Counted from the first letter of the stretch, positions 1 through 39,090 are shown. The stretch is DNA of 39,090 bases from Actinomycetota bacterium (GCA_013816725.1 JACDEA010000002.1:6486-45575), one strand, 5' to 3'. Program-made: numbers and translations. The notes: generated from the sequence alone by a model not told the origin.

Positions 1-2096
1 GTCTCCCCGCGCACCACATCGAGTGACACCTCGTCGACGGCCGTCACCCCGCCGAATCGCTTGGAGACCGAGCGGACATCGAGGAGCACCGTTGCTTCGG
101 GGTCGGTCGCAGATCGCTGCACGACGGCGGCCTGAAGTGTGATGTCAGCGGCCGACTCAAGGGCCGAGCCCACCAGCGCGCCACCGTCGTCCACGTCAAC
201 GCCGGCCCGCCGGGCAAGCAGATCGACGAGCCGGTCCCGGACGGGCCGGATGAGCTGGGCGATCCCGCCGGGAAAGTACAAGATGAGCACCAGCCAGCCG
301 AGGGAGCTGGCGGCCAGGCCGGCGCTGTCGAGGGGGACGAAGTGCGGAACCCCGATGATGTAAAGGGCGCCGATGAGCGGTCCGACCAAGATGCCGACGC
401 CACCGATCAAGGTCAGGGCAACGACCGAGATGCTCGCCTCGACCGGGAACGTGCTCGGGGAGATGCGACTCAAACCGTGCCCATACACGGCGCCGCCGAC
501 GCCGGCGAGGAAACCAGCGAGCGCGAACGCCTGGAGCTTGACCGCCGTGGCTGGGACGGTGAACGAGCGGGCGCCGTCCTCGTTGTCGCGAAGAGCACGC
601 AGTCGACGCCCCAGCCCGCTCCGCCAGATGTTGCGCGTGAACCAGAAACCGAACGCGACCACGAAGAGGGAGAAGTAGAAGTAGGCGCGGCCGCCGTCCA
701 GCGCGTGCCCAGCGATGACAGGCCGGCCGGGATCGAGCCCATTGCCGAGCGCCCATGATTGGCCGAACAACGAGTTCTGCGCCACCAAGGCGACGCCGAT
801 CGTCGTGATGGCGAGGAACAGGCCCCGGATACGCAACGCGGGAAGCCCGACGGCCACGGAGGCGACGGCGCCGACGAGGCCGGCGGCGAGGAAGGCCAGC
901 ATGAAGTTGCCGCTCTGGCGGGCCACGAGGGCCGACGCCGTCGCGCCGGCGCCGGCGATGGCGAACTGGCCCAGCGACAGCTGCCCGGCGAGCCCGACGA
1001 TGACGCCGACCGACAGGCCGACGAGGGTGAACGCCGACATCCCGGCGAGGAACACGGCCGACGAGTTGGAGGAAACGGCGCCGGCGCCGATGGCGACCAG
1101 GAAAAGTGCGCCGCCGGTGACGCTGCCGAGGTTGCGGATGGCCCACACGTCGGCCAGCCGCTCCGGCAACGGCGACCATGGGGTCACCGACAGCCATGCC
1201 CCCTTGTCTTCTTTGCGGGCCTGCTGGCGGCGCTGAAGCAGCAACGCCACCAGGATGATCCCCACCAGGACGCCCTCGACCACGCCGCCCTGGTTGTTGT
1301 TCCAGAACAGCTCCTGCTCGATGACACCAACGCCGACACCGGCGACAAAGGCCACGGGCAAACTCGTCATGCGCGCCAGCACGGCCGCGGTGAGCGCCCG
1401 AAGCAACAGGCTCGGCCCCAGCGATGTGTTGGAGACGAAGCCCTCCGTCGGCAAAATGAGGATCGCGGTGAACGCGGACAGCCCGCCGGCGAGGGCCCAG
1501 GCCACGCTCGACATCCGCGACGCCGAGATACCCGACATGCGGGCCATGTCCGGGTTGGCGGCCGAACCGCGGATGGCGAGACCGAACCGGCTGAACCGGA
1601 AGAACGCGGCCAAGCCGATCACGACGATCGGGGCCAGGATCAGTGTGCCGAGGTACGCCGGTGTGATCACCAACGCGCCGAGGCGCACCGTGGGCAACCC
1701 GGCTGGTAACGGGTACAGGTTCACCGCTCGCGCCGAGCTGTTGATGGCGGTGGCGAATGCGAGGATGAACAGGCCGAGACCGAGCGTGGCGATGATGCTC
1801 ATCACGACCGGAGCACGCCGCAGCCGCCTGACAACTACCACCTCCGCCAAAGCTCCGACTCCAGCGGAGATGAGAACGGCTATCGGGAACGCCACCCAGT
1901 ACGGCACGTGCCACTTGAGCACCGCCAGACCCAGCATCACCGCCCCGAAGGCGCCGATCTCACCGTGGGCGAAGTTGATGACCCGGTTCGACCGATAGAC
2001 GAGGATCAGACCGACGGCCAGCAGGCCGTAGGTCATCCCGGTGATGACGCCGAGGACAACAACGGGGGCGGGGAACTCGAACCCGAAGGGGGTCAA
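1..2096 (-). CDS. Fused branched-chain-amino-acid-type ABC transporter permease (LivH-like + LivM-like) running in frame into a LivG-like ATPase; 3' end lies outside the window
   Basis: Hand translation of the minus strand from TTG 2096 (4 nt after the binding-protein stop) gives one open frame down to position 1. It is absent from the ORF track because no stop lies in the window. Sequence runs LTPFGFEFPAPVVVLGVITGMTYGLLAVGLILVYRSNRVINFAHGE (LivH type), then GLAGQLSLGQFAIAGAGA and LPALRIRGLFLAITTIG (LivM type), then VLLDVRSVSKRFGGVTAVDEVSLDVVRGE (LivG N-terminus). No stop separates the modules. The listed 196..1914 ORF is an Arg-rich off-frame artefact. Confidence 0.8.
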   Translation of the reverse strand, partial: MTPFGFEFPAPVVVLGVITGMTYGLLAVGLILVYRSNRVINFAHGEIGAFGAVMLGLAVLKWHVPYWVAFPIAVLISAGVGALAEVVVVRRLRRAPVVMSIIATLGLGLFILAFATAINSSARAVNLYPLPAGLPTVRLGALVITPAYLGTLILAPIVVIGLAAFFRFSRFGLAIRGSAANPDMARMSGISASRMSSVAWALAGGLSAFTAILILPTEGFVSNTSLGPSLLLRALTAAVLARMTSLPVAFVAGVGVGVIEQELFWNNNQGGVVEGVLVGIILVALLLQRRQQARKEDKGAWLSVTPWSPLPERLADVWAIRNLGSVTGGALFLVAIGAGAVSSNSSAVFLAGMSAFTLVGLSVGVIVGLAGQLSLGQFAIAGAGATASALVARQSGNFMLAFLAAGLVGAVASVAVGLPALRIRGLFLAITTIGVALVAQNSLFGQSWALGNGLDPGRPVIAGHALDGGRAYFYFSLFVVAFGFWFTRNIWRSGLGRRLRALRDNEDGARSFTVPATAVKLQAFALAGFLAGVGGAVYGHGLSRISPSTFPVEASISVVALTLIGGVGILVGPLIGALYIIGVPHFVPLDSAGLAASSLGWLVLILYFPGGIAQLIRPVRDRLVDLLARRAGVDVDDGGALVGSALESAADITLQAAVVQRSATDPEATVLLDVRSVSKRFGGVTAVDEVSLDVVRGE

Positions 2097-2100
2097 TTGG

Positions 2101-3642
2101 TTACGGGATCGGGAACTGGCCGCCGGTGTACCGGAAGCACGTGCAACCGTCGACGAAGGTGGCGTCGCGACCGGCGGAGACGCCGTCGTGGTGAGCCCGG
2201 AAGTCAGCGCCGAAGGTGACCGACGTGTCGAATCGCCCTTGCAGCGCCTTGATGCCGGCCAAATAGCTATCGAGACTGATCGCCTTGCCGCCGGCTTCGA
2301 GGGATGCCTTCAATAGCCAGTGGACCTCGCAGTAGATGAGAGCAGTCACCCGGTCGTTCCCGCCAACGAACTTGTAGCCGGCGTCCTTCATGATCTGGAG
2401 GCAGTGTTGTCGGCTGGCCGAACCGGTGTTGTCCGGGTAGTCCTCTATCGATTGGTCGGTCTGGGGGATCCAGCCCACCATCAGCGAGTTGTGGAGCTGC
2501 GCCTTGGGAAGGGCGTTCAGGCGGGCCAGCGTGGTGGCGCCATTGGCGGAGTTCAGCCCATAGCGGGGCCGGTAGCTCGCGCGTTCGGCCCGCTGGGTGA
2601 ACTCGAGCAGGATGCGTCCACCGGCTTCGAGGATGATCACGTGGTCGATGTGCTGCGAGCTGAACTTGAGCACGGCGTTGTTCATCTGGGAGCCGAACGT
2701 CGCCGAGTTGGGCAGCGACGGCGGGAAGATGAACTTCACCACCTCGGGGGCTGGCAGCTTCCGTCGGGCCAGCGCCGGGAGCAGCGAGTCGTTCAGGGCG
2801 CGGTTGAAGTTCGGCGTGTCGTAGGTGAGGACGCCAATCTTCGTGCCGGTCGGGAAGTACGGCGCGAAGTAGTTCTGCACCGCAAGGCCGTCAACGGACT
2901 CGGTGGCGACGCGGTTGAGGTTGAGCGCCGTTTCGTAGAAGTGCGGGTCGCGCTTGTACTCGGCCTCGTCGGACAGGCCGAACCCAGCGCTGAGGCGGGC
3001 GACGCCGCGCTGCTCGAGGCAGTCGCCCAGCGAGTAGGCCGAGGGTCCGAACCCGGCGAACACGCCACCTGGCGTGTCCTTGGTCCAGGCATCGCAGGTC
3101 GCCTGCTCGCTGCTCGCCGGGTCGTCCTGCACCTTGACCTCGTGGTAGGCGGGGAGGACCTTCAGGCCCAGGATTCCGCCGTTCTTGTTCATGTCGTTGA
3201 TGACTGTCTGCTCGAACAGCTTCGGATCGCCGGGGGCCAGGTCGCCGGCGCCGATGGCGGAGAGGGCGGCCGACTGCGCCGCCGCGTCCGCCCATGCCTC
3301 TCCGAGCGTGATCGTGCCGTTCTTGAGGTTGATGCCGTGCGCTGTCCCCCCGATGCTCACGCCAGGCACCGGCGCATTTCCCTTTGCCGGCGCCGCCCCC
3401 GTCTTGGCCCCCGACCCGGAGGTGCGGACGCCCCGCGCCGCGGCCGGAACTGGCTTCCCGCTGGCGTCTGTGACCGGGGTGACGTCGGTCGACGATGTCG
3501 GCGAAGAGTCGGCCGTGAGCCCGTTGAGGCCCTTCTTTGCCGCGCTGTGCTTGTGCGAGGTGGAGCCGCAAGCAGCCAGAATCAGAGCCAGCGCGGTGGC
3601 GACCGCGACTGCGGCGTTCGATGAACGACCTCTTCGGACCAT
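2101..3642 (-). CDS. ABC transporter substrate-binding lipoprotein (type 1 periplasmic-binding-protein fold, Liv-like); ligand unknown
   Basis: ORF 2101..3822. Start moved to ATG 3642, which gives MVRRGRSSNAAVAVATALALILAACGS, a signal peptide plus LAAC lipobox. An S/T/P/A-rich linker follows, then a ~400-aa binding-protein body. The gene sits 4 nt upstream of the permease gene. Confidence 0.7.
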   Translation of the reverse strand: MVRRGRSSNAAVAVATALALILAACGSTSHKHSAAKKGLNGLTADSSPTSSTDVTPVTDASGKPVPAAARGVRTSGSGAKTGAAPAKGNAPVPGVSIGGTAHGINLKNGTITLGEAWADAAAQSAALSAIGAGDLAPGDPKLFEQTVINDMNKNGGILGLKVLPAYHEVKVQDDPASSEQATCDAWTKDTPGGVFAGFGPSAYSLGDCLEQRGVARLSAGFGLSDEAEYKRDPHFYETALNLNRVATESVDGLAVQNYFAPYFPTGTKIGVLTYDTPNFNRALNDSLLPALARRKLPAPEVVKFIFPPSLPNSATFGSQMNNAVLKFSSQHIDHVIILEAGGRILLEFTQRAERASYRPRYGLNSANGATTLARLNALPKAQLHNSLMVGWIPQTDQSIEDYPDNTGSASRQHCLQIMKDAGYKFVGGNDRVTALIYCEVHWLLKASLEAGGKAISLDSYLAGIKALQGRFDTSVTFGADFRAHHDGVSAGRDATFVDGCTCFRYTGGQFPIP

Positions 3643-3781
3643 GACGACCCCCAGTAGTCGAGTGTCCCGTAAGGCTACCGACGCCCGCACGCCGTCTCCT
3701 TGGCCGATGCGACAAATGTGGGACCTACGTTTGGTCAGACGGCCCTGGGAACCGCGCGCAACGGGCCCGTAGCCTGCGGCG

Positions 3782-5284
3782 ATGAGGATCGCCGTGGGTG
3801 GCATCGTCCACGAGACCAACACCTACGCCGTGGCGAGCACCGGCTTGACCGCCATCGACAGTTTCCTTCGACTCACCGGTGATGGGATCGCCGACTTCTT
3901 CACCGGGACGGGCACCGGCATCGGCGGGATCCTCGCCGGTTGCGAGGCCGCCGGCCACGAGCCGGTACTGACGGCCTACGCCGCGGCCGAACCTTCGGGC
4001 ACCATCACGGCCGAGGCTTATGCCGAGGTCAAAGGTGCGCTCATCGAAGCGCTGGTCGCAGCCATGCCCATCGATGCAGTGGCGCTCGAGCTCCACGGTG
4101 CAGGCGTGGCCGAGGGCGTCGATGACGTCGAGGCCGACCTGGGCGCGGCGATCCGACAGGTGGTCGGCGCCGCCGTGCCGGTGGCGGCGGTGCTCGATCT
4201 CCATGGAAACGTGACGCCGGCCATGGCCGAGGTGTTCGACCTGCTGCTTGGCTGCCACCTCTATCCGCACACCGACCTCGACGACCGTGGCCGCGAAGCC
4301 ATCACCCTTCTCGAGGAGGTGCACGCCGGTCGGTTGCGACCGGTGATGCACGTCGAACAGCTGCCCATCCTGCTGCCGACGTCAACGACCGACGGCGATA
4401 GCCCGGCGGCCGCAGCGAACCGCGTCTGCGCCGAGATCGAACTGCCCGACGGCGTAATCGACTGCACGCTCATGCACGGCTTCCCGTTCACCGACATCCC
4501 CGAGGTCGGGACCAGCATCATCGTCATCGCCAACGGAGACCGGGCGCTGGCACGGGGGGCGGCCACGGAGGCGGCGGCCTGGATGTGGGAGCACCGTGAA
4601 GACTTCCGCTGCGAACACGAGACGCCGGAGCTGGCCGTGCGCCGCGCTGCGGCCGCTTCGGCGCGGCCCGTCGTGATCAACGAGACCTCGGACAACCCCG
4701 GCGGGGGCAGCCCAGGAGACGGCACCCACCTGCTGCGGGCCATGATCGAGGCCCGGCTCGAGAACTCCTGCTTCGCGTTCATCTCCGACCCCGAGGTCGT
4801 CGCCGCGGCCATCGCCGCCGGGGTCGGCCGCACCATCGAGGTCAAGCTGGGCGGGAAGCACGACGACCTCCACGGTGCACCGATAGCCGTCAACGCAGTC
4901 GTGCGTTCGATCACCGACGGCCGGTTCATGCTCCAAGCGATGATGCGGGGCTACCAGCTCGACCTCGGACCAACCTGTCGGCTGCAGGTGGAAGGGATCG
5001 ATGTCGTGATCACCTCGAAGCCATGGCAGACGATCGACGCCGAGATCTTCCTCTTCCACGGCATCGACGTGACCCGAGCCAACGTCATCGGCCTGAAGTC
5101 GAGCAACCACTTCCGGGCCGGTTTCCGGGACATCGCCGCCGAGATCATCACCGCCGACAGCCCCGGCCTCACCACCAACCGGGTCGAGGTGTTCGACCAC
5201 ACTCGGGCCAGGCGCCCCCTCTGGCCCATCGATCAGAGCGCTACCTACACGCCCTCACTTGTTGGTCCGGACAACTTCGACTGA
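3782..5284 (+). CDS. M81 family metallopeptidase (MlrC / microcystinase C-like)
   Basis: 500-aa ORF. MRIAVGGIVHETNTY at the N-terminus, LELHGAGV, LDLHGN and the overall length are typical of MlrC N- plus C-domain proteins. Confidence 0.75.
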   Translation: MRIAVGGIVHETNTYAVASTGLTAIDSFLRLTGDGIADFFTGTGTGIGGILAGCEAAGHEPVLTAYAAAEPSGTITAEAYAEVKGALIEALVAAMPIDAVALELHGAGVAEGVDDVEADLGAAIRQVVGAAVPVAAVLDLHGNVTPAMAEVFDLLLGCHLYPHTDLDDRGREAITLLEEVHAGRLRPVMHVEQLPILLPTSTTDGDSPAAAANRVCAEIELPDGVIDCTLMHGFPFTDIPEVGTSIIVIANGDRALARGAATEAAAWMWEHREDFRCEHETPELAVRRAAAASARPVVINETSDNPGGGSPGDGTHLLRAMIEARLENSCFAFISDPEVVAAAIAAGVGRTIEVKLGGKHDDLHGAPIAVNAVVRSITDGRFMLQAMMRGYQLDLGPTCRLQVEGIDVVITSKPWQTIDAEIFLFHGIDVTRANVIGLKSSNHFRAGFRDIAAEIITADSPGLTTNRVEVFDHTRARRPLWPIDQSATYTPSLVGPDNFD

Positions 5285-5368
5285 TCCATTTCGGCCGTTC
5301 GCACGACGCGGCCGCCATCTGGCGCGGCCACACTGGTGGCGCTCGAGGGCGCGACCTGAGGGGTGGGA

Positions 5369-6808
5369 ATGACGAAACTGGTGGCGGGTCTCGACGGGAT
5401 CCGGTCGCGCCTCGAGGCGCTGGTCGCCCAGCACCGCGTGCCTGGCGCGTCGCTGGCCGTGCTCGACGGCGACCAGATCATCGACGTGGCCACCGGCGTG
5501 GCCAACGTGCGCACCGGCGTCGAAGTCGACACCGACACGCTCTTCCAGATCGGGTCGAACACCAAGCTGTACACCGCCACCTTGATCATGCAGCTCGTGG
5601 ACGCGGGCCGGGTCGATCTCGATAGCCCCGTGCGTTCCTACATCGACGACTTCGCAGTCGCCGATAAGGACGCATCGAAGCAGATCACCGTCCGTCAGCT
5701 GCTCGCGCACTCGAGCGGCATGCAAGGCGACTACTTCGAGGACTTCGGGCCGGGCGACGACTGCATCGCCCGGTACGTCGAGTCGCTGTCGACGATCACC
5801 CAGGTCCACCCGCCCGGTGACCGGTTCTCGTACTGCAACACCGGCTTCACCGTGGCCGGACACATCGTGGAGCGGGTCACGACCCGGCCGTTCCACGAGG
5901 TGCTCAAGGAGAGCCTTCTCACGCCGTTGGGTCTGCGATCGACCACCGTGCTTCTTGAAGAGATGGTCGGGTTCCGATACGCGGCCGGCCACGCCGGGGG
6001 CGAGGCCGGTACCCCGCAAGTCGTCCCCGAGATCATCATGTCGAGGTCCAGCGCGCCGGCCGGCAGCCGCACCTCGGCAACGGCCCGCGACGTGCTCGGG
6101 TTCGTGCGAATGCACCTCGACGACGGGCAGGCCGCGGACGGTACTCGGGTGTTATCGGACCGGAGCGTTACTGCGATGCAGCGGCCGCAGCTGGCCATGC
6201 CCGGCTCACCGTCGCCCAACGCCCACATCGGGCTGGGCTGGATCATGGCCGAGTGGGACGGGCAACGGGTGATCGGCCACGGCGGCGGCACCTATGGCCA
6301 GCTTTCGTTCCTCCAGGTGCTGCCCGACCGACGTTTCGCGGTGTGCCTTCTCACCAACTCGACGACCGGCACCGGACTCTGGCGCGACCTCGGCGGCTGG
6401 CTGTTCGACGAACTGGCCGGCGTCACCATGCCCGAGGTGCCAAGACCGCCTGACCCACCGCCGATCCTCGACCTGGCCCACTACGCAGGTCGGTTCGAAC
6501 GGCTCTCGCAGCGGTTCGACCTCGAGGTCGAGGACGAGGAGCTGGTGATGTCAGTGACGCTGACGGGACCGCTGGCCGACAACGTCGACGCACCGTCACA
6601 GCGGCTCCACTTGCGGCCGATCGACGCGGAGCGGTTTGTCGTGAAGATGCCCACGGGCGATGCCATGGTCGCCTTCTCTGACTTCGACGCCAAGGGTCGG
6701 CCGGGCTATCTGTTCATCGGGCGTGCGGCGCCCCGTGTTGCCCGCGTCCCGACAAAGCGCAAGAAAGCTGTGACCACGAAGACGACCAAGAAGACGAGGA
6801 GCCGTTAG
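5369..6808 (+). CDS. Serine hydrolase, beta-lactamase/transpeptidase fold (class C / D-aminopeptidase / MlrB-like), with a Lys/Thr-rich C-terminal tail
   Basis: Motifs SxxK (FQIGSNTK), YxN (SYCNTG) and HxG (IGHGGG), plus an extra ~100-aa C-terminal domain. ATG 5369 is preferred over GTG 5363 because a GAGGGG sits 9-14 nt upstream. Confidence 0.8.
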   Translation: MTKLVAGLDGIRSRLEALVAQHRVPGASLAVLDGDQIIDVATGVANVRTGVEVDTDTLFQIGSNTKLYTATLIMQLVDAGRVDLDSPVRSYIDDFAVADKDASKQITVRQLLAHSSGMQGDYFEDFGPGDDCIARYVESLSTITQVHPPGDRFSYCNTGFTVAGHIVERVTTRPFHEVLKESLLTPLGLRSTTVLLEEMVGFRYAAGHAGGEAGTPQVVPEIIMSRSSAPAGSRTSATARDVLGFVRMHLDDGQAADGTRVLSDRSVTAMQRPQLAMPGSPSPNAHIGLGWIMAEWDGQRVIGHGGGTYGQLSFLQVLPDRRFAVCLLTNSTTGTGLWRDLGGWLFDELAGVTMPEVPRPPDPPPILDLAHYAGRFERLSQRFDLEVEDEELVMSVTLTGPLADNVDAPSQRLHLRPIDAERFVVKMPTGDAMVAFSDFDAKGRPGYLFIGRAAPRVARVPTKRKKAVTTKTTKKTRSR

Positions 6809-8191
6809 ATGGCAGATTTGCAGTCGTACGCGAGCCGCTTCCAAGCGCGGCTCGACGAGCTCACCGTCGAGCACAAGGTGCCCGGCGCAACGGTCGGCAT
6901 CGTGCTGGGCGACGAGACCCTCGAGCTGGCCACCGGGGTCGTGAACGTCAACACCGGAATCCAGACGACAACCGACACCTTGTTCCAGATCGGATCGATC
7001 ACGAAGACCTACACCGCCACGCTCGTCATGCAGCTGGTGGACGAAGGCAAGGTCGACCTCGACGAGCCGGTCGGCAGCTACCTGCCTGAGCTGGCGTTGA
7101 GCGACGCGGAGAGCCAGAAGACCATCACCGTCCGCCACCTCCTCGCCCACACCAGCGGCATGGACGGCGACCTCATGGAGGACTTCGGTCGCGGCGACGA
7201 CTGCATCGAGAAGTACGTGGCCAGCTTCCCGACCTTGGCCCAGATGTCGCCGCCCGGCACCTTCTTCTCCTATTGCAACAGCGGCTATGTGCTCGCCGGC
7301 CGCCTGATCGAGAAGATCGATGGCGTCGGCTTCGACGCGGCGATGAAGACGCGACTCCTCACCCCGATCGGCGCGGTGCGATCCAACACGCTTCCTGAGG
7401 AGGCGATCCTCCACCGCGTCTCTGTCGGTCATCTCTTGTTGCCAGGTGCGGACGAGCCGACGGTGTACCCGCAGTGGGTGCTGCCGCGGGCGCTCGGGCC
7501 GGCCGGGCTGATCAACGCGCCCATCGGGGACCTGTTGGCCTTCGCCCAGCTCCACCTCAACGGTGGAAAGGCGACAGACGGCACGCAGGTGCTCTCGGAT
7601 GACAGCGTGCGCGCCATGCAGCAGGAACAGATCGAGCTCAAAGATCCGTACACCCTCGGTCGAGCCTGGGGACTGGGCTGGATCCTCTATGACTGGGGGA
7701 GCGACGCGGTCATCGGCCACGACGGCGCCACCCTCGGGCAGGGCGGTTACCTCCGGCTCGTACCCGACCGGAAGCTGGCCGTCGGGCTTCTCACCAACGG
7801 GTCTGGCGGCATGGCCGTCTATGAGAAGTTGTTCGCAGAGATCTTCACCGAGCTCGCCGGCATCACCATCCCGGCCAAGCCGGTGCCGGCCGCCGACCAA
7901 TCGTCGATCGACCTTTCCCGCTTCGAGGGCGTCTACGAGCGGCTCGGCGTGCGCATGACGTTCGAGATCGTCGAAGGGAAGCTGCAGGTTGCCATCAAGG
8001 GCACCGACGCGATCGCCGAGAGCGCCCCAGCGACGCCACCCATGCCGCTCGACGCCGTGGATGACACGACGTTCTTGGCCTACGTGGCTGCCGCCGGGAT
8101 CAGCTTGGCCGTCGTGTTCTTCGACTTCGACGCCGACGGCCACCCGGGCTGGGTGCACATGGGCGGGCGGGCCACCAAGCGGGTGGGATAG
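6809..8191 (+). CDS. Serine hydrolase, beta-lactamase fold; tandem paralogue of the previous gene
   Basis: FQIGSITK, SYCNSG and IGHDGA, colinear with the 5369..6808 product. The ATG abuts the previous stop (TAGATG). Confidence 0.8.
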   Translation: MADLQSYASRFQARLDELTVEHKVPGATVGIVLGDETLELATGVVNVNTGIQTTTDTLFQIGSITKTYTATLVMQLVDEGKVDLDEPVGSYLPELALSDAESQKTITVRHLLAHTSGMDGDLMEDFGRGDDCIEKYVASFPTLAQMSPPGTFFSYCNSGYVLAGRLIEKIDGVGFDAAMKTRLLTPIGAVRSNTLPEEAILHRVSVGHLLLPGADEPTVYPQWVLPRALGPAGLINAPIGDLLAFAQLHLNGGKATDGTQVLSDDSVRAMQQEQIELKDPYTLGRAWGLGWILYDWGSDAVIGHDGATLGQGGYLRLVPDRKLAVGLLTNGSGGMAVYEKLFAEIFTELAGITIPAKPVPAADQSSIDLSRFEGVYERLGVRMTFEIVEGKLQVAIKGTDAIAESAPATPPMPLDAVDDTTFLAYVAAAGISLAVVFFDFDADGHPGWVHMGGRATKRVG

Positions 8192-9852
8192 TGGCGCGTC
8201 CGGCGACCGGACGTCGTGCAGTGGCCGAGGCAACCGCGCCACCGGAGCCGCTGGCGACCCTCCGAGGTGTGCTCGACCATCTCAGCCTCGGCGTCATGCA
8301 GGTGGTCGTCGCTCCCCAAGGGCTCGATCTGGCTGTTGGGCAGCCGGTCATCTGCGACGCGTCGGAGGCACTCCGGGCCGACCCTGGCGACATCGTTCTT
8401 GCCGTGGGCGTCGACGGGGAGCGTCAAACCGCCGAGGTGGCTCGCGCTGCAGCGGCCGGCGCCGTCGCGGTGGCCCTCAAGCTGCGCGGCGGGGCCAGCC
8501 CGACGCTCATCGACTGCGGGAACGAATTCGGCATCGCCTTGCTCGGTGTGGCCGACGACATGGCATGGGGGCAGCTGTTCACCCTGCTTCGCACAGCCAG
8601 CTCCGCCACGGGGCGCCACTTCGACTCGGCTGGTGACGTACCGCCTGGCGATCTGTTCGCGCTCGCCAGCGCGGTGGCTCTGATGGTGGGCGGCGCGACG
8701 ACCATCGAGGATCGCCAGTCCAACGTGCTTGCCTACTCGAGCGCTGACGATCCGATCGACCCACCACGCCGGGAGACGATCCTCGGTCGTAAGGTGCCCG
8801 ATCGATGGCTGACTCGGCTGCGGGAGGACGGTGTGTTCCACCGCCTCTGGACCACCGACGAGGTCGTCCACGTCCTATATCCCGACGATGAGTATCGGGC
8901 CCGCCTGGCCATCGGCATCCGCGTTGGGGGCGAGGCACTCGGCTCAATCTGGGTCATCGAGGGCGACCGTCCGTTCGACGCGAGAGCCGAAGAGGCACTG
9001 CGCGAAGCGGCGAGGATCGCCGCCCTCCATCTGATCCGACATACGGCCAGCGAAGGTCTGGAACGCCGGCGTCGCGGCGAGGCGCTTCGCGCTGCTCTCG
9101 AAGGCCAGCTGGCGCCCGGTCTGCTCCCCGAGGCGCTCGACCTTGGTCGCGGGCCGATGGCCGTGATCGCCTTCGAGCTCGCGTCCGGTGGCGACGCTCT
9201 GGTGGCGTTGCAGGCCGAACGCGCCGTCGACATGATCTCCCTCTACTGCCAGTCGTTCCGCCGGCCTGCCGCATGCCTGGCCGTCGGCCGGGCCGTCTAC
9301 TTGCTCGTCGCCGCTCATCCCGCGGCCGCTTCCAGCGATCTCGTCGAACTGGCCGCCGATATCGTCGAGCGCGTGACTCAGGCGCTGCGGGTCACCATGC
9401 GGGCAGCCATCGGCTCATCGGTCAACGATCTCGCGCACCTCCAATCGTCCAGATGGGAGGCCGACCAGGTGCTGCGGATCCTCGCAGCGATGGTCGATCC
9501 GCCAGGGGTTGCCCACGTCGACGAGCTGCGCAGCCGCGTCGTGCTGCAACGGCTCATCGACCTCTCCGTCGGCGACGACCAGGTGCGCACCGGCAAGGTC
9601 GAGGAGTTGGCTCTCCACGACGACGCCCACCACACCGCGTACATCGACACGCTGGGCGCCTACCTCGACGCGTTCGGCGATGTGCGATTGGCCGCTGAGC
9701 GCCTGGAGATCCATCCCAACACGTGCCGCTACCGGGTCCACCGCCTAGTCGAGCTGACGGGTCTCAACCTCGACGACCCAATCGAGCGGCTGGTGGTGCA
9801 CTTTCAGCTCGAGCTGATCAGGCGTGCCTCCACATTGAAGGAGCGGTCATGA
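8191..9852 (+). CDS. PucR family transcriptional regulator
   Basis: 553-aa ORF with a C-terminal PucR-type HTH (LAAERLEIHPNTCRYRVHRLVELTGLNLDDP). The GTG start overlaps the upstream stop (TAGTG) and its own stop overlaps the next start (ATGA). Confidence 0.75.
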   Translation: MARPATGRRAVAEATAPPEPLATLRGVLDHLSLGVMQVVVAPQGLDLAVGQPVICDASEALRADPGDIVLAVGVDGERQTAEVARAAAAGAVAVALKLRGGASPTLIDCGNEFGIALLGVADDMAWGQLFTLLRTASSATGRHFDSAGDVPPGDLFALASAVALMVGGATTIEDRQSNVLAYSSADDPIDPPRRETILGRKVPDRWLTRLREDGVFHRLWTTDEVVHVLYPDDEYRARLAIGIRVGGEALGSIWVIEGDRPFDARAEEALREAARIAALHLIRHTASEGLERRRRGEALRAALEGQLAPGLLPEALDLGRGPMAVIAFELASGGDALVALQAERAVDMISLYCQSFRRPAACLAVGRAVYLLVAAHPAAASSDLVELAADIVERVTQALRVTMRAAIGSSVNDLAHLQSSRWEADQVLRILAAMVDPPGVAHVDELRSRVVLQRLIDLSVGDDQVRTGKVEELALHDDAHHTAYIDTLGAYLDAFGDVRLAAERLEIHPNTCRYRVHRLVELTGLNLDDPIERLVVHFQLELIRRASTLKERS

Positions 9853-10730
9853 GCAGGTCGGCGGTCGCACCGCTCAGAGAGGTCGACGACGCAGCTGCCG
9901 CCGCCATCGAGGCAGCGCGCCAGTCGGGCGTCGACATCGTTGCCCTCGACCAGATCGACCAGCTCACCGACGGTGCCGCGCTCTTGGCCACCATCTGGGG
10001 GGCTGATGACGAGGGAGCGGTCGTGTCGAAGGATGTGCTTCGGGCCATGGCCCACAGCGGCAACTACGTCGCCGGCGCCTATCTGGGCACGCGCTTGGTC
10101 GGGATGTCGGTCGGGTTTCTCGGGATGCACGAGGGCGACACCCATCTGCATTCGCACATCTCAGGGGTGGCCCGCGACGTACAGAACCGCCGCATCGGTT
10201 TCGCGCTGAAGCAGCACCAGCGGGCGTGGAGTCTCCGGCGCGGCCTCGACCTCGTGGTGTGGACGTTCGACCCGCTGGTGCGACGCAACGCGTCGTTCAA
10301 CTTGGCCAGGCTCGGCGCTGAGGTCACGGCGTTCCATCCGAACTTCTACGGACACATGGAAGACACCGTCAACGCCGGAGACGAAAGCGATCGAGCCGTC
10401 GTCGAGTGGGCGCTGTTGTCATCCGCCGCTGTGCGAGCGGCCACCCGGGTAGCCGGCCCGTCCAACACGGCCGATCCAACGGGCGACATCGTCCTGCGCG
10501 ATCGGGGCGATGGCCGCCCTGAGGTGTGCGAGGGGCATGGGCGGCGATTGGCCGCGTGGGTGCCTCCTGACATCGTCGAGCTGCGGCGCGTCGACTCGGC
10601 CTTGGCCCTCGACTGGCGGAGGGCATTGCGCAGCACGTTCGGCCGAGCAGTGGAAGACGGGTACGTGGCCACGAACATGACGAAGACCGGGTGGTATGAG
10701 CTCGAGCGAAGAAAGGAAGGAAGGACGTGA
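9849..10730 (+). CDS. GNAT family N-acyltransferase (candidate D-amino-acid N-succinyl/acetyltransferase)
   Basis: ATG 9849 (ATGA overlap with the PucR stop) is preferred to the 9723 start. GNAT core around HISGVARDVQNRRIGFALKQHQRAW. Position directly upstream of a racemase-type OSBS gene. Confidence 0.65.
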   Translation: MSRSAVAPLREVDDAAAAAIEAARQSGVDIVALDQIDQLTDGAALLATIWGADDEGAVVSKDVLRAMAHSGNYVAGAYLGTRLVGMSVGFLGMHEGDTHLHSHISGVARDVQNRRIGFALKQHQRAWSLRRGLDLVVWTFDPLVRRNASFNLARLGAEVTAFHPNFYGHMEDTVNAGDESDRAVVEWALLSSAAVRAATRVAGPSNTADPTGDIVLRDRGDGRPEVCEGHGRRLAAWVPPDIVELRRVDSALALDWRRALRSTFGRAVEDGYVATNMTKTGWYELERRKEGRT

Positions 10731-11830
10731 AGCTTGAAGCCCTCGAGCTTCGACGGATCGGGATCCCCCTGATCGCGCCGTTCCGCACGTCGTTCGGCAC
10801 CGAGACCGCCCGCGACGTTCTTCTCGTGCGCGCCGTCTCACCCGACAGCGAAGGATGGGGTGAGTGCGTCGCCATGTCCGAGCCGCTTTATTCGAGCGAG
10901 TACGTCGACATGGCCCAGCACGTCATCGTCCACCACCTCGCCCCCCGCCTCCTGGCCACTGGTGATCTGACGGCCGCCTTGGTCGCCAACGTCCTCGCTC
11001 CGGTCAAAGGCCACCCGATGGCCAAGGCCGCGCTCGAGACGGCCGTTCTCGATGCCGAGCTGCGGGCGACGAGCACACCGCTCTCGGCTTATCTGGGAGC
11101 CGTTCGAGCCGAAGTCGACTCCGGAGTATCGGTGGGGATCATGGGATCGATCCCCGAACTGCTCGACGCGGTAACCACCTACCTCGACCAGGGATACATG
11201 CGCATCAAACTCAAGATCGAACCGGGGTGGGACGTCGCGCCGGTGCGGGCCGTGCGGGAGCGTTTCGGCGACGAACTCTTGCTCCAAGTCGATGCCAACA
11301 CCGCGTACACGCTGGCCGACGCCCCCCACCTTGCCAAGCTCGACCCGTTCGACCTCCTCCTCATCGAGCAGCCGTTGCCGGAGGACGACGTTCGGGGCCA
11401 CGCACAACTCGCCAAGCAGATCACGACGCCCGTCTGCCTCGACGAGTCGATTGAGTCAGCTCGCGACGCGGCGGCGGCCATCGCAATCGGCGCGTGTGCG
11501 GTCATCAACATCAAACCGGGCCGCGTCGGCGGCTACCTCGAGGCCCGCCGAGTGCACGACGTGTGCACGGCCAACGGCGTGCCGGTCTGGTGTGGCGGCA
11601 TGCTCGAGACCGGCATCGGCCGAGCCGCGAACGTTGCCCTCGCCGCGCTGCCCGGCTTCGTCCTTCCGGGCGACACGTCGGCCAGTGACCGCTACTTCGA
11701 GGAGGACATCACTGAGCCGTTTGTGCTCCACGACGGACGCCTCCGCGTGCCTGACGGAACCGGCATCGGCGTGACGCCGATCGCTGAGATCCTCAAAGCC
11801 CGCACGACATGGACTGAGACGCTCACATGA
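10727..11830 (+). CDS. Enolase-superfamily o-succinylbenzoate synthase / N-succinyl(acyl)amino-acid racemase (NSAR)
   Basis: MKLEALELRRIGIPLIAPFRTSFGTE. KxK (IKLKIEPGWD), metal ligands in QVDAN, LIEQP and CLDES, and a second catalytic Lys in INIKPGRVGG. Closely colinear with the Amycolatopsis N-acylamino-acid racemase as I remember it. GTGA overlap upstream and ATGA overlap downstream. Confidence 0.85.
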   Translation: MKLEALELRRIGIPLIAPFRTSFGTETARDVLLVRAVSPDSEGWGECVAMSEPLYSSEYVDMAQHVIVHHLAPRLLATGDLTAALVANVLAPVKGHPMAKAALETAVLDAELRATSTPLSAYLGAVRAEVDSGVSVGIMGSIPELLDAVTTYLDQGYMRIKLKIEPGWDVAPVRAVRERFGDELLLQVDANTAYTLADAPHLAKLDPFDLLLIEQPLPEDDVRGHAQLAKQITTPVCLDESIESARDAAAAIAIGACAVINIKPGRVGGYLEARRVHDVCTANGVPVWCGGMLETGIGRAANVALAALPGFVLPGDTSASDRYFEEDITEPFVLHDGRLRVPDGTGIGVTPIAEILKARTTWTETLT

Positions 11831-12975
11831 GGCGGGACGAACTCGACGCAACACTCGTCGATCGGCTTCGTTCGCGCACCGAGGCAATGGTTGACCTGCT
11901 CGCCGACCTTGTGGCCGTCGAGTCACCGTCCGCCGACCGCGACGGCACGTCCCGGTGCGCCGACCTGGTCCAGGACGCGGGCAAGCAACTGCTTGGTGAG
12001 CCGGCCGAGATGATCGTCGTGGACGGCACCACGCACCTCCGCTGGTGCTTCGGCGAGCAGGCCGGTGGCGTGCTCTTGGTCGGCCATCTCGACACGGTCT
12101 GGCCGGTCGGCACCATTGAGCGTTGGCCGTTCTCCGTCTCCGATGGCCGGGCTACCGGACCTGGCGCATTCGACATGAAGGGCGGGATCGTCCAGCTTCT
12201 CTACGGCCTGACCGCCCTCGATTCCCTCGACGGCGTGACCGTGCTCATCACGGCGGACGAGGAGATCGGTTCGCCGTCGTCACGCCAGCTGATCATCGAC
12301 GAGGTGGCCGGCAAGCAGGCGGCACTGATCCTCGAACCGGCTGTCGGCGACGACCTCAAGACGGCCCGCAAAGGTGTGTCGATGTACGACGTCGAGATCA
12401 CCGGCCGGGCCGCCCATGCCGGCCTCGAACCCGAGCGCGGTGCAAACGCCACGATCGAGCTAGCCCACCAGGTCCTTCGCATCGCCGGCCTCGGCGAACC
12501 CACAGCCGGCACCACCGTCACCCCAACCGTCGCCGCCGCTGGCGCGACGACGAACACAGTTCCGGCCTTCGCTCGGCTTCATGTCGACGTGCGAGCATTC
12601 TCCGTCGAGGAGCAGCGGCGGGTCGACGCCGAGATGAAGGCGAGCTCGCCTTCGGTCGACGGCGTATCGGTCGACATTCGTGGTGGTCCGAATCGGCCGC
12701 CCATGCCGTCGTCGGCGTCTGTTGCCCTTCTCGCCCGGGCCCAGTTCGTTGCCGCCCGCCTGGGGCTGACGCCACCCGGTGGCATTGCGGTCGGTGGTGG
12801 CTCCGACGGCAACTTCACCGCCGGCGCCGGCGTGCCCACCCTCGACGGCCTCGGCGCCGTCGGTGCGAACGCGCACGCCGAAGGCGAGTACCTCGAGGTT
12901 TCCCGCATGGCGGAGCGTGCAGCCCTGGTTGCCCGATTGATCACCGATCTTTTGGTCGAGCGAGTCAGCCACTGA
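11827..12975 (+). CDS. M20 family metallohydrolase (carboxypeptidase G2 / N-acyl-L-amino-acid amidohydrolase-like)
   Basis: LLVGHLDTVWP, GPGAFDMKGG and ITADEEIGS metal-ligand motifs. Dimerisation-domain-sized insert. ATGA overlap with the racemase gene. Confidence 0.8.
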   Translation: MRRDELDATLVDRLRSRTEAMVDLLADLVAVESPSADRDGTSRCADLVQDAGKQLLGEPAEMIVVDGTTHLRWCFGEQAGGVLLVGHLDTVWPVGTIERWPFSVSDGRATGPGAFDMKGGIVQLLYGLTALDSLDGVTVLITADEEIGSPSSRQLIIDEVAGKQAALILEPAVGDDLKTARKGVSMYDVEITGRAAHAGLEPERGANATIELAHQVLRIAGLGEPTAGTTVTPTVAAAGATTNTVPAFARLHVDVRAFSVEEQRRVDAEMKASSPSVDGVSVDIRGGPNRPPMPSSASVALLARAQFVAARLGLTPPGGIAVGGGSDGNFTAGAGVPTLDGLGAVGANAHAEGEYLEVSRMAERAALVARLITDLLVERVSH

Positions 12976-13131
12976 GCGGCGTCGTGGGGGCGGCCTCGCC
13001 CACGAGCCCGTCGACGGCCTCACCCTGGTCGAGCGTTCCCGTCTCGAGTAGACGCGTCACGCCGCGTCGCGAGCGGTCGACGGTCCGACTCCACAGGCGG
13101 TATAGATCGTCCTCCGCCGCGTGCTCGCCCT

Positions 13132-13857
13132 CTATGCGGCGAGCCGCGATCCCGGCGTGGCGCCGGCCGATGGCAGTCGCCCTTGCAGCACCTCGAGGGC
13201 GTACTTGGCCGGGCCGCGAGAGGAGTAGTTCGGGCACTGGGGGCTGTCGCCGCAGGGTTCCATGTCGCTGGCCGACACGAAGCCGCCGCCCGCGCTGAAG
13301 AAGGCGATCGACAACGGGATCCGGGTGTTGCGCATCCAGAACGACCGCTCCTGCTCGTCGTCGAATCGAAAGATCATTCCGTCGTAACCATCGAGGTCGT
13401 CCTGACGCATGAGCCCTTGCTGCTGCTGTGAGGGCGTGTCGGCGGTGAGCACGCATCTGCGGTGCGTGCCGTCGGCGTTCGTGACGACGATCTCCGTCGA
13501 CCCGAAGCCGTCGAAGTCGGAGCCTGACGCCGGCTGCGGGCAGGGCTTTGGTGACGCGACGGCCGCCGTCGTCGAGGACGCCCGGACTCGAGCCGGTGTT
13601 CTGGCCGATGCAGCGGCCGATGCAGCGGGCGACGGAGCGGCCGACGCAGCGGCCATATGCGGCGGCAGCGTCGATGACGTTGCAACCGACGGGAGCGTGG
13701 TCGACGTCGAGGACGTGCTGGCAATGGTGCTGGAGGCCGCAGTGAGGCGAGCTGCGTCATCCCCGTCGCCAGCGGTGAGCGCGACCGCCAGCGCGACGCC
13801 GGCGGCCACCACGGCGATGGCGACGGCAGGGATCAGCCAACGACGGTCAACGCGCAC
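13132..13857 (-). CDS. Membrane-anchored DUF192 (COG1430) domain protein with an Ala/Ser/Thr-rich linker
   Basis: N-terminal TM helix (WLIPAVAIAVVAAGVALAVAL) and a low-complexity linker. C-terminal GLMRQDDLDGYDGMIFRFDDEQERSFWMRNTRIPLSIAFF...YALEV matches the DUF192 pattern. Confidence 0.7.
   Translation of the reverse strand: MRVDRRWLIPAVAIAVVAAGVALAVALTAGDGDDAARLTAASSTIASTSSTSTTLPSVATSSTLPPHMAAASAAPSPAASAAASARTPARVRASSTTAAVASPKPCPQPASGSDFDGFGSTEIVVTNADGTHRRCVLTADTPSQQQQGLMRQDDLDGYDGMIFRFDDEQERSFWMRNTRIPLSIAFFSAGGGFVSASDMEPCGDSPQCPNYSSRGPAKYALEVLQGRLPSAGATPGSRLAA
13603..13662. repeat. Imperfect 12-bp tandem repeat, about 5 units, inside the DUF192 linker
   Basis: ggccgatgcagc ggccgatgcagc gggcgacggagc ggccgacgcagc ggccatatgcgg. 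It encodes the AASAA/PSPAA low-complexity stretch on the minus strand. Confidence 0.7.
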
Positions 13858-13932
13858 GTCGCGTGCCTACCACCTCAGCGGTTGGCGCAGCGCGGCTTGC
13901 GTTGAGGCGCCCACTTGACATAGGAGCAAGCC

Positions 13933-14763
13933 ATGCAGAAGACGATTCTGATCACCGGGGCCAATACCGGCATCGGCAAGGCCACCGCCGAAGCGCTGGC
14001 CGACGACGGCCACCGGCTCTATCTGGCGTGCCGCAACGAGGCCAAGACCCGCCCCGTCATCGAGGAGATCGCCGCCGCCACCGGCAACACCGACGTGCAC
14101 TTCCTGCCGCTGGACCTCACCAGCCTGGCCTCGGTACGCGCCTGCGCCGCGCAGTTCCTGGCCGAGGACGTTCCGCTGCACGTCCTCGTCAACAACGCCG
14201 GCGTGGGCGGTCAGCAGGGCATCACCGTCGACGGCTTCGAGCTGGCCTTCGGCACGAACCACCTGGGCCACTTCCTGCTAACCAACCTCCTGCTCGACAA
14301 GCTCAAGGCCAGCGCGCCGGCCCGCATCGTCAGCGTGTCGAGCATTGGGCACTACCAGGCCCGCGGGATCGACTGGGACGCGGTGCGGGAGCCGACCAAG
14401 GGCCTGACGGCGATGGGGGAGTACGGCGTGTCCAAGCTGGCCAACGTCCGCCACGCCCAGGAGCTGGCCCGGCGGCTGGAGGGGACCGGGGTCACCACCT
14501 ACTCGCTGCACCCGGGCGCGATCGCGTCCGACATCTGGCAGCGGCGGCTCCCCGGGCCGCTGGCGTCGATCCTCAAGCTGTTCATGAAGTCGACCGAGGA
14601 AGGGGCCAAGACCACGCTGTGGTGCGCCTCGGCGCCGGAGCTGGCCGACGAGACGGGGCTCTACTACGACGGCTGCAAGCAGAAGGCGCCGAGCAAGGTC
14701 GCCACGCCCGAACTCGCCGCTGAGCTGTGGCGTCGCAGCGAGGAATGGACCGCGGTGCCCTAG
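13933..14763 (+). CDS. Short-chain dehydrogenase/reductase (retinol-dehydrogenase-like SDR)
   Basis: TGANTGIGKA (TGxxxGxG), NNAG, and SS...YGVSKLAN (YxxxK). Confidence 0.85.
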   Translation: MQKTILITGANTGIGKATAEALADDGHRLYLACRNEAKTRPVIEEIAAATGNTDVHFLPLDLTSLASVRACAAQFLAEDVPLHVLVNNAGVGGQQGITVDGFELAFGTNHLGHFLLTNLLLDKLKASAPARIVSVSSIGHYQARGIDWDAVREPTKGLTAMGEYGVSKLANVRHAQELARRLEGTGVTTYSLHPGAIASDIWQRRLPGPLASILKLFMKSTEEGAKTTLWCASAPELADETGLYYDGCKQKAPSKVATPELAAELWRRSEEWTAVP

Positions 14764-14804
14764 CGGCCCGGCGGAGTGCGACTGGTAGCTTCGGTCCTCC
14801 GCTC

Positions 14805-14880
14805 GGCCCCATCGTCTAGCGGCCTAGGACACCACCCTCTCAAGGTGGCGGCACGGGTTCGAATCCCGTTGGGGCTGCCA
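14805..14880 (+). tRNA. tRNA-Glu (anticodon CUC), CCA encoded
   Basis: Hand-folded cloverleaf. Acceptor GGCCCCA/TGGGGCT (G1-U72 wobble). D arm GTCT-AGCGGCCTA-GGAC. Anticodon arm CCACC-CTCTCAA-GGTGG. Variable loop CGGC. T arm ACGGG-TTCGAAT-CCCGT. Discriminator G plus CCA. The D arm matches the tRNA-Glu type. Confidence 0.9.
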
Positions 14881-16456
14881 CAGGTTTCATTGTGCGAACA
14901 CCGCGGCCGGCAGGGTCGGTGTTCGTCGCCGGCAAGCCGCGGCACAGTTTGTAGGTGGGCCGAACGCGGTTCCGTGCTTCCACACGTAGCTCGTGGACGA
15001 ATGCGTGAGCGAGCGCTTTTCGGACGGGGGCCGACGCGTGTTCTGCCGCGGTCGCCAATTGTTGTCGCACGACGTCAATCTCCGCCAGCGTCGGGATCCC
15101 AGTGTTGGCAGGGTCGACGGCGGCGTGAAGCTCGGCTCGGTGAGCGCGGAGTGTCCTCGCAGTGGCGCCAAGCTCATGGACGCGGTCTCCGAACATGTCT
15201 TCGGTGACTGTCCCGTTTTCGAAGGCGAGCATGTAGCGCTGGGTGGCTGCTTCTGTCTTGCGCAGTTCGGCGTCGAGGGCGGTCAGCTCTTTCTGGTTTT
15301 GGCGTGTCCTCGCGGCTGCGTCTTTGCGGTGGGCTGTCGTGGCGTCGGCGAGGAGGTCTGGGGCCGCGTAGAGCTGCACGAGGGCGGCGAAGACGGCGGT
15401 TTCGAGTTCGTCGGCGCGGATGCGTTCGGCGTCGCATCCGGTGAGTCCGTAGCGCTGTCGGGTGGAGCAGATGTAGTAGCGGTAGCGATGTCGTTTGCCT
15501 GTCGCCGAGGCGCCGACGTATTTCCCTTTGCAACGGTCGCACACCATGAGACCGGTGAGCGCGTAGTCCGAGGGTCGATCGGTGAAGCGCTTTTCGTATC
15601 CTTCGCCGCGCTCATCGATGAGTTGCTGGGCCCGGTCGAAGAGCGCGGGCTCGATGAACGGATGATCGGCACTCTTGTACCAGGTACCGCGGAAGTAGAT
15701 CTCGCCCAGGTACGAGCGGTTCCGGATCATGTCGAGGATGACCTTGGCGCTCCACGGTTTGCCCCAGCGCGTCCGATGCCCGTCGGCGTTCAGCTCTGCG
15801 GCCAGCGTCACCGCTCCGAGCCGGCCGTCGGTGTAGCGCTCGAAGATCCGTTGCACGATCGGAAACTCCGACGGCTCGATCGCGAGCCGCTTCTCGGAAT
15901 CGGTCGTCAGGCCGTGCGGGAGTTTTCCGCCCAGCCATGCGCCGGTCGCCGCCTTGCGTTCCATGCCGTTGATGACACGATCGATGATCGTGGCCCGCTC
16001 GAACTCGGCGAAGACACCGAGCAGCTGCACGAGCATTCGCCCGGTGGCCGATGACGTGTCGATGGGCTCGGTGGCGGAGCGGAACGCGACGCCGGCCTCT
16101 TCCAGCTCCTCGAGCAGCTGGACCAAGACCTTCAACGACCGGGCGAAGCGGTCGACCCGGTAGACGAGCAACACGTCGAATCGTCCGACGCGGGCGTCGC
16201 GCATGGCGCGGCTCAGGTCGGGGCGTTCCGCCTTGGCGCCGCTCATCTGATCTTCGTAGGTCTCGACGTGAACCCAACCGGGCTGCGTCGGGATGAACCC
16301 CAGAAGCCGGTGGCGCTGCGCGTCCAGTGAGAACGGCTGGTGTTCCTCGTCGGTCGAGATGCGGAGGTAGATCGCGACGCGCACCGACGACGGCGCGTTC
16401 CCCTTGCCGAGCGCGGCTCCGGTCTGCTTCTTGTCTTCAGGCTTCGATCGGCTCAT
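14840..16456 (-). CDS. Large serine recombinase (serine integrase: resolvase catalytic domain + recombinase domain + zinc ribbon + coiled coil)
   Basis: VRVAIYLRISTDEE (catalytic Ser), DVLLVYRVDRFARS, RSYLGEIYFRG, and CDRCKGKY...YYICSTRQRYGLTGC (Zn ribbon). GGAAAGG Shine-Dalgarno 7-13 nt before ATG 16456. The last 13 codons (KPVAAPTGFEPVPPP) are antisense to the tRNA-Glu 3' half. Confidence 0.85.
   Translation of the reverse strand: MSRSKPEDKKQTGAALGKGNAPSSVRVAIYLRISTDEEHQPFSLDAQRHRLLGFIPTQPGWVHVETYEDQMSGAKAERPDLSRAMRDARVGRFDVLLVYRVDRFARSLKVLVQLLEELEEAGVAFRSATEPIDTSSATGRMLVQLLGVFAEFERATIIDRVINGMERKAATGAWLGGKLPHGLTTDSEKRLAIEPSEFPIVQRIFERYTDGRLGAVTLAAELNADGHRTRWGKPWSAKVILDMIRNRSYLGEIYFRGTWYKSADHPFIEPALFDRAQQLIDERGEGYEKRFTDRPSDYALTGLMVCDRCKGKYVGASATGKRHRYRYYICSTRQRYGLTGCDAERIRADELETAVFAALVQLYAAPDLLADATTAHRKDAAARTRQNQKELTALDAELRKTEAATQRYMLAFENGTVTEDMFGDRVHELGATARTLRAHRAELHAAVDPANTGIPTLAEIDVVRQQLATAAEHASAPVRKALAHAFVHELRVEARNRVRPTYKLCRGLPATNTDPAGRGVRTMKPVAAPTGFEPVPPP
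14895..14925. repeat. Perfect 9-bp inverted repeat (CGAACACCG-N13-CGGTGTTCG) 15 nt downstream of the tRNA; either a tRNA terminator or an att-site half-site pair
   Basis: Read directly from the sequence. It lies inside the 3' end of the recombinase ORF on the other strand. Confidence 0.6.
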
Positions 16457-16549
16457 TTTTGATGCCTTTCCGCCGTCGGGCGAACCTTCAACTGGCTCGG
16501 GCTGCCTCGTCGGCGCTGCTGCTGGTGACGTCGAGTGTGGCCCTTGCCG

Positions 16550-16738
16550 TCATACTCTCGCACCCGCCGTTGCCGCGATCTCGTAACTCTCGCTCAGCAA
16601 GTTGGCAAGCGCTGCGACGGCGGCCTGGCGCTGTTCGTCGTCCATCGTGACGAAGTGTGCGGGAAGGAGACGGAAGTCCGTCGCTGCCGGTGAGCGCACG
16701 CGGCACCGTCGGCTCGGCACTGCTTTCGATCGTGACAT
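16550..16738 (-). CDS. Hypothetical small protein (possibly only the ATG 16645 core, MDDEQRQAAVAALANLLSESYEIAATAGARV)
   Basis: ORF track only. The 3' half has good third-position GC. A competing overlapping frame (16488..16790) exists. Confidence 0.25.
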   Translation of the reverse strand: MSRSKAVPSRRCRVRSPAATDFRLLPAHFVTMDDEQRQAAVAALANLLSESYEIAATAGARV

Positions 16739-16773
16739 GCGGCGAGCGTGAACGGCGACCCTCAGCGAAAACC

Positions 16774-17061
16774 TCAGCGTTGTGAGTCATCGATCGGAGT
16801 TTCCTTCCCGAGTCTCAGCGTCTGGGCGCTGTGTCGCACAACACGCCTGGTACGACGGTTGACGCCGTGGAAGCGCTCGTGAGCGGCCTGGCGCGTGATC
16901 CCGAAGGCCGCGCCGATGTCGGACCAGCTCGCACCACACGCGTGCGCCTCAAGGACGTACGACCTTGCCTGACGCTTCAACTCGTTGGCACGCTCGTCGG
17001 CTTGACGAGCCAGTCTGAGCAGGCCCTCGGTGTTTTCGGAGGTCTTCACACAGTTCTCCAA
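16774..17061 (-). CDS. Small helix-turn-helix protein (possible regulator or directionality factor of the element)
   Basis: 95 aa. GASWSDIGAAFGITRQAAHERF is a classic HTH. TTG 17061 or GTG 17049 could be the start. Confidence 0.55.
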   Translation of the reverse strand: MENCVKTSENTEGLLRLARQADERANELKRQARSYVLEAHACGASWSDIGAAFGITRQAAHERFHGVNRRTRRVVRHSAQTLRLGKETPIDDSQR

Positions 17062-17198
17062 CGATCAGACGATCAAGGAGAGAACCGATGTCGCCGGCTC
17101 CGAGCTGAGTGCATTATCGCGCTCGCCTCGCGCTTTTCGGTCGCGGAATGTACGTAGATGCCGCGGAAGGTTTCCGCCACGACCACGAGGTGACATCG

Positions 17199-17930
17199 AT
17201 GACCGAACCAGTCGACCCGCGTCAAGAACACAGCAACCCCTTGAAGCACGACACAGACTTGCCGTTACCGCAAAGCGGCAACGGCGGAAACACGTCGCGC
17301 GCGTCAACCATGGCTTCGCTGCCCCCCGCGGCTGAGTTGATGATCGCCCTCGACGAGGCGCTGCTGATACCCGATGGTCCACCCCTCCACGAGTTGGACC
17401 CGCAGGCAGTTCTCGATTGGGCGCAGGCCGCCGCGCGAGGCCTGACATTCCGCCGGGATCGGGTGCGACTGGTCCGCCAGCTCCTGCGTGTCCTCGACGA
17501 CGAGTGGCGCTCCGCGTACGCGGCCGATCTGCTGCGTCTACAGATCGAAACGCGGGAACGGGACCGGCTTGACCGCGTCCAAGGCACCTTCTGGCGGCGT
17601 CGCGACAACTTCCGAGCCGCGCAACAACCGACGCACGTAGTCGTAGACATCGAGGCATGGCGGCGTGCCAAGGCCGCGGCGTTGTGCCGAAACACGACCG
17701 TTGGCGTGATCGTTGGTGAAGTGGTAGCCGCAGAGGTCGTTCGCCCTCGCATGCGCGACCGGCCAGCGGCTGTTGGAAATTCCGAGATCAGGCTGTTCGC
17801 CCGCCTCGCCGTCGAGAAGGAAACGTGGGTCGTTTTACGCTCGCTCGCCGCCGGGAATCGCATGGCAGTCGAGCGCTTCGTCGGGACACTTGTCGAAGCG
17901 ACGTTCCCGGCGGACATCACGAGACGATGA
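17199..17930 (+). CDS. Hypothetical protein with two C-terminal ribbon-helix-helix-like modules
   Basis: ATG 17199, with GAGGTG 8 nt upstream, is preferred to 17109. HVVVDIEAWRRAKAAALCRNTTVGVIVGEVVAAEV and IRLFARLAVEKETWVVLRSLAAGNRMAVERFVGTLVEATF each fit a beta-strand/helix/helix (CopG/Arc) pattern. Confidence 0.5.
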   Translation: MTEPVDPRQEHSNPLKHDTDLPLPQSGNGGNTSRASTMASLPPAAELMIALDEALLIPDGPPLHELDPQAVLDWAQAAARGLTFRRDRVRLVRQLLRVLDDEWRSAYAADLLRLQIETRERDRLDRVQGTFWRRRDNFRAAQQPTHVVVDIEAWRRAKAAALCRNTTVGVIVGEVVAAEVVRPRMRDRPAAVGNSEIRLFARLAVEKETWVVLRSLAAGNRMAVERFVGTLVEATFPADITRR

Positions 17931-18029
17931 ATCGTGGCTCTTGAAAAGTAAAGGGCCGGCGCCGGTCAGTCGCGTGGCGTACCGATCGCAGCAGCCGCGG
18001 ACCGAGGCGTCGCTTCGAATACAGACGGC

Positions 18030-18054
18030 GACGTGACGACGTTCGCGTTACGTC
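18030..18054. terminator. Hairpin between convergent genes (GACGTGACG-acgttcg-CGTTACGTC, one G-U pair), no U tract
   Basis: Read from the sequence. It overlaps the stop codon of the 18053..18493 gene. Confidence 0.3.
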
Positions 18055-18493
18055 AGTCCACCTTCTCGTGCCAACCGGCGGGGACGGCTACGAATGGGCG
18101 CGCGGCGTGGCGGGCAAGGTCGGGCTCGGGGTCGTCGGACATCCATTCCGCGAGGGCGCCTCGGTGCGTCATCCCGACGACGATCATCGACGCATCGGCT
18201 TGCACCGCGGCCGCCCTGATCGCTTTGCCAACCGAGCCTTCGACCACTGTGGTGTCGTAGTCGATGCCTTGGTCGCGCAGCGGTGCTGTCCACTTTCCGG
18301 CTAGGTGTTGCTCAAGCGCCGCTCGAAGCGGATCGGTGTTGACTTGTATGGCGGCCAGGGTCCACTCGCCGATCGACGACACGACGTACACGACGAGTAC
18401 CCGGGCGTTTCGATGGCGCGCCTCGTTTGCGGCCCAGGCGAGCGCGGCGCGCGCCGCGGGGCTGTCGTTGTAACCAACCACGATTGTGTCCAT
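18053..18493 (-). CDS. Universal stress protein (UspA family)
   Basis: MDTIVVGYNDSPAARAALAWAANEA...VLVVYVV...MIVVGMTHRG...PFVAVP pattern. Confidence 0.8.
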   Translation of the reverse strand: MDTIVVGYNDSPAARAALAWAANEARHRNARVLVVYVVSSIGEWTLAAIQVNTDPLRAALEQHLAGKWTAPLRDQGIDYDTTVVEGSVGKAIRAAAVQADASMIVVGMTHRGALAEWMSDDPEPDLARHAARPFVAVPAGWHEKVD

Positions 18494-18572
18494 GCAGCAA
18501 CATCCTCTCGAGCTACTTGTGCGTCACGCGAGGGGCTGCGCGAGTCGCGTTTGCACCATACCGGCGGCTGCA

Positions 18573-19007
18573 TCACCTCAACATCGATGGTTGATCGAGG
18601 TATACCTCAAGGTCGCCAGTGACTGGCACAACGTCGAGGTGATGCTCGCCATCGGTTGAACGGCTCCCTCGCAGGTCGACCGTGGCTTCACCGACCGAGA
18701 GACCCTTGACGCTGATTTCTGGCAGCCAGTCCGGTAAAGCTGGCCTTACCGCGAGTTGGCGGGCGTCAGCGTCGGCGTCAAGGCCGAGCAGAGCAGCGAC
18801 GAGTTGTACCACTGCCCCCGACGCCCATGCCTGGGGCACGTTGGCGCCTTGGTACTGAACTGGGAACGCGCCGCGGTCTCGCTCAAGGCCCGCGAAGAGT
18901 TCGGGCAGTCGGAGTCCGCTGAAGCGTTCGGCGGCGTCGAAGAAGCCGCGCACCACTTGCGCGGCTTTGGGCGTCAAGGCCGTAGTTCCGGAAGCCGGCG
19001 GCCACCA
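18573..19007 (-). pseudogene. C-terminal ~140-aa fragment of an amylo-alpha-1,6-glucosidase (GDE_C, bacterial/archaeal debranching-enzyme family)
   Basis: LRLPELFAGLERDRGAFPVQYQGANVPQAWASGAVVQLVAALLGL...PALPDWL...LSVGEATVDL is the conserved C-terminus of proteins normally ~650-700 aa long. Nothing corresponding to the N-terminal ~500 aa is present. Confidence 0.65.
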
Positions 19008-19928
19008 TCACCGTTCGGTGAGCAGCTTCCAGCCGTCGGTGTCGTCCTCGCCGAGACCGTCCTCCAGTGACCAGATCGGATAGCGCGCGGTCAGCTCGGC
19101 CCAGCGTTCCACCAGTTCAGCCGACGACATGGTCGCCCCTGCGCTGACGAGGGCGTAGCGGCCGTCGGCGCCCCTGAACTCGCTCGCGGCGGGATCCAGC
19201 GCGATGGCCACGCCGTCGCGGCGGGCCGAGTAGCCGGCGTCGGCGATGGCGCCGACCAACATGCCGAGCGCTTCCTCCGCGGTGGACAGCTCGGGGGCGA
19301 AACCGCCCTCATCGCCGAGACCGACTGCCGTTCCCGCCGCCTGTAGGCGACCGCGCAGGGCGGCATACACCTCGGCGCCGACGCGTAGCGCTTCGGCGAA
19401 GGTCGGCGCGCCGAGCGGGCACACCATGAACTCCTGCGGCTGAAGGCGGTTGGCGGCGTGTCGGCCGCCGTTTATGACGTTGAAGCACGGCACCGGGAGC
19501 CGCGGCTCGACGCCCGCCGGAGCCAGGTGCCGATAGCGGGGTTGGCCGGCGGCGCCCGCGAACGCTCGCGCCGCGGCCATCGACACGCCCACGATCGCAT
19601 TCGCGCCGAGGCGGCCCTTAGCATCGGTCCCGTCGAGGTCGACGAGCAGCGCGTCGAGGGCGGCGAGATTTTCGATGACCTGGCCGACGAGCGCGTCGGC
19701 GATCTCGCCGTTTACGTTGGCAACCGCGCCGCTCACGCCGGCGCCGCCATAGCGCGTCTGGTCGCCGTCACGCAGCTCGACCGCCTCGCGGGTGGCCGTC
19801 GACGCGCCCGAGGGCACGCCGGCTGTGCCCGTCGACCCGTCGGCCAACGACAGTTGCACCGACTCGGTAGGAAGCCCGCGGGAGTCGAGGATCTCCAACG
19901 CAGTCAGCGAGGCGACGCGGTGCGTCAT
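19008..19928 (-). pseudogene. eno: Truncated enolase paralogue (N-terminal ~306 of ~430 aa)
   Basis: From ATG 19928: MTHRVASLTALEILDSRGLPT, GVPSGASTATREAVELRDGD, FNVINGGRHA, LGDEGGFAP, ALDPAASEF, SLEDGLGEDDTDGWKLLTER, then TGA. The downstream catalytic region (SHRSGETED motif) is missing. Confidence 0.7.
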
Positions 19929-20079
19929 TGCGAGGTTCCTTCCAGCGCGAGGGGATCTTGGCGGCGGTGGTTGACGGATCGCATTCGCATCATCCAAAGT
20001 ATCGTCGCAGTGCTAGGCGCCCAACCCTCGACTCTGGCGACGGAAACTCGCCGCGCCTGCTAGCAACGGTCGGCGCGAT

Positions 20080-20337
20080 GTGGTCTGCTGGATGACCACG
20101 ATGTCTCATGCCGGATGGATGATCCTCGGTGACGGTGCCGTCATTGCGGCCCTTGGCGCGCTCGCGGTCCTCGTGAACGAAGGCCGTGTCGGGCTTCGGA
20201 TGCCCTTCGAACTCTCGGGACTGTTCGGGCGCGACCGAAGGCGAGCAGCAACGAGCCACGCGCTCTTGCTCGCGGGTGTTGCCGCGATGGTTGTCGGTGT
20301 CCTAGCGGTCCTGTTGGCGGCCCTGATAACGCGGTGA
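20080..20337 (+). CDS. Hypothetical small two-TM membrane protein
   Basis: ORF track only. Two hydrophobic segments (GWMILGDGAVIAALGALAVLV and LLLAGVAAMVVGVLAVLLAALI). No recognisable family. Confidence 0.35.
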   Translation: MVCWMTTMSHAGWMILGDGAVIAALGALAVLVNEGRVGLRMPFELSGLFGRDRRRAATSHALLLAGVAAMVVGVLAVLLAALITR

Positions 20338-20424
20338 CAGCGCGCGCCGACCGCGACCAGGCGGCGACGATCGCACCGGGCAACCTGGGAATCAGGTCTC
20401 GAGATACGTCCCGTTGTCGCGGAC

Positions 20425-20647
20425 AGCCAGATGGTCGACCCGTCGGTGCGGACGGGCCGATGCTGGTGGCCAAGATCGAAACGCAGGAGGCCCTCCCGCG
20501 CACGAACGCATCACCGCTGCGATCTCGGCCCTGGCGTGACGGGCGGCGGGTGATGCTGACGCGACGGCCATCATCGCGCGCACGAACACCGGAGCCACGG
20601 CTCGGGCCATCTCGCGATTCCGCCCGGCGAGCCCGATCCGACGATAG
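20425..20647 (+). pseudogene. pyk: Collapsed pyruvate kinase remnants (A-domain piece and C-domain piece, different frames, large internal deletions)
   Basis: Hand translation gives MLVAKIETQEAL at 20460-20495 (compare I-I-A-K-I-E-N-x-E-G/A). It also gives ADATAIIARTNTGATARAISRFRPASPIRR, then TAG, at 20555-20647 (compare A-I-V-V-x-T-x-S-G-x-T-A-R-x-I-S-K-Y-R-P-x-x-P-I). Only ~0.25 kb remains of a ~1.4 kb gene. Confidence 0.5.
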
Positions 20648-20780
20648 ACATCCTGCGTCTGGTCCGCGTCCCGGCGACACCAGGTCGAGGCCACGACTAG
20701 CGTTCCATGTGCATTCCCGCCCAGACCCTGCGTTCCGAGTGTGTCGAACAATCCGACAAGAGAACCAGGGACGGCTGAAC

Positions 20781-21416
20781 ATGACCACCTCGAACGCCAA
20801 CGAAACCGAAGCCGTCTACCACCTGCCCGATCTTCGTTACGACTACAACGCGCTCGAGCCGCAGATCTCGGCACGCATTATGGAGTTGCACCATTCCAAG
20901 CACCACGCGGCCTATGTAGCCGGAGCGAATCGCGCCCTCGAAGCCCTACGTGGGGCGCGAGGCAGCGGTGACTTCAGCACGCTGTCGATGCTCGAGAAGA
21001 ACTTGGCGTTCAATCTGTCGGGTCACGTACTCCACTCGTTGTTCTGGGACTGTCTGTCGCCCGGCGGCGGCGGCGAGCCGACGGGCTGGATCGCCGAGCA
21101 GCTCGACGCCGACTTTGGCGGCTTTTCCCCGTTCCGGGAGCACATGATCGAAGCGGCCAGCACCATCCAAGGATCCGGTTGGGCATTGGCGTCGTGGGAG
21201 CCGACCAGTCAGCGAATTGTGATCGAACAGGCCTACGATCATCAGGGCAACCACGGCCAAGGCACCGTGCCGATCCTGCCGATCGATGCGTGGGAGCACG
21301 CCTACTACCTGCAGTATGAGAACGACAAGCGGTCATTTTTCGAGGCCATATGGGCCATAGTCGACTGGCCGCGGGTCGCAGCCCGCCTCGACCAGGCCTC
21401 CCTGGGCGCGACCTAG
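20781..21416 (+). CDS. sodA: Fe/Mn superoxide dismutase
   Basis: From ATG 20781: YHLPDLRYDYNALEPQISARIMELHHSKHH, FNLSGHVLHSLFW and IDAWEHAYYLQY. The 149 codons upstream in the listed ORF (from 20334) are pseudogene debris, not SOD. Confidence 0.9.
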   Translation: MTTSNANETEAVYHLPDLRYDYNALEPQISARIMELHHSKHHAAYVAGANRALEALRGARGSGDFSTLSMLEKNLAFNLSGHVLHSLFWDCLSPGGGGEPTGWIAEQLDADFGGFSPFREHMIEAASTIQGSGWALASWEPTSQRIVIEQAYDHQGNHGQGTVPILPIDAWEHAYYLQYENDKRSFFEAIWAIVDWPRVAARLDQASLGAT

Positions 21417-21432
21417 TTTTTGGCAAGCAGCG

Positions 21433-23244
21433 ATGTCGTCGCCTATCGAGGACTACGCGTTTTTGTCGGACATGGCGTCGGCCGCGCTGGTCAGCCGAGA
21501 CGGCTCAATCGATTGGCTCGCCTTTCCCCGCTTCGATTCGGCCGCCTGCTTCGCTGCTCTCGTCGGTGAGCCCCGAGACGGCCGGTGGCTGCTGGCGCCG
21601 GCCAATCCGCCGCGTTCGGTTCGCCGCGCGTACCGGGGAGACTCGCTCGTACTCGAGACGGTGTACGACTGCGACGATGGCGAGGTCGCGGTCATCGACT
21701 GCATGCCGTTGCGCGGCGACCAGCTCGACGTGGTGCGCCTCGTCGAGGGCCGACGCGGGCGCGTCGCTATGCACGTCGAATTGATCGTCCGGTTCGGGTA
21801 CGGCAAAACGGTGCCGTGGGTCCGCATGATCGACGGCGACTGGGTGGCGGTCGCCGGACCTGACGCGTTGCGGCTCACGACTCCGGTTGAGTTGCGCGGC
21901 GACGGTGAGGGCGGAGATCGCCGCACGAGCGGTGAGTTCAGTGTGGGCGTCGGAGAACAGGTGCCGTTCGTGCTCACCTGGCATCGGTCCCACGAACCGA
22001 CGCATGACGTAATCGACGCGGCCGCCGCGATCGACACGACGCAGCAGTGGTGGCAGGAATGGTCGTCACAGTGCACGTATCACGGTCGATGGTCCGATGA
22101 CGTGCGGTCGTCGCTCACCGTGTTGAAGGGGCTCACGTACGTCGCGACCGGCGCGGTGTGCGCGGCGCCCACCACGTCGCTGCCCGAAACGATCGGCGGG
22201 GTGCGCAACTGGGACTACCGCTATTGCTGGCTGCGCGACGCCACTTTCACGCTGATGGCGCTGATGGAAGCGGGCCACACCAGCGAGGCCAAGTCGTGGC
22301 GGGACTGGTTGTTGCGGGCTGTGGCCGGAGACCCGGCTGACCTGCAGATCATGTACGGCCTGGCCGGGGAACGCTGGCTTGATGAGCGCGAGCTGCCATG
22401 GCTGTCGGGCTATGCCGGTTCGACACCGGTCCGGGTCGGCAACGCAGCGTCAGGCCAGTTTCAGCTCGACGTGCACGGCGAAGTCATCGACGCACTCCAC
22501 CAGGCTGCCGCCGACGGCCTGGAATTCGACGACGACGCTTGGCAGCTGCAAAAGGTTCTGCTCGACTTCCTTGAGGGCGCATGGCAACAGCCCGACGAAG
22601 GCATCTGGGAGGTGCGCGGGTCACGGCGACACTTCACGCACTCCAAGGTCATGGCCTGGGTAGCCGCTGACCGGATCGTTCGCACCGCGAAACGGTTTCA
22701 CCTCGATGGGCCTGTCGAGCGGTGGCGCGCGTTGCGCAACGAGATTCATCGTGACGTGCTGAAGCACGGAGTCGACGAACGCGGAGTCTTCGTGCAGACC
22801 TACGGAGCGACGGCGCTCGACGCGAGCCTTTTGCTGGTTCCACTTGTCGGCTTCCTGCCCGCCACCGACGATCGCGTGGTGAACACCATCGAGGCGATCC
22901 AACGCGAGCTGAGCGCCGACGGTTTCGTGGTCCGTTACCGAACCGATCCCGCGGTCGACGGTCTGCCCAGCGGAGAAGGAGCCTTCCTGCTTTGCACGTT
23001 CTGGCTCGCCAACGCGCTCGCCCTGATCGGCCGCGTCGATGAGGCGACGGAAATGTTCCAGCGGCTGCTGGCGCTCCGCAACGACGTGGGACTGCTGGCC
23101 GAAGAGTACGACCCCGTGAGCGGGCGACTGCTGGGCAACTTCCCCCAAGCGTTCTCCCACACCGCCATCATCAACACGGCCACCACCCTCGATCGTCACC
23201 GCGGGCCCACGCAGCGGCGCGCCCAACCCGAAGCGAGCGCGTGA
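21433..23244 (+). CDS. Glycoside hydrolase family 15 protein (glucoamylase/trehalase-type)
   Basis: IEDYAFLSDMASAALVSRDGSIDWLAFPRFDSAACFAALVG at the N-terminus. NWDYRYCWLRDATFTL, EGAFLLCTFWL and FPQAFSH. Confidence 0.85.
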   Translation: MSSPIEDYAFLSDMASAALVSRDGSIDWLAFPRFDSAACFAALVGEPRDGRWLLAPANPPRSVRRAYRGDSLVLETVYDCDDGEVAVIDCMPLRGDQLDVVRLVEGRRGRVAMHVELIVRFGYGKTVPWVRMIDGDWVAVAGPDALRLTTPVELRGDGEGGDRRTSGEFSVGVGEQVPFVLTWHRSHEPTHDVIDAAAAIDTTQQWWQEWSSQCTYHGRWSDDVRSSLTVLKGLTYVATGAVCAAPTTSLPETIGGVRNWDYRYCWLRDATFTLMALMEAGHTSEAKSWRDWLLRAVAGDPADLQIMYGLAGERWLDERELPWLSGYAGSTPVRVGNAASGQFQLDVHGEVIDALHQAAADGLEFDDDAWQLQKVLLDFLEGAWQQPDEGIWEVRGSRRHFTHSKVMAWVAADRIVRTAKRFHLDGPVERWRALRNEIHRDVLKHGVDERGVFVQTYGATALDASLLLVPLVGFLPATDDRVVNTIEAIQRELSADGFVVRYRTDPAVDGLPSGEGAFLLCTFWLANALALIGRVDEATEMFQRLLALRNDVGLLAEEYDPVSGRLLGNFPQAFSHTAIINTATTLDRHRGPTQRRAQPEASA

Positions 23245-23245
23245 C

Positions 23246-24295
23246 GTGCGCGCTCTGACGGTGCTGCCCGGCCATGCCGGTTCTGTGTCGGTGACCGATG
23301 TCGACGAACCACCGACGTCTGATGGCGCGATGCTCGTCGAGACGCTTGCGATCGGTGTGTGCGGCACCGACCGCGAGATCTGTGCCGGCAAGTACGGCTC
23401 GGCGCCGGCGGGCAGTGATCGCCTTGTCATCGGTCACGAGTCACTCGGCCGTGTACTCGAAGTGCCCCAAGGTGCTGGCTTCGACGTGGGCGATCTCGTT
23501 GTGGGCATCGTTCGACGCCCAGACCCGGTGCCGTGTCCGAACTGCGCAGTCGGTGAGTGGGACATGTGTCGTAACGGACAGTTCACCGAGCGCGGCATCA
23601 CCGGCCGTCACGGATATGCGTCGGACCGCTACCGAATCGAACCCGAATTCGCCGTCCCCGTCGACGCCGCACTAGGCGCGCTCGGCGTGCTGGTGGAGCC
23701 GACCAGCGTTGTGGCCAAGGCGTGGGATCACATTGAGCGAATCGGCGCACGCTCCGCGGCCTGGTCGCCCCGGTCGGTGCTCATCACGGGCGCGGGGCCG
23801 ATCGGTTTGCTCGCGGCGATGCTGGGCGCCGCGAAAGGACATGACGTCGACGTCGTGGACGTCGCCACCGACGGCCCGAAACCCGGTCTTGTAGCTGCGC
23901 TGGGCGCGACGTATCACGCGGAACCGGTCGCCGGGCTCGCGGCGCGCGCCGACGTCGTGATCGAATGCACCGGGGTTCCCAAGGTCGTCCTCGACGTGCT
24001 TTCCAATACCGGGCCGGACTCGATCGTCTGCCTGACCGGGGTCTCCAGCGGTGGGCGGGCGCTGCCCTTCGACGCCGGTGGCGTCAACCGTGACATGGTG
24101 CTCGGCAATGCCGTTGTGTTCGGCTCGGTCAACGCCAACCGGCGGCACTACCTGACCGCCGCCGACGCGCTCCACGCCGCCGATCCGCAGTGGCTCGCCG
24201 CGCTGATCACGCGTCGCGTTCCGCTCGATTCGTTCGCAGCCGCGCTTGCACCGAGTGCCCACGACGTGAAGACGGTCATCTCGTTCGCTACGTGA
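23246..24295 (+). CDS. Zinc-dependent MDR-family glucose 1-dehydrogenase (archaeal-type GDH-like)
   Basis: GVCGTDREI, GHESLG, CPNCAVGEWDMC (structural Zn) and LITGAGPIGLL (Rossmann). Overall pattern resembles Thermoplasma/Sulfolobus-type glucose dehydrogenases. Substrate is inferred only. Confidence 0.6.
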   Translation: MRALTVLPGHAGSVSVTDVDEPPTSDGAMLVETLAIGVCGTDREICAGKYGSAPAGSDRLVIGHESLGRVLEVPQGAGFDVGDLVVGIVRRPDPVPCPNCAVGEWDMCRNGQFTERGITGRHGYASDRYRIEPEFAVPVDAALGALGVLVEPTSVVAKAWDHIERIGARSAAWSPRSVLITGAGPIGLLAAMLGAAKGHDVDVVDVATDGPKPGLVAALGATYHAEPVAGLAARADVVIECTGVPKVVLDVLSNTGPDSIVCLTGVSSGGRALPFDAGGVNRDMVLGNAVVFGSVNANRRHYLTAADALHAADPQWLAALITRRVPLDSFAAALAPSAHDVKTVISFAT

Positions 24296-24303
24296 CGGCC
24301 TGA

Positions 24304-25095
24304 TCAATCGAGGCCTTGAAGCTCCCATAACCGGATGCCACCCAGCAGTCCGCCGGCGTTGCCGACCAGTGTCACCTTGCCGGCGAGGTCCGGTCGCCTC
24401 TTTTGCAGCTTCGCCACGTCGACTCGCCGCGCGTTCCCTCCGCCGACCAAGATCGCGTCGGGGAAAATCAACGCGTCAACCGCGATCAGCGTCTTCACGA
24501 CGCGCCGGTTCCAGTGCTTCACGCCAAGCTTCTTGCGAGCGCGGTCGCCGACGTAGTCGTTGTATGTTCCGCGCTTGATGGCGGGATGATGCGCCAGTTC
24601 AAGGTGCAAGGCCAGGGCGCCGTCGCGGAACACGCAGGACCCCAGTCCCGTTCCAAGCGTAAGCACCAGTTCCAGACCTCTGCCCGTGACGACCCCGGCA
24701 CCTTGGACATCGGCATCATTAGCGACACGGGCGGGAACGCCGAGCGCGGCGCTAAGCGCGCCGCGCAAGTCGAAACGCTCCCAACTCTTCACCAGGGAGT
24801 CGTCCACGGTGCTCCCGGGGCCGTGGAGAGTCACGAAATGGGGTGCGGTCAACACCAGTCCTTCCCGCACGACGCCGGGGAATCCGGCCGAGACCCGCTG
24901 ATACGGGGGCAGCGCGTCGACAAGTCGAACGAGATCGGCCACCAGTTTCTCGGGCGGGCAGGGGTAGGTCGTATCGACCCTAACGCGCTCGTGAACGGGC
25001 TCACCTTGTGCATCGAGCACAGTCGCCTTCAGACCGGAGCCGCCGATATCGATCACGAGTGTTTTGACGGGTCCAACGGTTGTGGCGTCAGGCAT
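24304..25095 (-). CDS. ppgK: ROK family polyphosphate/ATP glucokinase
   Basis: LVIDIGGSGLKA, GFPGVV, NDADVQG, LTLGTGLG and HLELAHH. Length 263 aa, as in actinobacterial PpgK. Confidence 0.8.
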   Translation of the reverse strand: MPDATTVGPVKTLVIDIGGSGLKATVLDAQGEPVHERVRVDTTYPCPPEKLVADLVRLVDALPPYQRVSAGFPGVVREGLVLTAPHFVTLHGPGSTVDDSLVKSWERFDLRGALSAALGVPARVANDADVQGAGVVTGRGLELVLTLGTGLGSCVFRDGALALHLELAHHPAIKRGTYNDYVGDRARKKLGVKHWNRRVVKTLIAVDALIFPDAILVGGGNARRVDVAKLQKRRPDLAGKVTLVGNAGGLLGGIRLWELQGLD

Positions 25096-25271
25096 GCATG
25101 CTCAACGTAGGCCTTCGCAACTACCCAACCGATACACGCCTGCTCCCGCGCGACCGAGCGAAGAATCGGCGTGAAGTTGAAGCCGCCGTGAGCCCCCCAA
25201 AGGGATACGGGAACAGATCAGGCGCGGGCACGTCGCGGTACTGGCGTCGTCGTTACCGATACGTTGGGCGC

Positions 25272-25712
25272 ATGAGGATACTTGTCGCTCTCGACGAATC
25301 GGCGGTGTCGGCTCGGGCGGCGCGTGAAGCGGTGCGGTTGTTCGGGACCTCCGGCGCTGAGTTCTTGGTGATCAACGTCGCCCGGACCCCGAACACGTCG
25401 CTATACCCCACCGACTTCGGCGCGGTCGCACCGATGCCACACGATGCCGCGTACCTCAGCGATCAAGCAGAACTCCACGCCGCGGCCTTGGCCGACCAGG
25501 TCGGGCTCGCGGACGCAGAGGTCATCACCGACCTGGGTGACCCGGCGAGCAGCATTTGTGATGCCGCGGACGCTCACAACGTGGACGTCGTCGTGGTTGG
25601 ATCGCACGATCGAGGTGTAATCGGCAGACTGCTCGAACCGTCTGTCGCGGCAGGCGTCGTGCGCGGCACACATCGACCCGTCCTAGTGGTCAGCGGGAGC
25701 CCACCCGCTTAG
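25272..25712 (+). CDS. Universal stress protein (UspA family)
   Basis: From ATG 25272: MRILVALDESAVSARAAREAV...FLVINV...DVVVVGSHDRG...RPVLVV. Confidence 0.8.
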   Translation: MRILVALDESAVSARAAREAVRLFGTSGAEFLVINVARTPNTSLYPTDFGAVAPMPHDAAYLSDQAELHAAALADQVGLADAEVITDLGDPASSICDAADAHNVDVVVVGSHDRGVIGRLLEPSVAAGVVRGTHRPVLVVSGSPPA

Positions 25713-26181
25713 GGCGCGGCTGCGCTGGGGTCTAAGTCTTCTGACTTGGGAACCGGACGGTCACGTGCCGGTGTGGTCCGGCGATGAGGGAGATCAGATC
25801 GACGAGGGCGCGGGTTTGTCCGGGCTCGGGGAGCAGCACCGGCGAGATCGACGGTGACGGTGTCGATGTCGACCGCGATAGATGTCGGGGCAGCGCCAGG
25901 GCGAGCGACGTGGCGAGCCCGACGACGGGATTCATCAACGGTGTTGGCGCCGGTCAGCATCGCCCCGATGATCCGCGACGGCGGACGAGTCGGCCTACGG
26001 CCCATCACGGCGATGAGGATCCAAAACCCACGAGGATCCCGAACCGAAACCACCAGGGCCCACCCCGGGCCGGCGTTACCGTTAGCTGGACGCGGCGGCG
26101 TTCCTCCGGCGTGCCCGCGCGGAGAGGCAAGGGCGACGCCGACCGCGCCTGTGTCGGTAGCGAAGAGCGCATCTCCTGTCA

Positions 26182-27366
26182 TCAGCCATTCCCTTCGGAT
26201 ACGGCACCTGACTCGGCGCGCGCGAACCAATGGGCTACCAGCACGTCCGTCGAAGAATGGGCGATGATCGACAGTGCAATCACGGCGGCGATCAGCGCAA
26301 ACAACTGGTTCGAGCGTGGTGTGCCGCTTTCGAGTATCAGCAGTCCGTACACCACCGACGCGAAGCCCTTTGGTCCGAACCACGATGCCGCCGCACGCTC
26401 CCGCCAATCGAGCTGGCTCCCGACCAGGGCGACCTGCAGTCCTGCGGGCCGCGCGAGGACCAGCGCTGCTATTGCGAAGACGAAACCGCCGATTGGCACA
26501 GCGCTAATCATCCGCGTGGTCAACACCGCGCCGAAAATCATCACGGCGGCGAGCTTCAAGAGTTCCGACAAGAGTTCACCGAACTCGCGAAAGCTGTCGC
26601 GTACCGCCGGACTGAACGTCGCCACGGTTATGCCGGCAGTGAACGCGGCGAGAAAGCTGTTCGCGCTTGTCAGCGACGAAGCCGCGAACACGATTGTTGC
26701 GATTGCGAACGCGTTGAGCGGCTCGTACTTGACGGTCGAGCCGAACCAGCGTTGGCGCTCCAATGCGATGGCGACCCAGGGGATGACGAAACCCAATGCG
26801 ACACCGAGCGCGAGCTCGCCCGCGAGGTGTTGGACGTGAACCGCTTGTCTGTCCACAACCGCAAGAAGCACGATCACGACGGGTAACGCGAGCCCGTCAT
26901 TCAGGCCGCTCTCGACGTTGAGCAGGTGCCGAAGCCGGTGCGGAATCTCCGAACGCCCGACGATCGCGGCGGCAAAAACTGGATCCGTTGGCGACAGCAC
27001 CGCGGCCACCAAAAGCGCCTGACCCCACGGCAGGCCGACCAGAGCCCTGGCCAAGAGCGTAAGCAACCCGAAGGTCAACGGCATGCCGACAAGCAGTGCC
27101 CGAGCGGGCAGCCGCCACGCGCGCCGTAGCTGGGTCGCGTCGATCCGCAACGCGTCCGTAAACAACACGCTGAACAACGCGAGCACCGCAAAATCACGCA
27201 CCACCGGCTGCCGAACGTTCAAGTCAACGACCCGAAAGCCGAGCGAGCCGAGCCCGGTGCCCGCGAATAGGAACATGACAGTTGTAGACAACACGCTGCG
27301 ATGAGCCAGACCCGACACCAAGACCGCGACGAGCAAGACCACGCCGAAGGCGAACACCAAGGTCAC
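26182..27366 (-). CDS. Cation:proton antiporter (Na+/H+ exchanger family, CPA1-type), no cytoplasmic regulatory domain
   Basis: 394 aa with ~11 hydrophobic segments. SPTDPVFAAAIVG and LNVESGLNDGLALPVV are typical Na_H_Exchanger motifs. GTG start at 27366. Confidence 0.8.
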   Translation of the reverse strand: MTLVFAFGVVLLVAVLVSGLAHRSVLSTTVMFLFAGTGLGSLGFRVVDLNVRQPVVRDFAVLALFSVLFTDALRIDATQLRRAWRLPARALLVGMPLTFGLLTLLARALVGLPWGQALLVAAVLSPTDPVFAAAIVGRSEIPHRLRHLLNVESGLNDGLALPVVIVLLAVVDRQAVHVQHLAGELALGVALGFVIPWVAIALERQRWFGSTVKYEPLNAFAIATIVFAASSLTSANSFLAAFTAGITVATFSPAVRDSFREFGELLSELLKLAAVMIFGAVLTTRMISAVPIGGFVFAIAALVLARPAGLQVALVGSQLDWRERAAASWFGPKGFASVVYGLLILESGTPRSNQLFALIAAVIALSIIAHSSTDVLVAHWFARAESGAVSEGNG

Positions 27367-27595
27367 TGAGCGAGCCTACGGTCGACGAGGCGCAGGCTAT
27401 CCGAGAGCGAAGGGTTCGAACGGTCCGAGCCCGGTACCGCTCCGTGCACGCAAAGCCGATGAGGCCAGAGGAGTCCGCGGTCCGTTGCTCCCGGTCTTAG
27501 GACACACCAAAACAGTGCATGCCTTCGCCGAGCTATCTCACGGGAAGCTCGGCCACCGAGCCCAACTCGTCGTCGCGTTGCCGGCCGGTCGTAGG

Positions 27596-28780
27596 TCAGG
27601 GCCCACTCGATACCGGAATACCGATCACGCGGCCGCCTGCTGGTTGGTTCAGCTCGTGACCGCAGGCAGGACAAGCGACGGGCTCCATATTCCGCGAGCG
27701 TCCCGGGTCGCCAAGCTCTAGGGCGATCTGTTTCTCGCAGGACCGGCAGTCGACGATCAGAGTGTGTGGGTCCCCGGCGGGGGCGCGTGATGACTGGTCG
27801 TCGCGGCGTCCTGGGCTGATGTGAGCGGCCACGCCACCTCCGGAGAAGACAGTGACGCGGCCCGACTCGGAGACCACGAGCGCTAGCACGCCTGGCACGT
27901 CGAAGGTGAAGCGGCGGGCGGACGTGTGCCGGGCGCCAAGGGTCGCCTGCACGAGCGAGATGGCGCGGCGCGTGCTGTTCAAGCGGACACCGATGGGTCC
28001 GACGGTGCCGTCCGCGCCAATGATTGTCGCAAGGTCGACCTGGCTGTGGATGGAGACCAGTGCGGGGAAGTGGGCTCTTCGAGCAACCGACAGCCCCGGC
28101 GGCTGAACCGCCTGACTCAGCTCGAGCAGACCCTCGCGGCGGTCATCGAGGGCGTGGCCGTCAAGGTTCCACACGAGAGTCGATCCGACGCAGCCGGCGG
28201 CGAGCGCGTGGACCGCGAGCTCTAGGAGTCCAGCCGCCACCGCAGGATCCGCGTGGGGGGCCAGGGTGGTGATCAGGGCTACGTACTCGTCGGCGAGCGG
28301 CTTATGGAGCCAGGTCGAGCCGTCCCAGGACACGACGCCGTTGGCAGTGCAAACCCGGAGCAGACCGGTCTGACCCCGCTGGATCACGACGGCGCCACAT
28401 CTCTGGAGGCGCACCGCCGCGAGTTCGTCGTCGAAGCTTCGCTCGAAAACAGCGAGGCCACTGATCCCTTCGGGGGTTACTACCGTGAACGATGACCCTC
28501 CGTCAGCACAACGACGGAGCACGGGCGTCGACACGGAGGGGTCGCCGACCAGTAGGGGCGGGTGTGGTGCGCTGTCCCAGTCGGGCACGCCATCGAAGAT
28601 GAGCGACCCGTAAGCCGGTGTGCGCCGCTCGTGGCGAGGTGGTCGTCGGGCGTAGGTCAACTCGGCCAGGATCCGAGAGCCCGACGGGCCATCGAGGGTA
28701 AGCGGGACGTTTTCGTCGGCAAGCTCCTCACGAAGTCGGGCGAGGCGCCTAAGAACTACCGGATCGTCGGCATGGCTCAC
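27596..28780 (-). CDS. DAC (DisA_N)-fold domain protein with non-canonical motifs, an unassigned N-terminal half and a C-terminal 4-Cys zinc ribbon
   Basis: GSTLVWNLDG, HSQVDLATIIGADGTVGPIG and LGARHTSARRFTFDVPGVLALVVSESGRVTVFSGG are colinear with diadenylate cyclase motifs, with DGA changed to DLA and RHR to RHT. CRSC-x21-CPAC near the C-terminus. The GTG start lies 5 nt after the upstream MarR-like stop. Confidence 0.6.
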   Translation of the reverse strand: MSHADDPVVLRRLARLREELADENVPLTLDGPSGSRILAELTYARRPPRHERRTPAYGSLIFDGVPDWDSAPHPPLLVGDPSVSTPVLRRCADGGSSFTVVTPEGISGLAVFERSFDDELAAVRLQRCGAVVIQRGQTGLLRVCTANGVVSWDGSTWLHKPLADEYVALITTLAPHADPAVAAGLLELAVHALAAGCVGSTLVWNLDGHALDDRREGLLELSQAVQPPGLSVARRAHFPALVSIHSQVDLATIIGADGTVGPIGVRLNSTRRAISLVQATLGARHTSARRFTFDVPGVLALVVSESGRVTVFSGGGVAAHISPGRRDDQSSRAPAGDPHTLIVDCRSCEKQIALELGDPGRSRNMEPVACPACGHELNQPAGGRVIGIPVSSGP

Positions 28781-28785
28781 AGGTC

Positions 28786-29100
28786 TCAGCCGCTGATCCT
28801 TGCCTGGCCGGGCATGTCGTCGGTAGCTTCTGCCATAGCGCGCAGCCCGGCGACCATCCCTACGCGTTGTCGGTTAGCGAGGCCTTTGCTCACCAAGCGG
28901 TCGCACACCCGGGTGCCCGTTGATCGCGGCGCTTCCAACTCCGCGCGTAGGGCCGACACGCCGGTAGCCCGGCGGTCGCACAGCACGACCAGTGCCCAGA
29001 ACTGGGGCAGCGTTGCACGGTCGGCTATCGCGGCCAGCGAGCGGACGGCGACGGCCGCACGTGGGGCCGACCGAACCGCATCGGCGACAGTACGCATCAC
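28786..29100 (-). CDS. Truncated MarR-like HTH protein (104 aa; wing and C-terminal dimerisation helices missing)
   Basis: ATLPQFWALVVLCDRRATGVSALRAELEAPRSTGTRVCDRLVSKGL parallels VTLPQFRALVVLTRPSAVTVGDLAEALDVRPSTATRLCDRLERKRL of the divergent MarR at 29264. After the recognition helix the similarity ends. Confidence 0.55.
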   Translation of the reverse strand: MMRTVADAVRSAPRAAVAVRSLAAIADRATLPQFWALVVLCDRRATGVSALRAELEAPRSTGTRVCDRLVSKGLANRQRVGMVAGLRAMAEATDDMPGQARISG

Positions 29101-29263
29101 AAACGCTTGTATAACGCAACACGCAACACGGCGGGAAAGCCGTCGGCGGCCGAGGACGCTCGGCTCACGTTGGTCAACCCTCGGCTACGGCCGACCTTTC
29201 GTCTTGTTCTCGCTGTTACACGAGTGGAGGTGAATTGATTAGTCAGCTACATTAGTTGCCTAG
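29101..29263. promoter_or_regulatory. Divergent MarR/MarR intergenic region with short direct repeats; probable operators and a leaderless-type promoter
   Basis: ACGCAAC ACGCAAC ACG at 29114-29130. ATTAGT at 29238 and 29251 (13-bp spacing) sits in the only AT-rich patch. TACATT (TANNNT) ends 10 nt before ATG 29264, and no Shine-Dalgarno is present. Confidence 0.3.
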
Positions 29264-29764
29264 ATGCATATGATTCCCAACGATGTCGAGTCGACTGCGG
29301 AAGTTCTCCTACGCGCATCACGAGTTTTGGTAGCTGTCGCCGCGCGCTCATTTGCGGACGTCGACGACGTCACGCTTCCGCAGTTTCGTGCGCTCGTTGT
29401 GTTGACGCGACCGAGCGCGGTCACGGTGGGCGACCTGGCCGAGGCGCTCGATGTCCGCCCGTCGACTGCGACGCGCCTGTGTGATCGGCTCGAGCGCAAG
29501 CGGCTCGTCAAGCGAAACCCGGGCGCCCCGCCCGATCGCCGGGAGACGCAAGTGAGCCTGACCGCCTCCGGACGGCGCCTCGTCGCGCTGGTGACCGGAC
29601 GCCGCTCCCGTGACATTGCCGCGATCGCCGCGTCCATGACCCCGGCAGAGTGCGCGCACGCCGTGAAAGGACTCAGCGCGTTCGCGACGGCGGCAGGCGA
29701 GCTACCGATAGATCCATTCGGCTGGAGCGATTTTGCGTCCACTGGCAGGGCCTCGTCCCGATGA
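29264..29764 (+). CDS. MarR family transcriptional regulator
   Basis: Full-length winged HTH: LPQFRALVVL...VGDLAEALDVRPSTATRLCDRLERKRLVKRNPGAPPDRRETQVSLTASGRRL. Its stop overlaps the ClC start (ATGA). Confidence 0.8.
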   Translation: MHMIPNDVESTAEVLLRASRVLVAVAARSFADVDDVTLPQFRALVVLTRPSAVTVGDLAEALDVRPSTATRLCDRLERKRLVKRNPGAPPDRRETQVSLTASGRRLVALVTGRRSRDIAAIAASMTPAECAHAVKGLSAFATAAGELPIDPFGWSDFASTGRASSR

Positions 29765-31758
29765 CTGAGTTGTTGGCGCGTCTGAAGGACTGGAGCTATC
29801 TGCGCAAGTGGCTGGTTCTCGGCGCCCTCATCGGAGTGGTCGCGGGGCTCGGCGCGATCGCGTTCATCTTCGCGCTCGACGGGGCCTCGAAGCTGCTCCT
29901 CGAGACGATTGGTGGATACAAGCCGCCGCTACCGGTGGGCGAGGGCAATCGGCTCGCGGCCGGAAGCTTCGCTCGCCCATGGGCCATCCCGCTCGTCGTC
30001 GGCTTCGGTGGTCTGGTTTCTGGGATCCTTGTATTTGGGTTCGCGCCCGAGGCAGAGGGGCACGGGACCGACGCGGCGATCGACGCGGTCCACCACAACC
30101 CTCGCGGCATTCGTGTGCGGGTCACGCTGATCAAGCTGTTTGCGTCAGCGGCCACGATTGGCAGCGGCGGGTCCGCTGGGCGCGAGGGTCCAACTGCGCA
30201 GATCAGCGCCGGATTCGGCTCGTTCCTGGCGCGACGTCTAGCGCTCAGCCCCGAGGACTCGCGCATCGCGGTCGCGGTCGGGATCGGCTCCGGCATCGGC
30301 GCGATATTCCGTGCGCCACTCGGCGGGGCGGTGCTGGGCGCCGAGATTCTCTACCGCGACGACCTCGAGCCTGAGGCACTGTTCCCATCGCTCGTCGCGT
30401 CGATCGTCGGGTTCTCGATCTTCGGCGCGGTCGAGGGTTTCGATCCGATCTTCGGAACCCTGCGCACCCCCCAGTTCGACCATCCGGTCCAACTCTTCTA
30501 CTACGCCCTTCTTGGCATCGCTGCGGGCCTCCTTGGCCGCCTCTATGCCCGCGGCTTCTATGGAACCGTCGCCCTCCGCCACAAGTTCCCCGGACCGGAC
30601 ATGCTCAAGCCGGCAGTCGCCGGCGTCCTCGTCGGCCTGATCGGCCTCGCCTTCCCGGCTGCGCTTGGCACCGGCTACGGCTGGCTGCAACGGGGGATTC
30701 ACGACGGACTACCTAACACCGCCTTGTGGGTGATCCTGGCGCTGCCCCTCGTGAAGATTCTTGCCACTTCACTGTCGATCGGATCCGGTGGGTCGGGTGG
30801 AATCTTCGGTCCGGGTATGGTGATCGGCGGCTTCGTCGGACTCGGCCTTTGGCGCGTTCTTCACGGCGTCGCCCCCGGCATGCCCGACGCGCCCGCACCC
30901 TTCATGGTCGTCGGCATGATCGCGTGCTTTGGCAGCATCGCCCACGCCCCCCTCGGGCTCATGCTGATGGTTGCCGAGATGACCGGCAGCCTGGCGCTGC
31001 TCCCGCCGGCGATGATCGCCATCGGACTGGCGACGCTCGTTGTCGGCGACGACACGATTTATGAAAGCCAGTTGCGCAGCCGCGCTGATTCGCCCGCGCA
31101 TCGCGCCGCGTTCGGCCTGCCGCTTCTCAGCGCGGTATTGGCCTCAGACCTGATGACGAAACCCCGACTCGTCCTGTCAGCGGACGTCTCCGTCGCCGAG
31201 GCCCGCGACCGGCTCGACGCAAGCGACGTTCCTGGCGCCCCGGTCGTCGGCGCTGACGGCGAATTCGTTGGCGTCCTATTAGCTGATGGAACGCAGGCCC
31301 GCGGCGACGTCACTGCGGGCGCGGCCGCTGATCGCTCTTACCCAACCGTTCCATCCGATCGCGGCCTCGATTTCGCCCTCGATGCGATGGTCTCGGCCGG
31401 CGTCGGCTGGGTGCCGGTCTTGAACGACAACCGCCTCGCGGGAATCGTCGCGATGAACGAAGTTATCGCCGGCTACCAGCAGGCCCTCCGGCGCTCACTG
31501 CGGCTTCTCGCCGACGTCAGCGGGAGCTCAGTTCTCGTCGAAGCCACCGTCGGCGAGACATCGTCGTTCGCCGGCACGACCGTCGCCGACGCTCCCTGGC
31601 CGCCCGGGTCTTTCGCTCTGAGCATCGACCGACGCAGCCAACTGATCGCGCCCAGACCGCAGACGGACATACAGTCCGGTGACGTTGTTGTCGCCGTGGT
31701 TCCAGCCGGCGTCGAGGCCGAGTTGCGCCGTCGACTCAATGGGCATGAGATGCCGTGA
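29761..31758 (+). CDS. ClC family chloride channel / H+-Cl- exchanger with C-terminal CBS pair and RCK_C (TrkA_C) domain
   Basis: ATG 29761. GSGGSAGREGP, GSGGSGGIFGPGMVIGG and GSIAHAPL selectivity-filter motifs. CBS-like segments (DLMTKPRLVLSADVSVAEA..., GWVPVLNDNRLAGIVAMNEV). The tail VLVEATVGETSSFAGTTVADAPWPPGSFALSIDRRSQLIAPRPQTDIQSGDVVVAVV is RCK_C-like. Confidence 0.85.
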   Translation: MTELLARLKDWSYLRKWLVLGALIGVVAGLGAIAFIFALDGASKLLLETIGGYKPPLPVGEGNRLAAGSFARPWAIPLVVGFGGLVSGILVFGFAPEAEGHGTDAAIDAVHHNPRGIRVRVTLIKLFASAATIGSGGSAGREGPTAQISAGFGSFLARRLALSPEDSRIAVAVGIGSGIGAIFRAPLGGAVLGAEILYRDDLEPEALFPSLVASIVGFSIFGAVEGFDPIFGTLRTPQFDHPVQLFYYALLGIAAGLLGRLYARGFYGTVALRHKFPGPDMLKPAVAGVLVGLIGLAFPAALGTGYGWLQRGIHDGLPNTALWVILALPLVKILATSLSIGSGGSGGIFGPGMVIGGFVGLGLWRVLHGVAPGMPDAPAPFMVVGMIACFGSIAHAPLGLMLMVAEMTGSLALLPPAMIAIGLATLVVGDDTIYESQLRSRADSPAHRAAFGLPLLSAVLASDLMTKPRLVLSADVSVAEARDRLDASDVPGAPVVGADGEFVGVLLADGTQARGDVTAGAAADRSYPTVPSDRGLDFALDAMVSAGVGWVPVLNDNRLAGIVAMNEVIAGYQQALRRSLRLLADVSGSSVLVEATVGETSSFAGTTVADAPWPPGSFALSIDRRSQLIAPRPQTDIQSGDVVVAVVPAGVEAELRRRLNGHEMP

Positions 31759-31918
31759 CGACAGCGGAGAATGAAGGCGCTTATGGGCGTCAGACCCGAC
31801 TGATGTCGGCAGTGTGGCCGGCATCCTTGCGAACGGTGGCCACCTCGGACGTCCAGGCGGGGGTTCATGCGACTCGGCCCGACGCGGCATCCAGCACATA
31901 GCTGACGAAGCGGCGGTG

Positions 31919-32320
31919 TCATTCGGAGTTGCCGACGAGCTGCGCGACTCGTTGAAATGAGATCTCGAGGATGTCGCCCGCGTCGCGGATTGTGAGACCT
32001 GAGTTGACGAGCGCTCGCGCGATGTCGACGTCGGCACGAGCGGCGTCGGATGCGGCGGCGCGGGCGACAGAGCGGGCCCTGCGGCGTGCTTCGAGTTGCG
32101 CGTTCAGCGCGTTGTTCAACTCTGGGATCTTGACGACCACGACCTCGCTTTCGGGCACCTCGAGCAGTGTTGTCACGGCGTCGATCACCATCGCGTCGAC
32201 CTGGCGGAGACGTCGGGCTTGCGTGAACAACAGCGGTTCACCGCCTTCCAACTGGTCCGTGACCGCGACAGACCACCAGTCGCCCTCTCTCGTGCACTTC
32301 GCCTCATAAATCCGAGCCAT
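31919..32320 (-). CDS. hicB: HicB family antitoxin with C-terminal HTH
   Basis: ATG 32320: MARIYEAKCTREGDWWSVAVTD...TQARRLRQVDAMVIDAV (HicB N-domain pattern). C-terminal GLTIRDAGDILEISFQRVAQLV. The start overlaps the stop of the upstream hicA reading frame (TGATG). Confidence 0.7.
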   Translation of the reverse strand: MARIYEAKCTREGDWWSVAVTDQLEGGEPLLFTQARRLRQVDAMVIDAVTTLLEVPESEVVVVKIPELNNALNAQLEARRRARSVARAAASDAARADVDIARALVNSGLTIRDAGDILEISFQRVAQLVGNSE

Positions 32321-32532
32321 CACTTCCACCAGTCCTTTCCGAACAACACGTCGAGCTTGCGGAGCATCCCGCGGGCCGTGCCCTCGGTGATCTCGTTGTG
32401 CCGTGCGACAACGACCGCTTCGCCGCCGCACCTTTAGATACTGTGGCTGCCCCCTTCGCGTACAAGGACGAACTCGACGCCAGTGTTCTTGGCGGCCTCG
32501 TCGATCTTGTGGAGCAGGTCCCTGCGCTTAAT
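32320..32532 (-). pseudogene. hicA: HicA family toxin gene inactivated by an in-frame TAA and lacking a canonical start codon
   Basis: Hand translation: (CTG)ATT-IKRRDLLHKIDEAAKNTGVEFVLVREGGSHSI-TAA(32434-32436)-RCGGEAVVVARHNEITEGTARGMLRKLDVLFGKDWWK-TGA. The GGSHxI...RHxEI...G pattern matches HicA. An in-frame TAG lies 3 codons upstream of ATT. Confidence 0.6.
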
Positions 32533-32535
32533 CAG

Positions 32536-32592
32536 GCTAGTCTAGCTAGCCTAGACAATCAAGTCAAGCAGAATTAGACAACGCACGTTGTC
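32536..32592. promoter_or_regulatory. Putative hicAB operator/promoter: four CTAG tetramers in 18 bp, two TAGACAA repeats and a 7-bp-arm palindrome
   Basis: gCTAGtCTAGCTAGcCTAGacaa at 32536-32558. TAGACAA at 32552 and 32575. GACAACG-ca-CGTTGTC at 32577-32592. Confidence 0.4.
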
Positions 32593-32862
32593 GCACCCTG
32601 GTCCGCGTCCGATTGTCGATTGGGATGACGCACGCGCCAAAGGATGAACACGTTTCAACGGTCGCCGTCGCCGCGACGCAAGACGGTGTTGGTCGGCGTC
32701 AGCACGATGAGTTCGCCGACGATCAGTGGCGGAGTGTTCGCATAATGACCGCCCGGGACTGCTACTAGCTAGCCATGAGTTGGACACCCGAGTTCACGTT
32801 CGACCGTTTGACAAGTGTTTGACGAACACATCGGCGCGGCCCTGTTTGGCGATGAAGGGGGG

Positions 32863-34596
32863 TCAGCCGCAACTCGTTTGCTCCAGCAGAGCCACCTTGC
32901 CGTCCGTGAAGAATGGGTCTCCGGCGGCGTTGTTGCCGAGTGTCGGTCCGACGAAATCGAATCGGCCTGTGTCGCGAAGTTGTCGGGTCTCGGTGAGCGC
33001 GGCCGCAAGGTAGTCGCGTTCGCCGTCAATGGCCGGGTCGATGTGATGGTTGGGAAACAGGGTGCGCACGGTCCATTCGACGCGATCGTCGAGTGACGCG
33101 GTCACTCCCCACACCGGGCAACCGCCGGGGCTGAGCAGTGGGAGCCGCCAGAGCCGAGCGTGGTGGCGGGCCTTCACACCACGACCGAGCGATTGTTTTT
33201 GGATGGCGAGATCCTCGAGCCGGGTGTCGAGGAATGTGGGTGTGACCGGCGCGGTGGCATCGGATCGGTTGGTGAGGCCAGCCCAGTAGGTATGGAGCAG
33301 CCGACCGGGGGTGAGCGTGTCGGCGACGGTCCAGCCCGCTTGGTCGACCGCGGCGCGCAGTTCGTCCTCGCTGGCGACGACGACGAGACCGAGGGGCTCC
33401 ATGCGTCGCCCCAGGAGAGTCTCGCTGAATCGGGGGATTGTTCCGAGCACCGTCATGGGTTCGGTCGAGGCCAACCGGAAAGGCGCGGGCGGCGGCGAGC
33501 TGGTGGGGAAGTGGTGGTTGCCGGTGGCGGCGACGACCGCGACGACGAGCACCGCGGCCACGGCGGCGATGGGCATGGCCGGGGAATGAGGTCGGACACG
33601 GACTGCCCGTCGGTGGGCGAGAAGCTGGTCGACGTCGAAGCTCACCGCGGCGGCAACCGACGCACACAGCCAGCCGGCGAGCACGTCGGAGAGCCAATGG
33701 ATGCTGAGGTAGGCGCGGCTGAACCCGATGAGCAATGCCAGTGGCACCACGACGGCTGCGACCAGCGACGGTCGGCGTCGGCCGGCCGACCACCACCACA
33801 GGACGACCCCGAACGCGAGCGATAGCGACGCGGCCGCGTGGCCACTGGGAAAGCTGGTGGAGTGCTCGACGAGCCGGCCGAGCGCGGGGCGAGGGCGAGC
33901 GTGGCTGGCTTTGAGGATGGTGACGAGACCGCTGCTGAAGGCCAGGGTGGCGACGAGCAAAACCGCGCTGCGGGCCCGGCGCGCCGCGAGCGCACCAACA
34001 ATGAGGAGCAAGGCGAGGAGAAGCACGGATCGGGTCGCGCCGACGTGGGTGAGCGCCTCCATGGTTCGGCGTTCGCCGCTCACTTGGAGCCGGGAGGCGA
34101 CCTCGGCAACCCGAAGGTCGAAGCGCGACAGCGGTGAACGAGACCGGTCGACTCGGCCGCCGAGCCACTGCAGGCCGCCCAGACCGGCGACGGTGACGAC
34201 GGTCGCGAGCGTGAGGGGCAGGCCGGTCGGCTCGAGACTGACGCGGCGACGCGTCCATCGGGCTGGGGCTCGCAATGGTCTGGTGATCCGTCTTACACGA
34301 GCGGCGCCATGGTGGAGGCGTTGGCCGATCGGATCCTCGGCCACCGCCGACCAAGCCGCGCTGGCAGCTGTCCTCGCGGTGGCGATCAGCGGCGGCGCGC
34401 CGATCGTGAACACCCAGTGGGCGAGAGCAACGAGCGCGATCACGAGCCAGGCCAGCAGGATCAACGACATCGCAGGCAGCACGAGAAGATCGCCGTCGAC
34501 GACGACCGCGGGCACGACGACCACAACGACCAGGAGCACGGCGACGACGCGGATAGCGGAGCCGACAAGATGGGGATGATGCCGGTGCCGCGTCAC
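32863..34596 (-). CDS. Membrane PAP2 (type 2 phosphatidic-acid-phosphatase) protein fused to an LssY_C-like C-terminal domain
   Basis: PAP2 motifs KASHARPRP, SFPSGHAA and SRAYLSIHWLSDV within a multi-TM N-terminal half. The C-terminal ~200 aa (LGLVVVASEDELRAAVDQAGW...HHARLWR...DPAIDGERDYL) resembles LssY C-terminal domains. GTG start. Confidence 0.7.
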   Translation of the reverse strand: MTRHRHHPHLVGSAIRVVAVLLVVVVVVPAVVVDGDLLVLPAMSLILLAWLVIALVALAHWVFTIGAPPLIATARTAASAAWSAVAEDPIGQRLHHGAARVRRITRPLRAPARWTRRRVSLEPTGLPLTLATVVTVAGLGGLQWLGGRVDRSRSPLSRFDLRVAEVASRLQVSGERRTMEALTHVGATRSVLLLALLLIVGALAARRARSAVLLVATLAFSSGLVTILKASHARPRPALGRLVEHSTSFPSGHAAASLSLAFGVVLWWWSAGRRRPSLVAAVVVPLALLIGFSRAYLSIHWLSDVLAGWLCASVAAAVSFDVDQLLAHRRAVRVRPHSPAMPIAAVAAVLVVAVVAATGNHHFPTSSPPPAPFRLASTEPMTVLGTIPRFSETLLGRRMEPLGLVVVASEDELRAAVDQAGWTVADTLTPGRLLHTYWAGLTNRSDATAPVTPTFLDTRLEDLAIQKQSLGRGVKARHHARLWRLPLLSPGGCPVWGVTASLDDRVEWTVRTLFPNHHIDPAIDGERDYLAAALTETRQLRDTGRFDFVGPTLGNNAAGDPFFTDGKVALLEQTSCG

Positions 34597-34600
34597 TGGA

Positions 34601-34758
34601 TCACCGACGATCCCGAGGACTGCTCATCGGGAGTGCGGGCCGCCTGACGGTGACGATCACGACGGTGAGCCACAAGGCGCCGAGCATCCAGCCGGCGGCG
34701 ACGTCGGTCGGCCAGTGGCTCCCCGGTAGACGCGGCTGAAGCCCACGATCAGGGTGAC
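34601..34758 (-). pseudogene. Frameshifted 3' remnant of a second PAP2 gene
   Basis: One frame reads VTLIVGFSRVY. After a 1-nt shift it reads SHWPTDVAAGWMLGALWLTVVIVTV...TGA(34601). Together these rebuild the PAP2 C3 motif SRVY-x-G-x-HWPTDV. No N-terminal part is present. Confidence 0.55.
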
Positions 34759-34799
34759 CGAACAGACGCCTTCGCGGCGATCCCCCCGGACTCGGTCAC
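34749..34799 (-). pseudogene. 5' ghost (16 codons) of a second cyclase-STAND gene, start overlapping the stop of the intact gene (GTGA)
   Basis: GTG ACC GAG TCC GGG GGG ATC GCC... reads VTESGGIAAKASVRSP-stop. Its first 22 nt repeat 38050-38029 of the intact gene (VTESGGIVTILFTD) with one mismatch. Confidence 0.5.
34778..34799. repeat. 22-bp direct repeat, copy 1 (cgatccccccggactcGgtcac)
   Basis: 21/22 identical to 38029-38050. The two copies bracket the whole cyclase-STAND gene (3251-bp spacing). Confidence 0.8.
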
Positions 34800-37700
34800 A
34801 CGCGAAGCGCGCGCATCCGGTCGGCGAGCACGATGAGGCCAAGGGCGTCGGCTCTTGGCAGCGCGTCGGCGACGATTTGGGCGGCCCGATGGGTGTCGCC
34901 ATCGCCGTCTCGGCGGAGGAGCGTGTGGGCCAGTGCCCACTGACCCCGGATGGCCATGCGAACCGCACCTCGCAAACCATCGGCATCGATCCCGCGCTCG
35001 AAGTACGCGATAGCCCGTTCGTACTCACCCATCACCGAGCTGAGGTTGCCGAGGAGGCGGGAGATGGAGCCGTACCACTCGGCGCACTGGCCTACAGCCA
35101 CAAAGCGGTCTTCGAATGGTCGCAGCAGCTCGAAGGCGGCGTCGGCGTGTTGGCGTGCGTCGGTCAAGAAGACGGCGTCGGCGATGAGTCCCATCGCCGT
35201 CGGCCAGTTGGCGTCGTAGGCGTAGTCACGGAACCCATGCGCCCCCACTTCATCGAGCTCGACGCGCGCTTCCTCCGCGCGCCCATCCTCGGCCAGGACC
35301 ACGATCAGGCACAGCCGCCACGCCGGTAACAGGGGATACTTCTCGGCCATCTCCCGCACAGCCCCCTCTACCTCGCCGAGGCTGCCCTGCTCGCGGCGGA
35401 GAACGAACTGTTGGATCCCGAAGGTTTGGAGGGCCGCCGGTGCGTGGGCTCGCTGCCCGAGTTCCAACGCCTGGAACGACCAGCGTTCGAGACCCGCGAG
35501 ATCGCCGCGCGCCGCGGCGAGCGTCGCCCGCCAAAGGGGCGCGTGCCACGCCAGCGCGGGAAGCCGGACCTTGGCGGCCAACGCCTCCGCGTTGGCCACC
35601 TCGGCCTCGAACTCGTCAATGTCGCCGCGCTCGAGCAGGGCGAAGCACCGCAGCGTCCGGGCGAAGTGCTCGACGCCTGCGTGGTTTATCTCGCGTCCGA
35701 TGCGGAGCGACTCCGAACTCAGCTCGATCCGACGCTCGACGTTCTCGAGGCCGTCGGACAAGGCGAAGACGGCGTTGAGGGCGAAGCCGATCGCGGTCCT
35801 GTCGCCGACCCGGCGCGCCATTTCCAGCGACTTGTCGGCGGCGTCGGACATCTTGTCGCGGTCATAGAAGTAGTAGGCGGTCGACAGGCGTGAGAGCACG
35901 AGCGCGTGCTCGGCGCCGTCTGTGTCACCGAACCGTCGCGACGCCTCTTCGAGCAGCCGGATCACCTCGAGATCGCGCGTGCCGATCTCGCCGTCGTGCG
36001 CGTAACCGAGCACCGCTTGCGCAAACCGCTCCGCGTCGAGCGGACGCGCCGCTTCGATGGCGGCTGCGTAGGTCGAGCGGCCAGTGACGATGTTGCCGGC
36101 GCGGCGCTGGGCGTCGGCCAGCGCCAGCAGGAGATCGCATCGCAACGTCGGATTCTTGGCAGGCGACTGCTCCAACGCCTCGAGCGCCCGCTCGCAGTGG
36201 CCGACGGTCTCCTCGTATGCCAGCTGGCTCATCGCGGCGTCGGCGGCGCGCCGGCTGTAGTCGACGGCGCGGTCGATATCGCCTGCCGTCCGGCTGCACA
36301 GCCAGTGGTGCGCCAGCTGCGACAGCACGGAGTCGAGGTGGCCGGCGTGCAGTTCCTCGAGCGCCTCGGCCACCCGCCGATGCATGCGGACCTGCCGCGC
36401 CGTGGACATGGCGCCGTAGAGCGTCTCGCGCACCAGCGCATGGGAGAAGCGGTAGCTCGTCAGGCTGCCGGGTACCTCGACGACGAGCCGGGAGGCGAGG
36501 CCTTCGTCGATCGCTTCAAGTACGCGGTCCTCCCCAAGCTCCGTCACCCGCTCGATGACGTCGAGGTCGAACTCGCGGCCAACCACCGCGCCAGCTATCA
36601 GGACAGCGTTCGTGTCCGGCGACAGTCGACCCAGCCGGCGACCGATGACCTCGCTCACGCTCTCGGGAATGCCGAGCCCGTCGACGATCGCGGTTGAGTC
36701 GTGGTCAACGTCGAGCGGTCCCGCCGACTCCACCAGGTGTCGCAGGACTTCGCCGATATAGAACGGGTTGCCCTCGGTCTGGTCGCGGAGCGCTCGGGTG
36801 AACGCCGGCGCCGGTTCGTGCCCGGTCACCTGGTCGATGAACTCTTCGAGGTCGTGCTCGCCGAGACCGCCGACGCTGAGTCGCTCGAATCGCACGACGC
36901 GGCGCAGGTCGGCAAAGGTCTCGGTCAGCGGATGACGCGGGGTCAGATCCGTGTCCCGGTACGTGCAGATGACGAGTACGCCGGCGTCGGTCGGCGACCG
37001 AAACAGGTGTTGGAGCAACAGGAGCGTCGGCCGATCCGCCCACTGGAGGTCGTCGAGGATCAGGACGACGGGCACCTGCGCCGCGAGTGAGGTGATGAGA
37101 TGCACGGCAGCGTCGAATAGTCGGAACCGTTCGCTCTCGGCGTCGGACCTCATCGGCGGTGCGAGGTCGGCTACGCGATCGCGCAGCGTCGGGAGCAGGC
37201 GGCCGAGCTCGGAGCCGTTGGCCGCGACAAGCGCCATGAGCAGGTCGGCGGGTGCCGAGGCCACGACGTGCTGCAGTGCCTCGACGAACGGCTGGTACGG
37301 CAACAGGGCCTCCTCGTCGGCGTGGCCGAAGAGGACGATGGCGCCGTCCGCATAGCACCGGCCGGCGAACTCGACCGCGAGCCGGGTCTTGCCGATGCCG
37401 GGCTCGCCGCCCAGCGCGGCAAGAGCCCGGTGACCGTCGCGTGCCTCTTTCCATTGGAGCCGCAATTCCTCGAGAAGATCCTGCCGGCCGACGAAGGGGG
37501 TGCGCTCGCCACCGGCGAGCTGCGCCGGCAGCGGGAAGACCTGCGACACGGGCGGCTCCCAGAGGACCTCGCAGGCGGCGACTTCGGATTCGATGCCTTT
37601 CAATGCAAGGGGGCCGACGTCCTTGAACGCGAACTCGCTCCGGCTGCCGACGAGCGCACGGATGAGGTCCGAGGTGAGGATCTGGCCGGGATCGGCCCGG

Positions 37701-38131
37701 TCGCACAGCCGGCTGGCCACCACGACGGGGGTGCCGAAGTAGTCGTCGCCCTCCTGGATCGGCTCGCCGACGTGCACGCCGATGCGGAGGTCGATCTTGT
37801 GACCAGTGGTGGCGTGCTGCATCCCGACGGCGCAGTGCATGGCGTCGACAGCGCTGTTGAACACGACCATGAAGCCGTCGCCCAGGGTCTTGACCTCGCG
37901 GCCGCCGCAGCCGGCGATCACCTCACGCAGGTCGTTGAAATGGAGCCGCCTGAGCTCTTCGGCCCGCACGTCGCCGAGTCGGGTCAACGCCTCGGTGCTG
38001 TTGACGACGTCGGTAAAGAGGATCGTGACGATCCCCCCGGACTCTGTCACGGCCGCGAGGCTACTCCTGCGTCTTCTTTCACCAGCGCTTCCCGCGCTGC
38101 TGCCCACCAGCTGGCCCCACAAAGCACACAT
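34796..38131 (-). CDS. Class III adenylate/guanylate cyclase domain + STAND P-loop NTPase + TPR-like repeats (Rv0386-like architecture without the LuxR HTH)
   Basis: Cyclase: IVTILFTDVVNSTE, VKTLGDGFMVVF, LRIGVHVGEP and DDYFGTPVVVASRL. P-loop: GGEPGIGKTRLAVEF. Walker B: VVLILDDLQWAD. About 600 aa of helical repeats follow. There is no C-terminal HTH. The true start may be GTG 38050 (MTESGGIVTILF) rather than ATG 38131. Confidence 0.8.
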   Translation of the reverse strand: MCALWGQLVGSSAGSAGERRRRSSLAAVTESGGIVTILFTDVVNSTEALTRLGDVRAEELRRLHFNDLREVIAGCGGREVKTLGDGFMVVFNSAVDAMHCAVGMQHATTGHKIDLRIGVHVGEPIQEGDDYFGTPVVVASRLCDRADPGQILTSDLIRALVGSRSEFAFKDVGPLALKGIESEVAACEVLWEPPVSQVFPLPAQLAGGERTPFVGRQDLLEELRLQWKEARDGHRALAALGGEPGIGKTRLAVEFAGRCYADGAIVLFGHADEEALLPYQPFVEALQHVVASAPADLLMALVAANGSELGRLLPTLRDRVADLAPPMRSDAESERFRLFDAAVHLITSLAAQVPVVLILDDLQWADRPTLLLLQHLFRSPTDAGVLVICTYRDTDLTPRHPLTETFADLRRVVRFERLSVGGLGEHDLEEFIDQVTGHEPAPAFTRALRDQTEGNPFYIGEVLRHLVESAGPLDVDHDSTAIVDGLGIPESVSEVIGRRLGRLSPDTNAVLIAGAVVGREFDLDVIERVTELGEDRVLEAIDEGLASRLVVEVPGSLTSYRFSHALVRETLYGAMSTARQVRMHRRVAEALEELHAGHLDSVLSQLAHHWLCSRTAGDIDRAVDYSRRAADAAMSQLAYEETVGHCERALEALEQSPAKNPTLRCDLLLALADAQRRAGNIVTGRSTYAAAIEAARPLDAERFAQAVLGYAHDGEIGTRDLEVIRLLEEASRRFGDTDGAEHALVLSRLSTAYYFYDRDKMSDAADKSLEMARRVGDRTAIGFALNAVFALSDGLENVERRIELSSESLRIGREINHAGVEHFARTLRCFALLERGDIDEFEAEVANAEALAAKVRLPALAWHAPLWRATLAAARGDLAGLERWSFQALELGQRAHAPAALQTFGIQQFVLRREQGSLGEVEGAVREMAEKYPLLPAWRLCLIVVLAEDGRAEEARVELDEVGAHGFRDYAYDANWPTAMGLIADAVFLTDARQHADAAFELLRPFEDRFVAVGQCAEWYGSISRLLGNLSSVMGEYERAIAYFERGIDADGLRGAVRMAIRGQWALAHTLLRRDGDGDTHRAAQIVADALPRADALGLIVLADRMRALRV
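38029..38050. repeat. 22-bp direct repeat, copy 2 (cgatccccccggactcTgtcac)
   Basis: See copy 1 at 34778-34799. It covers the probable GTG start and the first 7 codons of the cyclase gene. Confidence 0.8.
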
Positions 38132-38189
38132 GGCTTTCAGCAGGCGATACGTCGGACGAATGGCCGCGTCGCACCGTCACGGTTAGAAC

Positions 38190-39020
38190 GTGGCCCCAGT
38201 GACCGACGCCGCCGACCGGCTCCAACGCCTCCTCACCCTCGAACCCGCCGGGCGTGACCGCTTCGAGGCAGTAACGCCGAGCGACGGCCCCGGCCGGCTC
38301 TTCGGCGGCCAGGTCGCGGCGCAGAGCCTGCGGGCCGCGACGCTCACCGTCGACGGCGCCCGCCCGCCGCACTCCTTCCACGCCTACTTTGTGCGCCCGG
38401 GCCGGCCGGGAACGCCCCTCGTGCTCGACGTCATTCGCATCCGCGACGGGCGTTCGTTCACCACCCGCGCCGTCACCGCGACGCAGGGAGGCGAGGCCAT
38501 CTTCTTCCTGGCCGCGTCGTTCCACGCGGCCGAGCCCGGCGACGACTGGCAGCTGCCCGCCCGCGACGACGTGGACGGCCCGGGCGACGCGGAGGTCACG
38601 CCGTCGCCCCTCGCCCGCTTCGAGTCGATGATGCCGTTCGAGATCCGGCCCGCCGCCGGCCGCTCGGCCATGGGCTTCGCGCTCCACCCGTTCTGGGTGC
38701 GCGTCGGCGGCACCCTTCCCGACGACGCCGCCCTCCACGCGTGCTGCCTGGCCTTCATGTCGGACATGGGCGTCGTCGGCAGCGCGCTGGCGCCCAACGC
38801 CACCGTGCAGCCGTTCATGGGCGCCAGCCTCGACCACGCCGTCTGGTTCCACCGCCCGGCCCGGGCCGACGAGTGGCTGCTCTTCGACGTCGCTCCCGTG
38901 TCGAACTTCGGCGCCCGCGGCCTGGCCCGCGGCTCGATGCACACCGAGGACGGCGCGCTCGTCGCGTCCATCGCCCAGGAGGCGCTCCTGCGCCCCGCCG
39001 GGCCTACGCCCCTGCCGTAG
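38190..39020 (+). CDS. tesB: Acyl-CoA thioesterase II
   Basis: LLTLEPAGRDRFEAVTPSDGPGRLFGGQVAAQSL, HSFHAYFVRPG, IRDGRSFTTR and DHAVWFHRP (double hot-dog TesB pattern). GTG start. Confidence 0.85.
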   Translation: MAPVTDAADRLQRLLTLEPAGRDRFEAVTPSDGPGRLFGGQVAAQSLRAATLTVDGARPPHSFHAYFVRPGRPGTPLVLDVIRIRDGRSFTTRAVTATQGGEAIFFLAASFHAAEPGDDWQLPARDDVDGPGDAEVTPSPLARFESMMPFEIRPAAGRSAMGFALHPFWVRVGGTLPDDAALHACCLAFMSDMGVVGSALAPNATVQPFMGASLDHAVWFHRPARADEWLLFDVAPVSNFGARGLARGSMHTEDGALVASIAQEALLRPAGPTPLP

Positions 39021-39090
39021 ATGCTGCCGTTGCAGACCGCGAGGTAGACGGCACGTCGAGCAACAGCACGGCGACCGTGTCGCCGGCGGC

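Follow-up and report, generated by a model that had tools for sequence, protein, structure and literature searches.

C-di-AMP is a bacterial messenger that keeps osmotic and ion homeostasis under control and is essential in many bacteria; to our knowledge, the regulation of its synthesis is known for few classes of cyclase only. Galperin 2023 is said to define the DACN* domains, and DACNK-DAC, the architecture considered here, we take to be one of the diadenylate cyclase (DAC) families that are defined there by an N-terminal domain. A passage of PMC12901056 that cites Galperin 2023 has DACs subdivided into 22 families by domain architecture.

DisA is a soluble protein in which an N-terminal DAC domain with the motifs DGA and RHR is joined to a helical spine and an HhH DNA-binding domain. 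CdaA/DacA and CdaM/DacM carry the same two motifs behind N-terminal TM helices, and DacZ/CdaZ has a pyruvate-kinase-C-like N-terminal domain. In S. aureus DacA, the Asp and the Gly contact the ribose, and the Thr that precedes RHR contacts the phosphates (PMC6368335). M. tuberculosis DisA retains cyclase activity with the substitution G73A, but neither binds ATP nor is active once RHR is replaced by AAA (PMC3328451). M. ovipneumoniae DacM makes no more than traces of c-di-AMP with G113A and none with R143A, which changes the first Arg; the active enzyme naturally has GARHR, so that Ala precedes RHR, as it does in the protein described below. DS-2C (DACNG + DACNH + DAC) and PanS (a minimal DAC) have divergent DAC domains with non-canonical motifs. 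The N-terminal module of DS-2C is of the catalogued DACN* kind and is hypothesised to be sensory, and PanS is an active enzyme with DGF and GGR, whose asymmetric active site produces 3'3'-cUA (bioRxiv 10.64898/2026.08.10.743927).

We analysed a window of 39,090 nucleotides (GC 67.3%) from an Actinomycetota bacterium. A minus-strand ORF of 394 codons with a GTG start, found in the ORF list and confirmed by translation, occupies positions 27596-28780. The identical protein is also called on an NCBI metagenome contig, and NCBI nr holds a 330-aa version (P0199), which looks like a short start call. Since the homologues align from about residue 8 (RRLxRLREEL) of the 394-aa form onward, the long start is the correct one. 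The original prediction, made from the sequence alone, had seen in this product a DAC-like domain with altered motifs, preceded by an unassigned N-terminal half and followed by a zinc ribbon. All the strings that it quoted are present in the translation: GSTLVWN at residues 199-205, VDLAT at 248-252, GARHTSARRF at 282-291, VVSESG at 302-307, and CRSC (345-348)-x21-CPAC (370-373). The gene and its domains are as follows.

27596..28780, minus strand: DACNK-DAC-zinc-ribbon gene, 394 aa (GTG start at 28780, stop at 27596-27598; ORF list and translation)
28307..28738, minus strand: DACNK domain, residues 15-158 (Pfam PF21753, invariant columns, AF2 domain model)
27836..28216, minus strand: DAC (DisA_N) domain, residues 189-315 (Pfam PF02457, Foldseek, profile alignment to DACs in the PDB)
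27662..27748, minus strand: four-Cys ribbon, C345-R-S-C348-x21-C370-P-A-C373 (Cys pattern, model)
27611-27631, minus strand: conserved (V/I)xG(V/I)P tail after the ribbon

The DAC assignment is solid, and the resemblance goes well beyond chance. Pfam PF02457 matched residues 189-315 with 32.9 bits (cutoff 27, E 5.5e-8), covering profile positions 3-117 of 119. We used 30 homologues as input for an AlphaFold2 model of the whole protein, which has a pLDDT of 93.1 and a pTM of 0.90. In a Foldseek search with this model, all 41 PDB matches at E<=1e-3 were DACs (DisA, CdaA/DacA and CdaM/DacM). The best was M. tuberculosis DisA (E 4e-7), T. maritima DisA was also found, and the first match that was not a DAC appeared only at E~1. 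The DAC-like character that had been proposed for residues ~200-330 is borne out by the significant results of both the profile HMM search and the structural search. A phmmer search with the protein against PDB sequences returned nothing relevant, nanobody noise alone; unlike this single-sequence search, the family profile reached DisA and CdaA from the PDB. NCBIfam and PADLOC gave no significant family for the 394-aa protein.

The N-terminal ~200 aa, which had been left unassigned, contain a catalogued domain: residues 15-158 match PF21753, DACNK, described in Pfam as a 'probable sensor domain', with 77.1 bits (cutoff 27) and an E-value of 1.5e-21. The domain consists of two long helices followed by an alpha/beta core, and an AF2 model of DACNK alone has a pLDDT of 94. 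In the family alignments, the conserved set comprises E40, H50, E51, G58, R89, A92, D93, G94, E119, Q134, R135, W152 and W157; within the element A92-D93-G94, A92 and G94 are invariant and D93 is present in at least 90% of the sequences.

When DACNK alone was compared with the PDB in Foldseek, the top 49 matches were all DAC domains. These matches are weak, with E-values from 1.8e-3 to 0.4, probabilities of at most 0.97, and TM scores of 0.3-0.43. In the models, the order of secondary structure elements in DACNK (H-E-H-E-E-H-E-E-E) is collinear with that in the DAC domain of the same protein. A profile-profile comparison of DACNK with DAC in hhalign was not significant (probability ~5%) and paired only the hairpin 129-151 with 297-319, and the Pfam DAC model matched none of 21 DACNK sequences. 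A relaxed alignment of the two domains is collinear; it places G58 on G199 and D93-G94 on D249-(G)250. The fold matches and the collinear secondary structure are the whole basis for regarding DACNK as an ancient, degenerate duplicate of the DAC domain, which we consider suggestive and fairly probable. Such a degenerate copy would keep an Asp-Gly element and a conserved polar set of its own, without RHR. The second, weaker DAC-like stretch noticed in the original prediction fits in part. It hinted at a DAC-like N-terminal half, but the GAVVIQR that it singled out maps to LALVVSE, the strand after RHR, and not to GALIV; in the mapping onto DAC, the counterpart of DG in this half is A92-D93-G94.

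The predicted C-terminal zinc ribbon was well founded, in that two CxxC pairs lie on beta-hairpins that are modelled with a pLDDT of 87-96, and both knuckles are conserved in every ribbon-bearing homologue. Profile matches of this region were to ribbons of the S27e, LysW and RpoP types, all sub-threshold. The ribbon is present in about 55-60% of the family representatives, including the deepest branches, and its distribution indicates that the four-Cys ribbon is ancestral to the DACNK-DAC family.

[quoted passage not shown] DisA (T. maritima 3c1y, M. tuberculosis 9y4s) provides the best structural match to the DAC domain (E 4e-7, 23-24% identity). It shares with the window protein its solubility, the lack of acidic residues after the strand Ser (SHS in DisA, SES here) and the combination of a DAC domain with a possible C-terminal targeting module. 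However, the DAC domain of the window protein is central, between DACNK and the ribbon, and Pfam and NCBIfam gave no match to HhH or the DisA linker in this protein. CdaA/DacA and CdaM/DacM share the DAC fold, and DacM also has GARH; in contrast to their TM helices, the N-terminus of the window protein is modelled as a globular DACNK domain (pLDDT 94). The DacZ model NF041371 scored only 11.7 bits against a cutoff of 430. DS-2C and PanS differ in that DS-2C has DACNG and DACNH rather than DACNK, and in that no effector partner or defence island surrounds the window gene. The motif of PanS also deviates in the opposite direction: GGR keeps the third Arg and loses R-H, whereas RHT keeps R-H and loses the third Arg. 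PADLOC found no anti-phage DAC system (the CBASS variant DS-2, Panoptoo) here, and transporters and stress genes make up the local neighbourhood.

With the proteins that combine PF21753 and PF02457 the agreement is closest. They have the same domain order and length class, RHTSARR, the VVSxxG strand and, in more than half, the CxxC...CPxC ribbon; the subclade of the window protein differs in having DLA instead of DGA, GARH instead of GTRH/GMRH, and SxSG instead of SxDG. Membership in the DACNK-DAC family is virtually certain. That the layout is absent from all described architectures does not hold: Pfam built its DACNK model for domains that stand N-terminal in DAC proteins, and each of the 53 homologues from phmmer matches it, in nearly all cases together with DAC. 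The layout is already catalogued and is not a new architecture, and the protein is a new, uncharacterised member of the family. A literature search for 'DACNK' and 'DacK' returned nothing relevant, and no experimental study of the family was found.

We searched 1.84 billion representative sequences exhaustively with the family profile; 318 clusters were found at E<=1e-30, and just 1965 at E<=1e-3. Judged from these searches, the family is small (~300 clusters at 50% identity, mostly Acidimicrobiia), and its DAC domain is so divergent that the profile barely reaches canonical DACs. When each GTDB species was represented by one genome, relatives were encoded at 94 loci, nearly all in Acidimicrobiia (Ilumatobacteraceae, Iamiaceae and Microthrixaceae, together with the cultured Desertimonas flava and Actinospongicola halichondriae). 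The few carriers elsewhere are Riflebacteria, Oligoflexia and the cyanobacterium Symploca. The best match among the GTDB species representatives is 49% identical to the window protein; closer relatives, with 55-67% identity, all lie on metagenome contigs. Homologues of the SOD encoded in the window carry the labels Acidimicrobiales or Actinomycetota, and with the GC content and the GTDB distribution of the family this makes an uncultured, Acidimicrobiia-like actinobacterium the probable source.

To place the active-site motifs, equivalences were fixed by profile alignment to DisA, CdaA and DacM.

28166..28186, minus strand: GSTLVWN, residues 199-205, counterpart of the GALIV strand; G199 is invariant (family and profile alignment)
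28025..28039, minus strand: V-D249-L250-A251-T, counterpart of DGA; Asp is kept, Gly is replaced by Leu (profile alignment, tree)
27908..27937, minus strand: G-A-R284-H285-T286-S-A-R289-R290-F helix, counterpart of GTRHRAA (profile alignment, family columns)
27860..27877, minus strand: VVS304-E305-S306-G, counterpart of VVSEETG in CdaA and VSHSMS in DisA (profile alignment)

In place of DGA the protein has D249-L250-A251, which keeps the Asp and the Ala and replaces the Gly, and in place of RHR it has R284-H285-T286. Across the family, G199, G282, R284, H285, S287, A288 and R290 are invariant, and D249, A251 and S304 occur in at least 90% of the sequences. Among 144 unbiased family representatives, DGA is the majority state, and the R-H pair is invariant; the third position of RHR is Thr in most of these sequences and occasionally Ser, Ala, Asn, Gly or Arg. 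The ancestral state on a neighbour-joining tree combines DGA, (T)RHT, SxDG and the zinc ribbon. On this tree the window protein falls into a derived, monophyletic clade with DLA, ARHT and SxSG; a separate clade has DLA with MRHR, and several neighbouring clades have DRA, with Arg at the glycine of DGA. SxDG is the family consensus, and SxSG is peculiar to the subclade of the window protein.

The statement that both signature motifs are changed is thus correct for the protein itself, in which DLA and RHT are both present, but it merges two histories: RHT is an ancestral trait of the whole family, whereas DLA is a derived trait of one subclade. Leu250 is strictly conserved in this subclade, whose members are just 50-67% identical overall, which argues that the residue is under selection and is neither drifting nor decaying.

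The residues that are kept, the Asp, the Arg-His pair and the Ser, are those that matter most. By comparison with active DACs, neither GARH nor SES is disqualifying for catalysis. We considered the acidic residue missing from SES as evidence against catalysis and rejected it, DisA having SHS at this place. The replacement of Gly by Leu is the single change without an active precedent. Leu is much bulkier than the Ala of DacM G113A, which makes only trace product, and this speaks against a cyclase.

The loss of the third arginine may be compensated within the same helix. In RHTSARRF, residue 289 is Arg or Lys in most family sequences. Of 180 sequences in which position 286, Thr family-wide, is non-basic, 138 have Arg or Lys at 289; of 11 with Arg at 286 (RHR), nine have a non-basic 289. 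The covariation of the two positions is significant (Fisher p 1.4e-4), with the RHR sequences forming one or two clades and so representing few independent events. A single turn of the helix separates 286 from 289, and because they are so placed and covary, a single arginine appears to be needed at one or the other. The alignments thus suggest that one phosphate-binding arginine is required on this face of the helix, at either site, and make R289 and R290 candidates for relocated phosphate-binding arginines.

The genomic neighbourhood was compared with that of the homologues. Immediately upstream lies a short ORF.

28786..29100, minus strand: 104-aa truncated MarR-like wHTH ORF (its stop lies 5 nt before the start of the DAC gene, co-directional)

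This ORF has 51% identity over 63 aa to a divergent MarR at 29264-29764, and its match to Pfam MarR (E 3e-4) is below the cutoff. It may be co-transcribed with the DAC gene; no such truncated ORF is present upstream of the close homologues. A Na+/H+ exchanger follows the DACNK-DAC gene after 229 nt. Divergently upstream are the MarR and a ClC channel with CBS and TrkA_C (RCK_C) domains, and two Usp proteins, a ROK protein, a GH15 trehalase and a SOD are also near. C-di-AMP governs osmolyte and ion transport, and RCK_C, CBS and USP are known types of c-di-AMP receptor domain.

The neighbours fit osmotic signalling only loosely and are weak evidence for it, and the theme recurs no more than faintly around close homologues. 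The loci of three of these differ from one another: a GH15 trehalase and a sigma factor lie at the first, aquaporins, GH65, STAS and Band_7 at the second, and nothing related at the third. When the neighbours at 81 loci were clustered, none recurred beyond local synteny. The idea of a dedicated partner gene or conserved operon was rejected, as none is shared across the 81 loci. The osmotic-type context is therefore not conserved, which is a point against a cyclase. An Rfam scan of the window found only a tRNA and no c-di-AMP (ydaO-type) riboswitch. The DACNK-DAC gene, the only DAC gene in the window, is a signalling gene that stands alone.

Taken together, the protein is most likely a sensor-regulated, DAC-type nucleotide cyclase. 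It would be a soluble signalling protein of three modules: DACNK (residues ~15-175), a DAC output domain (~180-325) and the C-terminal ribbon. The DAC domain would still bind a nucleoside triphosphate with Mg or Mn, the role of the third arginine of RHR having moved one helical turn downstream to R289/R290, and two DAC domains would pair head-to-head and form a cyclic dinucleotide, most simply c-di-AMP. DACNK would gate the pairing of the DAC domains, either as a sensor of a ligand or as an intramolecular decoy partner. By analogy with the HhH of DisA, the ribbon probably serves in partner binding, oligomerisation or targeting.

A cyclase is supported by the retention of the catalytic Asp249, Arg284, His285 and Ser304 and of the basic helix face. 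Deviant motifs do not, to judge from the precedents of DisA G73A, the GARHR of DacM, the SHS of DisA and PanS, preclude activity. Against it, the c-di-AMP synthases validated in the literature that we surveyed all have DGA and RHR. For the window protein itself, we consider the chances about even that it works as a cyclase and yields a canonical-type product. Within its DLA/ARHT/SxSG subclade, turnover may be low or specificity shifted, because Gly to Leu, Thr to Ala and Asp to Ser all fall at substrate-contacting positions.

The alternative that survives best, although we hold it to be unlikely, is that in the DLA subclade the DAC domain has become a pseudo-enzyme or receptor, which would bind ATP, c-di-AMP or another nucleotide with no catalysis and would act as a sensor or scaffold whose output passes through the zinc ribbon and DACNK. 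The three substrate-facing changes G250L, T283A and D306S occurred together on the branch of the subclade, and the changed residues were strictly conserved from then on, as expected of a new binding function. Gly to Ala alone cuts DacM to trace activity, and the Arg found at the Gly position in several neighbouring clades suggests that the constraint on the ribose contact has been relaxed or redirected. However, the Asp, the Arg-His pair, R289/R290 and Ser304 have all been kept, and the Asp would be superfluous in a module that served for binding alone. The other deviations are tolerated by active DACs (GARH in DacM, SHS in DisA), and even a substitution of the glycine leaves M. tuberculosis DisA active, as G73A demonstrates.

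We regard as quite improbable a cyclase that is active but yields a non-canonical product, for example a linear species, one with a 2'-5' linkage, or a cyclic dinucleotide of mixed composition. Such a product would come about through remodelled ribose and phosphate contacts, or through asymmetric pairing of DAC with a DAC-like DACNK. PanS is a precedent, as a DAC with variant motifs that makes 3'3'-cUA in an asymmetric site. Asymmetric pairing would also fit with DACs being the only fold matches of DACNK, with its near-invariant A-D-G and the retained E40, H50, E51, R89, E119, Q134 and R135, and with the pTM of 0.90, which indicates a fixed interdomain arrangement. On the other hand, homology of DACNK and DAC finds no sequence support (hhalign 5%; Pfam DAC in 0 of 21 DACNK sequences), the fold scores of DACNK are weak (TM <0.45), and there is neither a conserved effector partner gene nor a PADLOC match.

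A related proposal, and something of a long shot, is a single-chain half-site DAC, in which the degenerate DACNK copy and the catalytic DAC domain would form an asymmetric pseudo-dimer and the switches from Gly to Leu or Arg would tune the degenerate site. That site could be an allosteric nucleotide sensor that gates c-di-AMP synthesis, or it could hold a different acceptor and so lead to a non-canonical product. High-GC DNA (67.3%) yields many long spurious ORFs, but the reading of this one as a chance frame or decaying remnant without function is practically excluded and was refuted by two Pfam domains above cutoff, hundreds of full-length homologues with strongly conserved columns, and a structure predicted at high confidence.

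The DACNK-DAC family would be the prevailing DAC type in Acidimicrobiia, a lineage of soil and water that is abundant and poorly studied. The points of interest are the family-wide RHT with its putative compensating arginine, the recurrent replacement of the glycine of DGA by Leu or Arg, and the possible duplication that gave rise to DACNK. This natural remodelling of the active site, with RH-Thr, a candidate relocated arginine, and Leu or Arg for the glycine, bears on whether RHR and DGA are obligatory, and the variants may make other nucleotides, as PanS does. Should DACNK indeed have arisen by degeneration of a DAC copy, it would amount to an intramolecular decoy partner, a regulatory principle that we did not find described in the literature surveyed.

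In the alignment of the DACNK-DAC family, the third residue of the RHR motif (position 286, a threonine in the window protein) covaries with position 289: T at the first position is accompanied by R or K at the second, whereas R is accompanied by A or Q (Fisher p 1.4e-4). The two positions lie one helical turn apart, and their codons fall within nt 27914-27925 of the window. All RHR-bearing members of the family also carry DLA, as well as GMRH where the window protein has GARH. Two further homologues contain odd stretches: P0043 (578 aa) has a long C-terminal extension of low complexity, and the DGA region of P0051 is replaced by an internal segment. Both look like frameshift or assembly artefacts and not real variants.

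The NCBI nr database holds the window's DAC protein (27596-28780) as a 330-aa version, P0199. [quoted passage not shown]

Other features of the window, and one of a related locus, are listed below.

14805-14877 (+), single tRNA gene; Rfam matches nothing else in the window
19000-25712, stress-type gene cluster
28786-29100 (-), truncated MarR-like wHTH (104-aa ORF), immediately upstream of the DAC gene
29264-29764 (+), full-length MarR, divergent neighbour of the 104-aa ORF
29650-31758 (+), ClC-type chloride channel with a C-terminal CBS pair and a TrkA_C (RCK_C) domain
34796-38131 (-), ~1100-aa protein pairing AAA_16 with Guanylate_cyc, the class III nucleotide cyclase domain
Locus L059, 7959-8537, OsmC/Ohr-like ORF, also present in five other Microthrixaceae loci

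The OsmC/Ohr-like ORF is convergent with the DACNK-DAC gene and lies 17 nt downstream of it in all six related loci; this arrangement probably reflects synteny within the Microthrixaceae lineage, not a functional link. The stress-type cluster encodes a SOD, a GH15 trehalase with TREH_N, a zinc alcohol dehydrogenase, one ROK and two Usp proteins, together with a short ORF resembling enolase. A GH15 trehalase also adjoins the gene for homologue P0007 on a different contig (locus L082). Besides the DAC gene, the Guanylate_cyc and AAA_16 protein is a second nucleotide-signalling gene within the window.

The 104-aa ORF shares 51% identity across 63 aa with the divergent full-length MarR. It may have arisen by tandem or inverted duplication and now be decaying, or it may be a small regulator in its own right. 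The ClC gene overlaps the MarR stop by 4 nt when the later start chosen by the gene caller is used, which gives a product of 665 aa. Since CBS and TrkA_C (RCK_C) domains bind c-di-AMP in other proteins, this channel is a candidate local effector.
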